Assembly (NCBI RefSeq): GCF_988242995.1 | Contig: NZ_OZ547043.1 | DNA length: 64,000 nt | Reading direction: 5' to 3' (one strand) | Part shown: one piece after another, positions 1 to 64,000 of the stretch | How positions within the stretch are numbered: the first letter of the stretch is position 1 | Layout of the letters: each line of letters begins with the position of its first letter | Notes under the pieces: generated by a model | Databases searched by the model: none | What the model was told of the DNA's origin: nothing | What the model saw: only the letters and a program-made list of their open reading frames with translations | Made by a program: the position numbers and the translations under genes

Positions 1-8456: not shown

Positions 8457-9278
8457 ATGCGATTAGCCAGTCGTTTTGGTTATGCTGCAAACCAGATACG
8501 CCGTGACCGTCCGCTGACACATGAAGAACTGATACGCCATGTACCCAGTATTTTTGGGGAAGACCGGCACACCTCCCGCAGTGAACGGTATGCGTACATT
8601 CCCACCATTACCGTCCTGGAAAATCTGCAGCGGGAAGGCTTTCAGCCGTTCTTCGCCTGCCAGACCCGTGTGCGCGACCCGGGCCGCCGGGGATACACAA
8701 AACACATGCTGCGTCTGCGGCGGGCCGGAGAGATAAACGGAGAACATGTCCCTGAAATTATTCTGCTCAACTCTCATGACGGTACCTCCAGCTACCAGAT
8801 GCTGCCGGGTTACTTCAGGTTCGTCTGCCAGAACGGGTGCGTCTGTGGCCAGTCTCTGGGGGAAGTGCGTGTTCCACACCGGGGAAATGTAGTGGAGAAA
8901 GTTATCGAAGGGGCTTACGAGGTGGTGGGCGTGTTTGACCGGATAGAGGAGAAGCGTGATGCCATGCAGTCGCTGGTCCTGCCGCCACCGGCACGCCAGG
9001 CGCTGGCACAGGCGGCACTGACTTACCGTTATGGTGACGAACATCAGCCCGTCACCACCGCCGACATTCTGACGCCGCGACGCCGGGAGGATTACGGTAA
9101 GGACCTGTGGAGCGCATATCAGACCATCCAGGAGAATATGCTGAAAGGCGGGATTTCCGGTCGCAGTGCAAAAGGAAAACGTATCCATACCCGGGCCATT
9201 CACAGCATTGATACCGACATTAAGCTCAATCGCGCATTGTGGGTGATGGCAGAAACGATGCTGGAGAGCCTGCGCTGA
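8457..9278 (+). CDS. DUF932-family island protein (YfjQ/YafZ-like)
   Basis: RBS TAAGGAG; 273-aa protein recalled as a YfjQ/YafZ-type backbone gene of CP4 islands; antisense ORF 8463..9305 judged spurious. Confidence 0.65.
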   Translation: MRLASRFGYAANQIRRDRPLTHEELIRHVPSIFGEDRHTSRSERYAYIPTITVLENLQREGFQPFFACQTRVRDPGRRGYTKHMLRLRRAGEINGEHVPEIILLNSHDGTSSYQMLPGYFRFVCQNGCVCGQSLGEVRVPHRGNVVEKVIEGAYEVVGVFDRIEEKRDAMQSLVLPPPARQALAQAALTYRYGDEHQPVTTADILTPRRREDYGKDLWSAYQTIQENMLKGGISGRSAKGKRIHTRAIHSIDTDIKLNRALWVMAETMLESLR

Positions 9279-9359
9279 TGCCGTTTCCCTGGGTGAGGGA
9301 ATCATTCAGCTTTCGTTCCTGAAAAACACACATTTATTTGTTATTTAAGGAGTTATCTC

Positions 9360-9839
9360 ATGAAAACCGTTTCTCAGAATACCCCCACAATTTATTCAGC
9401 TACAACACCAGAGAATAATCCGCCTCAGTTGGTTGCCAGCCTCGTCCCTGATGAACAGCGCATCAGCTTCTGGCCGCAGCATTTTGGCCTCATTCCACAG
9501 TGGGTGACCCTGGAGCCCCGTGTCTTCGGCTGGATGGACCGTCTGTGCGAAGACTACTGCGGTGGTATCTGGAATCTGTACACCCTGAACAACGGCGGGG
9601 CATTTATGGCACCCGAACCGGATGACGATGATGACGAAACATGGGTACTGTTCAATGCCATGAACGGTAACCGCGCAGAAATGAGCCCGGAAGCCGCCGG
9701 TATTGCCGCCTGTCTGATGACGTACAGTCATCATGCCTGTCGTACGGAGAATTATGCCATGACGGTCCATTATTACCGGTTGCGGGATTACGCCCTGCAG
9801 CATCCGGAATGCAGCGCCATTATGCGCATCATCGACTGA
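9360..9839 (+). CDS. antirestriction-like protein (YfjX/YafX-like)
   Basis: 159-aa acidic protein immediately upstream of radC-like gene, matching conserved island synteny. Confidence 0.55.
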   Translation: MKTVSQNTPTIYSATTPENNPPQLVASLVPDEQRISFWPQHFGLIPQWVTLEPRVFGWMDRLCEDYCGGIWNLYTLNNGGAFMAPEPDDDDDETWVLFNAMNGNRAEMSPEAAGIAACLMTYSHHACRTENYAMTVHYYRLRDYALQHPECSAIMRIID

Positions 9840-9854
9840 ATGGAGAGAAGCACA

Positions 9855-10331
9855 ATGCAACAACTTTCCTTTCTGCCCGGAGAGATGACGCCCGGCGAGC
9901 GCAGCCTCATTCAGCGGGCCCTGAAAACCCTGGACCGCCATCTTCATGAACCCGGCGTGGCCTTCACCTCCACCCGTGCAGCACGGGAATGGCTGATTCT
10001 GAACATGGCGGGACTGGAGCGTGAAGAATTCCGGGTGCTGTATCTGAACAACCAGAATCAGCTGATTGCCGGTGAAACCCTCTTCACCGGCACCATCAAC
10101 CGCACGGAAGTCCATCCCCGGGAAGTGATTAAACGCGCCCTGTACCACAATGCCGCTGCCGTGGTACTGGCACACAATCACCCGTCCGGTGAAGTCACAC
10201 CCAGTAAGGCAGACCGGCTTATCACCGAACGTCTGGTACAGGCACTGGGCCTGGTGGATATCCGGGTGCCGGACCATCTGATAGTCGGTGGCAACCAGGT
10301 TTTCTCCTTTGCCGAACATGGTCTGCTTTAA
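9855..10331 (+). CDS. yeeS: RadC-like JAB/MPN domain protein
   Basis: JAMM motif HNHPSGEVTPS; start taken at MQQLSFLPGE; CP4-44 synteny. Confidence 0.75.
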   Translation: MQQLSFLPGEMTPGERSLIQRALKTLDRHLHEPGVAFTSTRAAREWLILNMAGLEREEFRVLYLNNQNQLIAGETLFTGTINRTEVHPREVIKRALYHNAAAVVLAHNHPSGEVTPSKADRLITERLVQALGLVDIRVPDHLIVGGNQVFSFAEHGLL

Positions 10332-10393
10332 CCCTTCACAACCACATCACACCTGTTTTCACTTTTATCTTCTGTCTTCAGAGGTATCCCATT

Positions 10394-10615
10394 ATGAAAA
10401 TTATCACCCGTGGTGAAGCCATGCGTATTCACCAACAACATCCGACATCCCGTCTTTTTCCGTTCTGTACCGGTAAATACCGCTGGCACGGCAGTGCTGA
10501 AGCGTATACCGGTCGTGAAGTGCAGGATATTCCCGGTGTGCTGGCCGTGTTTGCTGAACGCCGTAAGGACAGTTTTGGTCCGTATGTCCGGCTGATGAGC
10601 GTCACCCTGAACTGA
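10394..10615 (+). CDS. yeeT: DUF987 protein YeeT
   Basis: 73-aa ORF matching recalled YeeT sequence and position. Confidence 0.75.
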   Translation: MKIITRGEAMRIHQQHPTSRLFPFCTGKYRWHGSAEAYTGREVQDIPGVLAVFAERRKDSFGPYVRLMSVTLN

Positions 10616-10688
10616 GTGGGAATTCTGATGAGCAGAATTATCGCCACTACCGGACCATTCTTAGCCGATTTTCTGTAAGGATTTTATC

Positions 10689-11057
10689 GTGTCAGACACA
10701 CTCCCCGGGACAACACTTCCCGACGACAATCACGACCGCCCCTGGTGGGGGCTGCCCTGCACCGTGACGCCCTGTTTCGGGGCACGTCTGGTGCAGGAGG
10801 GTAACCGGTTGCATTACCTTGCCGACCGCGCCGGTATCAGAGGCCTGTTCAGCGATGCAGATGCGTACCACCTGGACCAGGCCTTTCCGCTGCTGATGAA
10901 ACAACTGGAACTCATGCTCACCAGCGGTGAACTGAATCCCCGCCATCAGCATACCGTCACGCTGTATGCAAAAGGGCTGACCTGCAAAGCCGATACCCTC
11001 AGCAGTTGTGGTTACGTTTATCTGGCTGTTTATCCGACGCCCGAAATGAAAAATTAA
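10689..11057 (+). CDS. cbeA: CbeA (YeeU) antitoxin of the CbtA/CbeA type IV TA system
   Basis: GTG start, 122 aa, MSDTLPGTTLPDDNHDRPWWGLPC matches recalled YeeU. Confidence 0.8.
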   Translation: MSDTLPGTTLPDDNHDRPWWGLPCTVTPCFGARLVQEGNRLHYLADRAGIRGLFSDADAYHLDQAFPLLMKQLELMLTSGELNPRHQHTVTLYAKGLTCKADTLSSCGYVYLAVYPTPEMKN

Positions 11058-11145
11058 CTCTCCAGAATAGCCTTCTGCTACGGCCTGGTGTTTTCACCAC
11101 GCCACTTTTCCATTTTTATATCTGCATATCAGGAAAATCTTCAGT

Positions 11146-11519
11146 ATGAAAACATTACCTGTATTACCCGGGCAGGCGGCCAGTTCTCGCCCGTCTCCTG
11201 TTGAAATCTGGCAGATACTGCTGTCCCGACTGCTGGACCAGCACTATGGCCTCACACTGAATGACACACCTTTTGCCGATGAACGTGTGATTGAGCAGCA
11301 TATTGAGGCAGGCATTTCACTGTGTGATGCGGTGAACTTTCTCGTGGAAAAATACGCGCTGATGCTACCGACCAGCCGGGATTCAGCGCCTGTACCCGCT
11401 CTCAGTTAATAAACAGCATCGATATCCTCCGGGCTCGCAGGGCGACCGGCCTGATGACCCGCGACAATTACAGAACGGTAAATAACATTACCCTGGGTAA
11501 GTATCCGGAGGCGAAATGA
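11146..11519 (+). pseudogene. cbtA: cbtA (yeeV) toxin gene, frameshifted
   Basis: N-terminal 81 aa match recalled CbtA, then the frame terminates at 11409; the CbtA C-terminus ([39 protein letters not shown]) is encoded in the -1 frame ending at 11519; span is 374 nt, one short of the expected 375. Confidence 0.65.
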
Positions 11520-11710
11520 TGACACTGGAAGCCGACAGCGTTAACGTACAGGCGCTGGATATGGGGCACATTGTCGTTGACATTGATGGTGTTAATATCA
11601 CTGAACTGATTAATAAGGCCGCTGAAAACGGTTATTCACTCCGCGTGGTGGATGACCGTGACTCTACCGAAACACCGGCAACTTATGCCAGCCCTCACCA
11701 GTTGCTGTAA
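11516..11710 (+). CDS. yeeW: YeeW
   Basis: 64-aa ORF whose ATG overlaps the expected cbtA stop; CP4-44 synteny. Confidence 0.65.
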   Translation: MMTLEADSVNVQALDMGHIVVDIDGVNITELINKAAENGYSLRVVDDRDSTETPATYASPHQLL

Positions 11711-12124
11711 GACAATGCAGTGATGCAGGGTATAGTGCCATTAACCACAGAAACAGCACTGTTGTCCTGTATTAAGCAGGCAAGAGAAGATGTCCTTACC
11801 CTGCGCCATCTGCAGCTTCTGCACCAGAACCGGTGAATCTCACTCAACAGGCTTCATTTCCCCTGACGCCAGCCTGAATACAGCTGGCGTTTTCATTTAT
11901 AAACAGAAAGGAAAACCGATAATAATGGAATGGACGCCCCGACCATGAAGCAACGGTAGGATATTACTGATAAACCTTCCAGTGGAGGTGCGTTATGGCC
12001 GTTTTAACGATTAGCATTGACCTGACAAAAAATGAATTCCAAATCCACGGTCTGGGTAGGAACAGAAAAATCTAAGCTCAGAAAACGGATTAAAGTAAGC
12101 GTCAACGGAGCACCGTATTGACGC

Positions 12125-12330
12125 TTATTTATTGGTGAGAACTACGTTCCATGGCAGGAGTTCGTCAACACGGTTGGAGGGCCATTCCGGCAGTATGCTC
12201 AGAATATGGCGCAGATACGCTTCCGGATCGATACCGTTCAGACGGCAGGTGCCTGCTTTTCCGGCAACAAGCAGGAATCTCAGTGCTGAAGCAGGAATTA
12301 GAGGTAAAAACGCCCTACCGGGCCATGAAT
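12125..12330 (-). pseudogene. C-terminal fragment of an IS66-family-like transposase
   Basis: Minus-strand frame reads ...GKAGTCRLNGIDPEAYLRHILSILPEWPSNRVDELLPWNVVLTNK-stop with no upstream start; resembles IS66 TnpC C-terminus from memory. Confidence 0.4.
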
Positions 12331-12507
12331 CACCCGGTCATTGGAGTAGTAACCAAAGCAGATTTAGCCAGCATGGAACAAATATCTTTGGTGAAAAGTT
12401 GGTTACGGGAAGCTGGAGCGCACAACGTGTTAGTAACCAGTGCAGTTAATAACAATGGAGTTACAGAACTTTTTGCCTTGCTGCATACAGAAGAAGGCTG
12501 TTGTTAA
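12289..12507 (+). pseudogene. yoeF: EutP/PduV-family GTPase C-terminal fragment (yoeF-like)
   Basis: Frame encodes ...HPVIGVVTKADLASMEQISLVKSWLREAGAHNVLVTSAVNNNGVTELFALL; no credible N-terminal part. Confidence 0.45.
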
Positions 12508-12607
12508 TTTCGATTGGTTCTCAGATGAGAATGATGACGGTGATACACAGATAAGAATCAATGAGCAATGAGGGTTGCCGGGCAACCCTCATTGAATAAA
12601 ACGGGAA

Positions 12608-12937
12608 TTACTTCGCTTCGCCGTTTTTCATTTCGCCCATAGCTTTCAGCTTTTTGGAGATATCGCGGCGTTCTTTGGAGAGCTCGGCATTTTTGATGAT
12701 GTAATCGTCAACGCGATCTTCATAGTCACCTTTCATGCTGGCGATGATGCCCTGGATTGCTTCAACGCTCATCCCAGGCTTGATGTAATCGCTCAGGTTG
12801 TCCAGCAGCAGGACGCGCTTCTGGTTGTCACGGATCTTTTTCTCAACGTCCTGAATTTCACGTTGCAGTTTGTTCTTACGACGGAACAGACGAACAAATT
12901 CCAGTACGTCCTGGAATGAAGGCTTGGTAGTTTCCAT
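12608..12937 (-). CDS. yeeX: DUF496 protein YeeX
   Basis: 109 aa from [14 protein letters not shown]; matches recalled YeeX. Confidence 0.85.
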
Positions 12938-13108
12938 TTTTATACCCCTGATAATGTGAGAGTCGGATTCGTTTAAGCAACCGCTATTCGTTAGGGCCAA
13001 CATTACTCATAGCTGCCGCAGATGACAATGCTTTTATCCCTTTTCACTATCATACCCTTTATCCTTGCTGAATCGAAGCAGCAGCAAGATGATTCTGAAG
13101 TTCAGGAA

Positions 13109-14167
13109 TTATTTGCGCAAGGCCCGGCAAATCAGATTCGATAGCAACTCAAGCTGATGTGCCGTTTCCATGTTCAGCCACACATAACCATAGATTGGTG
13201 TTTCCACAACCTTCAGGTCATGGTGGTTATTGAGCAACTGACGCAGCTCTTCCACAGCATCGTTCAATTTTTCCGTATTGGCAAAAACCGGCTGCGGATT
13301 ACCTTCGTACAACGCATGAACAAGGCTCAGCAGTATTTGCTGCATCATGTGCTGGGTATCACGAAGTTTTTGCGCGTTCAATAACACGAAATGGCTGGGG
13401 CGCGTGGCCCAGTACGCATTGATTTGCAACTCCAGCATACAAACCAGATTGCGGTTAATGGTCTGGATACCTTCATATATCGATTTTGGAATACGGGTTT
13501 CTTTGCTGGCGGGCGCAATCAGCCCACGCATTTTCACGGCATCGGTCAGGAGTTTTTGTAGATGGCTTTCCAGACGTGGGCGTTCGAGTAAGTTCGGTGA
13601 GAATGCAGATTGATAGACCCGATTATACTCGGTCAGACTTTTCGCCAGTTGAATGCGCCAGTGGATGAACGCCCGTTGTGGCCAGATACCGGTAAACAAC
13701 ATTGCCAGTAAAGAGCCGAGGATCACATCGCCGCTTCGCCATAACGCCGTATCAATTTCACCTGTCGGGGAACCAACAACAATTGCCAGCGTCACCCCAA
13801 TCAATAATCCTTGATACGGTTTCTTGCCCAGCGCCAGCCAACCGCAAAGAAACATAGCCGCCGCGCACCAGACTAACATCAGCGGTAACGAGATTAACTC
13901 CAGTTGCAGAGCGATAAGACCTAATATCGAACCCAACACCGTACCGCCAATACGTTCGAAGGCGCGAGGGACAACGTTACCCCAGAACGAGATTGGCCCC
14001 ATAATCACCACCATGGTGACCAGCGGCCAGGTACTTTCCGGGATAGTAAACAGGCGGATAATGAGAAAAGTGAGCAGGAATGCCAGCGCGACCCGAGTAC
14101 CATGCACAATGCGGTAATGGCGGTATACCCGGATTTCAAACGGGCTTAATGACTTATCGGCACGCAC
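13109..14167 (-). CDS. yeeA: inner membrane protein YeeA (FUSC-like)
   Basis: 352-aa multi-pass membrane ORF in K-12 synteny. Confidence 0.8.
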   Translation of the reverse strand: MRADKSLSPFEIRVYRHYRIVHGTRVALAFLLTFLIIRLFTIPESTWPLVTMVVIMGPISFWGNVVPRAFERIGGTVLGSILGLIALQLELISLPLMLVWCAAAMFLCGWLALGKKPYQGLLIGVTLAIVVGSPTGEIDTALWRSGDVILGSLLAMLFTGIWPQRAFIHWRIQLAKSLTEYNRVYQSAFSPNLLERPRLESHLQKLLTDAVKMRGLIAPASKETRIPKSIYEGIQTINRNLVCMLELQINAYWATRPSHFVLLNAQKLRDTQHMMQQILLSLVHALYEGNPQPVFANTEKLNDAVEELRQLLNNHHDLKVVETPIYGYVWLNMETAHQLELLSNLICRALRK

Positions 14168-14365
14168 GCAGAAACTCCGTAATGAAGATTAAAAGCGCTC
14201 ATAACTCATCTGTCGGCCAGAAGGCGCGCCTCTGAATTATCCGACGGACAAACCGGGAACAGTGTAATTTCCCGGCAGGAGCGAAAAATTTGAAAGGCGC
14301 ATCTTACTCTTTTCGCTTTCAAAAAAAAGAGTGGTCATCGCGTTAACACACCGCCCTGAGATGAA

Positions 14366-14839
14366 TTAGTGATGTTTTGGCTGCACCGCAACATACATTT
14401 CGATATCCCAGTACCCATCTTCCGCGCCATTGTTCAAATAAACCTCGAAGCAGGGCTTTGGTAACATTTCATAAGCACTGTCCTGCAAGAGGCTATTAAA
14501 GAACTGATACCAGGGTTTAGCAAAATCATCACCGACTACACGAGCCACCGCAACCGCATACTGACCACCTGAAATTTCTGTCAGAATGACGCCCTCACTG
14601 TTTTCGGGGAGCGTAAAGTTATTCGGTACCGTCACGACGGTGTCGCAGCGTAATTTTTCGGCGGGTGTTTCATCTGGATTGTCGTAATAGACAGCAACCC
14701 ACTCCTTCGGCACAATATTTTGGCTATCTACCCACATCATCAACTGCTCAAAACCTTTCTTTACCGTCTGTTCCCACGGGCCAACGAGATGGAAACCTGC
14801 AACGGTACGTTTATCTTCCTGCTTAATCTCGTAGTTCAT
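14366..14839 (-). CDS. sbmC: DNA gyrase inhibitor SbmC (GyrI)
   Basis: 157 aa, [25 protein letters not shown] matches recalled SbmC. Confidence 0.9.
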
Positions 14840-14853
14840 GACGCCTCCATTAA

Positions 14854-14873
14854 TACTGTTTTTATATACAGTA
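14854..14873 (-). promoter_or_regulatory. LexA SOS box in sbmC promoter
   Basis: TACTGTTTTTATATACAGTA (CTGT-N8-ACAG) 15 bp upstream of sbmC start. Confidence 0.7.
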
Positions 14874-14957
14874 TAGTTGCAATATTAAAACCACAAGGAA
14901 TGAGTGTTGATTATGCGAGCAGACTCGCACTCCTGCCAGTCTGCTGCAAAAGAAAGG

Positions 14958-16130
14958 TCAGGCCTTATGGTGGAAATAATCACTCAGGCGAGAAAACATG
15001 CTGCCTTCCCCGACAGATTCCAGGGTAACCAGCGGCCAGTGCGCCACCTGTTTATCACGGTCGTAAAGTTCAATTTCCCCTACCCGCTGATGGGCGCTAA
15101 TTGGCGCGGTGAGTTCTTTACCATCAAGGGTATATTTGGCTTTGATATGTGGAATTTCGGCTTTCGGTAGCACCATCCAGAACTCTTGTTCCGTTCCCAG
15201 GGCGATATTTTCTTTATCGCCATACCAGATGCGTTCCGTACCGACCTTTTTCCCACGGTGCAAAATTTGCACCGTAGTAAAGTTTTGTTGCCCCCAACGC
15301 AGTAATTTTCTTGCCTCTTCCTCACGACCTTTTGCGCTGTCAGCACCCATTACCACTGCAATGAGACGACGCTGCCCATCTACAGCCGAAGCAATGAGAT
15401 TAAACCCGGCACCAGAAGTATGACCCGTTTTCAGGCCGTCAACATTCATGGTTTTATCCCACAATAACCCGTTACGGTTTTGCTGGGTGATACCGTTCCA
15501 GGTGAGGCTTTTCTCACTGTACATATGATAAAACTCGGGCTCGCCGTGGATGATAGCACGAGAAAGCACAGCTAAATCATAAGCCGAGCTATGCTGACCT
15601 GGCGCATCCAGGCCATGCACTGTTTCAAAATGCGTATCCTTGAGATGCAGCTTCTCGGCATAGTTGTTCATCATTTCAACAAACTGCCGTTGCCCACCGG
15701 CAATATAGTCAGCCAGAGCAACACAAGCGTCATTTCCGGAATCAACAATTAAACCACGGCTTAAATCACGTACCGATACGCGATCGCCCTCTTTCAAAAA
15801 CATCAGTGAAGAACCGACAAACACCGGATTATCTTTCGCCCACGCATCGCGCCCCACGGTGACAATATCGTCTGGCGTAATGCGATGACTATCGATAGCG
15901 CGATCCACGACATAGCCCGTCATCAGCTTTGTCAGGCTGGCGGGATTGCGCTGTTGATGCTCATTACCCGCGGTGAGAATCTGACCGGTGGTGTAATCCA
16001 TCAGTACCCAGGACCCGGCTTGAATCTGTGGAGGCTGAGGTGAAAAAGGAATGTTTTCCGCCGCAAAACCAGACGATAAGTTAAAAACGAACAAAGAAGC
16101 AGCAATAATAAGACGGCGTTTCAACAGCAA
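14958..16130 (-). CDS. dacD: D-alanyl-D-alanine carboxypeptidase DacD (PBP6b)
   Basis: 390-aa ORF with signal peptide, SxxK motif (ASLTK) and SGN; K-12 synteny. Confidence 0.9.
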   Translation of the reverse strand: MLLKRRLIIAASLFVFNLSSGFAAENIPFSPQPPQIQAGSWVLMDYTTGQILTAGNEHQQRNPASLTKLMTGYVVDRAIDSHRITPDDIVTVGRDAWAKDNPVFVGSSLMFLKEGDRVSVRDLSRGLIVDSGNDACVALADYIAGGQRQFVEMMNNYAEKLHLKDTHFETVHGLDAPGQHSSAYDLAVLSRAIIHGEPEFYHMYSEKSLTWNGITQQNRNGLLWDKTMNVDGLKTGHTSGAGFNLIASAVDGQRRLIAVVMGADSAKGREEEARKLLRWGQQNFTTVQILHRGKKVGTERIWYGDKENIALGTEQEFWMVLPKAEIPHIKAKYTLDGKELTAPISAHQRVGEIELYDRDKQVAHWPLVTLESVGEGSMFSRLSDYFHHKA

Positions 16131-16332
16131 ACCCTCAGGAGTTTCAAATAGCTGTTCTTTTTACGGAAATACTTATGAACTGGCTGGAATAAAGTGCAAG
16201 AAAATGTGACTACTCTCTCATTTTTATCTGACATGATCTGTTGCCACTCGCTGTCAAATTGTCGCGCTAAAGCTGATTAGCACGGTGATATTTGATACTC
16301 TGGCAGACAGCAGAAATAACGGATTTAACCTA

Positions 16333-17760
16333 ATGATGAATGACGGTAAGCAACAATCTACCTTTTTGTTTCACGATTACGAAACCTTTGGCACGCACCC
16401 CGCGTTAGATCGCCCTGCACAGTTCGCAGCCATTCGCACCGATAGCGAATTCAATGTCATCGGCGAACCCGAAGTCTTTTACTGCAAGCCCGCGGATGAC
16501 TATTTACCCCAGCCTGGAGCAGTATTAATTACCGGTATTACCCCGCAGGAAGCACGGGCGAAAGGAGAAAACGAAGCCGCGTTTGCCGCCCGTATTCACT
16601 CGCTTTTTACCGTACCGAAGACCTGTATTCTGGGCTACAACAATGTGCGTTTCGACGACGAAGTCACACGCAACGTTTTTTATCGTAATTTCTACGATCC
16701 TTACGCCTGGAGCTGGCAGCATGATAACTCGCGCTGGGATTTACTGGATGTTATGCGTGCCTGTTATGCCCTGCGCCCGGAAGGAATACACTGGCCTGAA
16801 AATGATGACGGTCTACCGAGCTTTCGCCTTGAGCATTTAACCAAAGCGAATGGTATTGAACATAGCAACGCCCACGATGCGATGGCTGATGTGTACGCCA
16901 CTATTGCGATGGCAAAGCTGGTAAAAACGCGTCAGCCACGCCTGTTTGATTATCTCTTTACCCATCGTAATAAACACAAACTGATGGCGTTGATCGATGT
17001 TCCGCAGATGAAACCCCTGGTGCACGTTTCCGGAATGTTTGGAGCATGGCGCGGCAATACCAGCTGGGTGGCACCGCTGGCGTGGCATCCTGAAAATCGC
17101 AATGCCGTAATTATGGTGGATTTGGCAGGAGACATTTCGCCATTACTGGAACTGGATAGCGACACATTGCGCGAGCGTTTATATACCGCAAAAACCGATC
17201 TTGGCGATAACGCCGCCGTTCCGGTTAAGCTGGTGCATATCAATAAATGTCCGGTGCTGGCCCAGGCGAATACGCTACGCCCGGAAGATGCCGACCGACT
17301 GGGAATTAATCGTCAGCATTGCCTCGATAACCTGAAAATTCTGCGTGAAAATCCGCAAGTGCGCGAAAAAGTGGTGGCGATATTCGCGGAAGCCGAACCG
17401 TTTACGCCTTCAGATAACGTGGATGCACAGCTTTATAACGGCTTTTTCAGTGACGCCGATCGTGCAGCAATGAAAATTGTGCTGGAAACCGAGCCGCGTA
17501 ATTTACCGGCACTGGATATCACTTTTGTCGATAAACGGATTGAAAAGCTGTTGTTCAATTATCGGGCGCGCAACTTCCCGGGGACGCTGGATTATGCCGA
17601 GCAGCAACGCTGGCTGGAGCACCGCCGCCAGGTCTTCACGCCAGAGTTTTTACAGGGTTATGCAGATGAATTGCAGATGCTGGCACAACAATATGCCGAT
17701 GACAAAGAGAAAGTGGCGCTGTTAAAAGCGCTTTGGCAGTACGCGGAAGAGATCGTCTAA
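16333..17760 (+). CDS. sbcB: exodeoxyribonuclease I
   Basis: 475 aa from MMNDGKQQSTFLFHDYETFG; matches recalled SbcB. Confidence 0.9.
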   Translation: MMNDGKQQSTFLFHDYETFGTHPALDRPAQFAAIRTDSEFNVIGEPEVFYCKPADDYLPQPGAVLITGITPQEARAKGENEAAFAARIHSLFTVPKTCILGYNNVRFDDEVTRNVFYRNFYDPYAWSWQHDNSRWDLLDVMRACYALRPEGIHWPENDDGLPSFRLEHLTKANGIEHSNAHDAMADVYATIAMAKLVKTRQPRLFDYLFTHRNKHKLMALIDVPQMKPLVHVSGMFGAWRGNTSWVAPLAWHPENRNAVIMVDLAGDISPLLELDSDTLRERLYTAKTDLGDNAAVPVKLVHINKCPVLAQANTLRPEDADRLGINRQHCLDNLKILRENPQVREKVVAIFAEAEPFTPSDNVDAQLYNGFFSDADRAAMKIVLETEPRNLPALDITFVDKRIEKLLFNYRARNFPGTLDYAEQQRWLEHRRQVFTPEFLQGYADELQMLAQQYADDKEKVALLKALWQYAEEIV

Positions 17761-17767
17761 TTTGAAG

Positions 17768-17791
17768 CCTCCGCCGCTGGTACGGCGGAGG
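17768..17791. other. palindromic hairpin between convergent sbcB and yeeD
   Basis: 9-bp perfect stem CCTCCGCCG/CGGCGGAGG with 6-nt loop; no T-run, so terminator role is uncertain. Confidence 0.4.
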
Positions 17792-17802
17792 ACAATGTTG
17801 AG

Positions 17803-18030
17803 TCAGGCTTTTTGAACGGTGATGCTCCACGCTGCATCGCCAATCTGCTGATAATCGGTGATGGCATGTCCTTCTTCTGCCGCCCACTGTGGGATTGCTT
17901 CAGTTGCCTGGGTGCAATCAAACTCAATTACCAACTCATCGCCGCTGGCCATTTCTGCCAGTGCTGCTTTTGCTTCTATGAGTGGAAACGGACAGACCTG
18001 CGTCACCACATCCAGCTTTTTAATTGCCAT
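17803..18030 (-). CDS. yeeD: TusA-like sulfur carrier YeeD
   Basis: 75 aa with CPFP motif (VCPFPLIEAK). Confidence 0.85.
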   Translation of the reverse strand: MAIKKLDVVTQVCPFPLIEAKAALAEMASGDELVIEFDCTQATEAIPQWAAEEGHAITDYQQIGDAAWSITVQKA

Positions 18031-18043
18031 CTTTACACCTTAC

Positions 18044-19102
18044 TTAATTTGCCGCAGCAGTTGCCAGTCGCGCCTTACGCTGCGGTCGAACATACACAAG
18101 CCAGGACGCAGTCCAGACTCCGAGAATCATAAATACAAGGCCAATCCAGCCCTGCCAGGTCATCATTGCAGTCATAACCAGTCCATTACCGATAGAGCAA
18201 CCACCTGCAATACTGGCACCGAAGCCCATCAGTACACCACCTAACCCGCTACGTAATGTTGTTTGTGCATCAGCTGCGCGAACGCGGAACTCACGGCTCG
18301 CTTTGGCTGCAATAAATGACCCCACGAAGATCCCTAACACCAGGAAAACGCCCCAGTTAATGTATTTCACGTCACCCGCGACCAGAAATTGCAGAATATT
18401 GGCCGTTGGGGAAGTGATTCCTAACCCAAACATGCGTCCGGTTGCTTCACTCAGGGGCCAGGCTAAAAGCGCAATCAAACCGATGAGTACAGCAGTGACA
18501 AAGGGATGCCAGCGTTTTTCAAACAGAATATGAGCGATCCCGGTTCGGCGCGGCGGTAAGGTCGCGACTTTGAGTTTTGGCTTCTTCAACTCTTTCATCA
18601 CCACCCAGAGCGTTATCACCAGCAAAACGGCAACCAACGGCCACACAGACAAATTAAAAGTCTCAGCAATAGAGTTATGTTCAGTACTGTAGTGCTGCAA
18701 GGTTTGATTTAAACCACTGGCATGTGGAGAACGCATCACCGCACTCATCACCATATAAGTGAAAAGCGCGATCCAACTGCCGATCAATCCCTCACCCGCG
18801 CGATACCAGGTCCCGGTGGCACATCCACCCGCCAGAACAATTCCCAGCCCGAAGATATACCCACCTATAACAGTACCAAGCCACGGGAACGCCCCGGCTT
18901 CGTAAGTCAGTAGGCCCGCCTGAATTAACGCAAAAACCCCCACGCTTTGTACCGAAATTGCAATCAGCAAGGCGTAAAACATGCGATTATTTTTCACGAT
19001 ATACATATCGCGAAAACCACCTGTCAGGCAAAAACGCCCACGCTGCATGACAAATCCCAGCAGAGCACCACAAATTAGCCCGCTTAATATCATTGAAAAC
19101 AT
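18044..19102 (-). CDS. yeeE: thiosulfate transporter YeeE/TsuA
   Basis: 352-aa multi-pass membrane protein adjacent to yeeD. Confidence 0.85.
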   Translation of the reverse strand: MFSMILSGLICGALLGFVMQRGRFCLTGGFRDMYIVKNNRMFYALLIAISVQSVGVFALIQAGLLTYEAGAFPWLGTVIGGYIFGLGIVLAGGCATGTWYRAGEGLIGSWIALFTYMVMSAVMRSPHASGLNQTLQHYSTEHNSIAETFNLSVWPLVAVLLVITLWVVMKELKKPKLKVATLPPRRTGIAHILFEKRWHPFVTAVLIGLIALLAWPLSEATGRMFGLGITSPTANILQFLVAGDVKYINWGVFLVLGIFVGSFIAAKASREFRVRAADAQTTLRSGLGGVLMGFGASIAGGCSIGNGLVMTAMMTWQGWIGLVFMILGVWTASWLVYVRPQRKARLATAAAN

Positions 19103-19280
19103 AAATTAATTAACCAGATGAATGTTAATGGGGAAATTATTCATGACTGGTGGAATGCAGACCAATAACCAAATTCTCTAAATTAGAACAAATGGTTATT
19201 AATGAGGATTTCGATAAAAAAGAATAAAAAAACCGGAGCCAAATGTTCATTCGACTCCGGTTTATTATTAGAAAAGATGA

Positions 19281-20639
19281 TTATGCTACGTCTTCGTACT
19301 GCGGAACCGGGTTACGGAAACTCTTGGTTACGCAAGCCAGGTAAATCAGACCGATAGCAGCCCAGATCAGACCCAGAACCATTGAGCTTTCTTCCAGGTT
19401 AACCCACAGCGCACCAACGGTCAGCGCACCACACATCGGCAGGAACAGATACTGGAAGTGATCTTTCAGCGTCTTGTTACGCTTCTCACGGATCCAGAAC
19501 TGCGAAATAACCGACAGGTTAACGAAGGTGAACGCCACCAGCGCACCAAAGTTAATCAGCGCCGTAGCCATTACCAGGTCGAAGTTGATTGCCAGCAAGG
19601 CAATCGCGCCAACCAGGATGATGTTCATTGCCGGAGTACGCCATTTCGGGTGTACATAACCGAAGAAGCTTTTCGGGAACACACCGTCACGCCCCATTAC
19701 GTACATCAGACGCGCTACGCCTGCATGCGCCGCCATACCGGACGCCAGTACGGTAATGGTGGAGAAGATCAGCGCGCCAACCTGGAACGCTTTACCCGCA
19801 ACGTACAGCATGATTTCAGGCTGTGACGCATCCGGATCTTTAAAGCGAGAGATATCCGGGAAGTACAGCTGCAGGAAGTAAGTTGCAAAGATGAAGATCA
19901 TGCCGCCAATCAGCGCGGTCAGGAAAATCGCACGCGGGATCACGCGCTCTGCATCTTTGGTTTCTTCCGACAGGTTGCTGATGCCGTCAAAGCCGGTAAA
20001 GGAGAAGCACAGGATTGTCGCCCCGGTAATCATCGGGATAACATGCGCATCGCCAGACCAGAACGGACGAGTGCTCGCCAGCGTACCCGCGCCTTCACCT
20101 TCAAATACGCCATAAACAACCATGCCCAGAATCACCGCGATCAGCACTACCTGCAACACGACGATTACAGTGTTGAAGTTCGCTACGGATTTCAGACTAC
20201 GCAGGTTAAAGGCGGTCATAAAGGCCACCAGCGCCACCACAAACATCCACGATGGGATGGAAGGCACCAGAGCTTCAAAATAGATTTTCGCCAGCAGAAT
20301 GTTGATCATCGGCGCGAACAGATAGTCGAGCAGAGAAGACCAACCCACCATAAAGCCGACAGTCGGGCTAATGGATTTCTGGGCGTAAGTGTATGCAGAG
20401 CCAGCAGAAGGATAGCGGCGAACCAGCTTCCCGTAGCTCAGAGCCGTAAACAGGATCGCAATCAATGCGAACGCATAGGCTGTCGGCACATGACCATCCG
20501 TGAGGCCTGAAACGATACCAAATGTATCAAACAGCGTCATCGGCTGCATATAGGCAAGACCCATCATTACAACCGGAACTAACGTAAGCGTTTTACGCAA
20601 TTCCACGCGAGAGGTGTTTGGAGTAACGTTATGCGACAT
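19281..20639 (-). CDS. plaP: putrescine importer PlaP (YeeF), APC family
   Basis: 452 aa from [17 protein letters not shown]-12 synteny. Confidence 0.85.
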
Positions 20640-20905
20640 GGTCATTCTCCTTTACGGTGATAACCGTCGCGTAAGCAAAAAATTGCCCCATTTTTTTGGA
20701 TTCCTCAGCGACAACAACTGTCGATTTTTAGTAAATATCTATCCGGTACGAAGCCCGGCCTCTTGGTATGAATGATTGGTTTGAAGCAAAAAATAACCGA
20801 CGCTGATGAAACGTCGGTTTTTAGTCATTTTTTGACAGCGGCGCATTGTGCCTAAATGGGGGGGAAATGACAAGAGAATGAGAGGCTTGTCATAATAATT
20901 TTTCT

Positions 20906-21835
20906 TTAAATGGCTGATTTTCCGTCATCAGATTTTGCATAAACACCGGCGATCGCACTATTTGCTAAAATTTCATCTCGCCACCAGCCGCTGGCAAGCC
21001 CTGCGGTCTGTTCGTTCCAGCCAATCCAGACGGGTTCAAAGAGAGTTTGGGCGACTACTTTCTTCTCGATTAACGCGCCACTATCGAGAAAACGTTGCGC
21101 CAGATAACGGGGTAAATAGCCGCAGCCAAGGCCGCTAATTTGCAGCTCCAGCTTGGTTTTAAAATCGAAAACGGTAATGGCTTCTTGTTCGTCGAGAAGT
21201 TGTGGGGCCGTAGAAGCGCCGGCCTGCGCAGTGTCCCCCACCACAATCGCCCGATATCGTTTAATGATACGACGGTTTAACGGTTCTTCTTCCAGGGCTA
21301 ACGGATGATGAGGCGCGACCGCAAAGACTTGTTCCAGATCGCCCAACCGCGAGAAACCAAACTCACTGGAAGATGGTGGCTCATGCATCGCGCCAACAAT
21401 AATATCCGCTCGCCCCTGAGTCAGGGCATCCCAGGAACCACCGAGTACGCCATTGATAAACTTCAGGCGCGTCACGCTATGATGTTGATAAAAAGCTTCA
21501 ATCAGTGGCGCAAGCAGAGAAAAAGGAAACGTGTCGTCCACGCCAATCACCAGCTCGTTTTCCCAGCCTTCATGCAGTTTGATCGCCTGCTTTTCCAGTT
21601 CCCGCACGGTATGCAGAACTTCCCGCCCTTTCTCTAATAACATTTTTCCGGTACGGGTGAATTTAGCGCGGTGACCGCTACGATCAAGCAATTGAATATT
21701 AAGGTCGCTTTCCAGCTTGTGAACGGTGTAACTCAGAGCGGACGGCGTCTTATAGAGTTTGGCCGACGCCGCCGCAAAACTGCCTTCTTTTTCTAAGGCA
21801 TCGAGGATCATCAACACATCCAGCAGTGGTTTCAT
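20906..21835 (-). CDS. yeeY: LysR-family transcriptional regulator YeeY
   Basis: 309 aa with N-terminal HTH; K-12 synteny. Confidence 0.85.
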   Translation of the reverse strand: MKPLLDVLMILDALEKEGSFAAASAKLYKTPSALSYTVHKLESDLNIQLLDRSGHRAKFTRTGKMLLEKGREVLHTVRELEKQAIKLHEGWENELVIGVDDTFPFSLLAPLIEAFYQHHSVTRLKFINGVLGGSWDALTQGRADIIVGAMHEPPSSSEFGFSRLGDLEQVFAVAPHHPLALEEEPLNRRIIKRYRAIVVGDTAQAGASTAPQLLDEQEAITVFDFKTKLELQISGLGCGYLPRYLAQRFLDSGALIEKKVVAQTLFEPVWIGWNEQTAGLASGWWRDEILANSAIAGVYAKSDDGKSAI

Positions 21836-21880
21836 ACACGCCCCCTTGCAGTGTATGCGGCGTCCTGCTGGCGTGATCGT

Positions 21881-22705
21881 TTACTCCAGCGGCATTACCA
21901 GCGGATCGGGATACTGGTATTCAAACCCCAGTTCATTACAAATCCGACTGCCATCAATAATCTTACCTTTGCCGCTGTCCAGACTATTTCTGAACTGCGG
22001 AGGTTCCAGCCCCAGTAAACGGGCCATCTGCGGATAGAAAACATTACGCGCAGGGTGAGCTGGCGCACATATATTATAGATGTGTCCGCCTTTAGGTGCC
22101 TGTAACAACAGAGTGATAGCGCCAATAACATCTTCTAAATGGACTAAATTAACACCATGTTCACCATCAGGCGCGGTTTTTCCGGCAAAGAAGCGTCCGG
22201 GATGACGTCCCGGTCCGACCAGGCCCGCAAGACGCAGAATATCGACCGAAGTACCGGGTAAATTGTGCAGCCAGTCTTCGAGTTCTTCTAATACTCGTCC
22301 ACTGTTGGTTACCGGATTACGCGAGGTGGTTTCTTTCACCGTGCCTTGCGCGTCGCCATAGACAGATGTTGAGCTGGTAAAAATAATTCGGGGAATACGA
22401 TGGGCCAGCGCGCTATCCACTAACTCTTGTACCGCTTGTAAATAGAACTCATCGCCGGAGCCGCTACGACGTGCCGGAAGCGTAATGACCAGTGCATCGG
22501 CATCCATCAGGGCATCCAGATCGTCAGAATCGCAAACTAACTCAGGTTCCATGCGAAGCAGATAGCTATCAATGCCACTCATTCGGGCCGCTTCGACACC
22601 ATCTTGTGTGGTTTTACTCCCGGTGACTTGCCAGCCTCGCGCTGAAAGTGACATCGCCAGCGGCATACCTAACCACCCTAACCCGACAATTGCGACCTTT
22701 TTCAT
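21881..22705 (-). CDS. yeeZ: NAD(P)-binding epimerase-like protein YeeZ
   Basis: 274 aa, N-terminal Rossmann motif GLGWLG. Confidence 0.85.
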   Translation of the reverse strand: MKKVAIVGLGWLGMPLAMSLSARGWQVTGSKTTQDGVEAARMSGIDSYLLRMEPELVCDSDDLDALMDADALVITLPARRSGSGDEFYLQAVQELVDSALAHRIPRIIFTSSTSVYGDAQGTVKETTSRNPVTNSGRVLEELEDWLHNLPGTSVDILRLAGLVGPGRHPGRFFAGKTAPDGEHGVNLVHLEDVIGAITLLLQAPKGGHIYNICAPAHPARNVFYPQMARLLGLEPPQFRNSLDSGKGKIIDGSRICNELGFEYQYPDPLVMPLE

Positions 22706-22787
22706 CCGTTATCTCCTGATACACCTTAGATCTATAAGGCTACGCTAGCGTATCAAAACTGACAATTCATTCTATGAATGAATCTGT

Positions 22788-23042
22788 TCAATAATGATAA
22801 CGACATGCTGCAATGAGCAGTGAATCATCAGTAACCGCGTATACCAGACGGTGCTCCTCTGTAATGCGTCGGGACCAGAAACCTGACAAATTATGTTTCA
22901 GGGGTTCTGGTTTCCCCTTACCTTCAAATGGTGTTCTGCGGGTATCTTTGATAAGTTCATTGATCTTTTTAACAATTCGCTTATCTGTTTCCTGCCAGTA
23001 CAGATAATCATCCCATGATTCCTCAGACCAGATTAGTTTCAC
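22788..23042 (-). CDS. yoeB: YoeB toxin (mRNA interferase)
   Basis: 84 aa, [21 protein letters not shown] matches recalled YoeB. Confidence 0.9.
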
Positions 23043-23290
23043 TCAATAATGTCCTTTTCCGTTCCTTTGCCTGATTTCAGGCTATCGATTGAGTCCATCA
23101 ATCTCCGGGCGTTAGCGGGGGAACGCAGTAGATAAGCCGTCTCTTCCAGCGAGTTGTATTCTTCGAGTGACATCAGAACACAAGCCTCTCCATTCTGACG
23201 AGTAATGAGGATCGGGGCATGATCTTCAACGGCTTTCATCATTGTTGCCGACAAATTCTGACGCGCTTCGCTGTAACTAATTGTACGCAT
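23039..23290 (-). CDS. yefM: YefM antitoxin
   Basis: 83 aa, [41 protein letters not shown]; overlaps yoeB by 4 nt. Confidence 0.9.
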
Positions 23291-23304
23291 GTCAATCTCC
23301 TCTT

Positions 23305-23324
23305 TTGTACAGCTTATTGTACAA
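23305..23324 (-). promoter_or_regulatory. yefM-yoeB operator (TGTACA repeats)
   Basis: Two TGTACA hexamers 12 bp apart directly upstream of yefM. Confidence 0.55.
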
Positions 23325-23573
23325 TGATAGACGTTGATTCACTATTTATTAATTAGTTTGTAGATCAAGACATTGTCAGTGAGACGAAAAATCCAGGCTT
23401 CGCTATTTTGGGTACCGTCAGGTTAGAGGACAGTCCTCTTAGCGCCCTCCTTTCCCCGCTCATTCATTAAACAAATCCATCGCCATAAAATATATAAAAA
23501 AGCCCTTGCTTTCTAACGTGAAAGTGGTTTAGGTTAAAAGACATCAGTTGAATAAACATTCACAGAGACTTTT

Positions 23574-23624
23574 ATGACACGCGTTCAATTTAAACACCAC
23601 CATCATCACCATCATCCTGACTAG
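23574..23624 (+). CDS. hisL: his operon leader peptide
   Basis: MTRVQFKHHHHHHHPD with seven consecutive His codons. Confidence 0.95.
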   Translation: MTRVQFKHHHHHHHPD

Positions 23625-23688
23625 TCTTTCAGGCGATGTGTGCTGGAAGACATTCAGATCTTCCAGTGGTGCATGAACGCATGAGAGA

Positions 23689-23724
23689 GCCCCCGGAAGA
23701 TCACCTTCCGGGGGCTTTTTTATT
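23689..23724 (+). terminator. his attenuator terminator
   Basis: GC-rich hairpin GCCCCCGGAAG/CTTCCGGGGGC followed by TTTTTTATT. Confidence 0.9.
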
Positions 23725-23769
23725 GCGCGGTTGATAACGGTTCAGACAGGTTTAAAGAGGAATAAGAAA

Positions 23770-24669
23770 ATGACAGACAACACTCGTTTACGCATAGCTA
23801 TGCAGAAATCCGGCCGTTTAAGTGATGACTCACGCGAATTGCTGGCGCGCTGTGGCATTAAAATCAATCTTCACACCCAGCGCCTGATCGCGATGGCAGA
23901 AAACATGCCGATTGATATTCTGCGCGTGCGTGACGACGACATTCCCGGTCTGGTAATGGACGGCGTGGTAGACCTTGGAATTATCGGCGAAAACGTGCTG
24001 GAAGAAGAACTGCTTAACCGCCGCGCCCAGGGTGAAGATCCGCGCTACTTTACCCTGCGTCGACTGGATTTCGGCGGCTGCCGCCTTTCGCTGGCAACGC
24101 CGGTTGATGAAGCCTGGGACGGCCCGCTCTCCTTAAATGGTAAACGTATCGCCACCTCTTATCCTCACCTGCTCAAGCGTTATCTCGACCAGAAAGGCAT
24201 CTCTTTTAAATCCTGCTTACTGAACGGTTCTGTTGAAGTCGCCCCGCGTGCCGGACTGGCGGATGCGATTTGCGATCTGGTTTCCACCGGTGCCACGCTG
24301 GAAGCTAACGGCCTGCGCGAAGTCGAAGTTATCTACCGCTCGAAAGCCTGCCTGATCCAGCGCGATGGCGAAATGGAAGAATCCAAACAGCAACTAATCG
24401 ACAAACTGCTGACCCGTATTCAGGGTGTGATCCAGGCGCGCGAATCAAAATACATCATGATGCACGCACCGACCGAACGTCTGGATGAAGTCATCGCCCT
24501 GCTGCCAGGTGCCGAACGCCCAACCATTCTGCCGCTGGCGGGTGACCAACAACGCGTAGCGATGCACATGGTCAGTAGCGAAACCCTGTTCTGGGAAACG
24601 ATGGAAAAACTGAAAGCGCTGGGTGCCAGTTCAATCCTGGTCCTGCCGATTGAGAAGATGATGGAGTGA
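23770..24669 (+). CDS. hisG: ATP phosphoribosyltransferase
   Basis: 299 aa from [15 protein letters not shown]. Confidence 0.95.
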
Positions 24670-24674
24670 TCGCC

Positions 24675-27045
<2,371 letters not shown>

Positions 27046-27046
<1 letters not shown>

Positions 27047-28112
27047 TGAGTCAGAAGTATCTTTTTATCGATCGCGATGGAACCCTGATTAGCGAACCGC
27101 CGAGTGATTTTCAGGTGGACCGTTTTGATAAACTCGCCTTTGAACCGGGCGTGATCCCGGAACTGCTGAAGCTGCAAAAAGCGGGCTACAAGCTGGTGAT
27201 GATCACTAATCAGGATGGTCTGGGAACACAAAGTTTCCCACAGGCGGATTTCGATGGCCCGCACAACCTGATGATGCAGATCTTCACCTCGCAAGGCGTA
27301 CAGTTTGATGAAGTGCTGATTTGTCCGCACCTGCCCGCCGATGAGTGCGACTGCCGTAAGCCGAAAGTAAAACTGGTGGAACGTTATCTGGCTGAGCAAG
27401 CGATGGATCGCGCTAACAGTTATGTGATTGGCGATCGCGCGACCGACATTCAACTGGCGGAAAACATGGGCATTAATGGTTTACGCTACGACCGCGAAAC
27501 CCTGAACTGGCCGATGATTGGCGAGCAACTCACTAAACGAGACCGTTACGCCCATGTAGTGCGCAACACCAAAGAGACGCAAATTGATGTCCAGGTGTGG
27601 CTGGATCGCGAAGGTGGCAGCAAGATTAACACCGGTGTTGGCTTCTTTGATCACATGCTGGATCAGATCGCCACCCACGGCGGTTTCCGCATGGAAGTCA
27701 ACGTCAAAGGCGACCTCTATATCGACGATCACCACACCGTCGAAGATACCGGCCTGGCGCTGGGCGAAGCGTTAAAAATTGCCCTCGGCGATAAACGCGG
27801 TATTTGCCGCTTTGGTTTTGTGCTGCCGATGGACGAATGCCTTGCCCGCTGTGCACTGGATATCTCTGGTCGCCCGCACCTGGAATATAAAGCCGAATTT
27901 ACCTACCAGCGCGTGGGCGATCTCAGCACCGAAATGATCGAGCACTTCTTCCGTTCGCTCTCATACACCATGGGCGTGACGTTGCACCTGAAAACCAAAG
28001 GTAAAAACGATCATCACCGTGTAGAGAGTCTCTTTAAAGCCTTTGGTCGCACCCTGCGCCAGGCCATCCGCGTGGAAGGCGACACCCTGCCCTCGTCGAA
28101 AGGAGTGCTGTA

Positions 28113-28113
<1 letters not shown>
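27046..28113 (+). CDS. hisB: bifunctional histidinol-phosphatase / imidazoleglycerol-phosphate dehydratase
   Basis: 355 aa from [14 protein letters not shown]. Confidence 0.95.
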
Positions 28114-30191
<2,078 letters not shown>

Positions 30192-30198
<7 letters not shown>

Positions 30199-30803
30199 CA
30201 GAACAACAATGTCGCGAACTGGACTGGGAAAAAACCGACGGACTGATGCCGGTGATTGTGCAACACGCGGTATCCGGCGAAGTGTTAATGCTGGGCTATA
30301 TGAACCCGGAAGCCTTAGACAAAACCATCGAAAGCGGCAAAGTCACCTTCTTCTCGCGCACTAAACAGCGACTGTGGACCAAAGGCGAAACGTCGGGCAA
30401 TTTCCTCAACGTAGTAAATATTACGCCGGACTGCGACAACGACACGTTACTGTTGCTGGCGAATCCCATCGGCCCGACCTGCCACAAAGGCACCAGCAGC
30501 TGCTTCGGCGACACCGCTCACCAGTGGCTGTTCCTGTATCAACTGGAACAACTGCTCGCCGAACGTAAATCTGCCGATCCGGAAACCTCCTACACCGCCA
30601 AACTGTATGCCAGCGGCACCAAGCGCATTGCGCAGAAAGTGGGCGAAGAAGGCGTGGAAACTGCGCTGGCAGCAACGGTACATGACCGCTTTGAACTCAC
30701 CAACGAGGCGTCTGACTTGATGTATCACCTGCTGGTGCTGTTGCAGGATCAGGGGCTGGATTTAACGACGGTAATTGAGAACCTGCGTAAACGGCATCAG
30801 TGA
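30192..30803 (+). CDS. hisI: bifunctional phosphoribosyl-AMP cyclohydrolase / phosphoribosyl-ATP pyrophosphatase
   Basis: 203 aa from [12 protein letters not shown]. Confidence 0.95.
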
Positions 30804-30925
30804 GTTGCGGGGTAAGCGGATGCGATATTGTTGTCGCATCCGGAGCCATAGCCCGATGCGCAAGCTTATCGGGCCGACTATTCTCTCTGCACACGTAAGC
30901 TGGATACATCGCATCCGGCAAAAAA
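30804..30925. repeat. REP-like palindromic units downstream of hisI
   Basis: Imperfect palindromes of the GCGGATGCG...CGCATCCGG type. Confidence 0.5.
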
Positions 30926-30928
30926 AAC

Positions 30929-30958
30929 GGGCAAGGTGTCACCACCCTGCCCGTTTTC
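30929..30958. terminator. bidirectional terminator between hisI and wzzB
   Basis: Hairpin GGGCAAGGTG/CACCCTGCCC flanked by an A-run upstream and T-run downstream. Confidence 0.7.
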
Positions 30959-30974
30959 TTTAAAGCTGCAAAGA

Positions 30975-31955
30975 TTATTTCGCGTTGTAATTACGCAGCG
31001 CATTACGCCCCAGCACAATCCCCGCGCCAACCATGCCGCCCAGCAGCACCGCCAGAATCAAGGTAATTGCCTTTTTCGGGCTATCGCGACGAATAGGTAA
31101 CATCGGTTTCATCACATAACGGTAAGCATGAATATCAAGATCATCAACCTTTAAGCTTTCGATATCCAGCAGGTTTTGACGAGTCTGATAGTAGTTTGGC
31201 GAGAACACCAACGGACGGGTCGCCTCATGCTTAATCATCGACTCCAGCGCTTCGCTCCCCAAAAGGAACAACGTATCTTGTGTCACATCTTCAGTCTGCT
31301 GAACTTGTGGCTTTGTCACCTGCGCCTGATTCGCATACTGCAACGCTTCCTGAATCTGACGGATACGCAGATCTTTCTGCTCCTGCGCGACCACTTCCTG
31401 GGTTTTCAGAGAGTCCTGCAAGTTTTTCATACGCAGCGCGATGTTATCTTTCAGGTCTTTTTCCAGTTCTTCATTGACCTGGTCGTCAACTTGCTGGATA
31501 TACTTCGCCAGCTGTTTCTGCGCACCTTCAGGTGTTTCACCCACATAAGAAACCGCTAACGGTAATGACTGATTTTTAACGGTAGGCTCAATGGTCAGCT
31601 TTTCTGCTTCTTCCTGGTTATCCAGCGTTTCCGCTAATGCTGAGAATGCAGTGCTGTAACGTCCGATAAGTGAAGCCTGAATGTCGGAGACTTTCGGTAC
31701 AGCTGATCCGTAGATCACATTCATCGCGTTGGTATAACCAGCGATTTGCCCCACATCAGGTTGAGTAACGATAGCTGTGGAAGTCCACTTTTCTTTGGCA
31801 ACGGCCAGATACCCTATAGCCAGGGCAATAGCCACAATGACAGAAATGATGATAGTCATCTTGCCGCGCCATAGTTGGACCAGTAAATCAATCAAATCAA
31901 TCTGTTCCGGGTCATGGTTTTGCCCAGAAACATTATTATTTTCTACTCTCATCAT
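30975..31955 (-). CDS. wzzB: O-antigen chain length determinant Wzz
   Basis: 326 aa from MRVENNNVSGQNHDPEQ; two TM segments. Confidence 0.9.
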   Translation of the reverse strand: MMRVENNNVSGQNHDPEQIDLIDLLVQLWRGKMTIIISVIVAIALAIGYLAVAKEKWTSTAIVTQPDVGQIAGYTNAMNVIYGSAVPKVSDIQASLIGRYSTAFSALAETLDNQEEAEKLTIEPTVKNQSLPLAVSYVGETPEGAQKQLAKYIQQVDDQVNEELEKDLKDNIALRMKNLQDSLKTQEVVAQEQKDLRIRQIQEALQYANQAQVTKPQVQQTEDVTQDTLFLLGSEALESMIKHEATRPLVFSPNYYQTRQNLLDIESLKVDDLDIHAYRYVMKPMLPIRRDSPKKAITLILAVLLGGMVGAGIVLGRNALRNYNAK

Positions 31956-32098
31956 TACCCTAACGGACGAAATAATTTTAAGTCGCCATAGTTTAGCGAT
32001 AATCGCCATGAATGCTATAGGATAAATGATAAAAATAATGAATTATTACAAAGGGAACATAAGAGAATCAGGGCGAAAATCGCCCTGATAACAAGATG

Positions 32099-33274
<1,176 letters not shown>

Positions 33275-33513
33275 TCAGAATTAACTTAACTGTGAATCAT
33301 GATGTTTTTAGCATCCTGATAAGAGTTAAAAGTTTTAACGCTACGTCGATAGCTGGTCAACGCAACGAAAAACAATTCAGATTTTCTTTATAAGAATAGC
33401 TGATATTTATTAAGTTAATATTAAGCAGTGAAATTTAGTCTATAAGATAATTGGCAAAAAAAAGCCCGATGCAATATACGCCGGGCTTCAATTTTATTGT
33501 TGGTTAAATCAGA

Positions 33514-34920
33514 TTAATCCAGCCATTCAGTATGGAACACACCTTCTTTATCAGTACGCTTATAGGTATGCGCACCAAAGTAGTCACGTTGAGCCTGGAT
33601 CAGGTTAGCCGGCAATACGGCTGCACGGTAGCTGTCGTAGTAGGCAACGGCAGCAGAGAAGGTCGGTACCGGGATGCCATTTTGAACCGCGTAAGCAACA
33701 ACATCACGTAACGCCTGCTGATACTCATCAGCGATATTCTTGAAGTACGGATCCAGCAGCAGGTTAGCAATACCCGCATTCTTCGCGTAGGCATCGGTGA
33801 TCTTCTGCAGGAACTGCGCACGAATAATGCAGCCGGCACGGAAAATCTTCGCGATCTCACCGTAATTCAGATCCCAGTGGTACTCGTCAGACGCTGCGCG
33901 CAACTGAGAGAAACCTTGTGCATAGGAAACAATTTTACCGAGATACAGCGCACGGCGTACTTTCTCAATAAACTCAACTTTGTCACCCGCAGGGTGCGCT
34001 TTCGGACCAGTCAGGACCTTAGAGGCAGCAACGCGCTGATCTTTCAGTGAGGAGATGTAACGCGCAAAGACCGATTCAGTAATCAGCGACAGCGGTTCAC
34101 CGAGATCCAAAGAGCTCTGGCTGGTCCACTTACCGGTACCTTTGTTAGCCGCTTCGTCCAGAATGACATCAACAAGGTATTTACCCTCTTCATCTTTTTT
34201 GGTGAAGATGTCTTTTGTGATGTCAATCAGGTAGCTGCTCAACTCACCGTTGTTCCACTCAGTAAAGGTACTGGCCAGCTCTTCATTAGAGAGGTTCAGG
34301 CCGCCTTTCAGCAGAGAATAGGCCTCAGCGATAAGTTGCATGTCACCATATTCAATACCGTTGTGAACCATCTTCACATAGTGGCCTGCACCATCCGCAC
34401 CGATGTAAGTCACGCAAGGCTCGCCATCTTCAGCAACTGCGGCGATCTTAGTCAAAATCGGCGCAACCAGCTCGTAGGCTTCTTTCTGACCGCCCGGCAT
34501 GATAGAAGGCCCTTTCAGCGCCCCCTCTTCACCACCGGAAACGCCGGTGCCAATGAAGTTGAAACCTTCAGCGGAAAGTTCGCGGTTACGACGAATGGTG
34601 TCCTGGAAGAAAGTATTGCCACCATCAATAATGATGTCGCCTTTATCCAGATACGGTTTCAGAGAATCAATGGCTGCATCGGTACCCGCGCCTGCTTTCA
34701 CCATTAACAGGATACGACGAGGCGTTTCGAGGGATTCAACGAACTCTTTCACCGTGTAGTAAGGCACCAGTTTCTTGCCCGGGTTCTCGGCAATCACTTC
34801 TTCGGTCTTTTCACGGGAGCGGTTGAACACGGAGACGGTATAACCACGGCTCTCGATGTTGAGCGCCAGGTTGCGCCCCATCACTGCCATGCCGACGACG
34901 CCGATCTGTTGCTTGGACAT
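33514..34920 (-). CDS. gnd: 6-phosphogluconate dehydrogenase (decarboxylating)
   Basis: 468 aa, [21 protein letters not shown]. Confidence 0.95.
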
Positions 34921-35100
34921 TACATACTCCTGTCAGGTGTGGTCACCGCGCGACGTATGCGCGGCTTGAATGTATAGCAAATGTTAACCTATGTCCGTTT
35001 GAAAAAAAACGAAAATCAATTTAACGAATGTCGGAAATAGGTAACCAGTTGCTGTTTCATAACATATGCTGCGCTCCGATAAATACTTATTCTCTGTTAT

Positions 35101-35967
35101 TCACTTTCCAATTAATTGAAATAAATATTGACCATACTGTGTTTTCTCCATAATCCTGGCCTCAGTCAGGACCTGCTCCGCAGTCAGCCATTTATTGCGC
35201 AAAGCTATTTCTTCTAAGCAAGCAACTTTATATCCTTGACGCTTTTCGATAGTATGAACAAATTGAGAAGCTTCAATAAGGCTATCATGTGTTCCCGTAT
35301 CCAACCAAGCGAACCCCCTTCCCAAGAGTTCTACATTAAGCATATCCCGCTCAAGATACATTTTATTTATTGAAGTGATTTCAAGCTCACCACGAGGAGA
35401 TGGTTTAACTTGCTTTGCAAAATCCACCACCTGATTATCATAGAAATAGAGTCCAGTTATGGCCCAATTAGATTTTGGTGTTTGTGGCTTCTCTTCGACA
35501 GAGAGCACCTTAAATGATTCGTCAAATTCTACAATGCCAAATCGTTCAGGATCCATAACCTGATAGCCAAAAACTGTAGCTCCTCTTTTTCTGGAAGCCA
35601 CCTGTTCCAGTTTGCGACCGAAACTTTGACCGAAGAAAATATTATCCCCTAAAACCAGGGCACATTCATCACCAGCGATGAACTCTTCACCAATAATAAA
35701 AGCCTGCGCCAACCCATCAGGACTTGGTTGAATAGCATATTGAAGGTTAATTCCAAACCGGGATCCGTCTCCTAGCAGGCGTTTATACGATGATAAGTCC
35801 TCGGGAGTAGAAATAAGAAGTATATCTTTTATCCCTGCCAGCATTAATACTGAAATAGGGTAATATACCATTGGCTTATCATAAATAGGTAGGAGCTGTT
35901 TTGATACCCCTCGAGTAATCGGATAAAGTCGGGTACCAGAACCTCCCGCTAATATAATTCCTTTCAT
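35101..35967 (-). CDS. rmlA: glucose-1-phosphate thymidylyltransferase
   Basis: 288 aa, [16 protein letters not shown] motif; high identity to recalled RfbA. Confidence 0.9.
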
Positions 35968-36111
35968 TGCTTACCTTCTCTATATAATCTTCAAATATTA
36001 TCGCATTAACTTTTAAGTAAATTTTAAAAATGCAGTGCAATAAACATTCAGTTTAAATAAGCTTGACATTAGAAATATCTCCAGCTTATTTACTTGTATT
36101 AAATGTCACAT

Positions 36112-36642
36112 TTAATCTAATTTTTTTAGGTATGTCGCTGGAGTGCCGCCTACTAATTCCTTTTCACCGACATCTTTTAGAACTACAGAATTTGCTGCAA
36201 CTATAGCTCCATTGTTAATAACAATAGGTCCCAAAATAACAGATCCAGTGGCCAATATAACATCGTTGCCAATAACAGGACGAAGTTCCTTGTTATATTT
36301 CATATCAAGTGTTTTTGCACCAATAGTGACATTTTGATATATAGTGCAGTTTTCACCTATACGCGCCGCACCGATAACTATGCCAAAGGTATGTGGTATG
36401 AAAAGTCCACCTTTAATCTCACATTCAGTTGCGATCTCAATGTTAAAAATGAGGACGTTTAAAAGTGAACAACATTTTGATATTCTTCTGAATCCTTTTT
36501 CTTTTAAAGAATAGGATGTCCTATATATTACATTGGGAATCAAACGAGGGCTAAAAATTCTAAAATAGTCTTTAAATTTAAAAGCAGATTCATTCCCAAT
36601 CAATTCTTTATATCTTTGAATATCTTGTTGTATATTTTTCAT
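36112..36642 (-). CDS. hexapeptide-repeat O-acetyltransferase
   Basis: 176 aa with left-handed beta-helix hexapeptide repeats; AT-rich. Confidence 0.65.
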   Translation of the reverse strand: MKNIQQDIQRYKELIGNESAFKFKDYFRIFSPRLIPNVIYRTSYSLKEKGFRRISKCCSLLNVLIFNIEIATECEIKGGLFIPHTFGIVIGAARIGENCTIYQNVTIGAKTLDMKYNKELRPVIGNDVILATGSVILGPIVINNGAIVAANSVVLKDVGEKELVGGTPATYLKKLD

Positions 36643-37699
36643 TTTTTATTCCTGCGTATCCTGCTAAAAACACCAGATATAGCCAAAACATAGGGAAAAG
36701 GAAGGTTAGTTTAAGGCAGGGGAGCAGGCATAATAACATCAATCTAAGTGAGAATCGTGAATATTTTAGGAACAATACCAGCCATGATACACTAAGGATA
36801 CTGCCTAACCAAAAGCCAAAAACGATGAAATTACTTCCGAATAACGTCATATCAAAAAGAGACTGAAAATAGTCTGGTGCATTGTCATAATACCCAACCA
36901 TACCGTGGCCAATATTAAAAACAAGAGGGCTATCAAAGAATGATTTCATCAACTCAAGTTTATATGATGTGCTACCATCACTACCAGATGAAATATAAGA
37001 CATACGCCACATAATGTTTTGATATATTATCGGAGAAACCAGTACTAACGATATTAACCCGGTTGCGATCCACTTTAGTGTCAATCTACAGGTAAGAATA
37101 AAAAATAACATAACGCAGATAACAGAGAAAGTCGAACCGGATAACACCATACACATTAATGCTATATAACTTAGTAATGAGTTATTATTAGCTACAATAT
37201 ACCTCATCACTAATAATGTGACCATATGTATAGAGAAAATACTCGGTTCGGCAAATACTCCTGTTGCTCTGTAATCGAAACCGTCATAACTGCTACGGTG
37301 TGGAGGACCTAACAAGAACTTCCCATAATCGATATCCACATTAATGATTTTGAAAGCTAAATACTGCAACAGGAAAGTAAAAATGTGAAACTTGATGCAA
37401 AAATCGATCACCTTAAGCCAGTCACAGCTTTTAATTCTTTTTACACAATAGCTATAGATTGATGGTACTGTCAATGCATAAAAGCAGCATACCAAAGTAA
37501 AAATAAATATTTTATCCACTACGCCAAAGAATACATGAAAAATAAGCGATGTGAACGATACCAGAATAAATATCAACCCTTGCGATGAAACCTTACATTT
37601 ACCCTGTATAAACACCAGAAAAAAAACGCAAAACTGAATAATAAAAAAAACCGGACTAAAAATGAAAAGAGTACCAAAAAGAAAATATATATTAGCCAT
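36608..37699 (-). CDS. wzy: O-antigen polymerase Wzy (putative)
   Basis: 363-aa polytopic membrane protein inside the O-antigen cluster; very AT-rich. Confidence 0.6.
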   Translation of the reverse strand: MANIYFLFGTLFIFSPVFFIIQFCVFFLVFIQGKCKVSSQGLIFILVSFTSLIFHVFFGVVDKIFIFTLVCCFYALTVPSIYSYCVKRIKSCDWLKVIDFCIKFHIFTFLLQYLAFKIINVDIDYGKFLLGPPHRSSYDGFDYRATGVFAEPSIFSIHMVTLLVMRYIVANNNSLLSYIALMCMVLSGSTFSVICVMLFFILTCRLTLKWIATGLISLVLVSPIIYQNIMWRMSYISSGSDGSTSYKLELMKSFFDSPLVFNIGHGMVGYYDNAPDYFQSLFDMTLFGSNFIVFGFWLGSILSVSWLVLFLKYSRFSLRLMLLCLLPCLKLTFLFPMFWLYLVFLAGYAGIKNEKYTTRYSKI

Positions 37700-38669
37700 T
37701 TCTTTCCCTTTTTGAATAACCCTCTATATAATACATAGCCAAGACTAACTTGTAAAATATTGCTCTGATTTTAAATTTATTCCTATTGTCTAACTTATTA
37801 AGAACAACCCTTACAAATTTATTAAGTTTAATACTATTAGCGCAAGACAAAGCTACTCTAAGCACAGTTGACTTCATACTACCTTTCCGCTCAGCCTGGG
37901 GAAATAGCAATTTATCTACAATTTCAGGATGTTTCTTAACCAAAAGCGGTACTGAGTACCTTGCATAAGGAATCATTCTTTCACATGCCCTATCGAGGGT
38001 AGGGGTGTCGTTATCGTAGAGTAAAGCATCGCTACAAAAGAAAAACGGAACAGAGCTTAAACGAAGCCGCGCCCCAAATTCTTCATCCTCACAACCATAA
38101 TGCCGGAATGATTCATCGAACCCTTTCTGTGCTTCAAACTCGGATTTGCTAATCAGGAAAGCATCGCTTGCAAAGTAGCGATACTCAATTTTAACAGTTC
38201 CTTTATATCTATTCCCCAAATATCGGGAGTCAAAGTAGTGTAGGTAATTGCTGTCGCGGGTTAAATCTTGCCGACATCTGACATTAGCCCTTGCTACAAA
38301 AGGCTTCTCGCAGGACAAAATCATTGAATGCAGGCTATCAAGACAACCTTGCTGGAGCAAATTGTCTATGTCGACAAAAAATAACCATTCATTGCTTGCT
38401 GATTTCGCAGCTCTATTTCGAGAAAAGGCGCGACCTTCATTTATTTCATTACGTAAGAACACTAACCGCCATTCGCGCTCATTAAATTTTTCAGAAAAGG
38501 CAATAGTTGTGTCTTCCAAATTCACCTCAGAACCGTCATCGATGATGATAAGTTCAATATTCTTTAGTATATTCTTTTGTCCATGAGTATTAGCGAGCAG
38601 AGCTGAGATGAAAGTTTCTACTTTTGATGAGCTACCGAGAACAGGGCTAATAATGCTAATCATTTGCAC
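37692..38669 (-). CDS. family 2 glycosyltransferase
   Basis: IIDDGS and VDIDN DxD-type motifs. Confidence 0.7.
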   Translation of the reverse strand: MQMISIISPVLGSSSKVETFISALLANTHGQKNILKNIELIIIDDGSEVNLEDTTIAFSEKFNEREWRLVFLRNEINEGRAFSRNRAAKSASNEWLFFVDIDNLLQQGCLDSLHSMILSCEKPFVARANVRCRQDLTRDSNYLHYFDSRYLGNRYKGTVKIEYRYFASDAFLISKSEFEAQKGFDESFRHYGCEDEEFGARLRLSSVPFFFCSDALLYDNDTPTLDRACERMIPYARYSVPLLVKKHPEIVDKLLFPQAERKGSMKSTVLRVALSCANSIKLNKFVRVVLNKLDNRNKFKIRAIFYKLVLAMYYIEGYSKRERNG

Positions 38670-39918
38670 GTTCCATTAAATATTTTTTAGTTACAGTTAA
38701 ATACCAATAGATTGAAACTAATATTGAAAAGAAAAGAGAAATATATAATGCAATAAAGATGCTTGGTATCGGCGCAGTAATAGCAGAGACTTTCAATGCG
38801 CTATAGATGCTCAGACATAATAAAAATACAAGACACCATTTAATGGTGTAATAGTAGTAACTCTTTGATGCAAGGTTAGCTGCGTTGATCAAATTATCGA
38901 CAGCAAAAAATGGCAACAAAAAGACCAGAATATTATAATAATTTGCCGATGTGACATAGTCATGGCCGAAAACAAATGTAAAGATATATGGTGTAAATGG
39001 CTTTAACGAAAATGAGAATAACGAAAAAGCAGTAAACATTATTATGGATAAGACAATAAGATTTCTGTTGAAAATTTTCCACTTCTTGTTTTTGTATAAA
39101 AGGATGGGGGCCAAAACCTGTATCAATATTAAGGTTACTGAAGCTGTATTCTCATTAATCTGTGATGCAGCACTATATATACCATAATCAACTGGTGAAA
39201 TGTTACCTTTCAGTAAGAATCTGTCAATTTTCATAAATAATGCATAGGCTACAACCCCTCCCCAGATGAAAAAACTGCGTTTTAACAGGAAGCCTATATC
39301 ATTTAGTCTAACAAGACTTATTCTGGGGAACTTACAAATTGAACAACAGTACATGACTATCGCAACAAAAATGCCCTCCAGTACCCATGGCAATGCAAGG
39401 AACTTGATATCGAAATTTATCACTATAAATAAGTAATATAGTGTTAGTATCCTGATAATGCAGCCAAAGATCTGGATGATACCTGAGAGGTATAATTTCC
39501 CTTCAGATTGCCATTTTGCAAAGCCTACCATCAATGGCTCTCGTGCCAAGAGAGTAACGGACGAAAATAGCAAGTAATACCTTACAATCTCACTTTCAGC
39601 TGTAATTGCGAGGATTACACTGACAGTAGCGACTAATGATGATACAGATAATCTTGCAAAAAAAATTGTATTACAATAAATCAATTTCTTGCGTAATGAA
39701 TAGCGCGATAACTGAGGGACAACTGATTCTGACCCGCACATCCAAGTTAGTGACATTAAAATATTTGAAAAAGTAAATGCATATTGCCAAATGCCAAACT
39801 GCTCAATTGGAAGCGCTTTTGAGATAAGATGGTTAGCATAAATAGCACTAATAATCTGTACAAATCGCTCAAACAACAGGACAAGCAATCCCGCAATAAT
39901 TGATTTATTCACGAACAC
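38656..39918 (-). CDS. wzx: O-antigen flippase Wzx (putative)
   Basis: 420-aa protein with about 12 hydrophobic segments. Confidence 0.65.
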   Translation of the reverse strand: MFVNKSIIAGLLVLLFERFVQIISAIYANHLISKALPIEQFGIWQYAFTFSNILMSLTWMCGSESVVPQLSRYSLRKKLIYCNTIFFARLSVSSLVATVSVILAITAESEIVRYYLLFSSVTLLAREPLMVGFAKWQSEGKLYLSGIIQIFGCIIRILTLYYLFIVINFDIKFLALPWVLEGIFVAIVMYCCSICKFPRISLVRLNDIGFLLKRSFFIWGGVVAYALFMKIDRFLLKGNISPVDYGIYSAASQINENTASVTLILIQVLAPILLYKNKKWKIFNRNLIVLSIIMFTAFSLFSFSLKPFTPYIFTFVFGHDYVTSANYYNILVFLLPFFAVDNLINAANLASKSYYYYTIKWCLVFLLCLSIYSALKVSAITAPIPSIFIALYISLFFSILVSIYWYLTVTKKYLMERAND

Positions 39919-40903
39919 CTTCCGGTGAGATTATTTTTTTCACCCATTGCTGTAAAGAATATTGTTCTCTATTTTTGTAATTAACATTCGGTGCGTTAAT
40001 AAAATTCTCAGGTACTATGACCTGATGTCTTTTTACTACGCAGATCATATTAGGGTCATAAAAATCGTACTTTTTTATGTCTTCATTCGTGGTAATAATT
40101 TTTTTATTTAACCCGATGCATTCTATTGTTCGCATTGTCAGACCGCGCTGCCTTGGATGATGAATATCGATGATAATTTCAGAGCACTTCATCATTTCAA
40201 CAACTTCAGATTGTGATAATGGTTCAAATTCTACGTCTGTATTTATTTTTTTTCCGCTTAATAAATTCTTCAGTTTAAAAATAATTTCATTCTGAAAATA
40301 AAAGAATGTATAAGCATTAATGTCTTTAATATTTCTTACTTCAGCAGTAATGCAATTGACCAAATCAACGCGATCTGAATGAGCTGTACCGATAAAACAA
40401 AGATCGTATTTTAGCGAATGCTCATGCTTATTGTCAAAACGCGGCGAATAAAACAGCGGAAGAAATGTTACTCCCCATTTTTCAGCATCATCACGTTCAA
40501 AGGTGAAAACCGAATCAAACTGATTTATTATTCTTTTAACTTTGGGTTTGTTATTGACCGAATCCCACAAATACATAATGAATTTACAGTGTTCATTTTT
40601 TACTTTAACGGTTTTTTTTATGGCCTGTAAAATTTCATGATCAATTGCTTCAGGATTTAAAATAAATACATTATCGATTTTTTTGTTGACAATTTGCCGT
40701 AGTAATTTTTTATAATAACTTGAGTTATACTTTTTAATCAAAATACTACAACCTAACCTTAGCAATGATTTATAAATAGCATTATTGCTCGGCCGCTCAT
40801 CCCAATAGATAACGTCATTAGTTAATTCTAATTCTTTGACTATTTCTTTTTCATAATTAAAAAACTTGGGAGAAATAAACAATACTGTATTTTTGTACCC
40901 CAT
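39905..40903 (-). CDS. putative glycosyltransferase, family unassigned
   Basis: 332-aa soluble protein in the O-antigen operon; no motif recognised by eye. Confidence 0.35.
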   Translation of the reverse strand: MGYKNTVLFISPKFFNYEKEIVKELELTNDVIYWDERPSNNAIYKSLLRLGCSILIKKYNSSYYKKLLRQIVNKKIDNVFILNPEAIDHEILQAIKKTVKVKNEHCKFIMYLWDSVNNKPKVKRIINQFDSVFTFERDDAEKWGVTFLPLFYSPRFDNKHEHSLKYDLCFIGTAHSDRVDLVNCITAEVRNIKDINAYTFFYFQNEIIFKLKNLLSGKKINTDVEFEPLSQSEVVEMMKCSEIIIDIHHPRQRGLTMRTIECIGLNKKIITTNEDIKKYDFYDPNMICVVKRHQVIVPENFINAPNVNYKNREQYSLQQWVKKIISPEGVRE

Positions 40904-40904
40904 T

Positions 40905-41720
40905 TTATCTTCCCTGAGATTTTTTGAATTCTTTTATCATATCCACTAAATCATTCAATACATTTTTATAATGATGTGGGACTATTGAGTTAGTTTTTTG
41001 CATCGTGATAACAGGAAATGTTTCGCATGTATCATTCTTGTGCCACTGTATATTACAACCTGTTTCAGATATTAAAATGTCAGCGATGGATTTTGCTGAA
41101 ACATTATATCCAGATGCAATGTTATAAATATCTCCGGGTGAAGTTATAGATTCTGCTAGCTTATACATGACGGCAACCACATCATCTACCGATACATAAT
41201 CCTTCTCGTAGTCAGAGCTAACATACATATCGACATGATTGTTATTGATTGCATTTTTTATTATTTGCGGAAGGAATAACGGGCTATTTAGTGCGAGTCC
41301 ATAAACATTTGATGGTCGGACGACCACAACGTTCTTTTTACTTCTTAGACATAACTCTTCAGCAACCAATTTTGTCAAATTGAAAAGCTTGCGACCATCA
41401 TTGTGACAAATTTTTAGATCTGAATTTTCTGCAGAATCTCTGGAGTTCAAATATACACGAGTGGAAGAAATGTAGACTAATTTCTGGAAATTAGCTTGTG
41501 TAAGTATTACTTTTAGCTTATTGACATTTGCATCCACAACATTATAGGCATCACTTTTGCAATCGCCATAGCCTGCGCAATAAAAGACGGTACCAAGGTC
41601 AATTTCTTTGTTATAAAGATAGTCTCTGTCAGGGCAGAAACATTCTTTATTCATTGATTCTAAAAATGTTACCATATGTGAACCAATGAAACCTGAACTA
41701 CCAACGACTGTATACTTCAT
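40905..41720 (-). CDS. NAD(P)-dependent extended-SDR epimerase/reductase-like protein
   Basis: N-terminal GSSGFIGS Rossmann motif; 271 aa; occupies the position of a dTDP-sugar 4-reductase. Confidence 0.55.
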   Translation of the reverse strand: MKYTVVGSSGFIGSHMVTFLESMNKECFCPDRDYLYNKEIDLGTVFYCAGYGDCKSDAYNVVDANVNKLKVILTQANFQKLVYISSTRVYLNSRDSAENSDLKICHNDGRKLFNLTKLVAEELCLRSKKNVVVVRPSNVYGLALNSPLFLPQIIKNAINNNHVDMYVSSDYEKDYVSVDDVVAVMYKLAESITSPGDIYNIASGYNVSAKSIADILISETGCNIQWHKNDTCETFPVITMQKTNSIVPHHYKNVLNDLVDMIKEFKKSQGR

Positions 41721-41782
41721 AATACTATAGCCTTTTGCTCTATGTATTAATAATGACAGGAAGCTAATTTAAACTGTTATGC

Positions 41783-42325
41783 TTATAAGCTAGCTTCTTT
41801 AAATTCTGAAAAACTAATTAACGCGTTGTCTTTAGATGACATAATTGGCATGTCTATCGGCCATTGTATATTCAGTTCTTTGTCATTCCAGATTATCCCC
41901 CCTTCATCGGTAGGATCATAGAAGTCTGTGCATTTGTAATGGAAATCCGCATACTCACTTAATACACAAAAACCATGTGCAAATCCAGGTGGGATATAGA
42001 TTTGATTATTTTTATCCCCAGAAAGTATAACACCTACATGCTTTCCAAAAGACGAAGATCCAGGTCTTAAATCAACAGCCACATCAAAAACTTCTCCACT
42101 GATGACACTTACTAATTTACCTTGAGGATTATTTTTTTGAAAATGTAAACCTCGAAGCACATTTCTTGCTGAGCGTGATCGATTATCTTGTACAAATGCC
42201 TCAGTTATTCCTATGTCGTGATATTTCTTCTGATGCCATGCTTCCAAAAAGAAACCACGAGAGTCACCAAAGACTTTTGGCTCAATGATTACACAACCAG
42301 CAAGTGGAGTCTCAATTACCTTCAT
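41783..42325 (-). CDS. rmlC: dTDP-4-dehydrorhamnose 3,5-epimerase family protein (RmlC-like)
   Basis: 180 aa, EPKVFGDSRGFF...VQDN...RGLHFQ motifs typical of RmlC cupins. Confidence 0.8.
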   Translation of the reverse strand: MKVIETPLAGCVIIEPKVFGDSRGFFLEAWHQKKYHDIGITEAFVQDNRSRSARNVLRGLHFQKNNPQGKLVSVISGEVFDVAVDLRPGSSSFGKHVGVILSGDKNNQIYIPPGFAHGFCVLSEYADFHYKCTDFYDPTDEGGIIWNDKELNIQWPIDMPIMSSKDNALISFSEFKEASL

Positions 42326-42396
42326 AATTATAAACCTTGTATTATATTTTTTAAATTTGCTAATTTTTGATACAATTTAGCTACCTTTATCAGTTA

Positions 42397-43479
42397 CTAA
42401 CGCATCTTGTAGTTCTGCTCAATCCAGGTTTGGTACGCCCCACTTTTGATATTTTCAACCCATGAGGTGTTTGCCAGATACCATTCAACCGTTTTGCGAA
42501 TCCCACTTTCGAACGTCTCTTGCGGTTTCCAACCGAGCTCACGGCTGATTTTATCCGCATCGATCGCGTATCGACGGTCATGGCCTGGACGATCGGCAAC
42601 ATAGGTGATTTGTTCACGGTATGACACTGCTTTAGGTACGATCTCATCCAGCAGGTCGCAGATGGTATGTACAACATCGAGATTTTTCTTCTCGTTATGG
42701 CCACCGATGTTGTAGGTCTCACCAGGGATTCCTTTCGTCACCACGGTATATAACGCACGGGCATGGTCTTCAACATAGAGCCAGTCGCGAATCTGATCGC
42801 CTTTACCATAAATGGGTAACGATTTCCCTTCGAGAGCATTGAGAATAACCAAGGGAATCAACTTTTCAGGGAAATGGTATGGGCCATAGTTATTCGAACA
42901 GTTGGTCACCATTGTTGGAAGACCGTATGTACGCAGCCAGGCACGAACGAGATGGTCGCTGGAGGCTTTTGAAGCCGAATAAGGACTACTCGGCGCATAG
43001 GCGGTTTGTTCCGTGAAGAGAGGAAGAATACTCCCCTGCGCAACCTCATCCGGATGCGGTAAATCCCCATAAACTTCATCAGTAGAGATGTGATGGAAGC
43101 GGAATGTCGCCTTTCGCGCACTATCCAGTGAGGACCAGTATTGACGGGCTGTTTCTAAAAGAACATAAGTACCCACAATATTCGTTTCAATAAATGCAGC
43201 AGGGCCTGTAATTGAACGGTCAACATGGCTTTCAGCAGCCAGGTGCATCACTGCATCCGGCTGATGCTGAGAAAAAATTCGCGCCATTGCAGCAGCATCG
43301 CAAATATCCGCATGTTCAAAAACATAGCGTTCAGAATCAGAAACATCAGCAAGTGATTCCAGGTTTCCGGCGTACGTTAATTTATCGACATTAACAACAC
43401 TATCCTGCGTATTATTTATAATGTGACGAACTACAGCAGAACCAATAAATCCTGCGCCACCAGTAACAAGTATCTTCAC
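42397..43479 (-). CDS. rmlB: dTDP-glucose 4,6-dehydratase
   Basis: 360 aa, [20 protein letters not shown]; YxxxK motif present. Confidence 0.9.
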
Positions 43480-43553
43480 TTATTTATTCCATATAACTTC
43501 AGAGCATGCTGTGAAATAAGCGGCTCTTAGGTTGATTAATAGAGGTGTTAATG

Positions 43554-43592
43554 CACGCTACCGCCCCTGGCTTTACAGCTACCAGAGCACTA
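43554..43592 (-). promoter_or_regulatory. JUMPstart element containing the ops site (GGCGGTAGCGTG)
   Basis: Reverse complement of the plus strand gives CAGTGCTCTGGTAGCTGTAAAGCCAGGGGCGGTAGCGTG; ops at 43554..43565. Confidence 0.85.
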
Positions 43593-43850
43593 CATGCATG
43601 TCTACGATGTGACGAGCGTTACCCACTCGCGCTAAACCCGAAAAATTCAAACGCTAATTGTCTTACCAATCCGCTCTGGAAACAAGGAAAATCCTGGAAA
43701 ACTTTGACTAAAATCCTATTGCTAACTCGTTGTTATTCTGATTGTTTATATAAAACAACGGCAGGAATATTCGCAACAAATTACTTTCGCCACGAATCTT
43801 CACTGTCGTTATAATTTTCTTATCAACCGTTACATCCGGTCAGATTTTCA

Positions 43851-44744
43851 TTATTCGCTTAACAGCTTCTCAATCCCTTTACGGAACTTCGCCCCTTCTT
43901 TGAGGTTGCGTAGTCCATACTTCACAAATGCCTGCATATAACCCATTTTTTTACCGCAGTCGTAACTGTCCCCAGTCATCAGCATGGCATCAACGGACTG
44001 TTTTTTCGCCAGCTCGGCAATAGCATCAGTCAGCTGAATACGTCCCCATGCACCAGGCTGAGTACGTTCCAGTTCCGGCCAAATATCGGCAGAAAGCACA
44101 TAGCGACCAACGGCCATGATGTCTGAGTCCAGCGTCTGCGGCTGATCCGGTTTTTCGATAAATTCGACGATGCGGCTGACTTTACCTTCACGATCCAGTG
44201 GTTCTTTGGTCTGAATGACGGAGTATTCAGAGAGGTCACCCGGCATACGTTTTGCCAGCACCTGGCTGCGGCCCGTTTCATTGAAGCGCGCAATCATGGC
44301 AGCAAGGTTGTAGCGCAGCGGGTCGGCACTGGCGTCGTCGATCACAACGTCCGGCAATACCACAACAAATGGGTTGTCACCAATGGCGGGTCGTGCACAC
44401 AAAATGGAGTGGCCTAAACCTAAAGGTTCGCCCTGACGCACGTTCATAATGGTCACGCCCGGCGGACAGATGGACTGTACTTCCGCCAGCAGCTGACGCT
44501 TCACGCGCAGTTCAAGGAGAGATTCTAATTCATAAGAGGTGTCGAAGTGGTTTTCGACCGCGTTTTTGGACGCGTGAGTTACCAGGAGGATTTCTTTGAT
44601 CCCTGCAGCCACAATCTCGTCAACAATGTACTGAATCATTGGCTTGTCGACGATCGGTAGCATCTCTTTGGGAATCGCCTTAGTAGCAGGCAACATATGC
44701 ATCCCTAGACCCGCTACAGGAATAACTGCTTTTAAATTCGTCAT
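43851..44744 (-). CDS. galF: UTP-glucose-1-phosphate uridylyltransferase-like GalF
   Basis: 297 aa from [22 protein letters not shown]. Confidence 0.9.
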
Positions 44745-44918
44745 TATTTCATCCACCTGTAAAATGGTTGCTGAATTATAGCTTGTTCGATTTTTTTCGC
44801 CAGCATCAATTACCCTGAATTGATTACTGAATTACTTGTGATGTTACGCCGCTTCGTTGTGGATTGCAGTAGCATTGTTCCTAAGTATGGCTCCATTTTT
44901 CCAGGAATGGTCGCAAAT

Positions 44919-46313
44919 CTACTCCCTCCGTTCCGGCAATCTAAAGTTAATCTTTTCCACATTAACAATATGGTGATTTATCCTGTCGATATCGACGGAG
45001 CTTTGCCCTCTTTCATTCACCGCATGAACATTTGCAAGAGATAGCAGTGTTTCTTTTTTCGCCATAAAGACGCCGCGAACGTCTTTGCGCATGTCAAAGT
45101 TCATGCTCAATGCTGGTCCAACAGAGGATTTCTGCATCACCTTGATATTACGCATAAAAAGGTGTTGCGGTTTATTGTGTAGCTCAAGCGAGGCACGCTT
45201 CATCTCAATGTTAGTCAGTGCCACAAAGGAGACAGCATTCCCGGCGGAGATTTGGATGCCGCGCAATTTATAAGCAAGGTGAGTGTTATCCAGTTGAATA
45301 TTATTCACTCGGAAATTTTGCGGTATCGAGAGATATTTGCCTTTAATTACCCCATAGCCAATTAACATCCCGGCGCTATTAATCATTTCAATATTATCAA
45401 TCACGAATTTGTCACAACCGTAAATAGCGACTGTGGCGTTATCAATGCCTGCTTTCTTACTGAAATCCGGCGTGATATTGCGGGCTTTGATATTACGAAT
45501 AACAAAATGTTTACCATTTTCAACATGTATCAACTGCCGACAATCCGATCCCGTGATATTCGCCACGACAAAGTTTTTCACTGCCTGATCTTCCGGGTAA
45601 TTATTATCGTAAGTGCTTCCCGCAAGGCCTATGCCAATGCCCCAGTTGATTTTGCCGTTAGTACAGTTGATGCGCTCGATGACATGGTCGGAGATCAAAA
45701 TATCACTGTCGTTAATTGCCACGTTCCATTCAATGGCGTCGCCCTGTAAGTCGCTGAACTTACAGTTGGTGATGTTGGCACCGATTATCTGGTTATGAAA
45801 TCCCTGGCGTAAGATGGCGTAATTAGCGTGGCTAACGGTCAGGTTATCGATGGTCAGGTTGCGCATGACCCGTTTGTTTTTGCCGCCGATATAAATCTGC
45901 GTTACCGGACCAAAGCCGCTCATCGCCAGCCCTTTGATGGTGCAGTCAGAGCCGCGCACATCCAGGGTGATGTTATGCATACTGCCGCCCTCCTCCCCTG
46001 TCACCTGGCTGCCGTCCTGTAAGATAAATCGCCCTCTGCCGTTGCCGCGCAGGCTTCCAAGGATGTGTAACGTTTTACCTGCAGGAATGAAGATGCCGGT
46101 GTTGATATTGTCGCAAACCAATCCGGCAGGCACGACGACCGTTTGCCCTTCGCTGAAGGCTTGTTTAAATGAGGCGATCCAGTCGTGAGGGTTGTAGTCG
46201 TTAATGTTAACGCTTTGTCGGGCGGGAAGTGCGCGAGCGAAAGGGGTATGGAGGAAGGCAAGGGCCGAGCTTGCCGTCAGGAAGGTGCGTCGGGAGAGTT
46301 TTTTAAATGGCAT
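44919..46313 (-). CDS. wcaM: colanic acid biosynthesis protein WcaM
   Basis: 464 aa, Tat-like signal [20 protein letters not shown]; beta-helix-like. Confidence 0.85.
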
Positions 46314-46323
46314 ACGTTCTCCT

Positions 46324-47544
46324 CTATAAAGCCTGCAACAAGCTGGCGAGTTCTCGATTAATCACCTGCTGGTTAAAATCGTGTTCGACTTTTTCGCGAG
46401 CACGTTTGATAACCGGAGCCAGTTCGTTGGTGTCCAGTTGGCTAAATGCCGCCAGGCGTTGCGCCAGTGCGCGAGCATCGTTCTCAGGCACCAGCCAGCC
46501 GGATTTATCGGCCTCAACCAGTTCTGGTATTCCGCTATGCAGAGTTGAAACAACCGGAATGCCGACCGCCATTGCTTCCATTAGCGCCACCGGAATACCT
46601 TCCATATCACCATCCGCACCTGTAACCGATGGCAACAGGAAGACATCCGCGTCGTCGAGCATCGCTTTCACTTCATGGCTCGGTTTAAAGCCCGGCATCT
46701 CCACCACATCTTCCAGTTGATATTGTTCGATGAGGGTACGCAGGCGTCGTTCCCACGGGCCAATGCCGAGGATGCGATAGCGAAATGCCATGCCCTGCTC
46801 TTTCAACTGACGGCAGGCTTCGATCGCCACATGCAGGCCTTTTTTTTCAGTTAAGCGTGCGACGGAGATGATTTCCAGCGGCGTTGCGGGCGCTTTCACC
46901 GGACGCGGGCTAAAGCGCGTCATGTCCACGCCCATACGCGATACGGCGATTTTTTCTCTGGGGCAGCCCATTTTTTGCAGCCTTCCGGCCCACAAATCGC
47001 TTATCGGTAACATCAGGTCGCCACGGCGAAACAGTTGCTGATATTCGGGAGTGTAATGGTTGAGCACTTCCCGACTGGAAATATCAATGCCGTGGAAAAT
47101 AGTGGCAATTTTGCCGCGAATGACACCCAGTTCGCGTAGTTTTGCTGCGGTTACCCCCGCCGGGCCAAAATGAGCGATGAACACATCGGCGCGAAACGGT
47201 GTTGCGACCTGGCCGCAAATGGCAGACAAAATCAGGTTCCGCGACTCGGCACCATAGCGTTTGAGGTTGAGCGCCTGCCAGGTATTTTTACGATGAATGC
47301 CGCGCAAGGTCTGACTGGCGCGGTGGCGCAGCTTCGCCACTTTGCCCGTAGGTTCGTCCTGTAACCATCGGGTTCTGGCGGCAAGGTTGTATTTCGTCCA
47401 TGCCGCGTGGGTGTTTTGTGTGTCGCCTTTTTGCAGCGCGACAATCTCCACCTCAAAGCCCATATCAATAAACGCGGTAATTTGGTTGAGGACGAAGGTT
47501 TCCGACGACAGCGGAAATTTCAGTAAAAAGAAGCCAACCTTCAT
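46324..47544 (-). CDS. wcaL: colanic acid glycosyltransferase WcaL
   Basis: 406 aa GT-B type; synteny. Confidence 0.85.
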
Positions 47545-48821
47545 TTCGCCTCCCCAATGCGTTCCAGTACGGACTGCACCATCTGCATTCCTGTCTGACG
47601 CTCACGACTGACGGCTTCGCTAAGTCGTGCGTTCAGCGCCGGAAGCTGGCCTAAGGTATCCGCAACCATCGCTTGCAGGCTGCCGTCCAGTAAATGACGG
47701 ATATCAATCGCCATCTCCGGTAGTCCCAACTGCTGCATAATCCCGGCGGATTTATGTTCATAGTTGATGGCAATCGCCGGAGTAGCAAAGTTCATTGAGA
47801 TAATGGCGGAGTGCAGGCGCGTACCGACGGTGAGTTCACAGGCCCCCAGAATTTTGCCCATTTCCAGATCGTTGAGTTCATCCATCACTACGTGATAACG
47901 GGCAGGATCGCTGATGTGCTGGCGTAGGTTGAGCGCCACCATTCGGTCGTCTTTGTTATAGCTGTCGATGCCCGTACAGGTGGATAGCGCAATCACCTGA
48001 TACCCTTCGTCGAGAATGCGATTGACCACCCCGGCAAAGGCTTTTTCATACGCTTGTTGAGTGGTGCCGAGACGTTTGTCGAACGGTGCCAGTTCGCGCA
48101 GGGTAATTGCCACCGTTTTCTGTTGTGCGGCAACGTCCAGCCAGTGTTGGACGGCATAGCTGGCGGTGAAATCTTCTGTGTGGTGATCGACCAGCCACGC
48201 GGTATCGACGCCATCTTCCACTTTTGCAGTGGTGATATTGCTGCGTTTCATCAGTTCGAGACTGACCGATTCGCGCAGGATCAGCGCGTTACAGTGACCA
48301 AAAACGTAGTTCGCCAGTTGGTTAAATTGCTCATCCTGGAAGGGACCGACGCTGTGACCAATCATAAACAGCGGCTTTTTCGCCATAAATGTGCAAAGCG
48401 CATGTTCAAACTGCGGCACGCCGTAGAGATCGACAAAAAACGATCCGCCGACCTGAATAATGGCGTCGTAACCTGACAGCAGGCGCACGAAGTCGGTGAA
48501 TCCCTGGGCGATGGCGATATTACGCAGCTTGCCAGTGTCAGTGACGCGTGAGAGCAATACCTGGTGTTGATAGCGGCGACGGAGGACTTTTTTAACGCGC
48601 CCGACAACGCCCGCCGCGCTGTTGTGTTGTTTCATTTGCAGGAACAGCGGATCGCCCATTACCGGGCGGTTGAGCAGCCAGGAAGAACTGACCGGATAGC
48701 GGCTCATCACGTCCACTTCGGCTTGTGGATTGAGGATGTTGATGGCATCAAGTAAGCCGCGCAAGATGGCGCTGTCGCCACGATTGCCGCAAGTGTGGTT
48801 GCCCAGAATAAGTAATTTCAT
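47541..48821 (-). CDS. wcaK: colanic acid pyruvyl transferase WcaK
   Basis: 426 aa; synteny. Confidence 0.85.
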   Translation of the reverse strand: MKLLILGNHTCGNRGDSAILRGLLDAINILNPQAEVDVMSRYPVSSSWLLNRPVMGDPLFLQMKQHNSAAGVVGRVKKVLRRRYQHQVLLSRVTDTGKLRNIAIAQGFTDFVRLLSGYDAIIQVGGSFFVDLYGVPQFEHALCTFMAKKPLFMIGHSVGPFQDEQFNQLANYVFGHCNALILRESVSLELMKRSNITTAKVEDGVDTAWLVDHHTEDFTASYAVQHWLDVAAQQKTVAITLRELAPFDKRLGTTQQAYEKAFAGVVNRILDEGYQVIALSTCTGIDSYNKDDRMVALNLRQHISDPARYHVVMDELNDLEMGKILGACELTVGTRLHSAIISMNFATPAIAINYEHKSAGIMQQLGLPEMAIDIRHLLDGSLQAMVADTLGQLPALNARLSEAVSRERQTGMQMVQSVLERIGEAK

Positions 48822-48882
48822 TTTTTCCTCATAAATTTGATGCCAGGTGAGGCTGCGTTTGTTTTGTTCGTTGCCGCTTTTT

Positions 48883-49070
48883 GCCTGATGCGACGCTGAC
48901 GCGTCTTATCAGGCCTACAAGACCCGAGCACAGAACCGTAGGCCGGATAAGGCGTTCACGCCGCATCCGGCATTCAGTGCCTGATGCGACGCTGACGCGT
49001 CTTATCAGGCCTACAGGTCCCGAGCACAGAACCGTAGGATGGATAAGGCGTTTTACGCCGCATCCGGCAA
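48883..49070. repeat. tandem REP/BIME units (about 96-bp period)
   Basis: GCCTGATGCGACGCTGACGCGTCTTATCAGGCCTAC...GCCGCATCCGGCA repeated twice nearly identically. Confidence 0.85.
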
Positions 49071-49096
49071 CCGTTGTCGGAACCGAAAACAGCAAC

Positions 49097-50575
49097 TCAC
49101 CCCGCCCGTAAAAGCATTTTCATTTTTTCGCTGCGACAAAACTGACGCTTCACTTCCACCACCAGCGGATGGCGCGACAGCACAATCATCACCACAAACG
49201 CCAGCACGCCCGCGGCTATTTGCACCGCCAGCAGCATCCCCAGCGCCAGTTGCCCTTTCAGCACAATGCCCAGCGCATAACTAACCACCAGCGTCGGCAG
49301 CGAGAGGTAAAACGGCAGCCACAAACTCAGGATGTACTGGCGATAACTGGAACCAAGAACCGGTTTAATCATCACGAAGTAACTCAGAATGGTGTTGATA
49401 ATCTGCACCAGCAGGAAACCGAGCGTGACGCCGATTGCGCCCGCCATCTGCCCACCAATAACAATCGCCGGAATAAACAGAAAGGTTTTGAATACGTTGA
49501 ATTTAAAGCTGATGTCGACCCGCGCTTTCGCCATCAGCAGCGAACCAATCGGGTTACCCACGGAGCGCAGCAGACCCACAATACACAGCAATTGCAGCAC
49601 CGGAATAATGCTGTTCCACTTTTCGCCGAATACCAGCGGTACGAAGTTATTCGACACCACCATCAGCCCCAGCAGCGCCGGAAAGTTGATAATCCCCACC
49701 ACCGACAGCAGTTTGTAGAAGTTAATACGCAGCTTTTCGGTGTCGTCCTGAATTTTGGCAAACGCCGGAAACAACACACGGGTGATGATTGGGTTCAGCT
49801 TCATCGGTGGCACAACGGCCACGTTGTACGCCAGGTTGTACCCCCCTGCCACGCTCGCGCCGAGAATACGCGCCAGCACCAGCGTTGAAAGGTTGGTATT
49901 GAGATAGTTGATGATGCTGTCCGCCGTCAGCCAGGCACCAAAGCGTAAGTTCGGTGCCACCGACGCCAGCGAGAAATGCAGACCGGGGCGATAAATTTTG
50001 CGACCAAAGTAGCCAAACAGCAGCGTTCTTACCGCACTATTGACCAGATAACCGAGGATCGCGGTCATCGCCAGCGGCCAGAAATGGGCGCTAACCACCG
50101 TAAAAGTGAAGCCCGCCAGCACCGCGCTGGTTTCGATCATGCCGATTTTGTTGAACTCCAGTTCCTTCTGCATCAACGCGCGGAACTGCTGCCCGTGGGG
50201 GATCACCACAAACGCCAGCGACAATGTTTTAATCAACGGTGCCAGGTCCGGGTTGTTCAGCACGTCGCCGATGAGATCACTCAACAAAAACACCGCCACG
50301 CACACCACAAGCCCCAGCCCGACGTTCAGCCAGTACAACGTGGTGAGTTCAAGGTGGCTGATTTCTTTTCGCTGAATAATCGAGTTAGCGATACCAAAGT
50401 CAGAAAGCGTATCTGCCAGCGCGATGATCACCAGCGACACGGTAAGCAAACCGAACTGGTGGTTGTCGATAATCCGCGCCAGCACGGTCATCTGCACCAG
50501 CCCGAGGCCGATGATGATCACCGTGGCAATCGCCGACCACTTCGCGCCGCTGATGGTTTTTTCACGTAAGCTCAT
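49097..50575 (-). CDS. wzxC: colanic acid flippase
   Basis: 492-aa polytopic membrane protein; synteny. Confidence 0.85.
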   Translation of the reverse strand: MSLREKTISGAKWSAIATVIIIGLGLVQMTVLARIIDNHQFGLLTVSLVIIALADTLSDFGIANSIIQRKEISHLELTTLYWLNVGLGLVVCVAVFLLSDLIGDVLNNPDLAPLIKTLSLAFVVIPHGQQFRALMQKELEFNKIGMIETSAVLAGFTFTVVSAHFWPLAMTAILGYLVNSAVRTLLFGYFGRKIYRPGLHFSLASVAPNLRFGAWLTADSIINYLNTNLSTLVLARILGASVAGGYNLAYNVAVVPPMKLNPIITRVLFPAFAKIQDDTEKLRINFYKLLSVVGIINFPALLGLMVVSNNFVPLVFGEKWNSIIPVLQLLCIVGLLRSVGNPIGSLLMAKARVDISFKFNVFKTFLFIPAIVIGGQMAGAIGVTLGFLLVQIINTILSYFVMIKPVLGSSYRQYILSLWLPFYLSLPTLVVSYALGIVLKGQLALGMLLAVQIAAGVLAFVVMIVLSRHPLVVEVKRQFCRSEKMKMLLRAG

Positions 50576-50576
50576 A

Positions 50577-51971
50577 TCAATATGCCGCTTTGTTAACGAA
50601 GCCTTTGAATACCGTCAGGAAAACGATTTTGATATCGAACCAGACGCTCCATTCGCGGATGTACTCAAGGTCGAACTCGACGCGTTTTTCCATTTTCTCC
50701 AGCGTGTCGGTTTCGCCGCGCCAGCCATTAATCTGCGCCCAGCCGGTAATGCCCGGTTTCACCTTATGGCGCAGCATGTAGCCTTCAATGAGCTGGCGAT
50801 ACTGTTCGTTATGCGCCACCGCGTGCGGACGTGGACCCACAATCGACATCCCCCCGGTCAGCACATTGATAAACTGCGGCAGTTCATCCAGCGAGGTGCG
50901 GCGCAGAAAGTTCCCCACTTTGGTGACGCGCGGATCGTTCTGCGTCGCCTGAGTCACCACTTTGTCGTTCTCCATCACTTTCATAGAACGGAACTTCCAC
51001 ACTTTGATCGGCTTGCCATCCATGCCGTAGCGAGTCTGGCGGAAAATAACCGGCCCCGGTGAGCTCAGTTTCACCGCCAGCGCAATGCAGCACAGCACCG
51101 GGGAGATCAGCAGCAGGATAAGCGTCGCCAGCACAATGTCTTCTGCACGTTTTATCAGACGGTTAACCCCGGAAAGCGGCGTGTCATACAGCGGCACCAC
51201 CGGTACGCCGTTCATCTCTTCGATACGGGAATGGAGAATGTTGAAGGTAAAGACATCGGGGATCAGCAGCACCGAACAGGTGGTGTCCGCCAGTTGATGG
51301 ACCAGTTTTTTCACTCGCGCGCCGTCGCACATCTGCATCGCGATATAGACGTTATGAATCTTGCCCGCTTTCGCATCCTCGACCAGTTGTTGCAGATTGC
51401 CCGCCCAGTCGTTAGAAACGCCGCCCGGTTTTGGGTCGTGGTATACGCCCACCACTTCAAACCCTAACCACGGCTGATTACGGAAGCTCTCCATCAGCAT
51501 TTGTCCGGCGGCTAAATCCCCCGCCACCGCGACCATCCGCTTGTTATAGCCATGATTACGCAGCCAGCCCGCCCCAATGCGAATACATGAACGGCAAACC
51601 ACCAGTCCGATGCTGGTCAGCCCATACCACGCCAGCCAGATTTTCAGTTGCGTGTCGAAATCATTGTTGAACGCCACCAGTCCGGCGCTGAAAATCACGC
51701 TTAAGGTCCAGTTTTGTAGCAGCAGGGCAAATTCTGTCGCGGCCCGAACACCGCGCCATGAGCGATAAAAATCGGTGATGCCGCCCAGCATCTGGAACAC
51801 CACCAGCGTAATCAGCGCCACCAACAGGTGCATGTAGAGGAATGACAGTCCGCTGACTTCGCAAACCAGCCATAGCCCGGCAAACATGATGGTGATATCT
51901 GAAAAGCGTTGCACCATAGAGATTAACGATGCATTGGTTTTCGCTCGCTCGCGCTTTTTTAGATTTGTCAT
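50577..51971 (-). CDS. wcaJ: UDP-glucose:undecaprenyl-phosphate glucose-1-phosphate transferase
   Basis: 464 aa; conserved sugar-transferase C-terminal domain. Confidence 0.85.
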   Translation of the reverse strand: MTNLKKRERAKTNASLISMVQRFSDITIMFAGLWLVCEVSGLSFLYMHLLVALITLVVFQMLGGITDFYRSWRGVRAATEFALLLQNWTLSVIFSAGLVAFNNDFDTQLKIWLAWYGLTSIGLVVCRSCIRIGAGWLRNHGYNKRMVAVAGDLAAGQMLMESFRNQPWLGFEVVGVYHDPKPGGVSNDWAGNLQQLVEDAKAGKIHNVYIAMQMCDGARVKKLVHQLADTTCSVLLIPDVFTFNILHSRIEEMNGVPVVPLYDTPLSGVNRLIKRAEDIVLATLILLLISPVLCCIALAVKLSSPGPVIFRQTRYGMDGKPIKVWKFRSMKVMENDKVVTQATQNDPRVTKVGNFLRRTSLDELPQFINVLTGGMSIVGPRPHAVAHNEQYRQLIEGYMLRHKVKPGITGWAQINGWRGETDTLEKMEKRVEFDLEYIREWSVWFDIKIVFLTVFKGFVNKAAY

Positions 51972-51993
51972 CGTTGTTCCTGTTATATTGTCG

Positions 51994-52094
51994 CCTCGCC
52001 CCTCACCCCGGCCCTCTCCCCAAAGGGGCGAGGGGGAGAAGAAAGTTCCGTGCTCACTTCTCTCCGCAGGCAGTAGAGCGTCAGGGTGAGGGGG
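51994..52094. repeat. GC-rich interleaved inverted repeats in the wcaJ-cpsG spacer
   Basis: CCTCGCCCC pairs with GGGGCGAGG; CCCCTCACCCC pairs with GGGTGAGGGGG. Confidence 0.5.
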
Positions 52095-52106
52095 AAAGTA
52101 ATGACA

Positions 52107-53477
52107 TTACTCGTTCAGCAACGTCAGCAGAGTTCGCGTTCGCGCTTCCATCAGCGGCACATCACCGCGCGATTCCACATTCAGGCGCACCACCGGTTCG
52201 GTGTTGGAGGAGCGCAGGTTAAAGCGCCAGTCGGCAAAGGTCATGCTGATACCATCGGTGCGATCCACCGCCAGCGCCTCACGACTAAAATGCTGTTCGA
52301 CGCGATTAATCGCCTCAACGGGTTGCGCCAGTTTGCTGTTGATCTCACCGCTTGCCGGAAACGCCGCCATCCGGTCGCGCACCAGTTCGCCCAGCGTTTT
52401 TCCTTTCAGGCACACCAGTTCGGCTACCAGCAGCCACGGGATCATGCCGCTGTCGCAGTAAGCGAAATCACGGAAGTAATGGTGAGCGCTCATTTCGCCA
52501 CCGTAGATGGCGTCTTCCTTGCGCATCCGTTCTTTAATAAAGGCGTGTCCGGTTTTCGACATTACCGGGGTGCCGCCTGCGGCAGTCACCACATCAATAG
52601 TGTTCCAGGAGAGACGCGGATCATGGATGATCTTCGCGCCGGGATTTTTTTCGAGGAACGCTTCTGCCAGCAGGCCGACAATGTAGTAGCCCTCGATAAA
52701 CTGCCCTTTTTCGTCAAACAGAAAACAGCGGTCAAAATCGCCATCAAAGGCAATGCCCATATCCGCGCCGTGTTTGATGACCGCATTGCGGGTGTCGTCG
52801 CGGCATTCCGGCAGTAGCGGGTTAGGAATACCGTTGGGGAAATTGCCGTCCGGCGTGTTGTGCACTTTGATTAATTCCACGGGTGCGCCGAGGGCGTTAA
52901 AGCGGGCTTCGATAGCGTCCACCACCGGACCCGCCGCGCCGTTCCCGGAGTTGATCACCAGCTTGAGCGGCGTGAGGTTTTTGACATTGATATAACCGAA
53001 CAGGTGATCAACGTAAGCATCACGCAGATTGATTTGCTGATAGCGACCGCGTTTGGTTTCATCGACGGGAGGAAAGTCGTTGGCTTCAGCCAGACGCTGG
53101 ACGTCGCGCAGTCCGGTATCTCCGCTGATCGGGCGAGCCCCCTCGCGAACCAGCTTCATGCCGTTATAATCCATCGGATTATGGCTGGCGGTAACTTCAA
53201 TGCCGCCATCCACGCCGAGATGGAACGTGGCGAAATAGATCTCTTCGGTGCCGGACATACCAATATCCAGCACGTCAACGCCCGCATCCTGTAAACCTTT
53301 TGCCAGCGCCAGTTTTAAGGTTTCGCTGGTGAGACGGACATCACCGCCTAACACAATGGTTTTCGGTTTGAGAAATTCGCCATAAGCGCGACCAATGCGC
53401 CAGGCAATATCTTCATTCAATTCTTCGCCTAATTTCCCGCGAATATCATAGGCTTTAAAGCAGGTTAATTTTTTCAT
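52107..53477 (-). CDS. cpsG: phosphomannomutase
   Basis: 456 aa from [14 protein letters not shown]; active-site TASHNP. Confidence 0.9.
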
Positions 53478-53555
53478 ATCGTTACCCTTTTTCAGGCAAT
53501 AGTTGGTCCTGACCGAAGCGGCCAATTTTATTTTTGTCGTTATTTACACCGCGGT

Positions 53556-53669
<114 letters not shown>

Positions 53670-55106
53670 TTACACCCGTCCGTAGCGATCCGCGAAGCGC
53701 ACCACATCATCCTCTTCGAGATAAGAGCCGGAGCGCACTTCAATTAAATCGAGCGGAATTTTCCCCGGGTTTTCCAGGCAGTGCGTCGCCCCCAGCGGAA
53801 TATAAATGGACTCGTTTTCACCAAGCAGTTTGATATCACCGTCAATGGTGACTTTTGCCGTTCCCGCAACCACCACCCAGTGTTCCGCGCGGTGATGGTG
53901 CATCTGTACCGACAAGCCCTCGCCCGGTTTCACGGTGATGCGTTTCACCTGGTAGCGGTCGCCCGCGTCGATAGAGTCATATTTGCCCCACGGACGATAC
54001 ACTTCGCGATGCACCCGATGCTCATGGCGACCATCGGCTTTGATCTGCTCGACCACTTTTTTCACATCCTGCACCGCGTTACGGTCGGCAATCAGCACCG
54101 CATCTTTGGTCTGCACCACTACCAGATCTTTCACCCCGACGGTGGTGACCAGGCCAGATTCGGCGTACACATAGCTGTTTTCAGTTTTGTGATTAATCAC
54201 ATCTCCGTGGCAAACGTTGCCCTCGGCGGTGTGGGCGCTAATTTCCCATAATGAGGACCAGGAGCCGACATCGCTCCAGCCCGCATCCATCGGTACCACA
54301 ACGGCATCTGCCGTACGTTCCATGACCGCGTAATCCACCGACTCTTCCGGGCAGGCGAGAAACGCTTCTTCATCCACACGAATAAAATCAAGATCCGGAT
54401 CGACGGAGCTCATCGCTTTTTCACAGGCATCAAGAATATCCGGGCGATATTTTTTCAGTTCTTCGAGATAGCGTCCGGCGCGGAACAGGAACATGCCGCT
54501 GTTCCAGTAATATTCGCCGCTTGCCACATAGGCCTGAGCGGTTTCAAGATTCGGTTTTTCGACAAACTGCGCCACTTCAAAGGCCACCGTATCCTGCTCA
54601 CCCGCAGACACTTCACCGCGACGAATATAGCCATAACCGGTTTCTGGTAGATCCGGCACAATGCCAAAGGTCACCAGCTTGCCCGCTTCGGCATATGGCA
54701 TGGCATTACGCACGGCGGCACGGAACGCGTCTTCATCGGCAATCACATGATCCGCCGCCAATACCAGCATTAACGGGTCGCTCTCCGGGCTATGACGTTT
54801 TGCCGCCAGCGCCGCCAACGCAATGGCAGGTGCAGTGTTACGCCCTGCAGGTTCGAGAATAATGTTCTCGGTGAGTTTGTTCAGTTGACGCAGCTGTTCC
54901 GCGACAATAAAGCGGTGCTGCTCATTGCAAATCACCACCGGGCTTTCGCACTCCACGCCGTTTAGGCGGCAGATGGTGGTTTGCAGCATGGTGAGATCGC
55001 CTTTCAGGCATAAAAACTGCTTGGGATAAAGTACGCGGGAAAGCGGCCATAAGCGGCTACCGGAGCCACCTGCCATCACAACTGGATAGAGTTTCGACTG
55101 CGCCAT
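53670..55106 (-). CDS. cpsB: mannose-1-phosphate guanylyltransferase
   Basis: 478 aa; C-terminal cupin. Confidence 0.9.
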
Positions 55107-55108
55107 AA

Positions 55109-56332
55109 TTATCCCCGAATATCATTTATAAATTGACGTAACACGTTCTCTTTATCGAGCGTGCGTTCGGCATATTCACGTGCCACCGTGTTGTGTTTGG
55201 GCAGCAGGAGCGCCTGACGGATCCCCGCCACCAGCGCCTCGACCGATTCCGGTTCTACGCAAACCGCAATGCCCGGAAAGGTTTCGCAAAGCTGCCCCAG
55301 TTCTGTGTGGGCTTCTGCGGTAATCACCGCGTTACCGCCTACCGCCAGAATATTGGTCAGTTTCGACGGCAATACGGCATCTGCCGCGCCGCGTTTTTGC
55401 ACCACCAGATGGCAATCGCCCATCTTCAGCAGTGCGGGTAAAGCGTCATACGATTGCAGCGGGAAAAATTGCATGTTGCGCAGTCCACGCTGCTGCGCCA
55501 TTTTTTCCAGCCGCGCTTTGCCGCCGCCTTGCCCGACAATGGCAAAAATCAGCGGTTCATCGCGCAGGCGATCGGCAGCTTCAATAACGTTTTCCAGCCC
55601 CTGCTTTTCACCAATATTGCCGGAGTAAAGAATGATTTTTTTGTTATCCGGCAGGCCAAGCTGGTTACGAAGGGCATCAACATCGGCATCTGCAACATGC
55701 TGAAAACGGGCAATTTCCGACCAGTTGGGGAAGAAAATGACGTTTTCCGCCGCCACGCCTTTTTCGATGGCTTTATTCATCATCGAACGCGAAATCGTGG
55801 AGACGTTATCGACGTTATGCAATCCGCTACGTTCGAACGCCGTTGCCAGCTGTGCCACTTTGCCGCCTTTGCCTTTTCCGGCAAGGCCCAGCCCCAGCAT
55901 GGCGTCCACTTCGTAATCCTGAATATGCAGCACGGTACGCGCACCAGAGAGTTTCGCCAGCAGGCGCATTCCCGGCGTGCAAAACAGCGTTGGCACCACG
56001 CCGATAATGCGATCCGGCTTCCAGCGACGTTGCGCCATCAGAGGAAAGAAACTGCTGACGGCAAAACTGCTGAGATGTAACAGGCGTTTCAGGGTGCTCG
56101 GCTGTTTTGGCACGTACAGCGGGCAGCGCCACACCGTGGCGGCCCCCTCTTCTCGTTTGTAGCGCCAGGCGGAATAGTTCTCGCCCACCTGCCACTGCGG
56201 GTAGTAAGGCGGTGCGGTAATAACCCGCACCTCATGACCTTGTGCCGCCAGCCATTCCACCATCTCGCCGGTGTATTTGCCGATACCGGTTAACTCCGGC
56301 GAGTAGTTAATGCCGTAGACCAGTATTTTCAT
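55109..56332 (-). CDS. wcaI: colanic acid glycosyltransferase WcaI
   Basis: 407 aa GT-B; synteny. Confidence 0.85.
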
Positions 56333-56811
56333 AATCCGGGTACTCCGGCACGCTTCTCAGCGAGAAAATAGGCGCGGCTGTTAGCGTGAACATCGTTACT
56401 GGCGAGCAGCGCGTCCGGCGTCAGCCAGCGGTAATCGTCATGCTGCTCATCCGGCAGTATCAGATCTTCTTCAGCGACTCTGAAGCGAAAACCGAGCACC
56501 ACATAGTGAGTGGTGAAATCCGTGCCGGAGAAGTTATCGTCATAAAAGTGCTGCCAGACACCGTAAAACTGGCCTGCTGTTATCGGCAGACGCAGCCCCA
56601 GTTCCGCCATCGTCAGCCGCTCGAATGCGGCTTCCAGCGTTTCGTCTTTCTGCACGCGCCCTCCCGGCACAAACCAGTAACCCTGCGCCGGGCGGTTGGT
56701 TCTTTTGCCAAGCAGAAACTCGCCGCGACTGTTCTCGACAATAAAGTCGAGAGAGACAAGCGGGGTGGAGCGCACTACCGTGGCAAAGTCTTCCTGACGT
56801 AAAAACATCAT
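56329..56811 (-). CDS. gmm: GDP-mannose mannosyl hydrolase (Nudix)
   Basis: 160 aa with Nudix box; overlaps wcaI by 4 nt. Confidence 0.85.
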
Positions 56812-57776
56812 TACCCCCGAAAGCGGTCTTGATTCTCAAGGAACCACTGGTAAGTGCTGGCAAGCCCCGCTTCCAGTGAGATTTCGTGATACCAGCCAAG
56901 CTGATGCAGGCGCGTCACATCCAGCAGTTTGCGCGGCGTACCATCCGGTTTGCTGGCATCAAAAACCACCCGACCTTTGTAACCCACCACTTTGGCGATG
57001 GTTTGCGCCAGCTCGCGGATAGTGCAGTCAACGCCCGTGCCGACGTTAATGTGCGACAGCATCGGCTGGGTGTTCTCCAGCCAGACTTCGTGCGCCAGCT
57101 CCATGACATGAATGCTCGCCGCCACCATATCATCGACGTGCAGGAATTCACGCATCGGTGTACCGCTGCCCCATACCACCACGTCCGGTGCATTCTGTGC
57201 CGTCGCCTCGTGGAAGCGACGCAGCAATGCAGGGATCACATGCGAATTACTCGGGTGGAAGTTGTCATGCGGGCCATACAGGTTGGTCGGCATGACTGAG
57301 CGGTAATCGCGTCCGTACTGGCGGTTGTATGATTCGCACAGTTTGATCCCGGCGATTTTGGCAATGGCGTAAGGCTCGTTGGTCGGCTCCAGCGTGCCCT
57401 GCAATAACTCGCTTTCTGCCATCGGCTGTTTTGCCAGTTTCGGGTAGATACAGGACGATCCAAGAAACAGCAGTTTGTTCACGTCGTTCTGATGCGCGGC
57501 GTGAATGATGTTGCTCTCAATCATCATGTTCTGGTAGATGAAATCCGCCGGATAGGTGTTGTTGGCAACAATGCCGCCCACTTTCGCCGCCGCCAGATAG
57601 ACCTGGTCAATGCGTTCGCTGGCAAAGAAATCATGCACCGCGCGGCTGTCCAGCAGGTTCAGCTCGTCGCGGGTGCGTAATACCAGTTCCACATCACCGC
57701 GCTGTTCGAGCTGCCGCCTGATGGCAGAACCGACCATCCCACGATGGCCAGCGATAAAAATGCGTTGTTTACTCAT
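56811..57776 (-). CDS. fcl: GDP-L-fucose synthase
   Basis: 321 aa, [19 protein letters not shown]. Confidence 0.9.
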
Positions 57777-57778
57777 GC

Positions 57779-58900
57779 TTATGACTCCAGCGCGATCGCC
57801 ACGTCGTAGCCGTGAGATTTCAGCAGAGAGTGTTTTTTCGCCGCTTCGAGGTCATTAGCCACCATTTCAGACACCATCTCTCTGAGGGTGATTTCCGGTT
57901 TCCAGCCCAGTTTTTCGTGCGCTTTGGTCGGGTCGCCGAGCAGCGTTTCAACTTCTGCCGGACGGAAGTAACGCGGGTCAACGGCGATAATCACATCGCC
58001 CGGTTTAACGCCCGGCGCGTCATGCCCGGTGACGGAAACCACAATGCCCTTCTCTTCAACGCCCGTGCCTTCAAAGCGCAGTTTGATGCCCAGCTGTGCT
58101 GCCGCCATTTCCACGAACTGACGCACGGAGTACTGAACGCCGGTCGCGATAACGAAATCTTCCGGCTGTTCCTGTTGCAGCATCATCCACTGCATTTTTA
58201 CGTAGTCTTTGGCATGGCCCCAGTCACGCAGGGAATCCATATTGCCGAGGTACAGGCACGACTCCAGCCCCTGGGCGATATTGGCGATTGCGCGGGTGAT
58301 TTTGCGGGTAACGAAGGTTTCGCCGCGGCGCGGGGATTCATGGTTGAAGAGAATACCGTTACAGGCGTACATGCCGTAGGATTCGCGGTAGTTAACGGTG
58401 ATCCAGTAGGCGTACAGTTTGGCGACAGCATACGGAGAGCGTGGGTAGAACGGCGTGGTTTCTTTCTGCGGAATTTCCTGCACCAGACCATACAGTTCAG
58501 AGGTGGAAGCCTGATAGAAACGGGTTTTCTTTTCCAGACCGAGGAAGCGGATCGCCTCGAGCAGGCGCAGCGTACCCATCGCATCGACGTCTGCGGTATA
58601 TTCCGGTGACTCAAAAGAAACCGCAACGTGGCTCATTGCGCCCAGGTTGTAAACTTCATCCGGCTGCACTTCACGCAAAATGCGTGTCAGGTTGGAGGTA
58701 TCACTCAGGTCGCCATAATGCAGATGGAATTTCGGGTTGCAGGTGTGCGGATCCTGATAAATGTGATCCACGCGCTCGGTGTTGAATGACGATGCACGAC
58801 GCTTAATACCATGCACCTCGTAACCTTTTTCCAGCAGAAACTCTGCCAGGTAAGAACCGTCTTGTCCGGTTACACCGGTGATGAGAGCGACTTTTGACAT
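57779..58900 (-). CDS. gmd: GDP-mannose 4,6-dehydratase
   Basis: 373 aa, [23 protein letters not shown]. Confidence 0.9.
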
Positions 58901-58926
58901 GTCTTATTCCTCTGTATTTTTTGAAT

Positions 58927-59475
58927 TTATTCAGTTTCAACGCGTTCGCGTATCACCACTGCGGGATTCCCCCGGCAAACCACATTTGCCGGAAGCGTTT
59001 TAAAAACACTGCTTCGTGCACCCACGACGGTGCCGTCGCCAATCGTGACGCCAGGGGCAACAAAAACATCGGTTGCCAGCCAGCATTTCTCGCCAATCAC
59101 AATAGGCGTAGCATTAATGGTGAAATGTTGACTTGCATGGTCGTGGCTACCGGTGCATAAATAACTTTTTTGCGATATCACCGAATGTGCGCCAATGGTT
59201 ATTTCACCGAGGGTATATAAATTGACGTCATCGCCGACCCACGCGTAATCACCTAAGGTTAATTTCCACGGATAGGTAATTTTTACTGACGGACGAATAA
59301 CTACGTTTTTTCCTATTTTTGCGCCGAATAAACGTAATAAAAATGCCCGCCAGCGATACAATACTTGTGGCGACCAGGCAAATATTGTTGCCTGTACTGC
59401 CCACCATAATTGCACTTTAATAGCGTTGCCGCCCCGGAACCCTTTCGGCACCGAGAAACCGCTTAAATCTTGCAT
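58927..59475 (-). CDS. wcaF: colanic acid acetyltransferase WcaF
   Basis: 182 aa hexapeptide-repeat protein. Confidence 0.85.
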   Translation of the reverse strand: MQDLSGFSVPKGFRGGNAIKVQLWWAVQATIFAWSPQVLYRWRAFLLRLFGAKIGKNVVIRPSVKITYPWKLTLGDYAWVGDDVNLYTLGEITIGAHSVISQKSYLCTGSHDHASQHFTINATPIVIGEKCWLATDVFVAPGVTIGDGTVVGARSSVFKTLPANVVCRGNPAVVIRERVETE

Positions 59476-59490
59476 CGTTTTCCCTTATAT

Positions 59491-64000: not shown

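Follow-up and report, generated by a model that had tools for sequence, protein, structure and literature searches.

The window, i.e., the complete analysed stretch of 64,000 nucleotides of contig NZ_OZ547043.1, is E. coli DNA and contains four genes in one orientation in the region 10394..11710. The first gene is yeeT (10394..10615, plus strand), which encodes a DUF987 protein and, according to the list of open reading frames, the annotation of strain N53, and the comparison with K-12, is intact and identical to its K-12 counterpart. It is followed by the antitoxin gene cbeA (yeeU; 10689..11057, plus strand), the toxin gene cbtA (yeeV; 11146..11519, plus strand), and yeeW (11516..11710, plus strand), which encodes a DUF5983_N protein according to Pfam and is also intact and identical to K-12. 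The cbeA gene was found to be intact, in agreement with a preliminary description of this DNA. It encodes a protein of 122 amino acids that matches the Pfam family CbeA_antitoxin (PF06154) with an E value of 4e-53 and differs from the K-12 protein by D109G, and the gene is likewise annotated by PGAP in N53 and S88. The toxin gene is situated directly 3' of cbeA in the same orientation, which is the layout of CbtA/CbeA type IV modules, and the spacer of 88 nt between the two genes is identical to that of K-12. A second copy of cbtA or cbeA was not found within the window by tblastn; S88-type genomes contain at least one further cbtA-like place outside this locus.

The closest characterized system is CbtA/CbeA (YeeV/YeeU) of the K-12 cryptic prophage CP4-44. 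Both occupy the same chromosomal site next to tmaR, yeeA, sbmC, and dacD, and both have the gene order yeeS-yeeT-cbeA-cbtA-yeeW. The yeeT gene, the cbeA-cbtA intergenic region, and yeeW are identical in both, whereas cbtA differs at two of 375 positions and the toxin of the window is truncated to 87 amino acids by a frameshifting deletion. Furthermore, genes for a GTPase, a dynamin family protein, an RdcB protein, and a patatin-like protein are present in the window instead of the K-12 genes flu and yeeR. This cargo is located upstream of the module (301..8236) and, in the annotation of N53, comprises a hypothetical protein, a GTPase family protein, a dynamin family protein, an RdcB-family protein, a patatin-like phospholipase, and two more hypothetical proteins. 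In S88, IS66 elements are additionally present further upstream.

Downstream of yeeW, island remnants are followed by the conserved genes tmaR (yeeX), yeeA, sbmC, and dacD. The run of remnants between yeeW and tmaR (11744..12507) consists of a DUF957 fragment (11744-11836) and a transposase fragment (12125-12262, minus strand), both annotated in relatives as incomplete pseudogenes, and a short EutP/PduV-family ORF (12325-12507). A 2026 paper proposed that the stretch after DUF5983/yeeW encodes a real domain that is joined via a programmed frameshift (PMC13294457).

The cbtA lesion and its reading frames

Alignment with the K-12 genome (NC_000913.3) showed that the region 11146..11519 is the E. 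coli gene cbtA, with a length of 374 nt compared with 375 nt in K-12. The nucleotide sequences of the two genes have exactly two differences. The first is the deletion of one base, a G that is present at position 221 of K-12 cbtA, in the middle of codon 74 (CGT); the junction in the window is 11365/11366 (plus strand). The second is a G>A substitution at 11362 (plus strand; position 217 of K-12 cbtA), three nucleotides upstream of the deletion, which changes codon 73 from GTG to ATG (V73M). Thereby, the single-base deletion and the span one nucleotide short of 375 that had been noted beforehand were both confirmed. The site of the deletion had been correctly predicted to lie within 11365..11375, but the second difference at 11362 had been overlooked.

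In frame 0, the ORF list shows an ATG at 11146 and a TAA stop codon at 11407-11409, which define a remaining ORF of 87 amino acids (11146..11409, plus strand). Its product (protein label P0002) comprises residues 1-72 of CbtA, M73, and an out-of-frame tail of 14 amino acids. The agreement with CbtA thus extends over 72 residues, or 73 if V73M is counted, and not over about 81 as had been thought. Translation of the -1 frame (start 11145) yields exactly residues 75-124 of CbtA, and this remnant (11367..11519, plus strand) ends with the original TGA stop codon at 11517-11519. The preliminary description had therefore placed both ends correctly, with a frame-0 stop at 11409 and the C-terminus in the -1 frame up to 11519. 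tblastn aligned residues 1-73 of CbtA to 11146-11364 with 98.6% identity; the match in the other frame, at 11367-11516, comprised residues 75-124 with 100% identity. The Pfam domain CbtA_toxin (PF06755) is split in the same way: profile positions 1-73 were found in frame 0 and positions 75-112 in the -1 frame, with scores of 127 bits for the ORF of 87 amino acids (cut-off 25) and 50 bits for the -1 frame piece. The match to the family is thus significant, but no single frame of the window contains the whole domain (1-112), whereas K-12 CbtA covers positions 1-112. The full-length CbtA expected in the preliminary description was hence not mistaken, as the profile comprises 112 positions and full length is the norm of the family.

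A separate translation of the C-terminal part was considered and rejected. The sole ATG in that frame, at 11464, would give rise to only 21 amino acids, and no ORF of at least 30 amino acids is listed there.

Production of a near-full-length toxin at a low level by programmed -1 ribosomal frameshifting or by transcriptional slippage was also evaluated. The two frames overlap at about 11329-11409, and this overlap includes the motif GAA AAA T (A-run 11348-11352), which might allow a Lys-tRNA to pair again after a shift to the -1 frame. However, inspection of 11329-11409 revealed no canonical X XXY YYZ heptamer but only this non-canonical motif, GAA in the P site would not pair correctly in the -1 frame, and efficient transcriptional slippage would require a longer run than five A. 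Moreover, the same A-run is present in the intact K-12 allele and is therefore not an adaptation to the deletion. A significant stimulatory RNA structure was not found in the region 11340-11430: its minimum free energy of -21 kcal/mol compares with -17.3 +/- 3.0 kcal/mol for shuffled sequences (z = -1.25), and 25 of 200 shuffles folded as well. Lacking both a slippery heptamer and a significant downstream RNA structure, a programmed frameshift was rejected, and recoding in general is extremely improbable.

The start codon of yeeW overlaps the original stop codon of cbtA (ATGA at 11516-11519), and yeeW has its own GGAGG motif at 11507-11511. Because the frame-0 stop codon now lies 107 nt further upstream, ribosomes terminate before they reach this overlap, and any translational coupling between cbtA and yeeW is lost.

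Prevalence and haplotype of the deletion allele

Next, the distribution of the allele was quantified with exact words of 61-62 nt spanning the site in 5,426 complete E. coli genomes. The deletion in combination with G at 11362 was present in about 1,504 records (exact 61-mer), and the intact K-12 form in about 1,800 records (exact word). The deletion together with A at 11362 was restricted to five full-length records, i.e., S88, MS7163, CEA601S, N53, and N62, so that the substitution occurs only in a small S88-like group. The counts are approximate, as the band of at least 99% identity may take in a few partial-length matches (e.g., H76), and the frequencies are rough, as the collection is biased to laboratory K-12 strains and outbreak clones. 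In public protein databases, the identical product of 87 amino acids with M73 was found on 86 contigs, and the form with V73 on at least 1,000 contigs.

The label 'cbtA, frameshifted' was found in the RefSeq/PGAP annotation of all ten carriers that were fetched, among them CEA601S, O157:H7 PV15-279, N53, S88, ATCC 11775, O104:H4, YZMc10-2, SX23, and W2-5; in N53 it has the same coordinates as the gene of the window. The genes with this label in O157:H7, O104:H4, ATCC 11775, and many other genomes share with the window the deletion, the span of 374 nt, and the flanking haplotype, and in the three named genomes cbeA and yeeW are intact as well. Their allele differs from that of the window by a G at 11362, which leaves V73 in the product of 87 amino acids, whereas the window has A and thus M73. 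In contrast, both the deletion and A at 11362 are common to the window and the pseudogenes of S88, MS7163, N53, N62, and CEA601S. S88 and N53 additionally have an A>G substitution at 11336 (N64S in cbtA), whereas the window and CEA601S retain the common A. Literature searches on frameshifts or pseudogenes of cbtA/yeeV retrieved no published description of this allele.

Single-base indels are the commonest type of sequencing and assembly error, and the preliminary description had mentioned a sequencing indel as possible; the gene would then be intact in the source organism. The deleted G is not part of any homopolymer (GTGC[G]TACC; GTGCGTACC > GTGCTACC), and the same deletion is present in the approximately 1,504 independently assembled complete genomes, carries the RefSeq label, is accompanied by the same extra SNP in S88, MS7163, N53, N62, and CEA601S, and is linked to two flanking polymorphisms. 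An error at this site can therefore be dismissed for practical purposes. The cbtA deletion is a real inherited allele that is already annotated and common. The product of 87 amino acids, which had been mentioned as a possible natural variant, is one in the narrow sense of a common natural allele.

The flanking polymorphisms were identified when the 2.2 kb that extend from yeeT in the direction of tmaR were compared among 15 genomes. Nine of these carry the deletion (the window, S88, N53, O157:H7, ATCC 11775, O104:H4, YZMc10-2, SX23, and W2-5), and six have an intact gene (K-12, Nissle, BEN2908, rl0044, AH19E045, and AR_0089). This set of genomes is of limited size and contains some redundancy, S88 and N53 being almost identical to the window. 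At 11725 (plus strand), G was found in 9 of 9 carriers and A in 6 of 6 intact genomes, and at about 12593 (plus strand) an extra T was present in all nine carriers and absent from all six intact genomes. The lesion thus occurs in independent genomes and is linked to neighbouring polymorphisms, as is characteristic of an inherited pseudogene. This perfect linkage indicates that the deletion resides on one haplotype and probably had a single origin. The carriers span the phylogroups B1, B2, and E, and the haplotype has therefore been widely inherited or exchanged.

The occurrence of the allele in lineages as distant as O157:H7, O104:H4, S88, and ATCC 11775 could also be explained by a mutational hotspot at which the same G was lost repeatedly. 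However, recurrent loss would not account for the perfect linkage to 11725-G and the indel at about 12593 in nine carriers versus six non-carriers, and the site contains neither a repeat nor a homopolymer at which slippage would be favoured. We regard repeated loss as very improbable.

Three of the intact genomes showed dense patches of substitutions. In Nissle and AH19E045, about 25 sites are changed in a patch that covers yeeT-cbeA and extends into the beginning of cbtA (equivalent to 10579..11271), and in BEN2908 five sites are changed within 28 nt of the 3' part of cbtA (equivalent to 11417..11444 of the window). These patches are suggestive of gene conversion, with paralogous modules as donors.

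The surroundings of the module were also compared. No genome in the collection was identical to the first 20 kb of the window; the best matches, S88 and N53, deviate from it at only two positions in these surroundings of 20 kb, namely 7615 and 11336. The change at 7615, which is unique to the window and located outside the module, is a nonsense change in an island gene for a hypothetical protein of 227 amino acids (7127..7810, plus strand), with A for G converting TGG to TGA (W163*). All 41 of 41 complete genomes with this gene have G at this position (one mismatch each to the 61-mer of the window), and the change is therefore either private to this genome or an error. In CEA601S, the region 3161..3616 contains an antirestriction gene that is cut short and fused to a truncated DUF987 (yeeT) gene, and yeeS is missing. 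In this genome, the island with the cbtA allele described here has undergone an additional deletion.

Consequences for the truncated toxin

A solved structure of a CbtA relative was not found in the PDB at E <= 0.01. In an AlphaFold2 single-sequence model of K-12 CbtA, which has moderate confidence (mean pLDDT 66), helices were predicted at residues 18-34, 46-55, 59-70, 85-100, and 106-113, with a loop at residues 71-84. A published trRosetta model of CbtA has a flexible H5-H6 loop at T75-T84 (PMC8828653). The frameshift lies where this loop begins, and both predicted helices that follow it, out of five in the AlphaFold2 model, are removed. Most likely, this truncation abolishes or strongly weakens the globular toxin of 124 amino acids.

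Nevertheless, the product of 87 amino acids might be a functional variant, either attenuated or directed at a single target, that binds FtsZ and/or MreB via its N-terminal two-thirds, or it might be maintained as a decoy. It retains both R15 and F65, the published contact residues at which substitutions eliminate the interaction with MreB and FtsZ, respectively (PMC5624674). The ORF has stayed open at 87 amino acids in many forms (236 members in the 90% cluster), of which the commonest is the one on at least 1,000 contigs, and a single haplotype has reached a high frequency across distant lineages. Also, in the work of Tan et al. 2011, C-terminally truncated YeeV reportedly still caused cell elongation. 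On the other hand, two of five predicted helices and 39 of the 112 positions of the Pfam profile are lost, and small globular proteins seldom fold after such a loss. The high frequency can be explained by hitch-hiking with the island. In addition, the further changes in cbtA among the carriers are all non-synonymous in frame 0, i.e., L38Q in ATCC 11775, N64S in S88 and N53, and V73M in the S88 group, which fits relaxed constraint; further non-synonymous changes were also present in the protein variants P0004, P0005, and P0015 of 87 amino acids. An accelerated decay of cbtA was not detected among the nine carriers, with four segregating sites compared with three in cbeA.

Taken together, we consider a functional variant unlikely, and slightly more so a truncated CbtA that is still alive, with the N-terminal helices that contain R15 and F65, and either binds the cytoskeleton in an attenuated or single-target manner or serves as a dominant-negative decoy that counters paralogous toxins. 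If it were true, selection on the truncated CbtA would help to explain why one frameshift haplotype is present in about a quarter of sequenced E. coli from distant lineages. An active truncated product would represent a minimal fragment for FtsZ/MreB binding and would be modestly interesting for the design of peptide inhibitors.

Proposed history of the allele and meaning for E. coli

The best explanation, which we hold to be very probable, is an inherited loss-of-function allele of cbtA with retention of the antitoxin. The toxin decay in redundant TA islands that was suggested by the preliminary description is a reasonable reading of the cbtA gene of the window. In the proposed sequence of events, a G in codon 74 would have been deleted once, on one haplotype of a CP4-44-like island adjoining tmaR/yeeA/sbmC. 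This haplotype would have been passed on both vertically and horizontally, and it is now present in roughly one in four sequenced E. coli genomes, among them O157:H7, O104:H4, S88, and the type strain. Past residue 73, translation proceeds out of frame and ends at a stop codon 14 codons further on, yielding a product of 87 amino acids in which only the first three of five predicted alpha-helices are left. The S88-like lineage would later have gained the G>A substitution at 11362, which is expected to be neutral because cbtA was presumably already a dead gene.

The inactivation of the toxin with retention of the antitoxin frame resembles the orphan antitoxins and decayed toxins of other chromosomal TA loci. 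Unlike the general orphan antitoxin pattern, the module is of type IV, and CbeA reportedly opposes the toxin through the bundling of FtsZ and MreB and does not bind the toxin itself (PMC3827094), so that its retention need not depend on the toxin. Probably, CbeA was kept intact after the loss of the toxin because it acts on FtsZ and MreB and not on the toxin, and it could thus still guard against paralogous toxins.

Beyond correct annotation, the finding matters little. Many E. coli strains, including O157:H7, O104:H4, K1 meningitis strains such as S88, and the S88-like strain of the window, are devoid of a full-length CbtA at this locus. In contrast, the full-length protein is encoded by K-12, in which the toxin was characterized. 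Therefore, the physiology of K-12 CbtA should not be transferred to those strains unless the allele has been checked.

Follow-up and report, generated by a model that had tools for sequence, protein, structure and literature searches.

The cryptic prophage CP4-44 has been described as occupying the cobU–yeeX interval of the Escherichia coli chromosome and as being absent from E. coli W (PMC3032704). In the K-12 record, 'cryptic prophage CP4-44' terminates at the base equivalent to position 12324 of the 64,000-nt stretch of DNA analysed here (the window), and two features are named at this end, yoeD (b4642, a pseudogene) and yoeF (b4538, listed as a CDS). The presence of these pieces at the CP4-44 edge is already known and annotated in K-12, and yoeF is still counted among the uncharacterised protein-coding 'y-genes' of this strain. 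The yoeF gene was found to be the most divergent of its neighbourhood, with 94.2% nucleotide and 87.2% amino acid identity (PMC5359238), and CRISPRi targeting of 'yoeD' was reported to alter the spread of ampicillin MIC and the rate of resazurin reduction (PMC5311112).

The closest described systems differ in how much of each is left in the window. Elements ISEc23 and ISEc47 of the IS66 family are 2.5 kb long, carry tnpA–tnpB–tnpC and are flanked by an 8-bp target duplication. The window shares with them the terminal 159 bp at 99.4% identity, the GTAAGCG... terminal repeat and the final 42 DDE transposase codons, but it keeps 6% of the element, with one end and no tnpA/tnpB, catalytic domain or target duplication. 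The likeness to the IS110 family (IS1111-like subgroup) lies in the region of the N-terminal motif MxVxTxxIDLxKNxFxxHG; sister strains also share the Transposase_20 domain, subterminal repeats, a short left and a long right non-coding end and a duplication of 2–3 bp or less. Unlike intact IS110 elements, this relic is degenerate, with frameshifts and stops, even in the strains that have it at full length, and only 171 bp of it lie in the window; the closest intact relative compared, ISShdy1, shows a protein identity of only 45–55%. PduV of the propanediol-utilisation (pdu) microcompartment operon (PF10662, EutP/PduV small GTPase) shares with the window its last 60 residues, at 93% identity, and an orthologous chromosomal position, whereas residues 1–87 with the P-loop are missing, no pdu operon lies upstream and the piece is fused to unrelated island DNA.

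The right arm of an intact CP4-type island agrees with the window in the order antirestriction – radC/yeeS – yeeT – cbeA/cbtA – DUF5983 – DUF957 – DUF4942, at 76–92% nucleotide identity. In the window, however, the DUF5983 and DUF957 genes are truncated, no more than 71 bp of the DUF4942 gene are left, and everything past it, with parDE and the end of the island, has been lost. CP4-44 of K-12 occupies the same locus and has the same pieces, yoeD corresponding to 12125–12253 (−) and yoeF to 12151–12507 (+), but the S88-like island in the window has a dynamin/GTPase/patatin cluster instead of flu–yeeR and a frameshifted cbtA. In the K-12 annotation the IS110 stub and the DUF4942 piece are unnamed, and the three-part chimeric nature of yoeF is not remarked.

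Organisation of the island edge

The feature under study spans positions 12125–12507, at the edge of the island. Over its first 14 kb the window matches E. coli S88, and with it several further strains of ExPEC and avian origin, at 100% identity. Positions 11700–12620 match K-12 MG1655 (NC_000913.3, 2078124–2079044) with 99.5% identity, and comparison of the island right arm with K-12 gave 99.2–99.5%. The RefSeq gene order in S88 is yeeS, yeeT, cbeA, frameshifted cbtA, yeeW, a DUF957 fragment, a transposase pseudogene, a EutP/PduV CDS, tmaR (yeeX) and yeeA. On the identical S88 sequence, RefSeq places a 'transposase domain-containing' pseudogene at 12125–12262 (−) and a 'EutP/PduV family' CDS at 12325–12507 (+). 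The arm is collinear through yeeS–yeeT–cbeA–cbtA–yeeW up to the K-12 boundary at 12324. The window-type arrangement was found in 3,162 genomes of the comparison set of 5,426 complete E. coli genomes, and its carriers include K-12, S88, CFT073, O157:H7, O145, O111, BL21-type strains and E. coli C.

The region is very probably a non-functional scar, produced by ordinary genome decay, that forms the right edge of a genomic island of the CP4-44 type in the cobU–tmaR interval. The alignments show a mosaic of five truncated pieces: a pair of IS stubs, a pair of stubs of island genes, and the end of pduV, the propanediol gene that the host has lost. None of the pieces is expected to work as a gene. 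Feature coordinates are collected in Table 1.

The original prediction had described this edge as a mosaic of remnants of an IS66-like transposase gene and a EutP/PduV-like gene, recording past IS insertion and deletion at a prophage boundary. As a whole this interpretation is supported, and its main claims survive testing with refinements. Similarity to the IS66 and EutP families was sought and found for both (Pfam, BLASTP), and the fragments indeed have no N-termini, only the last 42 codons of the IS66 transposase and the last 60 of PduV being left. The mosaic has more than the two parts proposed, including the IS110-family left end at 11924–12094 and the DUF4942 piece. The two fragments do not abut, as had been stated: IS66 homology ends at 12253 and pduV homology starts at 12325, with a 71-bp DUF4942 remnant between them. 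A history of IS insertion and deletion agrees with the sister locus L009 described below, where 1,311 bp stand in place of 159 bp; its position has to be corrected, the events lying inside the terminal DNA of the island and the joint itself at 12324–12332.

Table 1. Features at the right edge of the island (window coordinates)
Feature	Coordinates	Strand	Evidence
yeeW, truncated DUF5983 gene, 64 aa, N-terminal domain only	11516–11710	+	Pfam DUF5983_N, E = 2e-29; RefSeq annotation
DUF957 gene, C-terminal fragment	11744–11836	+	RefSeq pseudogene annotation
Hairpin and T-tract TTTTCATTT in the DUF957–DUF4942 intergenic region	11865–11898	+	folding
IS110-family left end: 71 bp non-coding with subterminal repeat ATGGACGCCCC, and first 33 codons	11924–12094	+	comparison with L009; tblastn
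Right end of an ISEc23-like IS66-family element (K-12 yoeD)	12095–12253	−	99.4% over 159 bp with intact ISEc23; Pfam; BLASTP
yoeF ORF, 118 aa, chimera	12151–12507	+	antisense IS66 12151–12253, DUF4942' 12254–12324, pduV' 12325–12507
DUF4942 gene fragment, about codons 41–64, in its native frame in the yoeF ORF	12254–12324	+	homology with L011 and L009
Island/chromosome joint, 8-nt microhomology ATGAATCA (DUF4942 ATGAAACA, pduV ATGAATCG)	12325–12332		alignment; K-12 CP4-44 end at 12324
pduV', last 60 codons (88–147) and stop of the chromosomal propanediol-utilisation GTPase gene	12325–12507	+	comparison with E20 pduV; Pfam
Perfect 14 + 14 inverted repeat between pduV' and tmaR	12566–12594		repeat search; folding
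tmaR (yeeX), first intact core-chromosome gene right of the mosaic	12608–12937	−	annotation

IS66-family stub (yoeD)

The minus-strand translation of 12128–12298 matches Pfam DDE_Tnp_IS66_C (E = 1e-15), and BLASTP of the stub protein gave 86% identity to residues 487–537 of the 537-aa ISEc23 transposase (E = 2e-29). The minus-strand IS66 C-terminal fragment proposed earlier is thereby confirmed, and its proposed start, 12125, is the stop codon of the remnant (12125–12127). The last 42 codons occupy 12128–12253, and the catalytic core is absent.

At the nucleotide level, 12095–12253 shows 99.4% identity to the initial 159 bp of an intact ISEc23 copy of 2,541 bp, including the terminal repeat GTAAGCGTCAACGG. 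Position 12095 is the first base of this IS66-type terminal inverted repeat in the plus-strand reading; GTAAGCGTCAACGGAGCACCG, a repeat of the 5'-GTAAGCG type, begins here and is identical to the ISEc23 end, and the flanks diverge directly outside. Alignment with intact plasmid copies of ISEc23 and ISEc47 showed near-perfect identity over 12095–12253 and complete divergence left of 12095 and right of 12253. Since the reference ISEc23 copy, with its 2,541 bp, is flanked by an 8-bp target duplication, AAATTAAC, 12095 is a true transposition end. The joint between IS110 and IS66 DNA (12094/12095) is an exact IS terminus, and the joint between IS66 and DUF4942 DNA (12253/12254) is blunt, with no microhomology.

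The stub comprises 159 of 2,541 bp with one end and no tnpA–tnpB–tnpC set; it is a fragment of an IS66 family member and not itself a member. By comparison with ISEc23, it retains one end and 8% of its transposase, and as the second end, tnpA/tnpB and the catalytic domain are missing, it cannot move. Other pieces of the ISEc23-like element were not detected elsewhere in the 64-kb window. It had been suggested that flanking inverted repeats or a target duplication might be found at the IS66 remnant; the repeat search around the stub returned only chance-level short matches, because a single IS66 end survives. The IS66 end also holds its own 13-nt inverted repeat, AAGTAAGCGTCAA / TTGACGCTTATTT, around the transposase stop codon (12093–12130), which is likewise present in intact ISEc23 and ISEc47.

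IS110-family stub and the sister locus of strain 167

E. coli strain 167 has a sister locus (L009) with an uninterrupted IS110 relic. The order of genes in this locus is DUF957', a 1,029-nt 'IS110 family RNA-guided transposase' pseudogene, a DUF4942'::pduV' ORF of 121 aa annotated as 'EutP/PduV', and tmaR, with no IS66 DNA. Window positions 11700–12094 correspond to L009 2864–3258 at 99.5% identity and positions 12254–12620 to L009 4570–4936 at 97.8%. Given these collinear flanks, the window bears a 159-bp IS66 end that replaces 1,311 bp. The IS110-intact type, defined by coverage of at least 80% of the L009 version, is represented by 568 of the 5,426 genomes.

The stub itself (11924–12094) is 99.4% identical to L009 3088–3258. 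Its reading frame begins with the ATG at 11995 and runs into a stop behind codon 26. Positions 11995–12054 encode MAVLTISIDLTKNEFQIHGL, which aligns to the N-terminus of IS110-family transposase; amino acids 1–20 of the ISShdy1 transposase are 55% identical to this segment (tblastn, E about 1e-5 in a tiny search space). Pfam gave no match for the 26-aa N-terminal ORF, which is too short. The rest of the L009 relic aligns to the ISShdy1 transposase in shifted frames, and the downstream L009 ORF matches Pfam Transposase_20 with E = 8.7e-11.

The relic occupies L009 3088–4456 (window 11924 onward) and is positioned exactly at the DUF4942 start codon, as judged against the uninterrupted island L011. 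In L009 it features subterminal inverted repeats ATGGACGCCCC / GGGGCGACCAT, a duplication of at most 2–3 bp and non-coding ends of 71 bp on the left and 269 bp on the right, which is an IS1111-like layout. The 269-bp right end, where IS1111-type elements would carry the guide RNA, is deleted in the window. Rfam scans of window 11000–13200 and of L009 gave no match at E ≤ 1, although Rfam 15 possibly has no bridge/seek RNA family. An independent intact copy of the IS110-family relic was not found in the E. coli collection. A candidate for such an independent copy, by which the element ends could be located, was the IS110 copy of strain WS0115A (L010). It was rejected, since it shares the breakpoint at 4438 with locus L012 of another strain, where the relic is interrupted by IS100, and probably derives from that locus by rearrangement.

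DUF4942 fragment and the island/chromosome joint

An intact CP4-type island adjoining cadC in strain 2018-166 (L011), with the order DUF5983 – DUF957 – DUF4942 – parDE, was used as a paralogous reference. Positions 12256–12332 of the window align with L011 3122–3201, inside the DUF4942 CDS, with 76% identity (E = 7e-10). In L009, positions 4457–4648 represent the first ~200 nt of the DUF4942 gene (201 nt at 77.6%, E = 4e-40; 55% amino acid identity over 67 residues, E = 2e-16), and they are contiguous from the DUF4942 ATG; window 12254–12324 is the last third of this remnant. The window's own 23-aa piece is too short to give a significant match to the full protein (BLASTP, E = 0.37), so its identity as DUF4942 is based on the nucleotide homology and the longer L009 remnant. 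Among the 5,426 genomes, 4,239 carry this piece.

The DUF4942 homology extends to 12332, the pduV homology begins at 12325, and the resulting DUF4942'::pduV' fusion is in frame. The interval 12324–12332 has the appearance of a microhomology-mediated deletion joint between the island and the chromosome. The right edge of the island has no tRNA, integrase or att site. In strain AHM21C2872I, the DUF4942 piece contains a complete ISCro1 of the IS66 family (L008 1302–4000) with an 8-bp duplication of 12276–12283. This insertion is a second, independent IS66-family strike about 30 bp from the old stub.

pduV tail and the propanediol operon

A plus-strand EutP/PduV C-terminal fragment (yoeF), the other remnant recognised in the original prediction, was recovered as well. 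ORF 12151–12507 matches the Pfam PduV-EutP profile only through ORF residues 57–112, corresponding to profile positions 86–142 of 143 (E = 6.7e-13), and it is 93% identical to residues 87–146 of the full-length 147-aa E. coli PduV (E = 3e-39). Positions 12325–12507 are 96.2% identical to nt 262–444 of the intact pduV of strain E20. The score against NCBIfam TIGR02528 is 42 bits versus a cut-off of 138 for full-length EutP/PduV. The P-loop (GxxxxGK[ST]), which in E20 PduV is GPSQCGKTS at residues 8–16, is absent, as the homology in the window begins at residue 87–88. No pdu genes were found upstream in the window.

In strain E20, the intact 147-aa pduV is the last gene of a complete pocR–pduF–pduA..V operon and directly adjoins tmaR. 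Classes of matches were obtained by searching window 12254–12620 against the 5,426 genomes, and the E20 match starts at 12325. The 5' half of pduV is present in 644 of the 5,426 genomes, and about 12% of complete genomes keep the pdu operon at this site. E. coli W has no island; cobU is followed by a flank of about 180 bp and then by the pduV tail and tmaR, in agreement with the published placement of CP4-44 between cobU and yeeX. Taken together, the comparisons indicate that the pduV piece is a relic of the host's own pdu operon, and not island or prophage cargo. The tail can serve as a marker for tracing the loss of the propanediol operon among E. coli lineages.

The E20 locus (L016 9738–13265) contains cobU, a hypothetical ORF of 146 aa, a cobalamin riboswitch, pocR and pduF. 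Of the cbi genes for biosynthesis only the riboswitch leader is left; at the other end the operon stops with pduV, with no pduW or pduX before tmaR.

The possibility that the DNA upstream of the tail in W is a longer, diverged pduV remnant was rejected, the local alignment score of 18 being at chance level (shuffle mean 16.4, maximum 28); this DNA is really the cobU-side flank. The island-free W locus was also considered as the state before island insertion and rejected: in strains with the island the cobU-side flank that is left is 118 bp longer than in W, and W consequently represents an independent deletion from a pdu-positive ancestor. The W-type joint is at about 12331–12333 of the window (L005 5990–6004) and the island joint at 12324–12332, so that no more than 8 bp of pduV separate the two. 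In a third class of genomes the truncation of pduV falls at nt 146.

Proposed history of the edge

The identities of the segments, their boundaries and the existence of earlier states are documented by the alignments above, and from them we infer the order and mechanism of the deletions. The ancestor would have had pocR–pduF–pduA..pduV ending beside tmaR. A CP4-type island carrying antirestriction, yeeS, yeeT, cbeA/cbtA, DUF5983, DUF957, DUF4942 and further genes would then have come into the interval. An IS110-family element (IS1111-like, with subterminal repeats) would have inserted at the DUF4942 start codon. Through an illegitimate deletion at the 8-nt microhomology (C)ATGAATC(A/G), about codon 64 of DUF4942 would have become fused to codon 88 of pduV; this deletion would have removed the rest of the island right arm and the 5' part of pduV (at least codons 1–87) and left the in-frame DUF4942'::pduV' ORF. 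Counted against pdu-positive strains, and with the left boundary of the island included, the net loss would extend from the cobU-side flank to pduV codon 87. Either order is possible for the IS110 insertion and the DUF4942::pduV fusion.

Subsequently, an ISEc23-like IS66 element entered the IS110 transposase gene at codon 33 by transposition, as the exact IS terminus at 12095 shows. A final blunt deletion without microhomology would then have taken out 2,382 bp of the IS66 along with the presumed 8-bp target duplication, as well as 1,311 bp of DNA from IS110 and DUF4942, and joined IS66 position 159 to about codon 41 of DUF4942. The predicted junction of the intermediate, a full IS66 in IS110, is CGCTTAC-GGATTAAA-CGTTCCCTGATG. 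The combination of the IS66 left end, GGATTAAA and IS110 was found in none of the 5,426 genomes at ≥80% coverage, and the insertion-then-deletion step is accordingly read from the one intact IS end. This island edge illustrates clearly how IS insertions and deletions accumulate in layers; the understanding of IS66, of IS110 and of microcompartment biology is unchanged by these results.

Alternative explanations and the status of yoeF

Instead of having formed in this lineage by insertion and deletion, the IS66 stub could have been acquired ready-made from a donor island through homologous recombination, or by gene conversion replacing the IS110 DNA. This route is possible, though we consider it rather unlikely. 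The occurrence of the stub arrangement in many differently named strains and serotypes suggests spread by recombination, and the absence of the intermediate among 5,426 genomes agrees with such a route; recombination, however, explains the spread and not the origin, and the IS terminus at 12095 against IS110 codon 33, together with the internal breakpoint at 12253, still requires one transposition and one deletion somewhere. As to the PduV-like fragment, its origin as cargo of the CP4-44 island, in the form of a prophage-borne EutP-like gene, is extremely improbable. A y-ome survey groups yoeF with the CP4-44 genes (PMC11551758) and the annotated ORF starts inside island DNA, but in strain E20 intact pduV takes exactly this position, closing a complete pdu operon that adjoins tmaR, with 96% identity over 12325–12507. 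Moreover, E. coli W retains the pduV tail without the island, paralogous CP4-type islands elsewhere have DUF4942–parDE and no PduV at this end, and the K-12 record itself ends the prophage at 12324.

The yoeF ORF overlaps the IS66 piece in antisense, and its start varies with strain class: it has 121 aa from the DUF4942 ATG in L009 and 118 aa from antisense IS66 in the window, and in W a stop occurs at codon 2. By its three-part anatomy, yoeF is an accidental ORF. It seems highly improbable that the 118-aa product, or the PduV tail of 60 aa, is genuinely expressed as a gene, whether as a mini-protein that has been domesticated or as a transcript with a regulatory role in concert with the antisense yoeD stub, even though yoeF is annotated as a CDS in K-12 and 12325–12507 is annotated by PGAP, the DUF4942'::pduV' fusion is in frame, the arrangement is retained across thousands of genomes and CRISPRi phenotypes were reported for yoeD (PMC5311112). 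The first 87 of 147 GTPase residues are missing, and with them the whole P-loop half including GPSQCGKTS; by direct reading of the sequence, neither ATG has a Shine-Dalgarno at a usable distance; and the start is not constant between strain classes. Replacement differences in the yoeF tail are about as frequent as silent ones between strains, in keeping with the reported divergence (PMC5359238), although pN/pS was derived from 2–8 differences and would be compatible with constraint as well. New IS elements land in the ORF without apparent penalty, and high retention is expected of neutral DNA beside an essential-region core gene. The anatomy of the locus suggests no mechanism for the CRISPRi phenotypes of yoeD. 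A scar that is not entirely inert, with the in-frame DUF4942'::PduV' ORF or a tmaR read-through transcript over the yoeD stub having gained a small regulatory role, at which the CRISPRi study hints, or with the 12-bp pduV stretch ATGAATCGCCCG acting as a deletion hotspot, is very unlikely as well. The hotspot reading draws on two independent large deletions that end within 8 bp of each other at ATGAATCGCCCG, and coincidence is the alternative.

Under the preferred reading of an accidental ORF, the practical value of the results concerns annotation. We advise that yoeF, being a three-part accidental ORF, be treated as a pseudogene; thousands of genomes carry a PGAP call of 60 aa under the name 'EutP/PduV family microcompartment system protein'.

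Hairpins and neighbouring genes of the right arm

A hairpin with a T-tract upstream of the mosaic, noted in the original prediction, was confirmed by folding at 11865–11891 (−16.1 kcal/mol, z = −5.3, with 0 of 200 shuffles folding as well), and TTTTCATTT follows directly. Compared with the paralogous L011, its stem is invariant and its loop is variable. The hairpin is a probable intrinsic terminator of CP4-type islands. The palindrome at 12566–12594 folds with ΔG of −21.8 kcal/mol on one strand and −21.0 kcal/mol on the other (z about −5) and is kept in every locus class compared; it is probably a bidirectional terminator common to the convergent pdu operon and tmaR. A scan with a consensus terminator model called neither hairpin, owing to its rules on loop size and T-tract, and the loop of 11865–11891 is over the limit.

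The intact DUF5983 paralogue in L011 encodes 162 aa with both domains. Window 11754–11923 aligns with L011 2835–3003, comprising the 3' end of DUF957 and the intergenic region, with 83.5% identity; the 38-aa DUF957 piece, which is too short, had no match in Pfam. Relative to L011, about 360–460 bp are missing between the yeeW and DUF957 remnants (11516–11836), which represents a further internal deletion.

The toxin gene cbtA (11146–11519) is frameshifted in the window, with an ORF of 87 aa that covers Pfam CbtA_toxin positions 1–73 of 112, whereas cbtA of K-12 is intact. The antitoxin gene cbeA (10689–11057) is intact. The island body at 1536–6991 contains genes of a GTPase family, of the dynamin family (2.4 kb) and of the RdcB family, and a gene for a patatin-like phospholipase. 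This cluster may constitute a dynamin-type defence or membrane-remodelling module.

Follow-up and report, generated by a model that had tools for sequence, protein, structure and literature searches.

The LexA box in front of sbmC (gyrI) in an Escherichia coli chromosome: promoter geometry, conservation in the Enterobacteriaceae and insertions of ISKox3

The 20 bp between positions 14,854 and 14,873 of the window, by which we mean the whole 64,000-nucleotide stretch of DNA that was analysed, are the LexA operator of the sbmC (gyrI) promoter, a reading to which we assign a probability of about 95%. The operator reads TACTGTATATAAAAACAGTA on the minus strand, which is the strand of sbmC, and TACTGTTTTTATATACAGTA on the plus strand. 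It is the already known sbmC/gyrI SOS box of E. coli K-12 and as such a textbook operator. A sequence-only reading of the window had described a CTGT-N8-ACAG palindrome at 14,854–14,873 in front of sbmC and had taken it as a sign that the gene is SOS-inducible. Its coordinates were exact, as confirmed by direct reading of the sequence; the distance of 15 bp to the start of sbmC that came with them was approximate, as the 20-mer ends 14 nt and the 16-bp core 16 nt from the ATG.

The sbmC locus and the score of its LexA box

The window is E. coli chromosome. The region between 14,300 and 15,000 was 100% identical to E. coli strains S88 and MS7163, and an alignment of S88 with the first 35 kb of the window revealed two differing positions only. 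The genes on the minus strand were, in order, yeeA, sbmC (14,366–14,839) and dacD (14,958–16,130), which matched the yeeA-sbmC-dacD-sbcB order of K-12. The sbmC open reading frame encoded 157 amino acids and carried the label sbmC in the RefSeq annotation of E. coli genomes with DNA 100% identical to this stretch. The full-length product (residues 1–157) aligned with the crystal structure PDB 1JYH, 'DNA gyrase inhibitory protein', at E = 4.8e-106 and is the SbmC/GyrI gyrase inhibitor. The ATG start codon lay at 14,839–14,837 on the minus strand. It was preceded at a distance of 4 nt by a Shine-Dalgarno sequence, GGAGG (14,848–14,844, minus strand), which could be read directly between the LexA 20-mer and the ATG and was kept in nearly all orthologous loci.

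Downstream of sbmC, yeeA and the spacer between the two genes occupied 13,109–14,365. No terminator-like or promoter-like site was found in this 198 nt sbmC-yeeA gap and yeeA is among the UV-induced genes of a K-12 tiling-array study (PMC3009722), so that a LexA-controlled sbmC transcript may read through into yeeA. Kim 2012 placed a start for yeeA, represented by eight reads, inside sbmC. Further away, upstream of tmaR/yeeX, positions 1–12,600 were a genomic-island segment corresponding to S88 coordinates 2,066,458–2,079,000. According to the S88 annotation this segment encoded a GTPase, a dynamin-family protein, an RdcB-family protein and a patatin-like phospholipase, followed by antirestriction, yeeS and yeeT genes and the cbeA/cbtA toxin-antitoxin pair, of which cbtA was frameshifted.

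The CTGT-N8-ACAG core of the box was located at 14,856–14,871 and was the sole match to this pattern in the window. The bare pattern is not significant alone; 0.67 matches were expected per 64-kb window and at least one match was present in 52 of 100 shuffles. This expectation, together with an AT-rich centre of the kind found in many promoters, would suit a chance feature of the promoter, such as a -10 or UP-like element, that has no LexA role. The whole 20-mer is significant. The two mismatches of TACTGTATATAAAAACAGTA to the 20-bp consensus TACTG(TA)5CAGTA were confined to the central (TA)5 tract, and matches to this consensus with three or fewer mismatches were absent from all 100 shuffles of the window, which argues against a chance origin.

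The heterology index (HI) was calculated with the Berg-von Hippel/Lewis formula from a matrix of 17 K-12 LexA boxes (PMC3009722 Table 4) from which the sbmC box had been left out. The sbmC box had an HI of 0.58, or 0.95 once the identical umuD site had also been dropped from the matrix. It had the best HI of the 127,962 20-mers in the window, approximately 6 sd below the background (mean 35.8, sd 5.7), a wide margin that again stands against a chance feature. When the known K-12 training sites were scored by leave-one-out, their HI ranged from 0.58 to 12.8 and the sbmC box scored better than every one of them. The published HI of the same sequence is 2.8 (Courcelle 2001 values quoted in PMC11228462). 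CTG and CAG arms spaced by 10 bp and a low HI, both characteristic of the E. coli-type LexA box, were thus present, and the proposal of a LexA box stood up to heterology-index scoring as the top site of the window.

The second-best independent LexA-like 20-mer, TTCTGCATAGCTATCCAGTT, was found at 32,609–32,628 within the ugd coding sequence; it had an HI of 9.81 and is probably a chance match. The remaining LexA-like sites of the window had an HI of 11 or more and were treated as chance matches.

Relatives of the box in K-12, Salmonella and other Enterobacteriaceae

Comparison with the sbmC promoter of K-12 (MG1655) also bore out the earlier claim. The 20-mers were identical, and the 191-bp alignment that includes the box contained three substitutions, all of them outside it. 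The window had A at 14,883, in the promoter spacer, where K-12 had T, and T at 14,852, 2 nt below the box, where K-12 had C; codon 9 of sbmC encoded Asp in the window and Glu in K-12. K-12 sbmC (gyrI, b2009) otherwise had the same box, distance to the ATG, Shine-Dalgarno sequence, -35 and -10 candidates and CRP-S site. In K-12 this gene is induced by UV (PMC3009722; PMC5999292), and its 5.7-fold induction by AZT was accompanied by a 9.5-fold dependence on LexA cleavage, as determined with lexA3 (PMC11228462).

The LexA box of umuDC in E. coli K-12, which is among the best consensus matches of the regulon, is exactly TACTGTATATAAAAACAGTA over its 20 bp (PMC3009722 Table 4). From this operator identity and the lexA3-dependent expression of sbmC, we infer that LexA binds at 14,854–14,873. 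The umuDC gene and promoter context is unlike that of sbmC, to which CRP-S/Sxy and RpoS inputs are added. In K-12, AZT induced umuD 56-fold compared to the 5.7-fold of sbmC (PMC11228462), and as the two share the same operator, the strength of induction must depend on more than the operator sequence.

Salmonella enterica sbmC (STM14_2551) likewise has one box only, a short distance from the start codon, and is induced by nalidixic acid (PMC8072944). That box is a weaker match to the consensus (published HI 6.32) and the induction was lower, at 3.55-fold (PMC8072944). The gene was assigned to an expression class represented as group III (PMC8072944), a placement which indicates that LexA is not the sole determinant of sbmC expression. 

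Other work on sbmC points the same way. A reporter for sbmC showed biphasic behaviour, probably that of an alternative sigma factor (PMC5999292), and Baquero 1995 and Oh 2001, to go by their titles, describe an SOS gene on which RpoS and H-NS act too.

The sbmC loci of 80 Enterobacteriaceae species from approximately 20 genera were then scored over the 150 nt 5′ of each start codon. A LexA-type box (HI of 12.6 or less) was present 5′ of sbmC in 77 of the 80 species, always 14–24 nt from the ATG; in 71 species the HI was 8 or less, and the median HI was 4.19. Shuffled upstream regions had a mean HI of 19.2 with a 1st percentile of 12.7, and coding segments of equal size never fell below 12.8. 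The CTGT and ACAG arms were kept across the approximately 20 genera while the flanks diverged. In two Salmonella loci (L015 and L019) the box lay 16 nt from the ATG, and the arms of the former read CACTGT and ACAGTG, in line with the weaker consensus match of the Salmonella box.

No LexA box was found 5′ of sbmC in three of the 80 species (loci L081, L077 and L076). The first of these, from Escherichia sp. MOD1-EC7003, had an internally deleted box, TTGCAAACATACTGATTGGAGG, at approximately 1455–1500 of the locus, and its SbmC match ended at residue 82; this sbmC is probably a pseudogene. Klebsiella michiganensis DSM 25444 (L077) carried a GC-rich palindromic sequence, GGGGGTACCCGGTAACGGGTATCCCTACCGCG, at the position of the box. 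The third boxless species was Intestinirhabdus alba (L076).

The SOS inducibility of sbmC put forward in the sequence-only reading is therefore supported by the HI, by identity to K-12, by conservation in 77 of 80 species and by the published LexA-dependent induction of the identical K-12 box. The same lines of evidence, namely score, conservation and expression data, effectively refute the view of the palindrome as a chance AT-rich promoter feature. Identity to the umuDC operator, arms that were kept in approximately 20 genera when the flanks were not and published LexA-dependent induction (PMC11228462) all stand against it, and we consider its probability negligible.

Promoter geometry, the CRP-S site and the mode of repression

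All sbmC loci were aligned with the box as the anchor. A putative -10 hexamer, TATACT (14,870–14,875, minus strand), was preceded by C at 14,876 to give CTATACT and was kept across genera; a hexamer of the form TAnAnT occupied this place, with TATACT in E. coli, whereas Citrobacter had TACACT and Enterobacter TATAGT, and it overlapped the upstream arm of the box each time. An alternative -10 register, TACTGT, was present at 14,873–14,868, and both registers overlapped the upstream arm of the box. The putative -35 element was TTGTGG (14,891–14,896, minus strand), of which the TTG motif was kept across genera, 15–18 nt 5′ of the -10 in Escherichia, Citrobacter, Enterobacter, Kluyvera and Leclercia. 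The spacer from TTGTGG was 15 nt to TATACT and 17 nt to TACTGT, and the exact -10 register is uncertain since the TTGTGG-TATACT spacer of E. coli is only 15 nt. CTATACT resembles a sigma-S -10, which fits with the stationary-phase/RpoS control reported for sbmC and with its biphasic reporter. A sigma-54 reading of CTGGCA and the TGC that follows it was rejected on inspection, as the GG-to-GC spacing was 9 nt and not 12 nt.

The transcription start probably lies between 14,861 and 14,865 on the minus strand, inside the LexA box, as indicated by a distance of 7 nt 3′ of either -10, which gives approximately 14,863–14,861, and by tiling-array data. The UV-induced sbmC transcript of K-12 begins 100 nt after AGGCCTGACC, as determined on an array with an intergenic resolution of approximately 7 nt (PMC3009722). 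This 5′ end maps to approximately position 14,865 of the window, plus or minus approximately 7 nt. In the genome-wide transcription start set of Kim 2012, the start for sbmC was represented by two reads only and was located 571 nt upstream, inside dacD; it is regarded as uninformative for a repressed proximal promoter. Cappable-seq data listed no start at the expected coordinates of sbmC.

A second palindrome, TGCGAGTCTGCTCGCA (14,914–14,929, minus strand), was located 41 nt 5′ of the LexA box and was identical in K-12. A match to TGTGA-N6-TCACA with two or fewer mismatches was present in 75 of the 81 sbmC loci, with no change in its distance, compared to 7% of shuffles. Its 16-bp core, TGCGA-N6-TCGCA, had the C at position 6 and the G at position 17 of a CRP-S site, and the palindrome is the known CRP-S site of sbmC, for which Sxy and CRP dependence has been reported (PMC1635313). 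Sxy raised sbmC 6-fold, with CRP and cAMP being required, and activation from this site is of the class I type (PMC1635313). Its centre lay at approximately -58 to -61 relative to the putative start, and the narrower range of approximately -58.5 to -60.5 fits the published class I mechanism. Most other genera had TGCGA-N6-TCACA or TGTGA-N6-GCACA at this site, both nearer to the canonical CRP site than the E. coli version.

The CRP-S site of E. coli is overlapped by a strong, E. coli-specific hairpin with the arms GCAGCAGACU and AGUCUGCUCGC (14,919–14,948, minus strand), which had a folding energy of -25.8 kcal/mol (z = -3.0). The hairpin was situated just 3′ of the dacD stop codon (14,958–14,960) and was without a U-tail. 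RNAalifold analysis of 24 genera revealed no conserved base pair at the palindrome. As no pair was conserved and the Klebsiella group had a separate terminator upstream, the palindrome was rejected as a dacD terminator or RNA hairpin and taken to be a protein-binding site instead. The hairpin might weakly terminate dacD transcription, or act as a stabiliser, in Escherichia only.

As the LexA box overlaps both the -10 and the start, we infer that repression is by occlusion, and LexA most likely blocks RNA polymerase at the proximal sbmC promoter. Three observations make occlusion the best-supported mode: the conserved overlap with the -10, the array 5′ end at approximately 14,865 and the class I spacing of the CRP-S site. 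LexA could instead act as a downstream roadblock to transcription from a distal promoter, in which CTGGCA (14,939–14,934) and CATAAT (14,915–14,910) are separated by 18 nt, the start is at approximately 14,903 and the box lies at approximately +31 to +50. This distal pair had 9 of 12 matches in a promoter scan, and CATAAT/CATACT was very well conserved across genera, but the overlap of this hexamer with the CRP-S palindrome TGCGA-N6-TCGCA(T) accounts for its conservation. Were transcription to begin at 14,903, the CRP site would be at approximately -18.5, a position that cannot be reconciled with the class I activation that has been published (PMC1635313). Nor was CTGGCA kept in Salmonella or the Klebsiella/Raoultella group. 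On these grounds the roadblock was rated very unlikely. In addition, the 5′ end of the UV transcript was approximately 40 nt 3′ of the distal start, on an array with a resolution of approximately 7 nt, and it was the proximal -35/-10 pair that was conserved.

Under occlusion of the proximal promoter, a LexA dimer would sit on the 20-bp palindrome (14,873–14,854) in undamaged cells. The palindrome would cover the -10 hexamer and the start, leaving RNA polymerase without a productive complex. Upon DNA damage, RecA on single-stranded DNA stimulates the self-cleavage of LexA, and the operator would be vacated. The freed promoter would then give rise to an sbmC transcript with a short leader of approximately 22–26 nt, which may run on into yeeA. 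Positive inputs to the same promoter come from CRP with Sxy at the CRP-S site, approximately 60 nt 5′ of the start, and from RpoS in stationary phase.

ISKox3 insertions at the operator centre and implications

The box of the window itself was intact, without ISKox3, and represents the ancestral form. A 60-bp probe was compared to 5426 complete E. coli genomes, with junction probes for each orientation of the insertion. The 60-bp probe was matched only in part by 266 genomes. In two examples from among these, L083 (NZ_CP033158; junctions at 1540/1541 and approximately 2856) and L084 (NZ_CM176575), an ISL3-family element, ISKox3, was present at the exact centre of the box. The two insertions were at the same position in opposite orientations and had an 8-bp target duplication, ATATAAAA. 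This target corresponds to 14,867–14,860 of the window, which is the AT-rich centre of the operator. ISKox3 junctions were detected in 217 of the 5426 complete E. coli genomes (4.0%), with 137 in one orientation and 80 in the other. As both orientations occur, the element must have entered at this very base on two or more independent occasions.

ISKox3 parted the two LexA half-sites and left the native promoter approximately 1.3 kb from sbmC. Since the residual half-boxes beside the element had an HI of 15.8 or worse, LexA control should be lost in these strains. To judge from the sequence, the insertion would detach sbmC from its SOS, CRP-S and RpoS promoter. In the literature that could be searched, no paper mentioned ISKox3 together with sbmC. 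We propose, tentatively and as something rather less than probable, that the operator centre is a recurrent target of ISKox3 and that, if the insertions alter the expression of sbmC, the box serves as a natural on/off or rewiring switch.

The conserved elements described here yield a cross-genus footprint of the sbmC control region, comprising the CRP-S site, the -35, the -10 with the LexA box and the Shine-Dalgarno sequence, and the box can be used as a clean positive control for the calling of LexA boxes. For the cell, the box explains the production after DNA damage of SbmC, which protects cells from gyrase poisons. The disruption of this operator by an insertion sequence in approximately 4% of complete E. 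coli genomes may merit a separate look; were the box a switch, it would govern how well successful lineages tolerate gyrase poisons (quinolones, microcin B17 and CcdB).

Follow-up and report, generated by a model that had tools for sequence, protein, structure and literature searches.

An intact hisL leader and predicted transcription attenuator upstream of the histidine operon in an Escherichia coli genome

Positions 23574-23724 of the window analyzed here (the whole stretch of 64,000 nucleotides from contig NZ_OZ547043.1) almost certainly constitute the hisL leader of the E. coli histidine biosynthesis operon together with its ribosome-mediated transcription attenuator. At the level of sequence, all the defining features of the enterobacterial His leader and its hisL attenuator are present in this interval. 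The his attenuator is a founding example both of ribosome-mediated transcription attenuation and of hairpin-stabilized RNA polymerase pausing, and it was on the his leader of Salmonella enterica that both the model of alternative helices A-F and the his pause were elucidated.

Results

Family identity and genomic context

When the whole window was scanned against Rfam 15 at gathering thresholds, the His_leader family (RF00514) was matched at 23600-23723 with a score of 130.2 bits (E = 2.6e-21; gathering score 49). The match spans model positions 1-126 of 126 and is not truncated. An earlier note on this DNA had read the interval as a canonical his leader under textbook attenuation control, confirming the identity of the locus, and had named alignment to the K-12 his leader as the check. 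That alignment was run, and 150 of 151 positions in 23574-23724 are identical to hisL and the attenuator of K-12 MG1655 (b2018; NC_000913.3, 2089996-2090146); over 23440-23790, which takes in the promoter region and the start of hisG, the count is 347 of the 350 positions compared. K-12 and the window share the peptide, the A-F helices, the pause hairpin and pause site, the terminator loop, the U-tract and the promoter hexamers, and in both of them 146 nt separate the hisL stop from the hisG ATG. K-12 differs in having A at 23687, where the window has G, and, outside the interval, C at 23766, where the window also has G. The latter substitution falls in the 5' UTR of hisG, after the Shine-Dalgarno sequence AAGAGG and before the ATG at 23770.

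The leader is 100% identical to the hisL/His leader region of E. coli S88 (O45:K1:H7; NC_011742.1, 2090031-2090180), and the identity to S88 is likewise 100% for a 311-nt leader query and for the 25 kb around it (20000-44999). In window coordinates, the RefSeq annotation of S88 places hisL at 23574-23624 and a His leader region at 23600-23723. The 311-bp region is present over at least 80% of its length in 5413 of 5426 complete E. coli genomes, and the E. coli matches listed annotate the region as hisL, His leader region or hisG. The same query was found in up to 5 places in one genome and in one place on a plasmid, and gave no match at all in 3 of the 5426 genomes.

Two annotated units flank the leader.

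23770-30803, plus strand: hisG-D-C-B-H-A-F-IE operon, from the open reading frames and the RefSeq annotation of the identical S88 sequence
22788-23290, minus strand: yefM-yoeB type II toxin-antitoxin pair, divergent and directly upstream of the his promoter, as in K-12

The leader thus stands immediately upstream of the his operon and on the same strand. The identity of the locus is borne out by hisG, D, C, B, H, A, F and IE directly downstream, and the RF00514 match, the K-12 identity and the downstream operon together support the proposed attenuation control, as far as sequence can speak to it.

The leader peptide and its regulatory codons

The coding part of the leader comprises the following features.

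23574-23624, plus strand: hisL leader peptide ORF, translated as MTRVQFKHHHHHHHPD and a stop; annotated as hisL at the homologous position in K-12 and S88
23595-23615, plus strand: seven consecutive His codons, the regulatory codons (CAC CAC CAT CAT CAC CAT CAT)
23565-23568, plus strand: weak Shine-Dalgarno-like GAGA, read from the sequence, 5-8 nt 5' of the hisL ATG

The ORF opens with an ATG at 23574, has 16 codons and closes with a TAG stop at 23622-23624; it is a short, translatable leader ORF with a tandem run of His codons. The seven consecutive His codons claimed for hisL by the earlier note are confirmed by translation, and the interval that it had marked runs almost exactly from the start of hisL to the end of the U-tract. 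The 64-kb window has a single (CAY)x7 run, and 100 dinucleotide-preserving shuffles of the window gave none.

Two other ORFs in this region were set aside as mechanical by-products, both unannotated in K-12 and S88: a minus-strand ORF at 23544-23615 (23 aa, MMVMMVV...), which is the antisense of the His codons, and a plus-strand ORF at 23636-23734 (32 aa), which crosses the attenuator helices.

Promoter, transcription start and pause site

Upstream of hisL and around its 3' end we located the elements below.

23506-23535, plus strand: putative hisL promoter hisLp, with -35 TTGCTT (23506-23511) and a weak -10 TAGGTT (23530-23535), then an A/T-rich discriminator
23543, plus strand: putative transcription start (+1) of the leader RNA of ~180 nt
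23616-23620 with 23629-23633, plus strand: his pause hairpin, the tip of helix A:B, with a 5-bp stem and the 8-nt loop CUAGUCUU
U23644 (-1, RNA 3' end), G23645 (+1) and G23635 (-10), plus strand: predicted his transcriptional pause site, read from the sequence, 10 nt downstream of the hairpin base

On the model of the published his promoter we take TTGCTT and TAGGTT to be the -35 and -10 hexamers of hisLp. The stretch 23506-23535 is identical to K-12, and these candidate hexamers are correctly spaced for a transcription start at 23543. A consensus promoter scan of the window did not report hisLp, because its -10 TAGGTT matches at only 3 of 6 positions. The start was placed at 23543 by the numbering used in PMC10989985, since the equivalences U49 = T23591 and G127-U128-G129 = 23669-23671 fit no other origin; a leader of 180 nt from this start would end at 23722, within the U-tract.

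The characterized hisL pause has a stem of 5, a loop of 8, a 10-nt spacer and the consensus G-10/Y-1/G+1 (PMC9291695). The pause element predicted here from the letters matches it in both geometry and consensus, and the sequence of the pause site is identical to K-12. The predicted pause hairpin and pause site are thus intact in the window.

Alternative helices

Five helices were assigned, three belonging to the terminating conformation and two to the read-through conformation.

23607-23613 and 23616-23620 with 23629-23633 and 23635-23642, plus strand: A:B helix, terminating, from the MFE fold; -12.7 kcal/mol alone
23644-23650 with 23659-23665, plus strand: C:D helix, terminating, from the MFE fold and the Rfam consensus
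23681-23699 with 23705-23723, plus strand: E:F arms, terminating, from the MFE fold and the Rfam consensus
23624-23632 with 23643-23651, plus strand: B:C, the first read-through helix; -12.1 kcal/mol
23657-23664 with 23695-23702, plus strand: D:E antiterminator helix, which takes up the upper 5' arm of the terminator; region alone -15.4 kcal/mol

The 150 nt at 23575-23724 fold with a predicted energy of -68.5 kcal/mol, against -35.5 +/- 4.0 for shuffles (z = -8.3). The MFE fold and the Rfam consensus structure agree, with A:B, C:D and E:F all present; folded alone, the C:D region forms a 9-bp version of its helix at -12.7 kcal/mol. Segment A (23607-23620) overlaps the last His codons. Helix B:C excludes both A:B and C:D, and D:E and E:F are mutually exclusive because both use 23695-23699 of terminator arm E.

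A stalled ribosome was imitated by forcing 23574-23619 to be unpaired and folding successive transcript prefixes. With this mask up to 23619, B:C is the MFE structure once C has been transcribed and before D exists, and if B:C is then held, D:E forms before F is transcribed (-15.4 kcal/mol). With the ribosome placed at the stop codon and B covered, constrained folding gives C:D and E:F. The constrained folds therefore contain an antiterminator exclusive with the terminator, and a chain of helices that ties this choice to the position of the ribosome. Once D has been transcribed, C:D (-12.8 kcal/mol) is slightly better than B:C (-12.1 kcal/mol) at equilibrium, and the antiterminator is absent from full-length equilibrium folds, whether unconstrained or ribosome-masked, in which E:F dominates; prefix folding with B:C held is needed to obtain it. 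Since the equilibrium MFE does not select the read-through structure, the switch to read-through would have to be kinetic and co-transcriptional, in keeping with the classical model.

The terminator hairpin

The terminating conformation ends in one predicted element, which lies between the leader ORF and the first structural gene.

23681-23723, plus strand: E:F intrinsic terminator (attenuator), with a 19-pair stem and the loop AUCAC at 23700-23704, from the predicted fold and the Rfam consensus structure

Its core pairs AGCCCCCGGAAG (23688-23699) with CUUCCGGGGGCU (23705-23716), 9 of the 12 pairs being G-C, and A/G-U pairs beyond the core extend the stem to 23681-23723. The T6 tract lies at 23716-23721, within the tract TTTTTTATT at 23716-23724. 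Predicted folding energies are -25.1 kcal/mol for the core alone and -32.9 kcal/mol for the hairpin with its A/U extension, and the hairpin ends 47 nt before the hisG ATG at 23770. The GC-rich terminator hairpin with a U-tract that had been described as following the His codons is accordingly found at 23681-23723.

A simple consensus terminator scan reported no terminator at the attenuator. Probably the T-tract is taken up in pairing with the A-rich 5' flank AUGAGAGA, which leaves no T-run past the longest stem, and we treat the miss as a limit of the scanner, not as evidence against a terminator.

Conservation among orthologues

The pattern AAR-(CAY)7-CCN-GAY was scanned over a collection of genomes from 100,044 species and gave 76 loci, nearly all in Enterobacteriaceae; since the pattern required the His run and the Pro-Asp that follows, the set is biased towards conserved, canonical leaders. 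From these loci, 56 distinct leader sequences were aligned with the window and K-12. One exact match to the pattern, in a MAG of the Bacteroidia (L025:1598-1761), was left out of the alignment as a chance or unrelated poly-His stretch with unrelated sequence downstream.

Pairing was analyzed in 57 distinct orthologues from ~25 enterobacterial genera, with slid helices as controls.

Terminating helices (A:B, C:D, E:F): 98.5% of cells paired; slid controls 48-59%
Read-through helices (B:C, D:E): 99.5% of cells paired; slid controls 42-53%

Helix by helix, pairing across the 57 orthologues is 100% for A:B, 100% for C:D, 96.9% for E:F, 100% for B:C and 98.9% for D:E, and the sole variable pair of C:D is an A-U/G-U pair. 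The stem columns are nearly invariant, and the sequences vary only in the C:D loop, the D-E spacer, the terminator loop and the tail. Among stem changes, just one is frequent, an A to G in segment C (column 74, 16 sequences); it keeps pairing in both C:D and B:C, as would be expected where one base has to suit two alternative partners. Compensatory covariation is essentially nil in the 57 orthologues and does not exceed the shuffle controls; with stems that hardly vary, no independent support can come from covariation. The orthologue data are evidence for conservation of pairing, not independent proof of structure.

In two orthologues from Pseudocitrobacter (L011, L012) and two from Trabulsiella (L072, L076), ATT or TTT stands where hisL of the window has its ATG. 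All four have an in-frame ATG one codon downstream, which would shorten their leader peptides by one residue; no change is seen in the His run or in any of the helices.

The G23687 allele

One position within the interval separates the window from K-12.

23687, plus strand: G instead of A, the only K-12 difference inside the interval, from the alignment

G23687 pairs with U23717, so that an A-U pair in the lower, A/U-rich part of the terminator stem becomes G-U. The predicted energy difference between G and A at this position is 0.1 kcal/mol, and the D:E helix is unchanged. The earlier reading of the element as canonical is accurate, with the small qualification that the exact allele is in the minority: of 5410 E. 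coli genomes only 43, S88 and O145:H28 strains among them, match the 67-nt terminator stretch at 100% identity, while 5364 of the 5410 fall in the 95-99% band (1-3 mismatches over 67 nt), with K-12 at one mismatch. In the orthologue alignment the corresponding columns (115/147) hold G-U in 18 of 56 scorable sequences and A-U in the other 38; the allele is rare in E. coli and common in other genera.

We regard G23687 as a neutral polymorphism, on the strength of these models. It is improbable, but conceivable, that it slightly shifts the set-point of the attenuator and so changes basal his expression. Such a shift might come about if pairing between the A-tract and the U-tract at the base of the terminator, or the efficiency of termination, were altered by the substitution. 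The MFE predictions argue against any effect of G23687.

The remainder of the window

Over 1-45.4 kb the window has only 2 differences from S88, at 7615 and 11336, neither of them near the leader. Beyond ~45.4 kb, with a breakpoint at about 45408-45950 inside wcaM, the identity to S88 falls abruptly to ~97.5%. It stays at this level through the colanic acid (wca) cluster, divergence peaks near 52-53 kb, and there is an 80-bp indel relative to S88 near 60-61 kb. For 45-64 kb, no complete E. coli genome in the collection is above 98.8% identity. Judged by the alignments, the drop looks like a recombination junction flanking the O-antigen locus, and the strain looks S88-like, not S88 itself.

At 300-12300, upstream of the core yee genes, lies an island-like block, a CP4-44-like remnant. 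In S88 this block encodes a GTPase, a dynamin-family protein, an RdcB-family protein, a patatin-like phospholipase, a DUF932 protein and an antirestriction protein, as well as YeeS/YeeT and a CbeA/CbtA type IV toxin-antitoxin. The S88 annotation gives cbtA as frameshifted, and the window substitution at 11336 falls inside this cbtA pseudogene. Four further RNA families scored above their Rfam gathering scores.

43554-43592, minus strand: JUMPstart element, upstream of rfbB, in the S88-variant O45 O-antigen cluster
53482-53531, minus strand: algC RNA, upstream of cpsG
48941-49011, plus strand: naRNA4 (REP-derived), between wcaK and wzxC
20786-20860, minus strand: sRNA STnc240, between yoeI and yeeY

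Discussion

Our results favor regulation of the his operon in this genome by the classical attenuation mechanism. Transcription would start at hisLp, at about 23543, and RNA polymerase would transcribe hisL and pause at U23644, where the pause hairpin that caps A:B (23616-23633) would hold it long enough for a ribosome to load on hisL. With charged tRNA-His in good supply, this ribosome would pass the seven His codons, reach the stop at 23622 and either cover B or be released; in both cases C:D and E:F would pair, and the E:F hairpin with its U-tract would end the leader transcript of ~180 nt before hisG. When His-tRNA-His is scarce, the ribosome would stall within 23595-23615 and cover segment A, so that B:C could pair as C emerges, leaving D free to pair with E and block E:F, and the polymerase would read through into hisGDCBHAF-IE. 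If the leader were left untranslated, A:B, C:D and E:F would all form and termination would be maximal. This mechanism, with its 180-nt leader, 16-aa peptide and attenuator of 14 bp and a 5-nt loop, is summarized in PMC10989985, and a rise in read-through when charged tRNA-His is limiting is known for both K-12 and Salmonella (PMC9291695, PMC10989985).

A recent proposal adds complexity to that scheme insofar as DnaA is suggested to bind rDnaA boxes in the leader RNA and favor the terminating fold (the "DnaA-dependent riboswitch", mLife 2023). Such a layer would add to ribosome-mediated attenuation and would not replace it. Of the boxes in question, rDnaA box 1/2 lies around 23588-23598, just ahead of the His codons, and box 3 occupies 23668-23676, in the spacer that separates C:D from E:F; the sequences of both are present and unchanged in the leader of the window. 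The work behind the proposal reported enrichment in vivo of leader RNA by RIP with DnaA-FLAG, and de-attenuation on deletion of boxes 1/2 or 3 (PMC10989985, 2023), and the sequence is compatible with it: TTAAACACC at 23590-23598 has 2 mismatches to the DnaA-box consensus TTATNCACA, as has the reverse complement of GGTGCATGA at 23668-23676, and each is identical to K-12. However, the same authors did not detect binding of DnaA to the RNA in vitro and do not regard direct binding as conclusively shown (PMC10989985). The boxes, each with 2 mismatches, lie in sequence on which the coding region and the helices already impose constraints, so that their conservation is uninformative either way. We therefore consider a DnaA layer on top of attenuation rather unlikely.

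Far less probable is that the hairpin is a plain intrinsic terminator or insulator beside an unrelated small ORF, in which the His run would be coincidental or belong to a stand-alone small protein. In principle any hairpin with a U-tract could act as a general terminator, but nothing specific speaks for this one doing so. On the upstream side the closest genes are yefM-yoeB, which lie on the other strand, so that only the his promoter feeds a plus-strand hairpin; the hairpin sits between that promoter and hisG; and the B:C and D:E alternatives that overlap it are conserved. Coincidence is an equally poor account of the His run, given that the chance expectation of (CAY)x7 is essentially zero and that it is the histidine operon, of all operons, which the run precedes. 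Regulation of another class, for instance through a T-box riboswitch or a protein-mediated antiterminator (as in Firmicutes), has a negligible probability and no point in its support: scanned over the whole window at gathering thresholds, Rfam yields His_leader at the leader and neither a T-box nor another riboswitch there, a translatable leader ORF with tandem His codons is present, and the dependence of regulation on leader translation, reported for start-codon and Shine-Dalgarno mutants (PMC10989985), excludes it.

The S. enterica his leader has the same peptide length, His run and helices as the window, and S. enterica subsp. diarizonae and arizonae differ from it only in loops, spacers and the tail after the U-tract. 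In S. enterica a T8 tract takes the place of the T6-A-TT of the window, the terminator loop is AUCAU as compared with AUCAC, and the sequence downstream of the terminator is different. The trpL, pheL, thrL, leuL and ilvL leaders, ribosome-mediated attenuators of other enteric amino-acid operons, work by the same logic: a short leader ORF is rich in the cognate codons, a hairpin serves pausing, antiterminator and terminator helices exclude each other, and an intrinsic terminator precedes the first structural gene. As regulatory codons the his leader has seven contiguous His codons and trpL, for example, has two Trp codons; six segments and five helices are used to describe the his leader, and four segments make up the trp scheme.

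In conclusion, the element is an already known, textbook member of its family, and an intact copy of it in another E. coli strain adds no new biology. As an anchor, the attenuator identifies the window as a segment of the E. coli chromosome with yefM-yoeB, hisL and the his operon, followed by the O-antigen and colanic acid clusters.

Follow-up and report, generated by a model that had tools for sequence, protein, structure and literature searches.

We identified the nine open reading frames between galF and gnd in a 64-kb window (the whole stretch of DNA analyzed here) as the S88 variant of the O45 O-antigen gene cluster (hereinafter O45S88), with 100% identity to the corresponding locus of E. 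coli S88 (O45:K1:H7). Taken together, the evidence laid out below makes it very probable that this is a Wzx/Wzy-dependent cluster in which an SDR protein replaces RmlD to give 6-deoxy-L-talose (6dTal), and of which one block is of Morganellaceae-type origin; the sugar repeat most likely contains 6dTal instead of rhamnose. All nine genes lie on the minus strand, flanked by gnd (33514–34920) and galF (43851–44756), and the initial annotation had both the gene complement and the coordinates right. That annotation left the serogroup unassigned and proposed a comparison with O-antigen clusters, which, when run, resolved the assignment: the counterpart in S88 (NC_011742.1, 2101558–2109936) matches at 8,379 of 8,379 bases, with the same gene set and order. 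The identity covers wzx, wzy, and the cluster as a whole, and in identical genomes PGAP/NCBI names the wzx product 'S88 variant O45 family O-antigen flippase'. Among 5,426 complete genomes of E. coli, 36 have the cluster at a coverage of at least 80%. The window itself is from a genome other than S88: the two do not differ in the cluster and show two substitutions over 34.5 kb on the his side, whereas the colanic acid region diverges by 2–3% from position 45408 onward. The O45S88 cluster is already known, having reportedly been described by Plainvert et al. 2007 (J Bacteriol 189:8528), and its recovery here adds nothing new on O antigens. It is a published virulence determinant of the major neonatal-meningitis clone O45:K1:H7, and the window can accordingly be assigned to a background of O45:K1:H7 type.

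The location of the cluster between galF and gnd is accompanied by an upstream JUMPStart region, with an ops element (GGCGGTAG) on the minus strand of the galF-rmlB intergenic region (43558–43565), 79 nt upstream of the rmlB start. This 8-mer occurs three times in the window against 1.2 expected, which is not statistically unusual; its position is canonical. We take the ops/JUMPStart sequence to be the signal for RfaH-dependent antitermination that O-antigen operons typically carry, and the nine genes would be transcribed as one operon from this region, which lies downstream of galF. Promoter and terminator scans of the cluster gave chance-level counts (35 against 34.9 expected and 9 against 6.2, respectively). 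The cluster has both the flippase and the polymerase of a Wzx/Wzy-dependent pathway and no wzm/wzt ABC transporter genes. These two polytopic proteins, wzx (38656–39918; 13 hydrophobic segments) and wzy (36608–37699; 8 hydrophobic segments), have no Pfam match and owe their names to PGAP in identical genomes.

Three genes of the cluster code for enzymes of dTDP-sugar synthesis, all of which pass NCBIfam equivalog/subfamily cut-offs: rmlB (rfbB; 42397–43479), for a 360-aa dTDP-glucose 4,6-dehydratase (NF007490, 773 bits); rmlC (rfbC; 41783–42325), for a 180-aa dTDP-4-dehydrorhamnose 3,5-epimerase (TIGR01221, 248 bits against a cut-off of 156; 52% identity to K-12 RfbC); and rmlA (rfbA; 35101–35967), for a glucose-1-phosphate thymidylyltransferase (TIGR01207, 504 bits). 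As had been pointed out from the DNA, rmlA is split off from the other two, with six genes between rmlC and rmlA, and there is no RmlD-like reductase. The dTDP-L-rhamnose pathway (rmlABCD) is thus incomplete: RmlD (TIGR01214/PF04321) is absent from the cluster and the 64-kb window, where a tblastn search with K-12 RfbD recovered only a weak match to fcl of the colanic acid cluster (E = 7e-4).

Directly 3′ of rmlC is a gene (40905–41720) coding for a 271-aa extended-SDR protein (PF01370, 2.5e-19), which is best read as a Tll-type reductase predicted to make dTDP-6-deoxy-L-talose, because it is not RmlD, because its E. coli homologues follow rmlC in the 6dTal serogroups O45 and O66, and because its family fills the rmlD slot elsewhere. 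The predicted structure is a confident NAD(P)-binding extended-SDR fold with a nucleotide-sugar domain (pLDDT 91.5), and the nearest known structures are those of nucleotide-sugar 4-epimerases and 4-ketoreductases. Alignment with RmlD, which had been suggested as a check, returned no significant similarity to K-12 RfbD (BLASTP E = 0.29); together with the lack of a TIGR01214 match and a PF04321 score under its cut-off, this rules out a divergent RmlD. The two proteins have in common the SDR superfamily, the operon position and, probably, the substrate, whereas the SDR of the cluster has 271 aa, compared with 299 aa in RmlD, and carries FxxxK in place of YxxxK. Within E. coli, its homologues are confined to the O45, O66, and O109 clusters (49–58% identity; 49–52% for those of O45 and O66), and in these as in O45S88 the reductase gene is directly 3′ of rfbC and rfbD is absent. 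The O45 homologue is deposited as WbhT and that of O66 as 'dTDP-6-deoxy-L-lyxo-hexulose reductase'. Many other Gammaproteobacteria likewise have a member of this family behind rmlC, where rmlD would be expected: in 18 of 24 further loci the gene directly upstream is rmlC, most often within a series rmlB-rmlA-rmlC-SDR, and an RfbD homologue is absent from all 24. A DNA scan for the family motif in reference genomes gave 26 loci and is evidently incomplete, having missed known carriers such as A. fischeri ES114 and given no Aggregatibacter.

Comparable arrangements have been reported in other bacteria. Aeromonas clusters that combine rmlABC with a reductase have been termed rmlABC/tll (PMC6124807), and the Tll proteins of A. 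actinomycetemcomitans and H. parainfluenzae are 270 aa long, compared with 294 aa in the case of RmlD (PMC3989065, Table S5). Our protein resembles the biochemically characterized Tll of A. actinomycetemcomitans in length and in the proposed pathway: in both cases RmlA, RmlB, and RmlC are accompanied by a reductase unlike RmlD, and the proposed reaction is the same, whereas the A. actinomycetemcomitans polymer is a homopolymer of an ABC-transporter pathway and the S88 cluster is Wzx/Wzy-dependent.

The chemistry of the related serogroups points in the same direction. The O45 and O66 polysaccharides are given as containing 6-deoxy-L-talose and no rhamnose in the accounts of their composition in PMC7685785 and PMC12093740, which cite Jann et al. 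1995; the title of the latter likewise indicates 6dTal for O66, and the O45 unit consists of FucNAc, 6dTal2Ac, and Glc (PMC12093740; PMC7685785). Homologues of the SDR thus occur in two chemically 6dTal-positive serogroups. This bears directly on the possibility that the SDR has replaced RmlD non-orthologously and makes dTDP-L-rhamnose, which would put rhamnose in the O unit. In many genomes the protein does stand exactly where rmlD would be expected, behind rmlC, its partners RmlA, RmlB, and RmlC are canonical, and stereochemistry is not readable from sequence; however, those homologue-bearing serogroups with a published composition contain 6dTal as far as the cited accounts go, the components given for O45 do not include rhamnose, the O66 copy is deposited as an L-lyxo-hexulose reductase of the talose pathway, and similarity to RmlD is undetectable, so that we regard a rhamnose product as unlikely. 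The initial suggestion of a dTDP-sugar other than L-rhamnose, such as a 6-deoxy-talose, is supported by the same observations, with dTDP-6-deoxy-L-talose as the predicted product.

On the 6dTal reading, glucose-1-phosphate and dTTP would be converted by RmlA, RmlB, and RmlC to dTDP-6-deoxy-L-lyxo-4-hexulose, and the 271-aa SDR, in place of RmlD, would reduce C4 with the opposite stereochemistry to yield dTDP-6-deoxy-L-talose. Because the cluster has no initiating transferase, WecA would presumably start the unit with GlcNAc on undecaprenyl phosphate. The next step may fall to the 332-aa protein (39905–40903; deposited as wbvA), which had been left unassigned but in fact matches the WaaS/CpsH glycosyltransferase family (NF053598, E = 8e-88, 295 bits against a cut-off of 60; residues 6–325 on positions 1–317 of the 318-position profile). 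Its homologues are encoded in the O45, O66, and O109 clusters (36–47% identity) and in 12 of the 24 other reductase-bearing loci, and its model is weakly GT-B-like (pLDDT 79, TM about 0.5). We infer that it is the 6-deoxy-L-talosyltransferase acting on GlcNAc-PP-undecaprenol. The added 6dTal would then be 2-O-acetylated by the hexapeptide-repeat (serine-acetyltransferase-like) O-acetyltransferase recognized in family scans (36112–36642), which has homologues in O45 (43% identity) and O109 (51%). The family-2 glycosyltransferase (GT2; PF00535; 37692–38669, or 37692–38663 with the PGAP start) is 41% identical to a glycosyltransferase of the O45 cluster and is the putative glucosyltransferase that would add Glc onto 6dTal. 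The completed trisaccharide would be flipped by Wzx and polymerized by Wzy. As a by-product, two genes with generic RefSeq names thereby gain a functional reading, namely as a Tll-type reductase and its candidate cognate 6-deoxytalosyltransferase.

The repeat predicted in this way, Glc-6dTal(OAc)-GlcNAc, corresponds to the O45 unit with GlcNAc replacing FucNAc and would account for cross-reaction with O45 antiserum. An 'O45-related' structure of just this kind is said to have been reported by Jann et al. 1995. The gene content conforms to this difference. Using O45:H2 FWSEC0003 as the comparator, the O45 reference cluster has in common with S88 the sugar-pathway genes rmlB, rmlC, and rmlA, of which rmlA is again the final gene and adjoins gnd; a reductase of ~270 aa encoded immediately behind rmlC; both wzx and wzy; a GT2-type transferase alongside a WaaS/CpsH-type protein; and an acetyltransferase of the serine-acetyltransferase-like kind. 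The shared proteins are 27–85% identical, with 36–50% for the reductase, the two glycosyltransferases, and the acetyltransferase. The O45 cluster additionally codes for WbpM/WbpK-like FucNAc synthesis and a WbpL/MraY-type initiating transferase, both of which are lacking in the S88 cluster; moreover, the gene order differs, the wzx products are 27% identical, and the wzy products are unrelated, with no detectable similarity. The S88 gene set is what remains of the O45 set once FucNAc synthesis and the WbpL-type initiating transferase are taken away, and O45 is a different antigen from S88 with part of the epitope in common.

A second alternative to the 6dTal pathway concerns the substrate of the SDR, which might act in an Fcd-like manner on the RmlB product dTDP-6-deoxy-D-xylo-4-hexulose to give dTDP-D-fucose or dTDP-D-quinovose, so that RmlC would be unneeded. 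The UniRef name of the S88 protein, 'dTDP-6-deoxy-D-xylo-4-hexulose reductase', implies this different substrate, and a colinear Buttiauxella cluster is exceptional in that rmlC is absent from the 20.8-kb locus, which takes in 10 kb to each side. That name, however, is an unreviewed annotation and no test of the matter; rmlC is directly upstream in O45S88, O45, O66, and O109 alike, as it is in Proteus, in Morganella, and in those 18 other loci, and the reported O45 components include neither D-Fuc nor D-Qui. We accordingly hold this alternative to be very improbable.

The active site of the predicted Tll-type reductase has a peculiarity of its own. Instead of the Ser/Thr-Tyr-Lys triad with YxxxK, the 271-aa protein combines a GxxGxxG motif with T87, F113, and K117, where F113 aligns with the catalytic Tyr of SDRs in the PDB and of RfbD. 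Phe occupies this position in all 119 close homologues, so a canonical SDR mechanism cannot be assumed for this reductase. In the wider ~270-aa family (145 representatives), the position is Tyr in 107 and Phe in 37, and the two alternate many times; the Phe clade has FNxTK as against YNxSK, with coupled changes at C54, R110, and P136. The Tyr-type relatives are on contigs of only about 1 kb with an acetyltransferase fragment upstream. The invariant F113 could be taken to mean that the SDR is inactive or non-redox and that an enzyme encoded elsewhere reduces C4, but this is the least probable alternative and scarcely credible, given that the rest of the site (GxxGxxG, S85, T87, K117, R135, and D174) is strongly conserved, the linkage to rmlC is kept across genera, the cluster and the window have no other candidate reductase, and the repeated Tyr/Phe alternation speaks for a residue that the proteins can do without, not for a loss of activity. 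If, as the genes around them imply, the Phe-type proteins do work as 4-ketoreductases, they might constitute a clade of ~270-aa nucleotide-sugar SDRs without the canonical Tyr in which the proton donor differs from the SDR tyrosine, a proposal we advance tentatively. To our knowledge, no structure or mechanism for proton donation in a Phe-type SDR has been described; the lost catalytic tyrosine should be of interest to enzymologists and quick to test.

Finally, the composition of the cluster bears on its origin. Its earlier characterization as AT-rich relative to its flanks is borne out by a G+C content of 36.5%, whereas the window as a whole has 49% and the flanking genes gnd and galF have 51%. 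Within the cluster, the block from rmlC to rmlA has 35.1% and rmlB 47%; the latter is E. coli-like (85–89% aa identity to rfbB of O45, O66, and O109) and lies outside the Proteus-like block, of which rmlC is the first gene and rmlA the last. This block aligns with the O-antigen locus of Proteus mirabilis between cpxA and ugd (GCA_045945505.1, locus L006) as a single segment of 7,267 bp at 76.7% nucleotide identity, in keeping with the horizontal acquisition proposed from base composition, and with a Morganella contig at 90.2% nucleotide identity over 1.3 kb. The P. mirabilis locus is colinear with S88 (rmlC, reductase, glycosyltransferase, wzx, GT2, wzy, acetyltransferase, and rmlA; proteins 73–93% identical, RmlA 93%), but occupies another chromosomal site, without rmlB next to it, and its G+C content is lower (29%); an identity of 77% is too low for it to have been the direct donor. 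The rmlC-to-rmlA block would thus be a horizontal import that came from an O-antigen locus of Morganellaceae type and became joined to an rmlB of E. coli type, and the comparison yields, as a further by-product, a concrete Morganellaceae-type relative of the imported block.

Positions 35101-43479 (8,379 bases) match E. coli S88 (NC_011742.1, 2101558-2109936) with 100% identity. S88 serves as the reference for the O45:K1:H7 clone of neonatal meningitis, and the NCBI pipeline names the flippase encoded in this stretch 'S88 variant O45 family O-antigen flippase'. The antigen of S88 is written O45S88 in the literature (PMC6337857), and PMC7685785 cites Plainvert et al., 2007 for the cluster and its virulence role. 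Given the complete identity to S88, the flippase name and the published cluster, the finding is already known: judged by sequence, the object is the O45S88 O-antigen gene cluster. Among 5,426 complete genomes of E. coli, 36 carry it at a coverage of ≥80%; they come from human, poultry, wild-bird, pig, giant-panda, mink and wastewater sources. In strain NR3736 (NZ_AP040205.1, 1823759-1832914) the match to the cluster is broken into two segments and extends over 9,156 bp rather than 8,379 bp, which suggests an insertion of ~0.8 kb within it.

All nine open reading frames proposed in the initial annotation were recovered with exactly matching coordinates on the minus strand, flanked by galF (43851-44756) and gnd (33514-34920). 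Curated models confirmed rmlB (NF007490, 773 bits), rmlC (TIGR01221, 248 bits; cut-off 156) and rmlA (TIGR01207, 504 bits), and family models did so for the family-2 glycosyltransferase (GT2; 37692-38669) and the hexapeptide-repeat acetyltransferase. A Pfam scan gave no match for wzx or wzy; both products are polytopic membrane proteins, and they carry these names in identical RefSeq genomes. The rml genes are indeed split, with rmlC and rmlA six genes apart, and the reported absence of RmlD extends to the whole 64-kb window, in which the sole match to a K-12 RfbD (RmlD) query is a weak one to fcl of the colanic acid cluster. The AT-richness noted earlier is likewise borne out, with a G+C content of 36.5% against 51% in gnd and galF and 49% in the window; within the cluster it is 35% in the rmlC-rmlA block and 47% in rmlB. 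A canonical ops element (GGCGGTAG) lies in the galF-rmlB spacer, 79 nt upstream of rmlB, and the tight or overlapping gene junctions fit a single operon. Counts from a generic promoter/terminator scan of the cluster were at chance level.

The slot directly after rmlC is occupied by a gene (40905-41720, minus strand) for a 271-aa extended SDR protein (SDR271; PF01370 match at 2.5 × 10–19). Its confidently predicted structure (pLDDT 91.5) is nearest, at ≤20% identity, to solved nucleotide-sugar 4-epimerases/4-ketoreductases (MoeE5, P. aeruginosa RMD and GalE). Among complete E. coli genomes, DNA homologues are confined to four cluster types, namely O45S88 itself, O109, the reference O45 and O66 (58%, 49% and 52% protein identity for the latter three, respectively); in each the homologue directly follows rfbC, and rfbD is absent from all four. 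The O45 antigen consists of FucNAc, 2-O-acetyl-6-deoxytalose and glucose (PMC12093740, PMC7685785), and O66 is likewise reported to contain 6-deoxy-L-talose (Jann et al., 1995). The deposited names are WbhT for the O45 copy and 'dTDP-6-deoxy-L-lyxo-hexulose reductase' for the O66 copy (AAZ20758). A motif scan of reference genomes retrieved 24 further loci with this family, typically in the order rmlB-rmlA-rmlC-SDR; rmlC lies immediately upstream of the reductase in 18 of them, and none has an RfbD homologue. Aeromonas clusters of this layout are called rmlABC/tll in PMC6124807, and a supplementary table lists the Tll proteins of A. actinomycetemcomitans and H. parainfluenzae at 270 aa and RmlD at 294 aa (PMC3989065, Table S5). 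On the combined evidence of the homologous clusters, the O45 and O66 chemistry, the deposited names, the pairing with rmlC and the size of Tll, SDR271 is best read as a Tll-type C4 reductase whose product would be dTDP-6-deoxy-L-talose.

Two other assignments retain a small probability each, on account of a Buttiauxella locus devoid of rmlC and the UniRef name of the S88 copy. An Fcd-like reductase, the first of these, is favored by that UniRef name, 'dTDP-6-deoxy-D-xylo-4-hexulose reductase', an unreviewed label that implies a D-xylo substrate. The second, an RmlD-like rhamnose synthase, is improbable, and SDR271 was rejected as an RmlD given that it has no match to TIGR01214, scores below the cut-off for PF04321 (25.4 bits; cut-off 27) and aligns with K-12 RfbD by BLASTP without significance (E 0.29). 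The earlier suggestion of a dTDP-sugar other than L-rhamnose, such as 6-deoxy-talose, is thus supported by the failure of SDR271 to qualify as RmlD and by its homologues in the O45 (6-deoxytalose) and O66 clusters. The locus in Buttiauxella sp. A111 departs from the usual pairing of rmlC with the reductase: the reductase, a glycosyltransferase, wzx, a GT2, wzy and an acetyltransferase lie between galF and gnd, rmlB and rmlA follow gnd, and no rmlC is detectable within the 20.8-kb locus.

The probable Tll-type reductase has a phenylalanine, F113, where SDRs have the catalytic tyrosine of the YxxxK motif (F113-N-L-T-K117), and T87 takes the Ser/Thr position of the triad; in HMM alignments with solved SDRs, as in the alignment with RfbD, F113 falls opposite their Tyr. 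This Phe is invariant in close homologues (119 of 119). When 1.84 billion representatives were searched with a profile, 465 clusters were recovered at E ≤ 1e-30, the best 150 of which are nearly all ~265-285 aa long. In an alignment of 145 sequences, comprising S88 and the top representatives of that search, 107 have LYNxSK and 37 LFNxxK, and the Tyr/Phe state changes about 13 times on a rough neighbor-joining tree computed with the motif columns left out. The S88-like clade is purely Phe, with coupled C54, R110 and P136. No solved structure was found for this family of ~270-aa SDRs.

The rmlC-rmlA block aligns with a Proteus mirabilis O-antigen locus (GCA_045945505.1), situated between cpxA/glf and ugd, in a single stretch of 7,267 bp at 76.7% nucleotide identity (window 42338-35113), starting 13 bp upstream of rmlC and ending 12 bp short of the rmlA stop; the gene order is the same and the proteins are 73-93% identical. 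No rmlB adjoins rmlC in this locus, so the P. mirabilis dehydratase would have to be encoded elsewhere, for example by an rffG-type gene. In the place of rmlB is a 1.7-kb stretch (7695-9392 of the locus) with 29.7% G+C and no ORF ≥60 aa. In Buttiauxella, the galF-gnd locus is likewise colinear with the S88 block (67%), and a 2.7-kb Morganella morganii contig (JBFRVY010000044.1) carries rmlC and a 3'-truncated reductase with 90.2% nucleotide identity to S88. This contig, on which transposase/integrase fragments flank the two genes, is the closest relative found outside E. coli. As rmlB is E. coli-like (its protein is 85-89% identical to other rfbB products of E. coli, and its G+C is higher), whereas the remainder is colinear with the Proteus locus, the cluster is, on this comparative evidence, a cassette of Morganellaceae type to which a resident-type rmlB has been joined. 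The horizontal acquisition proposed from base composition hence finds support in this juxtaposition, low G+C in itself being normal for O-antigen clusters.

The 332-aa protein (39905-40903, minus strand) is present as first described but does not remain unassigned: it matches NCBIfam NF053598, the WaaS/CpsH family of glycosyltransferases, over its full length (295 bits; cut-off 60), and its predicted structure is weakly GT-B-like. WaaS is regarded as the L-rhamnosyltransferase of the K-12 core, and the family would therefore use dTDP-6-deoxy-L-hexoses. Because its homologues co-occur with the reductase, in the O45, O66 and O109 clusters (36-47%) as well as at 12 of the 24 further loci with the reductase, and in view of its family membership, we infer that it is a 6-deoxytalosyltransferase. 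The GT2 and the acetyltransferase are 41% and 43% identical to their O45 counterparts, which fits a Glc-6dTal linkage (6dTal, 6-deoxy-L-talose) and a 2-O-acetyl group shared with O45. The O45 cluster differs in having WbpM/WbpK-like FucNAc genes and a WbpL-type initiating transferase (PMC7685785), both lacking in S88. As the expected alternative to a WbpL-type start, the O-unit would be initiated by WecA with GlcNAc. The predicted repeat unit would then be Glc-6dTal(OAc)-GlcNAc, which we take, as a lead only, to be the 'O45rel' structure. In the O109 cluster (NZ_CP139339.1), rfbC is followed in succession by three genes that are the nearest E. coli relatives of those for the S88 reductase (58%), WaaS/CpsH-type transferase (47%) and acetyltransferase (51%); this predicts that O109 carries O-acetylated 6-deoxytalose.

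From position 1 to ~45407 the window is nearly the same as S88: its first 34.5 kb have two substitutions, and the O-antigen cluster none (100%). From 45408, inside wcaM, to 64000 in the colanic acid cluster (wcaM to wcaA), it is 2.1-2.8% diverged from S88, and the best match among the complete E. coli genomes in the collection reaches ≤98.7%. Position 45408 thus looks like a recombination breakpoint adjoining the O-antigen locus, and the strain is, on these differences, not S88 itself. On the his-distal side, positions 301-12500 form an island-like stretch that, going by the annotation of the near-identical S88 region, carries genes for GTPase-family, dynamin-family and RdcB-family proteins and a patatin-like phospholipase, followed by CP4-44-type genes (DUF932, antirestriction, yeeS, yeeT, cbeA and a frameshifted cbtA toxin gene) and a transposase fragment.

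Follow-up and report, generated by a model that had tools for sequence, protein, structure and literature searches.

The 332-residue protein studied here is, judging from its sequence and its gene context, very probably the enzyme that transfers 6-deoxy-L-talose in the synthesis of the S88-type O45 O-antigen. Its donor is most likely dTDP-6-deoxy-L-talose. With clearly less confidence, we favour alpha-L-6dTal-(1->3) on GlcNAc-PP-Und as the exact linkage and acceptor. From what we observed directly, i.e., the open reading frame (ORF), the family match, the fold of the model and the statistics of gene context, we infer which sugar is donated, to which acceptor and in which linkage, and how the steps given below follow each other. 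The gene lies in a window of 64,000 nucleotides, the whole stretch of DNA that we analysed (contig NZ_OZ547043.1 of the RefSeq assembly GCF_988242995.1), which is 100% identical to the chromosome of Escherichia coli S88 (O45:K1:H7). With this proposal, a protein that is still "hypothetical" in many E. coli records, including those of the STEC O45 and O66 clusters, has a donor and an acceptor that can be tested.

The S88-type O-antigen cluster

The S88 O-antigen cluster, which was reportedly described and published by Plainvert in 2007, extends from galF to gnd with every gene on the minus strand (Table 1). The order of transcription is galF, ops, rmlB, rmlC, the gene of a 271-residue SDR, the gene studied here, wzx, a GT2 gene, wzy, an acetyltransferase gene, rmlA and gnd. 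The O unit of this variant is presumably made of Glc, 6dTal2Ac and GlcNAc ("O45rel" of Jann 1995). The ops element is the recognition site of RfaH (PMC6358824). A passage of PMC7685785, citing Plainvert 2007, presents the O-antigen of the S88-type clone as a virulence factor in neonatal meningitis.

Table 1. Features of the S88-type O-antigen cluster in the window, in the order of transcription.
Feature	Position	Strand	Basis or remark
galF	43851-44756	-	
ops element GGCGGTAG, galF-rmlB gap, upstream of the operon	43558..43565	-	exact match
rmlB, dTDP-glucose 4,6-dehydratase	42397..43479	-	RefSeq annotation of the identical S88 sequence
rmlC, dTDP-4-dehydrorhamnose 3,5-epimerase	41783..42325	-	TIGR01221 at 247.6 bits
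Tll-like SDR/reductase, 271 aa	40905..41720	-	Pfam Epimerase; homology to the O45, O66 and O109 SDRs
332-aa WaaS/CpsH family GT-B glycosyltransferase, proposed dTDP-6-deoxy-L-talose:GlcNAc-PP-Und 6-deoxytalosyltransferase	39905..40903	-	family match, model, context
wzx flippase	38656..39918	-	RefSeq "S88 variant O45 family O-antigen flippase"; 14-nt overlap with the 3' end of the preceding gene
GT2 (GT-A) glycosyltransferase, proposed beta-glucosyltransferase	37692..38669	-	PF00535
wzy O-antigen polymerase	36608..37699	-	RefSeq annotation
Serine-acetyltransferase-like hexapeptide O-acetyltransferase, proposed 6-deoxytalose acetylation	36112..36642	-	Hexapep and EpsC/CysE-like matches
rmlA (rfbA), glucose-1-phosphate thymidylyltransferase, last gene of the cluster	35101..35967	-	RefSeq annotation

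The initial annotation described the ORF as that of a soluble, AT-rich 332-residue protein inside the O-antigen operon, and the description held throughout. The ORF opens with an ATG, one base past the stop codon of the upstream SDR gene and preceded by a Shine-Dalgarno-like AGGGAAG, and it ends 14 bases into wzx, whose start codon is GTG. The GC content of this region is 0.30-0.35, against approximately 0.53-0.55 in the flanks, and an open frame of 332 codons is unlikely to have arisen by chance in such AT-rich DNA. Homologs of the protein number more than 660, and sequences 100% identical to it occur in E. coli S88 and in 35 further genomes of the species. No transmembrane or hydrophobic segment was found in a 19-residue Kyte-Doolittle scan, whose peak mean of 0.73 rules out a membrane protein; the pI is 8.9. 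The earlier count of a single canonical GT2 was also right, i.e., the Pfam GT2 profile matched only one ORF of the cluster.

The cluster carries rmlA, rmlB and rmlC and lacks rmlD. The 271-residue SDR can be rejected as RmlD, with a score of 14.9 bits for TIGR01214 against a cut-off of 224. Neither a gene for the WbpL-like initiating transferase of O45 nor the FucNAc genes of that type are present in S88, from which we infer initiation by WecA. Since two transferases and WecA suffice for a three-sugar unit, the apparent gap in the S88 cluster is closed.

In the pathway that we propose, RmlA, RmlB and RmlC, together with the adjacent Tll-like reductase, would make dTDP-6-deoxy-beta-L-talose, and WecA, which is encoded elsewhere, would make GlcNAc-PP-undecaprenol. 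The 332-residue protein would then move 6-deoxy-L-talose onto GlcNAc-PP-Und in an inverting reaction, giving alpha-L-6dTal-(1->3)-GlcNAc. The talose would be O-acetylated by the serine-acetyltransferase-like enzyme and the GT2 enzyme would add beta-glucose, after which Wzx would flip the unit and Wzy would polymerise it.

Family assignment

The sole NCBIfam match of the protein is NF053598, "WaaS/CpsH family glycosyltransferase" (295.2 bits, E 8e-88, for a curated cut-off of 60 bits), with residues 6-325 aligned on positions 1-317 of the 318 of the model. This assignment is correct but ordinary, given that the RefSeq record of S88 already names the protein "WaaS/CpsH family glycosyltransferase"; identical copies elsewhere are labelled "hypothetical", "CgeB family" or "DUF3880 domain-containing". 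The initial annotation recognised no motif, in agreement with our Pfam scan of the protein, which returned only noise (DUF6146 at E 0.85). The same scan of 63 relatives gave just three weak matches to PF13524 (best E 6e-4). PF00534 and the other C-terminal domain models of the Glycos_transf_1 type did not match the protein at E<=1, PF00535 and TIGR01556 did not match it in the Pfam and NCBIfam scans, and a sequence search of the PDB gave only noise. The family is poorly studied, being without a solved structure, a Pfam model or biochemistry, and our literature search found no enzyme assay or genetic test of the 332-residue protein. It also found no publication that names WaaS together with CpsH. 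Cps2H of Streptococcus suis, a beta-1,4-galactosyltransferase of approximately 58 kDa (tagged) with a transmembrane helix, is a doubtful candidate for the "CpsH" after which the family is named, in view of its size, the helix and the use of galactose as donor sugar.

WaaS (RfaS) of E. coli K-12 matches NF053598 at 179 bits. Compared with a profile of 63 relatives of our protein, it was aligned by hhalign with 97% probability (E 1.2e-10, 236 columns); pairwise BLASTP between the two proteins aligned only the last 102 residues, with 25% identity, i.e., WaaS is a distant outlier. The two have in common R178, D246, Q252, G254, T256, R258, E261, K268, T271 and N273, all in the C-domain, whereas R37, D114 and H175 of our subfamily are not conserved in WaaS. 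PMC6358824 describes WaaS as the rhamnosyltransferase of the K-12 LPS core, and the donor sugar assigned to it, L-rhamnose, is the C4 epimer of 6-deoxy-L-talose, the proposed donor sugar of our protein. The gene of WaaS belongs to the waa core cluster, and the acceptor of the enzyme is lipid A-core, whereas our protein would act on an Und-PP-linked O unit. WaaS is the sole member of the family with genetic evidence, which links it to rhamnose and not to 6dTal.

Predicted fold and conserved residues

The confident structure model of the protein has a GT-B fold, with two Rossmann-like alpha/beta domains and a C-terminal helix that crosses back. Its best structural matches are all transferases. 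The solved GT-B structures of PimA, BshA, WaaB and GumK are only 9-12% identical to it in sequence, a resemblance that is purely structural, and it differs from the GT4 or Pfam Glycos_transf_1 enzymes in having no Glycos_transf_1 sequence match. PimA, BshA and WaaB belong to retaining CAZy families, whereas the reaction proposed for our protein would be inverting. The protein is almost certainly a GT-B transferase; going by the model and the family match, it is a soluble, peripheral GT-B glycosyltransferase of the WaaS/CpsH family. The initial annotation had suggested a divergent or unclassified transferase and structure prediction as a way to look for a GT-B fold. The confident GT-B model and the full-length match to NF053598, a glycosyltransferase family and not a non-transferase one, lend support to this suggestion from outside Pfam.

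In a set of 83 relatives, 97% or more of the sequences share residues such as R37, D77, D114, H175, R178, D246, Q252, G254, T256, R258, E261, K268, T271 and N273. The C-terminal motif Q252-x-G-L-T-x-R-x-x-E261 is also conserved in WaaS and seems to resemble the nucleotide-sugar-binding motif of GT4-type enzymes. Together with H175 and R178 it may form the nucleotide-diphosphate site, and D114 is a candidate base, which is Asn in WaaS in spite of its conservation in the subfamily. The comparison of the family profile with the single WaaG sequence by hhalign gave no signal, so the roles of the motifs are not transferable from WaaG in that way.

We hold it to be highly improbable that the protein has the GT-B fold of a non-transferase, for example of an enzyme similar to epimerases, of a phosphotransferase or of a partner of the acetyltransferase without catalytic activity. 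Besides the structural matches and the motif shared with WaaS, the number of transferases speaks against it, since a three-sugar unit requires two in addition to WecA and the cluster encodes only one other; moreover, loss of the reportedly similar gtr29 (see below) blocks a phage that binds the capsular polysaccharide.

Homologs in other E. coli O-antigen clusters

A distant nucleotide search found genes related to that of the SDR in three other E. coli O-antigen types: O109 (58% identity to the S88 SDR), O66 (type strain NCTC9066, 52%) and O45 (reference, 49%). Each of these clusters carries rmlC, a Tll-like SDR gene and a homolog of the gene studied here; rmlD is absent from the O45 reference and O66 clusters. 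The homologs are 47% (O109), 37% (O66, a 322-residue "hypothetical protein") and 36% (O45, a 336-residue "hypothetical protein") identical to our protein over the full length, and score 276-287 bits on NF053598. The homolog adjoins the SDR and an acetyltransferase gene in O109, an acyltransferase gene in O66 and an acetyltransferase gene in O45, whereas in S88 the acetyltransferase gene is separated from ours by wzx, the GT2 gene and wzy. The S88 acetyltransferase is nevertheless 43-51% identical to those that adjoin the homologs in O45 and O109.

The S88 GT2 is 41% identical to a 320-residue transferase of the O45 reference, and among the O45, O66 and O109 clusters it has a clear homolog only in O45. 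Hence, within E. coli the Tll-like gene travels with the family of our protein, and not with the GT2. The repeat unit of O45, a type for which 6dTal was shown chemically, is FucNAc-6dTal2Ac-Glc (PMC12093740; PMC7685785), with FucNAc as the initiating sugar, added by a WbpL-like enzyme encoded in the cluster (PMC7685785). For O66, 6-deoxy-L-talose is mentioned in the title of Jann 1995, as given in PMC7685785.

Association with enzymes that make dTDP-6-deoxy-L-talose

In a scan that took one genome per species, we found 250 relatives of the protein and kept the best 79 loci with flanks of 10 kb. These best 79 of 250 loci, on which the counts of loci in this section are based, represent Proteobacteria, Bacteroidota, Firmicutes, Cyanobacteria, Fusobacteria and one candidate-phylum bacterium. 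A gene for the formation of dTDP-6-deoxytalose, either Tle- or Tll-like, was found within 10 kb of the transferase gene in 70 of the 79. A Tle-like, GalE-like epimerase of 376-380 residues is encoded in 66 loci, and its gene lies upstream of that of the transferase in 59: directly upstream in 41 (gap of at most 100 nt), with a serine-acetyltransferase-like gene as the sole intervening gene in 17, and with some other gene in between in one. In seven further loci it is elsewhere in the flank. Four loci (Buttiauxella, Aliivibrio, Ewingella and Yokenella) have a Tll-like SDR in place of Tle, and these lack rmlD. No Tle or Tll homolog was found in the 10-kb flanks of the remaining nine, one of which encodes a different SDR, of 285 residues, directly upstream of the transferase. 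Homologs of the acetyltransferase occur in 26 of the 79 loci, including the 17 mentioned above, rmlC is present within 10 kb in 36, and rmlD is nearby in 27.

Two routes to dTDP-6-deoxy-L-talose are known, the 4-epimerase Tle/WbiB and the 4-reductase Tll (PMC11549994). A transferase encoded beside either of the two enzymes is most simply the transferase for 6dTal. The Tle-like epimerases match Pfam Epimerase in two stretches approximately 40 residues apart, which fits the insertion described for Tle of Mycobacterium abscessus, a biochemically characterised dTDP-L-rhamnose 4-epimerase (PMC11549994). Of the eight Tll-associated members, six, including our protein, cluster in a neighbour-joining tree, with the O45 reference and Yokenella on a second branch, a pattern that is confounded with taxonomy.

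The 27 loci with rmlD nearby show that dTDP-L-Rha is at hand in many hosts, and a few loci (e.g., L045, L039 and L060) have rml genes and no Tle or Tll homolog. Together with the assignment of WaaS to rhamnose, this would suit an L-rhamnosyltransferase like WaaS, with the adjacent 271-residue SDR making dTDP-L-rhamnose. We consider this very unlikely for S88. The SDR is not RmlD, given its score for TIGR01214, and the O45 and O66 SDRs that it resembles belong to types that were chemically shown (O45) or are described in a title (O66) to contain 6dTal and whose clusters lack rmlD. Furthermore, the loci with rmlD have, beside the transferase gene, that of a Tle-like epimerase to convert dTDP-Rha into dTDP-6dTal.

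The roles of the two transferases of the cluster could also be swapped, i.e., the GT2 would transfer 6-deoxytalose to GlcNAc-PP-Und and the 332-residue GT-B protein would be the glucosyltransferase. WbbL, a GT2 rhamnosyltransferase, makes alpha-L-Rha-(1->3)-GlcNAc-PP-Und, a linkage analogous to the alpha-L-6-deoxyhexose-(1->3)-GlcNAc-PP-polyprenol proposed for our protein. WbbL is thus a functional analogue from an unrelated family (GT-A/GT2), without sequence similarity to our protein. Fold alone is not decisive because both reactions would be inverting, nor can the pair O45 and S88 separate the roles, since homologs of both transferases are common to the two. Even so, a swap is improbable: the S88 GT2 has neither similarity to WbbL nor a match to the rhamnosyltransferase model TIGR01556, which excludes it as a WbbL-like enzyme, and both O66 and O109 have a member of the GT-B family but no GT2 of the S88 type. 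Across bacteria it is the GT-B family that tracks Tle or Tll, usually as an adjacent gene. A Collimonas locus (L028) encodes its own TIGR01556-like GT2 on top of a trio of Tle, acetyltransferase and family transferase, and WaaS is tied to a 6-deoxy-L-hexose.

Because the family is so closely paired with Tle or Tll, the presence of 6-deoxytalose in a polysaccharide could be predicted from sequence by a simple rule. More tentatively, and with appreciable doubt, the subfamily around the protein might be dedicated to the transfer of 6-deoxy-L-talose (L-rhamnose in some members) and be encoded in a compact cassette that was put together with either of the two donor routes, Tle or Tll, and has spread over at least six phyla. 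Such a cassette of two or three genes, equally conjectural, would combine the transferase with an enzyme for the formation of dTDP-6dTal and, optionally, an O-acetyltransferase. In S88, it would then account for the acetylated 6dTal epitope of the virulence-linked O-antigen. The general cassette as such may be absent from the literature so far, and the generality of the arrangement of Tle or Tll, acetyltransferase and transferase is perhaps under-described.

Precedents in Acinetobacter, Collimonas and mycobacteria

Gtr29 of Acinetobacter, which is reported to resemble a member of the family, has already been assigned to 6-deoxytalosyl transfer. In A. baumannii, the block gtr27-gtr60-atr8-tle-gtr29-itrA3 of KL83, KL106 and KL112 specifies alpha-GlcNAc-(1->2)-beta-Glc-(1->3)-alpha-L-6dTal-(1->3)-beta-GlcNAc, with 6dTal 2-O-acetylated in K83, and the order of action was confirmed by gene deletions in A. 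nosocomialis M2, as stated in PMC8199413. The gtr29 gene, found in KL11, KL83, KL106 and KL112, lies between tle and itrA3, with an acetyltransferase gene beside tle (PMC8199413). Loss of gtr29 (1041 nt) or of tle (1134 nt) makes the cells resistant to a phage that attaches to the capsular polysaccharide (PMC9097682), and the sizes of these two genes match those of the present family and of the Tle-like genes. In Collimonas arenae, a trio encoding Tle, a serine acetyltransferase and a glycosyltransferase was assigned to the synthesis and transfer of 6dTal by similarity to tle and gtr29 of A. baumannii (PMC8313283). The L028 locus, from another Collimonas, has the gene order of this trio and a transferase that matches NF053598 at 272 bits. 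Gtr29 is thus reported to be akin to our family, as far as the statement in PMC8313283, synteny and gene sizes indicate. The two systems differ in that Gtr29 is a capsule enzyme that works with the 4-epimerase Tle in the presence of rmlD, whereas our protein serves an O-antigen and is accompanied by a Tll-like reductase without rmlD.

The mycobacterial Gtf1 also uses dTDP-6dTal made by Tle (PMC11549994); it belongs to a family unrelated to that of our protein and glycosylates a lipopeptide. No protein named Gtr29 was found among the homologs of a Moraxellaceae member of the family, which are named "hypothetical", "Eps11J", "CgeB family" or "DUF3880". On a contig of Acinetobacter sp., the trio of Tle, acetyltransferase and glycosyltransferase has a Pseudomonas-like arrangement, and not the order of the KL11 type.

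Genomic neighbourhood of the transferase family

The WaaS/CpsH-family transferase belongs to a recurrent, conserved cassette, in which it accompanies a Tle-like epimerase or a Tll-like reductase and, optionally, a serine-acetyltransferase-like gene. This arrangement was found in species of at least six phyla (loci L005-L081). Among the 79 best loci, taken from 250 relatives with one genome per species and 10-kb flanks, Tle was encoded directly 5' of the transferase in 41 and formed a trio with the acetyltransferase and the transferase in 17. Another gene separated the upstream Tle from the transferase in a single locus, and Tle occupied another flank position in seven; Tll was found in four of the 79.

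Two Lapidilactobacillus loci depart from this pattern: a membrane O-acyltransferase precedes the transferase in place of the Tle-like gene, rmlA and rmlC are close by, and we found no Tle or Tll homolog at either locus. The donor of these transferases may be rhamnose or some other sugar. In Aliarcobacter vitoriensis, the slot usually held by the Tle-like gene contains a reverse-transcriptase ORF. A Pseudomonas fluorescens locus also encodes a 327-aa fusion protein, in which RmlC (dTDP_sugar_isom, residues 5-181) is followed by a C-terminal FdtA/WxcM-like domain (residues 194-321).

Coordinates of the features discussed (window unless a locus is named)
Feature	Position	Strand	Remark
Cassette, Collimonas	L028:8323-11005		
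Cassette, P. fluorescens	L018:8257-10978		
Cassette	L053:8614-10978		
RmlC-FdtA/WxcM-like ORF, P. fluorescens	L018:2467-3450	+	
Lapidilactobacillus O-acyltransferase	L039:8881-9939		Acyl_transf_3
Lapidilactobacillus O-acyltransferase	L060:8821-9945		Acyl_transf_3
Reverse-transcriptase ORF, A. vitoriensis	L023:8773-9843	+	RVT_1; directly 5' of transferase
Transferase homolog, O45 reference	L084:4817-5827	-	
Transferase homolog, O66	L085:2746-3714	-	
rmlB and rmlC	41783-43479		
rmlA	35101-35967		
ops, exact GGCGGTAG	43558-43565	-	galF-rmlB gap, immediately 5' of O-antigen operon
ops, exact GGCGGTAG	55339-55346	-	sequence match
ops, exact GGCGGTAG	5676-5683	+	sequence match

Organisation and relatives of the S88 cluster

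O-antigen clusters similar to that of E. coli S88 also occur in other Enterobacterales (L003, Buttiauxella sp. A111; L089; L090), which suggests that the S88 O45 cluster derives from, or is common to, genera such as Buttiauxella. The six proteins common to S88 and Buttiauxella sp. A111 are 60-83% identical. The gene order of L090, a contig with a protein named Kluyvera huaxiensis, is nearly that of S88 (rmlC, SDR, transferase, wzx, GT2, wzy, acetyltransferase). L089, where the SDR is split and the transferase truncated, looks like a decayed copy.

The rml set is split in the window: rmlB and rmlC occupy the cluster's 5' end, and rmlA lies isolated at the 3' end, adjoining gnd. GC content climbs toward both ends (0.43-0.47 in rmlB versus 0.30-0.35 at the centre). 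Three exact ops matches per window are within chance (at least three were reached in 10 of 100 shuffles), so only the position of the galF-rmlB element is meaningful; RfaH-dependent antitermination would be expected for a site placed there.

RefSeq names the identical S88 protein inconsistently across E. coli genomes ("hypothetical", "CgeB family", "DUF3880 domain-containing", "WaaS/CpsH family glycosyltransferase"), and its homologs in the O45 reference and O66 clusters continue to carry the label "hypothetical" despite scoring 276-287 bits on NF053598.

What the first reader, a model, noticed from the sequence alone, without database searches (positions are those of the whole stretch)
40905..41720. 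SDR-like reductase candidate may lack the canonical catalytic tyrosine
By hand alignment, the region corresponding to the SDR YGxxK motif reads FNLTKLVAEE, which would put Phe in place of the catalytic Tyr. If real, this implies an atypical or inactive reductase. Hand alignment is unreliable, so this is low-confidence.
Basis: inference. Interest (0 to 1): 0.3.

Follow-up and report, generated by a model that had tools for sequence, protein, structure and literature searches.

The report
Talose-sugar reductase lacking the catalytic tyrosine
This gene in the O-antigen cluster of the meningitis strain E. coli S88 most likely encodes the last enzyme of a rare-sugar (6-deoxy-L-talose) pathway; like all its close relatives it has phenylalanine where this enzyme superfamily normally has its catalytic tyrosine, so it is an unusual but evidently working enzyme rather than a dead one.

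Summary
The ORF at 40905-41720 (minus strand, 271 aa) is an extended short-chain dehydrogenase/reductase (SDR). It has an intact GxxGxxG, the Ser/Thr wall (S85-S86-T87-R88) and K117. Every sequence, profile and family alignment puts F113 (codon TTC) where YxxxK has its Tyr.

This is not an S88 defect. F113 is invariant in 119/119 homologs of 49-78% identity.

The window is E. coli S88 (O45:K1:H7). The gene sits directly after rmlB-rmlC in an O-antigen cluster that has rmlA but no rmlD. In 27 related genome loci, an RmlC gene is immediately upstream in 21 and no locus has RmlD. E. coli O45 and O66, whose O-antigens contain 6-deoxy-L-talose, carry the same gene after rfbC.

Best reading: a working Tll-type dTDP-6-deoxy-L-lyxo-4-hexulose 4-reductase with a natural FxxxK motif.

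In the wider ~270-aa family, 106 representatives have Tyr and 37 have Phe. Phe arose repeatedly and co-varies with residue 54. The S88 clade carries a fixed signature: G52-D53-C54, R110, F113, P136, A143, Y171.

How catalysis works without the Tyr is inferred, not shown. Interest is moderate.

The parts
40905..41720 (-). 271-aa extended SDR. [quoted passage not shown]
   Evidence: ORF. PF01370 E 2.5e-19. 100% identical to E. coli S88 WP_000878099.1, annotated 'NAD-dependent epimerase/dehydratase family protein'. AlphaFold pLDDT 94.1. Foldseek TM about 0.8 to nucleotide-sugar SDRs.
41682..41702 (-). Cofactor motif G7-S-S-G10-F-I-G13 (GxxGxxG).
   Evidence: Codons verified. G7, G10 and G13 are invariant in 119 homologs and in 142-143 of 144 sequences in the wider-family alignment.
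41559..41567 (-). G52-D53-C54 loop after strand beta-4. C54 replaces the Phe that accompanies Tyr113 in Tyr-type relatives.
   Evidence: C54 is invariant in 119/119 close homologs. Position 54 is the strongest co-varying position with 113.
41451..41468 (-). S85-S86-T87-R88-V-Y90, the Ser/Thr 'wall' of nucleotide-sugar SDRs. S86 aligns with the catalytic Ser/Thr.
   Evidence: S85, S86, R88 and Y90 are invariant in 119 homologs. In the 144-sequence wider-family alignment S85 and Y90 are in all 144, S86 in 139 and R88 in 140. S86 is invariant in the alignment that includes RmlD.
41370..41384 (-). F113-N-L-T-K117: FxxxK in place of YxxxK.
   Evidence: F113, N114 and K117 are invariant in 119/119 homologs.
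41208..41210 (-). Y171, a Tyr specific to the Phe-type core clade (Ser in Tyr-type relatives). It sits two residues before the conserved K173-D174.
   Evidence: Y in all 17 core-clade representatives, against S in 90 of 106 Tyr-type representatives. Its position in 3D was not measured.
41783..42325 (-). rmlC (dTDP-4-dehydrorhamnose 3,5-epimerase). It supplies the 4-keto-L-sugar substrate.
   Evidence: TIGR01221 247.6 bits, cut-off 155.75. PF00908 E 2.2e-69.
42397..43479 (-). rmlB (dTDP-glucose 4,6-dehydratase).
   Evidence: NF007490 773 bits, cut-off 649.
35101..35967 (-). rmlA (glucose-1-phosphate thymidylyltransferase), at the gnd end of the cluster.
   Evidence: RefSeq annotation of S88. 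PF00483 E 1.1e-76.
39905..40903 (-). WaaS/CpsH-family glycosyltransferase. Its start lies 1 nt after the reductase stop. Candidate 6-deoxy-L-talosyltransferase.
   Evidence: NF053598 295 bits, cut-off 60. Junction TAAAATG. A homolog is present in 20 of 27 related genome loci.
36112..36642 (-). Hexapeptide O-acetyltransferase. It could acetylate the 6-deoxy-talose, which is inference.
   Evidence: PF00132. RefSeq 'serine O-acetyltransferase'. Homologs in the O45 and O109 clusters at 42-51%.
36608..39918 (-). wzy (36608-37699), GT2 glycosyltransferase (37692-38663) and wzx (38656-39918): the rest of the O-unit assembly genes.
   Evidence: RefSeq annotation. Pfam GT2.

Best explanation
The gene encodes the terminal 4-ketoreductase of a dTDP-6-deoxy-L-hexose pathway. 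RmlA, RmlB and RmlC, all encoded in the same O-antigen cluster, make dTDP-6-deoxy-L-lyxo-4-hexulose. This protein reduces C4 with NAD(P)H.

The product is most probably dTDP-6-deoxy-L-talose (a Tll-type enzyme). The translationally coupled WaaS/CpsH-family glycosyltransferase would then put it into the O45(S88) O-unit.

The protein belongs to a mainly gammaproteobacterial clade of about 270-aa extended SDRs. In this clade the YxxxK tyrosine has been replaced, and fixed, as Phe. The change comes with a set of co-varying substitutions: F54 to C, D110 to R, L136 to P, D143 to A and S171 to Y.

Shown here: the Phe-for-Tyr replacement, its invariance, the retention of the cofactor motif, Ser wall and Lys, the gene context, and the correlation with 6-deoxy-talose serogroups.

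Inferred: hydride transfer proceeds as in other SDRs, but the C4 oxygen is protonated or polarised without the Tyr. The most likely substitute is the invariant S86-T87-R88 wall together with K117, as described for the Tyr-less Mx3K dehydratase PglF. The clade-specific Y171, C54 or D53 may also contribute.
For: Identity and location:
- The window is E. coli S88 O45:K1:H7. Cluster order is galF-rmlB-rmlC-SDR-GT-wzx-GT2-wzy-acetyltransferase-rmlA-gnd, with no rmlD.

Family conservation:
- F113, K117, S85, S86, R88, Y90, N138 and G7/G10/G13 are invariant in 119 homologs.

Gene context in 27 genome loci carrying a homolog:
- RmlC lies within 59 nt upstream in 21 and somewhere in the locus in 25.
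- RmlA is present in 23 and RmlB in 22.
- RmlD is present in 0.
- Metagenomic core-clade loci give the same picture.

Link to 6-deoxy-L-talose:
- E. coli O45:H2, O66 (NCTC9066) and O109 each have rfbC followed by this gene and no rfbD. All three read RRLFNLTK or RKLFNLTK.
- The O45 O-antigen contains Glc, 6-deoxy-L-talose and FucNAc. O45, O45rel and O66 are the 6-deoxy-L-talose serogroups of Jann et al. 1995 (PMC7685785).
- The Tll ortholog of H. parainfluenzae, 87% identical to the A. actinomycetemcomitans D11S_1703 Tll, is 270 aa, against 294 aa for RmlD (PMC3989065 supplement). That matches this family's length class.
- rmlABC plus tll is the accepted dTDP-6-deoxy-talose gene set in Aeromonas and Enterobacter O-antigen clusters (PMC6124807; PMC7198725). 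Both genera are in the homolog list.

Precedent for activity without the Tyr:
- WbpM and PglF (Mx3K) are active. In PglF, Thr395/Asp396 of the Ser/Thr wall take the C4-OH proton (PMC8987622).
- In the wider family, Tyr-type P0144 and Phe-type P0138 sit in near-identical operons.
Against: - No enzyme assay exists for this protein.
- I could not obtain the sequence of the biochemically characterised A. actinomycetemcomitans Tll. Homology to it, and whether it carries Phe or Tyr, is therefore untested.
- The S88 O-antigen structure itself was not available to me. Its identity with the published O45rel structure is inferred from gene content.
- Stereochemistry at C4 (talo versus rhamno) cannot be read from sequence.
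No distances from S86, R88, Y171 or C54 to the substrate C4 oxygen were measured, so the proposed proton source is conjecture.
- Buttiauxella locus L002 and Colwellia locus L009 show no RmlC within 10 kb.
Confidence: 0.7

Rival explanations
1. Relocated tyrosine. The enzyme still uses a tyrosine general acid, but it comes from another part of the chain. Y171 is specific to the Phe-type core clade, and its phenol would reach the position normally held by the Tyr113 hydroxyl. On this reading the chemistry is canonical and only the wiring differs.
For: - Y171 is present in all 17 core-clade representatives. The same position is Ser in 90 of 106 Tyr-type relatives, a reciprocal Y113F/S171Y swap.
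- Y171 lies two residues before the invariant K173-D174. By general knowledge of extended SDRs, that motif faces the NDP-sugar cleft.
Against: - 20 Phe-type representatives outside the core clade have no Tyr at 171; 19 of them have Ser. At least one, P0138, sits in the same operon type as Tyr-type enzymes.
- By alignment, Y171 matches a Gln in the GDGxQxRD motif of other SDRs. From memory, that Gln lies near the diphosphate rather than C4.
- No coordinates were available to test the distance.
Confidence: 0.25
2. RmlD analogue. The protein reduces the same 4-keto sugar but gives dTDP-L-rhamnose, so the S88 O-unit contains L-rhamnose rather than 6-deoxy-L-talose.
For: - It occupies the rmlD slot in rmlBAC operons.
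- The coupled glycosyltransferase belongs to the WaaS/CpsH family. From memory, WaaS is a rhamnosyltransferase.
Against: - It is not an RmlD family member. PF04321 scores 25.4 bits, below the 27-bit cut-off, and TIGR01214 gives no hit.
- E. coli O45 and O66 carry this gene, lack rmlD and contain 6-deoxy-L-talose.
- Some loci carry both an RmlD-like gene and this gene (L033/L034), as the A. actinomycetemcomitans-type locus does. That argues for different products.
Confidence: 0.12
3. Inactive pseudo-enzyme. Loss of the Tyr killed catalysis, and the protein persists as a scaffold or nucleotide-sugar binder, like Tyr-less atypical SDRs of the NmrA type.
For: - Tyr-to-Phe is the classic inactivating SDR mutation. 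The engineered mutants 6zlj and 8rdi are among the best PDB matches.
Against: - The clusters encode no other 4-reductase, yet these serogroups make 6-deoxy-L-hexoses.
- Cofactor motif, Ser wall, Lys and N138 are strictly conserved.
- Phe itself is under selection: 119/119, with Tyr one base away.
- Tyr-less nucleotide-sugar SDRs are known to be active.
Confidence: 0.04

Closest known systems
[quoted passage not shown] 2000; EC 1.1.1.339. The related E. coli O45 activity is EC 1.1.1.134; EC numbers are from memory.)
   Same: - Same pathway position, after RmlA, RmlB and RmlC.
- Same length class: 270 aa for the H. parainfluenzae ortholog.
- Found in serogroups that contain 6-deoxy-L-talose.
- Only weakly related to RmlD.
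   Different: Direct sequence comparison with the characterised enzyme could not be made. I found no report that Tll-type enzymes carry FxxxK instead of YxxxK.
RmlD, dTDP-4-dehydrorhamnose reductase (PF04321 / TIGR01214)
   Same: Same substrate and same operon slot. It is an SDR with a short N-terminal half. Its LNVYGETK aligns with RKLFNLTK.
   Different: - RmlD has the canonical Tyr.
- The S88 protein is below the PF04321 cut-off and does not hit TIGR01214.
- Identity to K-12 RmlD is 15%.
- The expected product is the C4 epimer.
WbpM / PglF UDP-GlcNAc 4,6-dehydratases with an Mx3K dyad
   Same: These are nucleotide-sugar SDRs that naturally lack the catalytic Tyr and are still active. In them the Ser/Thr wall takes over C4-O proton transfer (PMC8987622).
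   Different: They are dehydratases with tightly bound cofactor and a Thr-Asp-Lys wall, and Met replaces Tyr. Here the enzyme is a stand-alone reductase, Phe replaces Tyr, and the wall is Ser-Thr-Arg.
Engineered Tyr-to-Phe SDR mutants (B. cereus UDP-GlcA 4-epimerase Y149F, 6zlj; P. horikoshii GalE Y145F, 8rdi)
   Same: Identical FxxxK motif on the same helix. They score as well as or better than their wild-type parents against this protein.
   Different: Those are laboratory variants. From general knowledge, such mutants are made to cripple or trap the reaction. Here the Phe is natural, fixed, and accompanied by co-varying changes.
HSDL1 and NmrA-type atypical SDRs (from memory)
   Same: Natural loss of the SDR Tyr. 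HSDL1 has FxxxK.
   Different: Those proteins are reported as inactive or regulatory. This one sits in a biosynthetic operon as the only candidate for an essential step.

Membership tests
Extended SDR (NAD-dependent epimerase/dehydratase, PF01370) | Significant match to the family model and a two-domain Rossmann fold | tested here: met
   PF01370 70.1 bits against a 20.9-bit cut-off. AlphaFold pLDDT 94.1. Foldseek TM 0.74-0.84 to nucleotide-sugar SDRs.
Extended SDR (NAD-dependent epimerase/dehydratase, PF01370) | N-terminal GxxGxxG cofactor motif | tested here: met
   G7-S-S-G10-F-I-G13, invariant in the family.
Extended SDR (NAD-dependent epimerase/dehydratase, PF01370) | Catalytic Ser/Thr after strand beta-5 | tested here: met
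   S86 is invariant, also against RmlD. The S-S-T-R-V-Y stretch aligns with the SSS/STD wall of PDB homologs.
Extended SDR (NAD-dependent epimerase/dehydratase, PF01370) | YxxxK: catalytic Tyr | tested here: not met
   F113 sits at the Tyr position in all alignments. No conserved alternative YxxxK exists.
Extended SDR (NAD-dependent epimerase/dehydratase, PF01370) | YxxxK: Lys | tested here: met
   K117 is invariant in 119/119 close homologs and 144/144 wider sequences.
Tll (dTDP-6-deoxy-L-talose-forming 4-reductase) | Encoded with rmlA, rmlB and rmlC, with the RmlD step otherwise unfilled | tested here: met
   S88 cluster. 21 of 27 loci have RmlC directly upstream and 0 of 27 have RmlD.
Tll (dTDP-6-deoxy-L-talose-forming 4-reductase) | Host glycan contains 6-deoxy-L-talose | tested here: inconclusive
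   True by literature for E. coli O45, O45rel and O66, which carry homologs. The S88 O-antigen structure itself was not seen.
Tll (dTDP-6-deoxy-L-talose-forming 4-reductase) | Sequence homology to the characterised A. actinomycetemcomitans Tll | not tested
   The sequence could not be retrieved. Only the length class agrees: 270 aa.
Tll (dTDP-6-deoxy-L-talose-forming 4-reductase) | Catalyses NAD(P)H-dependent reduction to the L-talo product | not testable with these tools
   Needs an enzyme assay with product NMR.
RmlD (PF04321 / TIGR01214) | Reaches the family's curated score | tested here: not met
   PF04321 25.4 bits, below the 27-bit cut-off. TIGR01214 is not among the hits. 15% identity to K-12 RmlD.
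Tyr-less active nucleotide-sugar SDRs (Mx3K: WbpM/PglF) | Met at the Tyr position, Thr-Asp-Lys wall, Polysacc_synt_2 family | tested here: not met
   Phe rather than Met, and the wall is S-T-R. PF02719 is not among the Pfam hits. This is an analogy of mechanism only.

The most novel reading that the evidence does not exclude
A whole family of stand-alone NDP-sugar 4-ketoreductases works without the SDR tyrosine.

The Tyr-to-Phe change has occurred about a dozen times in this family, each time tending to go with loss of the aromatic residue at position 54. In the dTDP-6-deoxy-talose clade it has been locked in with a new active-site set: C54, R110 and Y171.

That would mean the proton donor in these reductases is not the canonical Tyr at all. 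It would be the Ser-Thr-Arg wall or a relocated residue. The 'strictly conserved' Tyr would then be dispensable for simple keto-reduction of activated 4-keto sugars.
Probability: 0.45. Interest if true: 0.55.

Novelty: new variant of a known kind. Interest (0 to 1): 0.4.

Why it matters
The YxxxK tyrosine is the textbook catalytic residue of SDRs. It is routinely used to call a sequence 'active' or 'inactive'. Here that rule would wrongly condemn the only candidate 4-reductase of an O-antigen pathway. That O-antigen cluster is reported to be key to the virulence of the E. coli O45:K1:H7 neonatal meningitis clone (title of Plainvert et al. 2007, cited).

The family also offers a natural experiment. 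Tyr-type and Phe-type enzymes occur in the same operon types, and one residue (54) co-varies with the switch. This could be used to work out how a ketoreductase protonates its product without the Tyr.

In practice, FxxxK together with G-D-C and Y171 is a usable sequence fingerprint. It could name these generically annotated 'NAD-dependent epimerase/dehydratase family proteins' and help predict 6-deoxy-L-talose in O-antigens.

Tried and rejected
Attempts that led nowhere:
- Getting the characterised A. actinomycetemcomitans Tll sequence, to see whether it has Phe or Tyr. The papers of Nakano 2000, Plainvert 2007 and Jimenez 2008 are not held. Cluster-member names for 20 representatives showed no Aggregatibacter or Haemophilus. 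Contexts of three unnamed representatives were not the Aggregatibacter-type locus.
- The afdb50 fold library, which might have named a Swiss-Prot Tll, was not installed.
- Model coordinates are not exposed. Distances from Y171, C54 and R88 to the active site could not be measured.
- Literature searches for a reported Phe-for-Tyr in Tll or in nucleotide-sugar reductases found nothing on this family.

Explanations considered and rejected:
- Sequencing error or strain-specific mutation. The gene is identical in 36 genomes and the Phe is invariant in the family.
- Misalignment hiding a real YxxxK. The only two Y-x-x-x-K strings are unconserved loop sequences.
- Pseudogene. The ORF is full length, translationally coupled to the next gene and strongly conserved.
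- dTDP-rhamnose 4-epimerase (Tle/WbiB type). There is no RmlD to make its substrate, and those enzymes keep the Tyr.
Full report
**What is at the coordinates.**
The interval 40905-41720 is exactly one minus-strand ORF with an ATG start, 271 aa long. Upstream on the same strand lie a 180-aa and a 360-aa ORF. Downstream, starting 1 nt after its stop (TAAAATG), lies a 332-aa ORF.

Family scans give the following:
- The target matches PF01370, NAD-dependent epimerase/dehydratase, at E 2.5e-19 (70.1 bits, cut-off 20.9).
- It reaches only 25.4 bits on the RmlD substrate-binding domain PF04321, below the 27-bit cut-off.
- It reaches no NCBIfam equivalog cut-off.
- The neighbours are clear: RmlC (TIGR01221, 247.6 bits), RmlB (NF007490, 773 bits) and a WaaS/CpsH-family glycosyltransferase (NF053598, 295 bits).

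**Where the window comes from.**
The 4.9 kb around the gene is 100% identical to E. coli S88 (NC_011742.1) and to 35 other complete E. coli genomes. S88 is the sequenced O45:K1:H7 neonatal-meningitis strain (PMC3784414).

The RefSeq annotation gives the O-antigen cluster as galF, rfbB, rfbC, 'NAD-dependent epimerase/dehydratase family protein' (the target), WaaS/CpsH glycosyltransferase, 'S88 variant O45' wzx, GT2, wzy, an O-acetyltransferase, rfbA and gnd. There is no rfbD (rmlD). The cluster is low in G+C, 30-38% against about 53% in the flanks.

**Checking the observation.**
- phmmer against all PDB chain sequences prints five alignments. Three are to wild-type chains, and each puts F113 opposite the Tyr and K117 opposite the Lys of YxxxK: MoeE5 (6kv9), P. 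aeruginosa RMD (6x3b) and P. horikoshii GalE (8rdg). The other two are to engineered Tyr-to-Phe mutants, which carry Phe there.
- A profile built from 67 family members gives the same register. It adds the wild-type B. cereus UDP-GlcA 4-epimerase 6zl6 and the C. jejuni CDP-glucitol-pathway reductase 8v4g.
- The engineered Tyr-to-Phe mutant 6zlj (Y149F) scores slightly better than wild-type 6zl6, and 8rdi (Y145F) slightly better than wild-type 8rdg.
- Aligned with E. coli K-12 RmlD, LNVYGETKLAGE pairs with RKLFNLTKLVAEE.
- An AlphaFold2 model built on the family alignment is confident (mean pLDDT 94.1, pTM 0.91). It begins a helix at residue 111, so F113 and K117 lie on the helix that the alignments pair with the YxxxK motif.
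- Foldseek finds only nucleotide-sugar SDRs, with TM about 0.75-0.84 and at most 21% identity. No close relative has a solved structure.
- The only two Y-x-x-x-K strings in the protein, Y34-K38 and Y51-K55, lie in unconserved N-terminal loops.

The cofactor motif (G7, G10, G13), the Ser wall (S85-S86) and the Lys are present. The Tyr is not.

**It is a family trait, not a lesion.**
A search of 5.8 billion clustered proteins returned 514 relatives. Among the 119 full-length ones of 49-78% identity, the following are invariant:
- F113, N114 and K117.
- S85, S86, R88 and Y90.
- D108 and R110.
- G52 and C54 (D53 in 115 of 119).
- R135, S137 and N138.

These relatives come from Proteus, Morganella, Buttiauxella, Enterobacter, Cedecea, Vibrio, Shewanella, Aeromonas, Photobacterium, Pseudoalteromonas and others. 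The S88 codon is TTC, and Tyr (TAC) is one base away. Invariant Phe over this much divergence therefore means selection for Phe.

**The wider family.**
An exhaustive HMMER scan of 1.84 billion 50%-identity representatives found 156 proteins at E below 1e-30. In an alignment of 143 of them plus the query, position 113 is Tyr in 106, Phe in 37 and Val in 1. K117, S85, Y90, E121 and R135 are in all 144, and G50 likewise. D174 and N200 are each in 143 of 144.

The S88 protein belongs to a tight group of 17 sequences, the query plus 16 representatives. Fifteen of them read G-[DI]-C at positions 52-54. All 17 have R110, F113 and Y171, and most have P136 and A143. Tyr-type relatives have A52-D53-F54, D110, Y113, L136, D143 and S171.

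On a neighbour-joining tree this group is monophyletic. Fitch parsimony needs at least 13 changes at position 113, nearly all between Tyr and Phe. The tree is crude at about 30% identity, so this is an order of magnitude, not a count.

Outside the core group, the position that tracks residue 113 best is residue 54. It is aromatic in 101 of 106 Tyr-type sequences but in only 8 of 20 Phe-type sequences (Fisher p = 3e-8, not corrected for phylogeny). Residues 54 and 113 therefore behave as a coupled pair.

**What the gene does: context.**
I fetched 24 genome loci with a family member and three more E. coli loci. I then searched them with the window's RmlB and RmlC and with K-12 RmlA and RmlD.

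| Feature | Loci (of 27) |
|---|---|
| RmlC ends within 59 nt upstream of the gene | 21 |
| RmlC anywhere in the locus | 25 |
| RmlA present | 23 |
| RmlB present | 22 |
| RmlD present | 0 |

 The usual order is rmlB-rmlA-rmlC-X, so the gene sits in the rmlD slot. Metagenomic core-clade loci agree. One of these, L033/L034, carries an RmlD-like gene as well. That matches the Aggregatibacter serotype c-type locus, which has both rmlD and tll (PMC3989065 supplement).

**What the gene does: correlation with chemistry.**
In E. coli the gene occurs in four O-antigen clusters:
- S88-type O45, in 36 genomes.
- Classical O45, for example O45:H2 FWSEC0003.
- O66, in NCTC9066.
- O109.

In each it lies directly after rfbC, and none of the clusters has rfbD. 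All four proteins read R[RK]LFNLTK.

The O45 antigen contains D-Glc, 6-deoxy-L-talose and D-FucNAc. O45, O45rel and O66 are the 6-deoxy-L-talose polysaccharides of Jann et al. 1995 (PMC7685785).

The S88 cluster lacks the three genes that classical O45 has between rfbB and rfbC and that fit FucNAc synthesis and initiation. It keeps two glycosyltransferases and an acetyltransferase. From memory, that fits the published O45rel unit, Glc-6dTal2Ac-GlcNAc. The match is an inference.

The gene set rmlABC plus tll is the accepted route to dTDP-6-deoxy-L-talose (PMC11549994; PMC6124807; PMC7198725). The H. parainfluenzae ortholog of the characterised Tll is 270 aa, against 294 aa for RmlD. That is this family's length.

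I could not obtain the A. actinomycetemcomitans Tll sequence. Direct homology, and whether that enzyme has Phe, remains untested.

**Outgroup context.**
Tyr-type relatives (P0141, P0144, P0140) and a non-core Phe-type relative (P0138) lie in operons with these genes:
- a 256-aa nucleotidyltransferase;
- a 4,6-dehydratase;
- a C-methyltransferase;
- an RmlC-like epimerase;
- often a CmcI-type O-methyltransferase.

The whole family therefore looks like 4-ketoreductases acting after a 3,5-epimerase. Tyr-type and Phe-type members occur in essentially the same operon (P0144 against P0138).

**How it most likely works.**
Shown:
- The Rossmann motif, the Ser wall and the Lys are kept.
- The Tyr is replaced.
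- The protein is the only candidate for the C4 reduction.

Inferred:
- NAD(P)H delivers hydride to C4 as in other SDRs. The conserved basic residue R32, after strand beta-2, hints at NADPH, but this is weak.
- The C4 oxygen is polarised or protonated without a Tyr.

The best-documented analogy is the Mx3K dehydratases WbpM and PglF, which are active without the Tyr. In PglF, Thr395/Asp396 of the Ser/Thr wall handle the C4-OH proton and the adjacent Lys397 acts on C5/C6 (PMC8987622). The equivalent wall here is S86-T87-R88, which is invariant or nearly so across both Tyr-type and Phe-type members.

The clade-specific Y171 and C54, or the conserved D53, are alternative or additional proton sources. 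I could not measure their positions because model coordinates are not exposed.

**Rivals.**
- Relocated tyrosine (Y171): attractive for the core clade, but it cannot explain the 20 Phe-type sequences outside the core clade, none of which has Tyr at 171.
- RmlD analogue making dTDP-rhamnose: disfavoured by the 6-deoxy-talose chemistry of O45 and O66, and by loci that carry both genes.
- Pseudo-enzyme: disfavoured by conservation, by operon position and by the absence of any other reductase.

**Novelty and score.**
The gene is known and generically annotated, and tll genes are known. I found no report of the following:
- that this reductase family carries FxxxK;
- that the Phe is fixed with a co-varying set of residues;
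- that Tyr and Phe interchange repeatedly in the wider family.

Tyr-less active nucleotide-sugar SDRs already exist, which tempers the surprise. I rate this a new variant of a known kind, with moderate interest (0.4).

Noticed in passing
window 39905-40903 (-), and loci L002-L028: The WaaS/CpsH-family glycosyltransferase starts 1 nt after the reductase stop. A homolog (27-62% identity) is present in 20 of the 27 related genome loci and in L033, L034, L036 and L039. Reductase and glycosyltransferase seem to travel as a module, which makes this the candidate 6-deoxy-L-talosyltransferase.
   Followed up: partly
L002 10001-15600 (Buttiauxella sp. A111) versus window 36112-41720: The six genes tll-GT-wzx-GT2-wzy-acetyltransferase are syntenic with the S88 unit at 60-69% amino-acid identity. 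The closest single homologs of the reductase are from Proteus mirabilis (78%) and Morganella (89%, partial). The S88 cluster has 30-38% G+C. This suggests the O45(S88) cluster was acquired from another enterobacterial lineage.
   Followed up: partly
L030, L031, L032, L038: Tyr-type and non-core Phe-type relatives sit in operons with a 256-aa nucleotidyltransferase, a 4,6-dehydratase, a C-methyltransferase, an RmlC-like epimerase and (in L030, L031 and L038) a CmcI-type O-methyltransferase. This gene set would fit a CDP-6-deoxy-3-C-methyl-2-O-methyl-L-talose (vinelose-like) pathway. That idea is from memory and untested.
   Followed up: no
L037 7323-9270 and L028 8333-9687 (E. coli O109, strain YZ22MPE6): The O109 cluster has rfbB, rfbA, rfbC and a 58%-identical FxxxK reductase but no rfbD, alongside genes attributed to L-RhaNAc3NAc synthesis. 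Whether O109 contains 6-deoxy-talose or rhamnose was not established here.
   Followed up: partly
L033/L034 15458-16360: One core-clade locus carries an RmlD-like gene (34% identical to K-12 RmlD) together with the FxxxK reductase. The Aggregatibacter serotype c-type locus likewise has both rmlD and tll. This is consistent with the two reductases giving different C4 epimers.
   Followed up: no
window 41559-41570 and 41607-41621 (residues 51-55 and 34-38): The protein has two Y-x-x-x-K strings, YGDCK and YLYNK, that could mislead a motif scan. Neither the Tyr nor the Lys is conserved in the family.
   Followed up: yes
window 42390-42722 (-) and 42906-43121 (-): Two ORFs of 110 and 71 aa lie inside rmlB in other frames. 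They are listed mechanically and are almost certainly not genes.
   Followed up: no

Follow-up and report, generated by a model that had tools for sequence, protein, structure and literature searches.

Where the O-antigen operon of this DNA begins, the question arises whether the short segment preceding it is a genuine JUMPstart/ops element and, if it is, whether RfaH would be loaded there onto RNA polymerase for the transcription of the whole operon. An earlier note on the same 64-kb stretch of DNA (the window) had proposed a JUMPstart element with a perfect ops motif at 43554-43592, on the sense strand upstream of the operon, and had taken it as a sign of RfaH-dependent antitermination. We find that 43554-43592 is the well-known JUMPstart/ops element, real but ordinary, in its usual place before an E. 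coli O-antigen cluster. It is an element already known, and it is exactly as expected at such a locus.

Read on the minus strand from 43592 to 43554, the 39-bp element is TAGTGCTCTGGTAGCTGTAAAGCCAGGGGCGGTAGCGTG, and its final 12 bases, from 43565 to 43554, are ops, GGCGGTAGCGTG, which agrees with GGCGGTAGnnTG at 12 of 12 positions and places the expected RNA polymerase pause, U11, at 43555. When both strands of the 64-kb window were scanned, this 12-mer was the sole exact match to GGCGGTAGNNTG, and the remaining ops-like sites in the window were matches with one mismatch. The bare 8-mer GGCGGTAG is found three times in the window against 1.18 expected, and by itself is not significant. The Rfam JUMPstart model (RF01707, gathering score 35 bits) matched 43554-43592 on the minus strand over model positions 1-38 of 38, with 56.8 bits and an E-value of 2.2e-10 for the whole window, and since this match runs end to end the coordinates first proposed for the element are exact. 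The 39-bp JUMPstart consensus of Hobbs & Reeves 1994 reportedly has the form CAGTGCTCTGGTAGCTGTTAAGCCAGGGGCGGTAGCGTG; allowing up to three mismatches, we found one site in the window, with two mismatches, and no match in 100 shuffles, so that the alignment to the consensus, which had been named beforehand as the check, came out in favour of the proposal. A chance resemblance without function was rejected on the strength of the empty shuffles (0 of 100), the Rfam E-value of 2e-10 and the retention of the element's position in thousands of genomes. Judged by sequence, the model score, the complete ops, the sense-strand orientation and the position in the 5' non-coding region of the cluster all place the segment in the JUMPstart/ops family.

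The genomic setting is equally regular. The element sits in the 371-bp gap between galF (43851-44744, minus strand; TIGR01105 at 685 bits, and the annotation of strain S88), the conserved upstream flank, and rmlB/rfbB (43479-42397, minus strand), the first gene of the operon, which has a GTG start. The leader from ops to this start (43480-43553, minus strand, from the sequence read) is 74 nt long. The element, galF, rmlB and the entire O-antigen operon all lie on the minus strand, which the earlier note did not name, and its placement of the element on the operon's sense strand is accordingly correct. The position upstream of the operon was also rightly called. An 89-codon open reading frame on the plus strand (43545-43814) overlaps JUMPstart and most of the gap; we regard it as spurious, given that it is unannotated in S88 and that the intergenic DNA is not conserved.

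From its open reading frames, NCBIfam matches and the S88 RefSeq annotation, the operon (35101-43479, minus strand) comprises nine genes of the S88-variant O45 type, all on the same strand as the element, in the order rmlB, rmlC, a gene of the NAD-dependent epimerase/dehydratase family, a WaaS/CpsH-family glycosyltransferase gene, wzx, a GT2 glycosyltransferase gene, wzy, an acetyltransferase gene and rmlA. It is one-directional and 8.4 kb long, with 8,454 nt from ops to the rmlA stop; rmlA ends at 35101, and beyond it lie gnd, ugd and wzzB, followed by the his operon on the opposite strand. The GC content of the cluster is 30-40%, against about 50% in the flanks. From the element as far as rmlA, 8.6 kb in all, the DNA matches E. 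coli S88 (O45:K1:H7) and 35 other complete genomes at 100% identity, and the flippase is named 'S88 variant O45 family' in RefSeq. The identity to S88, the gene order and the GC content together show that this is the standard O-antigen locus of E. coli, between galF and gnd.

Two features of the gene set were seen along the way. The O45-S88 cluster has rmlB, rmlC and rmlA and lacks rmlD, and after rmlC it carries the NAD-dependent epimerase/dehydratase-family gene (40905-41720, minus strand), whose 271-aa product could be an alternative 4-reductase giving a different 6-deoxyhexose. The position of rmlA, last in the operon and set off by a 144-bp gap, is unusual.

How widely the element is kept can be read from complete genomes. 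The 39-mer is present in 5425 of 5426 complete E. coli genomes, at a median of three places per genome and nearly always on the chromosome, and more than 2000 E. coli records carry it in precisely the form seen in the window. On plasmids it is rare (61 of 72,556 records), often as positions 9-39 only, and the plasmid matches include Klebsiella, Citrobacter, Salmonella, Enterobacter, Providencia and Pantoea.

For a closer comparison we took nine other loci spread over the range of identity, namely K-12 O16, O174, a cluster with rfbB first (79% identity), NCTC9022, O124/O164, M11957, a neuB-containing cluster, O157:H7 and a group-1 capsule locus with wzi beside IS1, together with the region upstream of wza in S88, which with the window makes 11 loci. 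The Rfam model matched at the equivalent position in all ten compared loci, with 39.9-61.1 bits. In the alignment of the 11 loci the flanks have diverged, and the sole invariant block is CTGGT.GC...A.GCCAGGGGCGGTAGC.T, which corresponds to the 3' two-thirds of the element. Serogroups cease to resemble one another after ops position 11 or 12, except where the other cluster, too, begins with rfbB; the 74-nt leader that follows ops is common only to clusters with rfbB first. Many BLAST alignments likewise end at query positions 294-297, which are 43557-43554 of the window. The collapse of the alignment and the BLAST ends together mark the 3' end of ops as the border between the conserved flank and serogroup-specific DNA. 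JUMPstart has long been used as the 5' anchor in amplifying O-antigen clusters, and the boundary at the end of ops fits this use.

Variants at the end of ops itself were seen in three of the compared loci: GGCGGTAGCGTA in O174 (L003, 1786-1797), GGCGGTAGCATT in NCTC9022 (L005, 1786-1797) and GGCGGTAGCGTC at the group-1 capsule wzi locus (L010, 1527-1538). According to Zuber et al. 2018 (PMC5995543), a pause-inducing TG at ops positions 11-12 is common to every validated RfaH target of E. coli, and the substitution G12C abolishes the U11 pause. The O174, NCTC9022 and wzi-type loci may load RfaH differently.

For RfaH to act as proposed, ops has to be transcribed, and we looked for a promoter in the gap. 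A generic promoter scan gave nothing convincing on the minus strand of the gap and did not report the promoter proposed below; it returned only a weak site within the 3' end of galF and one plus-strand site, both at the level of shuffles. The generic scan gave no terminator between galF and the element. Comparison of the loci was more informative. Each of the nine galF-linked loci has TTGTTT-N17-GA(C/T)AAT at the corresponding place, 66-92 nt before ops, with a spacer that varies in sequence and is fixed in length, and the arrangement occurs only once in the window. There the candidate sigma-70 promoter (43657-43685, minus strand) consists of TTGTTT at 43685-43680, a 17-nt spacer and GACAAT at 43662-43657, with 91 nt from GACAAT to ops. 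Conservation makes this candidate the likely promoter of the O-antigen operon. If it is, transcription would start near 43650, the leader would be about 171 nt long, and ops would begin about 85 nt into the transcript. For the O7 cluster Marolda & Valvano 1998 reportedly gave a leader of 173 nt, with which the predicted length agrees. In position, then, ops lies upstream of the rmlB start codon and downstream of the conserved candidate promoter.

At the other end of the leader, rmlB has no canonical Shine-Dalgarno sequence, and only GGA is found, 8 nt before the GTG start. The locus thus has the profile of the targets of the ops regulon, which are long, AT-rich operons of horizontal origin whose first gene is without a strong Shine-Dalgarno sequence, a feature described in PMC5995543. 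The rfaH gene itself lies outside the window; in S88, in which the locus is identical, it is at 4257328-4257816 and encodes an intact protein of 162 aa.

The 12-mer of the window is identical to the ops of Zuber et al. 2018 (PMC5995543), from which the numbering of ops bases and the U11 pause are taken. In that work the non-template strand of ops folds into a small hairpin, the recognition target, by which T6 and G5 are offered to the N-terminal domain of RfaH, and all ops substitutions but G2C reduce activation by RfaH, the worst being G5A, T6A, G8C and T11G (PMC5995543). Loaded RfaH is retained by the polymerase, keeping NusG off, and through its C-terminal domain, once refolded, it brings ribosomes to leaders without a Shine-Dalgarno sequence (PMC5995543). 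In the uropathogenic strain CFT073, RfaH was found on eight operons, all reached via an ops in the 5' leader and all covered by H-NS/StpA, with O-antigen synthesis among them (PMC9765446).

Put together with the features of the locus, these results suggest the following course of events. Transcription would start in the galF-rmlB gap at the candidate TTGTTT-N17-GACAAT, near 43650 as judged from conservation. Some 95 nt further on, the polymerase would pause at U11 (43555), and the non-template GGCGGTAGCGTG would form its hairpin and flip out T6; RfaH would then recognise the hairpin, load and exclude NusG, steps established for the identical 12-mer (PMC5995543) and by extension expected at the present locus. 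By analogy with other operons, the polymerase so modified would resist pausing, Rho-dependent termination and H-NS/StpA roadblocks over the 8.4-kb AT-rich operon, and the refolded C-terminal domain of RfaH would help to bring ribosomes to the rmlB start with its weak Shine-Dalgarno sequence. The outcome, again by analogy, would be expression of the distal genes wzx, wzy and rmlA. At other O-antigen operons the expression of distal genes reportedly requires both RfaH and ops (Wang et al. 1998; Marolda & Valvano 1998; PMC9765446). Given the ops in the leader, the long AT-rich operon, the lone GGA before the GTG start and the intact rfaH of S88, we consider it very probable that RfaH loads at 43565-43554 and then brings about processive antitermination and counter-silencing over the whole operon. 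What we observe directly is that the element is present, where and on which strand it lies, and that it is conserved; the U11 pause, the loading of RfaH and the effect on the distal genes at the O45-S88 operon we infer from other operons.

It was also reasonable to ask whether ops is really the active part. In Rfam, JUMPstart is entered among the cis-regulatory RNAs and has a stem of 5 bp, and in the window the corresponding stem-loop (43567-43585, minus strand) has the arms CTGGT (43585-43581) and GCCAG (43571-43567) around a 9-nt loop; an ops-like GGTAGC half-repeat lies in the same region, at 43583-43578. One might accordingly propose that the CUGGU/GCCAG stem-loop of the nascent leader is the functional unit, binding a protein or stabilising a pause, and that ops is secondary. 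The stem can form in 11 of 11 loci, with a single departure, U-G for C-G, in the wza copy; it pairs in 55 of 55 cells across these loci, four of its five pairs are invariant, and its region varies no more than ops does. The U11 pause position follows the base of the stem by 12 nt, a hairpin-to-pause spacing that resembles that of hairpin-stabilised pauses. Invariance of this kind, in which no covariation or compensatory change in the stem was seen among the 11 E. coli loci, is nevertheless uninformative on structure, and the hairpin itself is weak (-4.1 kcal/mol, z -1.1). Folding was no better than that of shuffles for this stem, the 39-mer (z -0.26), the nascent RNA to U11 (z +0.59) or the 176-nt leader (z +0.27). 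Moreover, ops alone, without the JUMPstart stem, gives about 40-fold activation by RfaH in reporters (PMC5995543), and we therefore regard it as very unlikely that the stem-loop is the unit that matters most. A different origin for the conservation would be that the element serves chiefly as the fixed 5' junction at which O-antigen clusters are swapped by homologous recombination, and not in regulation. The numerous between-serogroup BLAST alignments that stop at 43557-43554, and the loss of similarity just after ops position 11 or 12 wherever rfbB is not first, are what such a junction would leave behind. Against this, the remaining galF-proximal intergenic DNA is far more variable than the JUMPstart block, JUMPstart also stands upstream of wza and of the group-1 capsule wzi beside IS1, outside the galF context, and the median of three copies per genome is distributed over different operons. 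As the chief cause of the conservation, recombination is thus a highly improbable explanation; a role as a junction could exist alongside the regulatory one without displacing it.

The reading that we prefer, loading of RfaH at ops, is itself a better account of the 3' third of JUMPstart than of the whole element, because the model has no need of the 27 bases preceding ops, and these show the same invariance across the 11 loci compared as ops does. Given this invariance, and given that the stem ends 12 nt before the pause, the upstream two-thirds might have a function of their own, with the hairpin prolonging the ops pause or acting as a second site of GGTAGC recognition, although we think this unlikely. 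With that spacing the hairpin of the nascent RNA would stand in the RNA exit channel just while the polymerase is at ops, and if it acts in this way the time window for loading scarce RfaH at native operons would be wider.

Among the one-mismatch ops-like sites elsewhere in the window, GGCGGTAGGCGG (55346 to 55335, minus strand) lies on the sense strand within wcaI of the colanic-acid operon. We set it aside as probably due to chance, its one difference from ops, T11G, being strongly defective in reporters. Sites resembling ops inside coding regions are reportedly not bound by RfaH. Apart from JUMPstart, Rfam matches in the window include the algC RNA motif (53482-53531, minus strand; 72.8 bits against a gathering score of 33.8) in the intergenic DNA that separates the colanic-acid genes cpsB (manC) and cpsG (manB), and naRNA4 (CssrE) on REP-type repeats between wzxC and wcaK (48941-49011, plus strand; 79.7 bits). 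They further include the His operon leader upstream of the his operon (23600-23723, plus strand; 130 bits) and the enterobacterial sRNA STnc240 (20786-20860, minus strand; 68 bits).

The element at 43554-43592 marks the 5' end and the regulatory entry of the O-antigen operon in a serotype associated with neonatal meningitis, the S88-type O45. For annotators it indicates the beginning of the transcription unit, and it implies that O-antigen expression should depend on RfaH, a known virulence regulator. The current understanding of such loci is unchanged by it; its value is a correct annotation and a landmark of the serogroup-specific region.

The nearest known counterpart is the rfb JUMPstart of K-12 O16, which shares the placement between galF and the first gene and has an identical ops 12-mer; its 39-mer differs from that of the window at one base, the window having T for C at position 1, and this T variant is also present in M11957 and 2015C-4136. 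The candidate promoter TTGTTT-N17-GACAAT stands at the same distance in both, 91 nt from the -10 hexamer to ops, and the leader after ops is shared with O-antigen clusters that have rfbB first. Compared with other E. coli O-antigen clusters in general (O16; O7 wb*, Marolda & Valvano 1998; Wang et al. 1998), only the downstream serogroup genes differ, here those of S88-variant O45.

S88 has a second JUMPstart (L013, 9495-9533, minus strand), which precedes wza by 179 nt where the colanic-acid operon begins, in a region that lies beyond the end of the window. This copy resembles the present element in its Rfam score (57.3 bits), its identical ops and the shared block GGTAGCT...AAGCCAGGGGCGGTAGCGTG; it differs in having U-G in place of C-G as the first stem pair, another loop and unrelated flanks.

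Among more distant relatives, some of the copies at hlyCABD, tra and waaQ (rfaQ), operons that serve as models for RfaH, carry ops without a full JUMPstart. The minimal ops of these operons shares with the present one its 12 nt, its dependence on the non-template strand and its place in the 5' leader (PMC5995543, PMC9765446). Further afield, the EAR/epsC RNA of Bacillus, LoaP and other NusG-paralogue systems follow the same logic, in which a signal in the leader renders the polymerase resistant to termination on long polysaccharide operons, and the parallel between EAR and a JUMPstart/ops-type signal has been noted (PMC2864571). The two are unrelated in sequence and differ in the nature of the signal, EAR being a structured RNA that acts on the polymerase, whereas ops is single-stranded non-template DNA that is read by a NusG paralogue.

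Follow-up and report, generated by a model that had tools for sequence, protein, structure and literature searches.

What is the tandem palindromic repeat that separates wzxC from wcaK in the Escherichia coli colanic acid cluster, and does it do anything for the operon that carries it? We addressed this question in a 64,000-nt stretch of contig NZ_OZ547043.1 from RefSeq assembly GCF_988242995.1 (hereafter the window), where open reading frames (ORFs) and the RefSeq annotations of matching genomes place an E. coli colanic acid (wca) cluster on the - strand. Over the test segment, E. coli strain 7/2 matches the window at 100% identity. An initial annotation of this DNA had described two nearly identical 96-bp REP-pair units between wcaK and wzxC, further REPs between cpsG and cpsB, mirrored artefact ORFs generated by the repeats, and a possible differential stability of the mRNA within the operon. 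The locus is laid out as follows:

47541-48821 (-): wcaK, from ORFs and the RefSeq annotations of matching genomes; start codon 48819-48821
49097-50575 (-): wzxC, from ORFs and the RefSeq annotations of matching genomes; stop codon TGA at 49097-49099
48822-49096 (-): wzxC-wcaK intercistronic spacer, 275 bp, transcribed from right to left; equal to K-12 in length and architecture
48882-49070 (no strand): BIME-2 array of two 96-bp units, i.e. four REPs, from tandem-repeat and REP scans; equivalent of K-12 REP144
48883-48918 (+): Z2-type REP of unit a; Z2 probe 36/36, degenerate pattern with 0 mismatches
48919-48937 (no strand): 19-nt linker from the CCTAC end of Z2 to the CCTAC end of Y, kept in every unit of all alleles
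48938-48971 (-): Y-type REP of unit a; Y probe 34/34, mRNA-strand hairpin of -21.3 kcal/mol
48972-48978 (no strand): 7-nt short linker joining the units, ACTGAAT on the mRNA, from sequence and allele comparison
48979-49014 (+): Z2-type REP of unit b; 36/36 match
49034-49068 (-): Y-type REP of unit b, partly decayed; 28-nt match at 93%
49072-49080 (-): short direct repeat CCGACAACG at the array flank, upstream copy on the mRNA, from filled versus empty alleles
48869-48876 (-): flanking direct repeat CGGCAACG, downstream copy on the mRNA, from filled versus empty alleles
48829-49095 (-): mechanical ORF of 88 aa with a TTG start, running through the array; artefact with internally repeated peptides
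48881-49111 (+): mechanical ORF of 76 aa with a TTG start on the opposite strand; artefact with internally repeated peptides

Tandem Repeats Finder detected the array at 48882-49069 with a period of 96, 1.9 copies, 93% matches and a score of 334, and a repeat search recovered a 75-nt repeat present twice at an offset of 96 nt with 95% identity. Across the 64-kb window, a degenerate REP pattern matched at 48883-48918, 48979-49014 and 53568-53603, with 0 matches expected from 100 shuffles, and blastn-short searches with Y and Z2 probes located two REP loci only. These scans bear out the two near-identical REP-pair units, in kind as well as in position. Read on the mRNA strand, the array runs Y> 19 nt Z< 7 nt Y> 19 nt Z<, beginning 28 nt past the wzxC stop and ending 61 nt ahead of the wcaK ATG. 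In this orientation, the unit-a Z2 REP reads GTAGGCCTGATAAG... and its predicted hairpin has a free energy of -20.5 kcal/mol, and the decayed Y REP of unit b, with a CCATCCTAC foot and one additional loop base, forms a weaker hairpin of -13.7 kcal/mol. The mirrored ORFs were rightly called artefacts: both encode repeated peptides, the 88-aa frame disappears or alters its length as the unit number changes across alleles, and neither this frame nor the 76-aa one should be annotated as a gene.

In the Bachellier/Gilson classification summarised by Ton-Hoang et al. (2012, PMC3333891), BIME-2 elements are tandem copies of y and z2 REPs, with short linkers that are variable in length and sequence and a copy number that differs between strains; BIME-1 elements are single-copy combinations of z1 and y REPs with a long L linker, often bearing an IHF site. 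Every REP of the array is an imperfect palindrome with a GTAG/CTAC foot and a stem mismatch, ends in CCTAC, and is predicted to fold with the internal mismatch given in the REP description of PMC3333891. As far as sequence can tell, the array agrees with BIME-2 on all points: it combines y and z2 REPs (Y probe 34/34; Z2 probe 36/36, twice), alternates REPs and inverted REPs with short linkers, occurs in tandem copies that vary by strain (two units in the window, 0 to 6 in representative genomes), and is extragenic, lying wholly inside the 275-bp spacer. It includes no L linker, and no IHF consensus (WATCAANNNNTTR) was found on either spacer strand. The z1/z2 call rests mainly on the gapless alignment of the array Z hairpin with its Z2 counterpart in the Rfam naRNA4 model, because the Y and Z2 probes follow what we take to be the consensus sequences. 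A BIME-1 (RIB/RIP) identity was considered as well and is ruled out by the missing IHF consensus, the short linkers, the z2-type partner and the tandem amplification. Candidate CC^T motifs for the REP-associated transposase TnpA-REP are located at the unit boundaries (TGCCTGAT at 48882 and 48978) and in the CCTAC feet; judged by sequence and by comparison with PMC3333891, they take the forms TGCC^TGAT in z2 and CC^TAC.

The comparison with the K-12 wca cluster that had been proposed at the outset returned the same four-REP array. The K-12 MG1655 spacer is of equal length, contains the same four REPs, and carries 2 substitutions in 321 aligned nt, both of them in Y REP feet (CCGTCC in K-12 versus CCATCC and CCGGCC in the window). 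Harris et al. 2026 (supplement to bioRxiv 10.64898/2026.03.23.713779) catalogue the element as REP144 (MG1655 2118467-2118652, 'tandem' pair wzxC->wcaK), and we take the name from there; the K-12 RefSeq feature table examined contains no repeat_region at this spacer. The 2011 study by Iguchi et al. (PMC3158064) described REPs in the wcaK-wzxC, cpsG-cpsB, wcaA-wzc, hisI-wzz and yeeZ-hisL spacers, along with between-strain indels of two or four REPs and recombination junctions that occasionally coincide with them. Both the presence and the polymorphism of REPs at wzxC-wcaK are thus already known from the 2011 study, and with REP144 catalogued, the locus polymorphism published and the BIME-2 class well described, the discovery value of the array itself is small.

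To place the two units of the window in a population context, we used a 720-nt query composed of the two flanks only, which found matches in 4653 of the 5426 complete E. coli genomes, and considered the spacer spans of 60 of the 4653 matches, listed at even steps down the ranking. Among these 60 listed matches, 23 carried two units, plus 1 with a 9-nt duplication; eight carried one unit, seven none, three carried three units (plus 2 decayed), four carried four, five carried five and two carried six. One decayed remnant, three unrelated spacers and one partial match account for the others. Representative E. coli alleles follow the formula (Y-19nt-Z2-7nt)n with n = 0 to 6, i.e. 0 to 12 REPs, and the spacer lengthens with n, from 71 bp (n = 0) through 179, 275, 371, 468 and 564 bp to 660 bp (n = 6). 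Sets of near-identical genomes displayed a constant unit number, with one unit in the O157:H7-type set (4 rows of the list) and two in the K-12-type set (6 rows). Since the unit number is uniform inside the near-identical sets sampled, the variation lies between lineages, and the number of 96-bp units offers a convenient lineage marker.

Two alleles depart from this formula. Strain FDAARGOS_772 has two units in a 284-bp spacer, in which 9 nt at a Z REP foot (GTAGGACCT) are duplicated in tandem, and is an example of small-scale slippage inside the array. In T7Express and other B-type E. coli, wzxC and wcaK are separated by an unrelated 161-bp spacer with a boxC-like palindrome, and the flanks of this junction differ too, ribosome-binding region included, which suggests that the junction was replaced through recombination.

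The empty allele features a perfect hairpin with a 13-bp stem (-21.9 kcal/mol) directly past the wzxC stop. In filled alleles, the array sits in the loop region of this empty-site hairpin, with an 8-9-nt direct repeat (CCGACAACG ... CGGCAACG) at its flanks, and in E. whittamii both hairpin arms are kept with a single Z REP between them. Outside E. coli, the wzxC-wcaK junction measures <=45 bp in 50 of the 78 other Enterobacteriaceae species in which wzxC and wcaK are adjacent; these short junctions (14-45 bp in most species) hold little beyond the wcaK Shine-Dalgarno sequence, or ribosome-binding site. Longer junctions contain REPs in Escherichia and the Citrobacter amalonaticus group, boxC-like CCCTCACCC...GGGTGAGGG palindromes in many genera (Pluralibacter, Lelliottia, Kosakonia and others) as well as in B-type E. 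coli, and an ERIC-like element in one case. The junction is therefore a recurrent landing site for small palindromic repeats of three unrelated families, REP, boxC-like and ERIC-like. The array itself is dispensable and lineage-variable, because empty alleles occur in 7 of the 60 listed E. coli matches and the junction does not exceed 45 bp in 50 of the 78 other species.

The second REP locus of the window, which had likewise been pointed out in the initial annotation and was recovered by blastn-short and by comparison with K-12, lies in the cpsB-cpsG spacer (53479-53669):

53568-53668 (no strand): REP locus of the cpsB-cpsG spacer, from the REP pattern and blastn-short

It consists of a Z REP (53568-53603, +), a Y REP (53615-53648, -) and a 13-nt partial Z (53656-53668, +), between the cpsB stop (53670-53672) and the cpsG start at about 53478. 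The partial Z lies 1 nt from the cpsB stop, and the first full REP starts 21 nt after it. K-12 has only the 13-nt half-REP CGTCGCATCAGGC in this spacer, 1 nt past the cpsB stop; the window has, in addition, an 88-nt Y+Z unit, with CGTCGCATCAGGC as a 13-nt direct repeat at its bounds and a GCC^TGAT motif, of the kind cleaved by TnpA-REP, at both boundaries. This 88-nt indel could have arisen by slippage or by transposase action. A translation-coupled effect is known for REPs located very near a stop codon; the only REP fragment abutting a stop here is the 13-nt piece at cpsB, and the full REPs begin 28 nt (wzxC) and 21 nt (cpsB) away.

Other elements were noted around these spacers. Between the REP unit and cpsG, directly upstream of the start of this phosphomannomutase gene, is a match to the Rfam algC RNA motif (RF02929; 72.8 bits; 53482-53531, -) whose sequence is kept in K-12. 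The cpsG-wcaJ spacer (51972-52106) contains a G+C-rich palindromic insert of ~81 bp (CCCCTCACCCCGGCCCTCTCCCC...GGGTGAGGGGG), which we take to be boxC-like. This insert is missing in K-12, where the spacer is 54 bp long; its core is found at 2 sites in the median E. coli genome and at 6 at most, and the full-length allele in 508 genomes. On the O-antigen side of the window, a JUMPstart RNA (43554-43592, -) follows galF and heads the O-antigen genes, and just past its galF side, at 42300-43200, identity to K-12 falls from about 95-97% to 73-79%, which by sequence comparison marks the start of an O-antigen gene set other than the O16 set of K-12. A histidine operon leader (Rfam, 130 bits; 23600-23723, +) and the enterobacterial sRNA STnc240 (Rfam, 68 bits; 20786-20860, -) are expected neighbours of the his/O-antigen region. 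The window ends 16 nt into the wcaA-wzc spacer, and the wca promoter and leader lie beyond it; in K-12, the JUMPstart/ops leader is on the - strand, about 180 nt upstream of wza.

Taken together, these data show that the array is a dispensable BIME-2 element (REP144); very probably it holds no essential or dedicated regulatory role and exerts at most a modest local effect, and it is most likely a near-neutral mobile repeat. Its arrival and the changes in its unit number would reflect the usual dynamics of REPs, with TnpA-REP, a Y1 transposase, presumably acting in trans; slippage or unequal recombination between the 96-bp units may have contributed in addition or instead. The array is probably co-transcribed with the rest of the wza-wcaM operon, and would then form a set of very stable stem-loops on the mRNA. 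The predicted fold of the spacer reaches -136 kcal/mol on the mRNA strand (z = -9.7; 0 of 200 shuffles equally stable) and -113 kcal/mol on the + strand (z = -5.4), each intact REP contributing a hairpin of about -20 kcal/mol on either strand. By analogy with REP325 and other REPs, the array could plausibly influence mRNA decay or read-through locally, and the hairpins may act as a barrier to 3'->5' decay that protects the wza-wzxC part of the transcript, in a modest and context-dependent manner. REP hairpins are able to halt 3'->5' exonucleases (Newbury et al. 1987 and Stern et al. 1988, both cited by PMC3158064), and the differential mRNA stability suggested at the outset is this classical REP hypothesis.

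Expression across the array was evaluated from published K-12 data, namely DESeq2 base means from uninduced cells grown in LB at 37 °C (supplement of bioRxiv 10.64898/2026.03.23.713779), expressed per kb via gene lengths. Upstream of REP144, base means per kb were 19-52 for wzc, wcaA, gmd, wcaI, cpsB, wcaJ and wzxC, and downstream they were 71 for wcaK, 132 for wcaL and 103 for wcaM. Read density in the K-12 wca operon (equivalent to window positions 44919-64000) hence steps up about 3-5-fold exactly at REP144, in counts that amount to tens of reads from an operon that is off in that condition, and for which the strand-specificity of counting is not stated. Levels across the spacer are non-uniform, in the direction opposite to upstream protection or attenuation. 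An internal promoter, processing, the strandedness of counting and low-count noise are all candidates for this step, and we do not take it as evidence for a new function.

Several other explanations were weighed against a near-neutral mobile repeat. The one that survives best, although we consider it unlikely, is that the array behaves as a dual terminator-stabiliser similar to REP325, imposing partial Rho-dependent attenuation on wcaK-wcaL-wcaM and stabilising the wza-wzxC mRNA, with the unit number setting the proximal/distal ratio. REP325 attenuates downstream transcription, partly via Rho, and stabilises the upstream gene (yjdN lowered about 8-10-fold, yjdM stabilised); both its architecture, an alternating Y/Z2 BIME-2, and its context between tandem genes of one operon match the array, and genome-wide, tandem gene pairs with a REP show a higher upstream/downstream expression ratio. 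On the - strand of the spacer we found no intrinsic terminator (G+C-rich hairpin followed by a U-tract), the sole terminator-scan match being inside wzxC and no better than chance, so any termination there would be factor-dependent. However, RNA polymerase modified by RfaH resists Rho. A JUMPstart/ops leader precedes wza in K-12, and an RfaH ChIP signal at the wza locus, described as wza-wcaM, was reported for CFT073 lacking hns and stpA (PMC9765446); with the wca operon under RfaH control, Rho-dependent attenuation should therefore be blunted. The K-12 base means also climb rather than drop across REP144, the orientation of the array to transcription is opposite to that of naRNA4/REP325, and the sole Rho/NusG-associated peak listed beside REP144 is on the antisense strand, with a 1-nt overlap.

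A role at the DNA level appears less probable still, whether as a preferred gyrase site easing positive supercoiling in a 20-kb operon under strong transcription, or as a topological insulator. BIME-2 elements are enriched for gyrase cleavage sites in vivo, chiefly in y REPs and independently of transcription (PMC6379681), and the array contains two y REPs. Yet only a subset of BIME-2 elements is cleaved, wzxC-wcaK is not among the loci named in that study, and empty alleles, as well as most genera, dispense with any element at the junction.

We attach a low probability to the idea that the unit number (0 to 6) serves as a heritable dial for wcaK (pyruvyl transferase), wcaL and wcaM relative to the flippase/polymerase part of the operon, and that repeated filling of the junction, independently by REP, boxC-like and ERIC-like hairpins across genera, reflects selection for a structured RNA. 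If so, lineages would differ in the amount or pyruvylation of colanic acid with coding sequences and promoter unchanged. Against the near-neutral view, spacer identity between the window and K-12 (about 99%) exceeds that of the flanking genes (95-97%), which could hint at constraint; homogenisation among REP copies explains this equally well.

It is doubtful, too, that the array is kept or spread because it promotes homologous or illegitimate exchange at the boundary between O-antigen and colanic acid genes. REP indels coincide with similarity changes at wcaK-wzxC in two O157 strains (Iguchi et al. 2011, PMC3158064), the flanks differ in divergence between alleles of different unit number, and B-type strains carry an unrelated spacer. 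Nevertheless, identity between the window and K-12 does not break sharply at the array but shifts mildly, being about 95.5% towards wcaM-wcaK and about 97% towards wzxC, and the authors of the 2011 study themselves counted few such cases (PMC3158064).

The step in K-12 read density invites the further suggestion that wcaK-wcaL-wcaM have a transcript of their own, whose 5' end the array would mark or create through a weak internal promoter or a processing site leaving a protective 5' hairpin, thereby raising distal levels. Although the about 3-5-fold rise in base means per kb falls exactly at the junction, we regard this as very unlikely: no sigma-70 promoter consensus was detected on either strand of 48600-49300, the rise is built on tens of reads from a silent operon with counting strandedness not stated, and a literature search turned up no paper on an internal wcaK promoter.

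Finally, one database match could be mistaken for a gene:

48941-49011 (+): match to Rfam naRNA4 (RF02564), Y(a) + 7-nt linker + Z2(b); 79.7 bits against a gathering score of 59.5

That the array encodes a naRNA4-like small RNA, whose product would bind HU and aid nucleoid condensation, is scarcely credible despite this score, as the model is simply a Y-linker-Z2 pair from REP325 with which the 7-nt linker aligns minus 6 nt, the threshold is passed only on the strand opposite the operon (the operon's own - strand reaches 55.4 bits, short of the 59.5 gathering score expected of an expressed sRNA), neither spacer strand has a promoter consensus, and the nucleoid-condensation role of REP325/naRNA4 was, according to bioRxiv 10.64898/2026.03.23.713779, not reproduced. 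On the strand-resolved Rfam scan we reject the small-RNA reading; the hit is a generic BIME-2 match and does not warrant a small-RNA gene annotation.

Set beside known systems, the BIME-2 array at this position has relatives of several kinds. The boxC-like and ERIC/IRU repeats occupy the same junction in other lineages and also form long hairpins, but they are unrelated to the array in sequence and are not REPs, while BIME-1 elements share with it the inverted REP pairs. Classical upstream-stabilising REPs are likewise hairpins within a polycistronic transcript past a stop codon, which here is 28 nt away, although the K-12 counts display no upstream excess. REP325 (naRNA1-6), the BIME-2 of yjdM-yjdN with 12 REPs, resembles the array in its alternating Y/Z2 tandem units between co-oriented genes, and some E. 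coli wzxC-wcaK alleles reach the same 12 REPs. It differs in having six units versus two in the window, in a Y-to-Z2 linker of 13 nt in the Rfam consensus versus 7 nt here, and in its orientation to transcription, in which the array is inverted, and the operon hosting the array is under JUMPstart/RfaH control. If the effects of REPs on read-through or decay scale with unit number, the wzxC-wcaK alleles would provide a natural series of 0 to 6 units, in an operon that is well understood, for the model derived from REP325. REP144 of K-12 is the same element at the same locus, with the same four REPs, linkers and 275-bp spacer, and only two point differences separate it from the array of the window.
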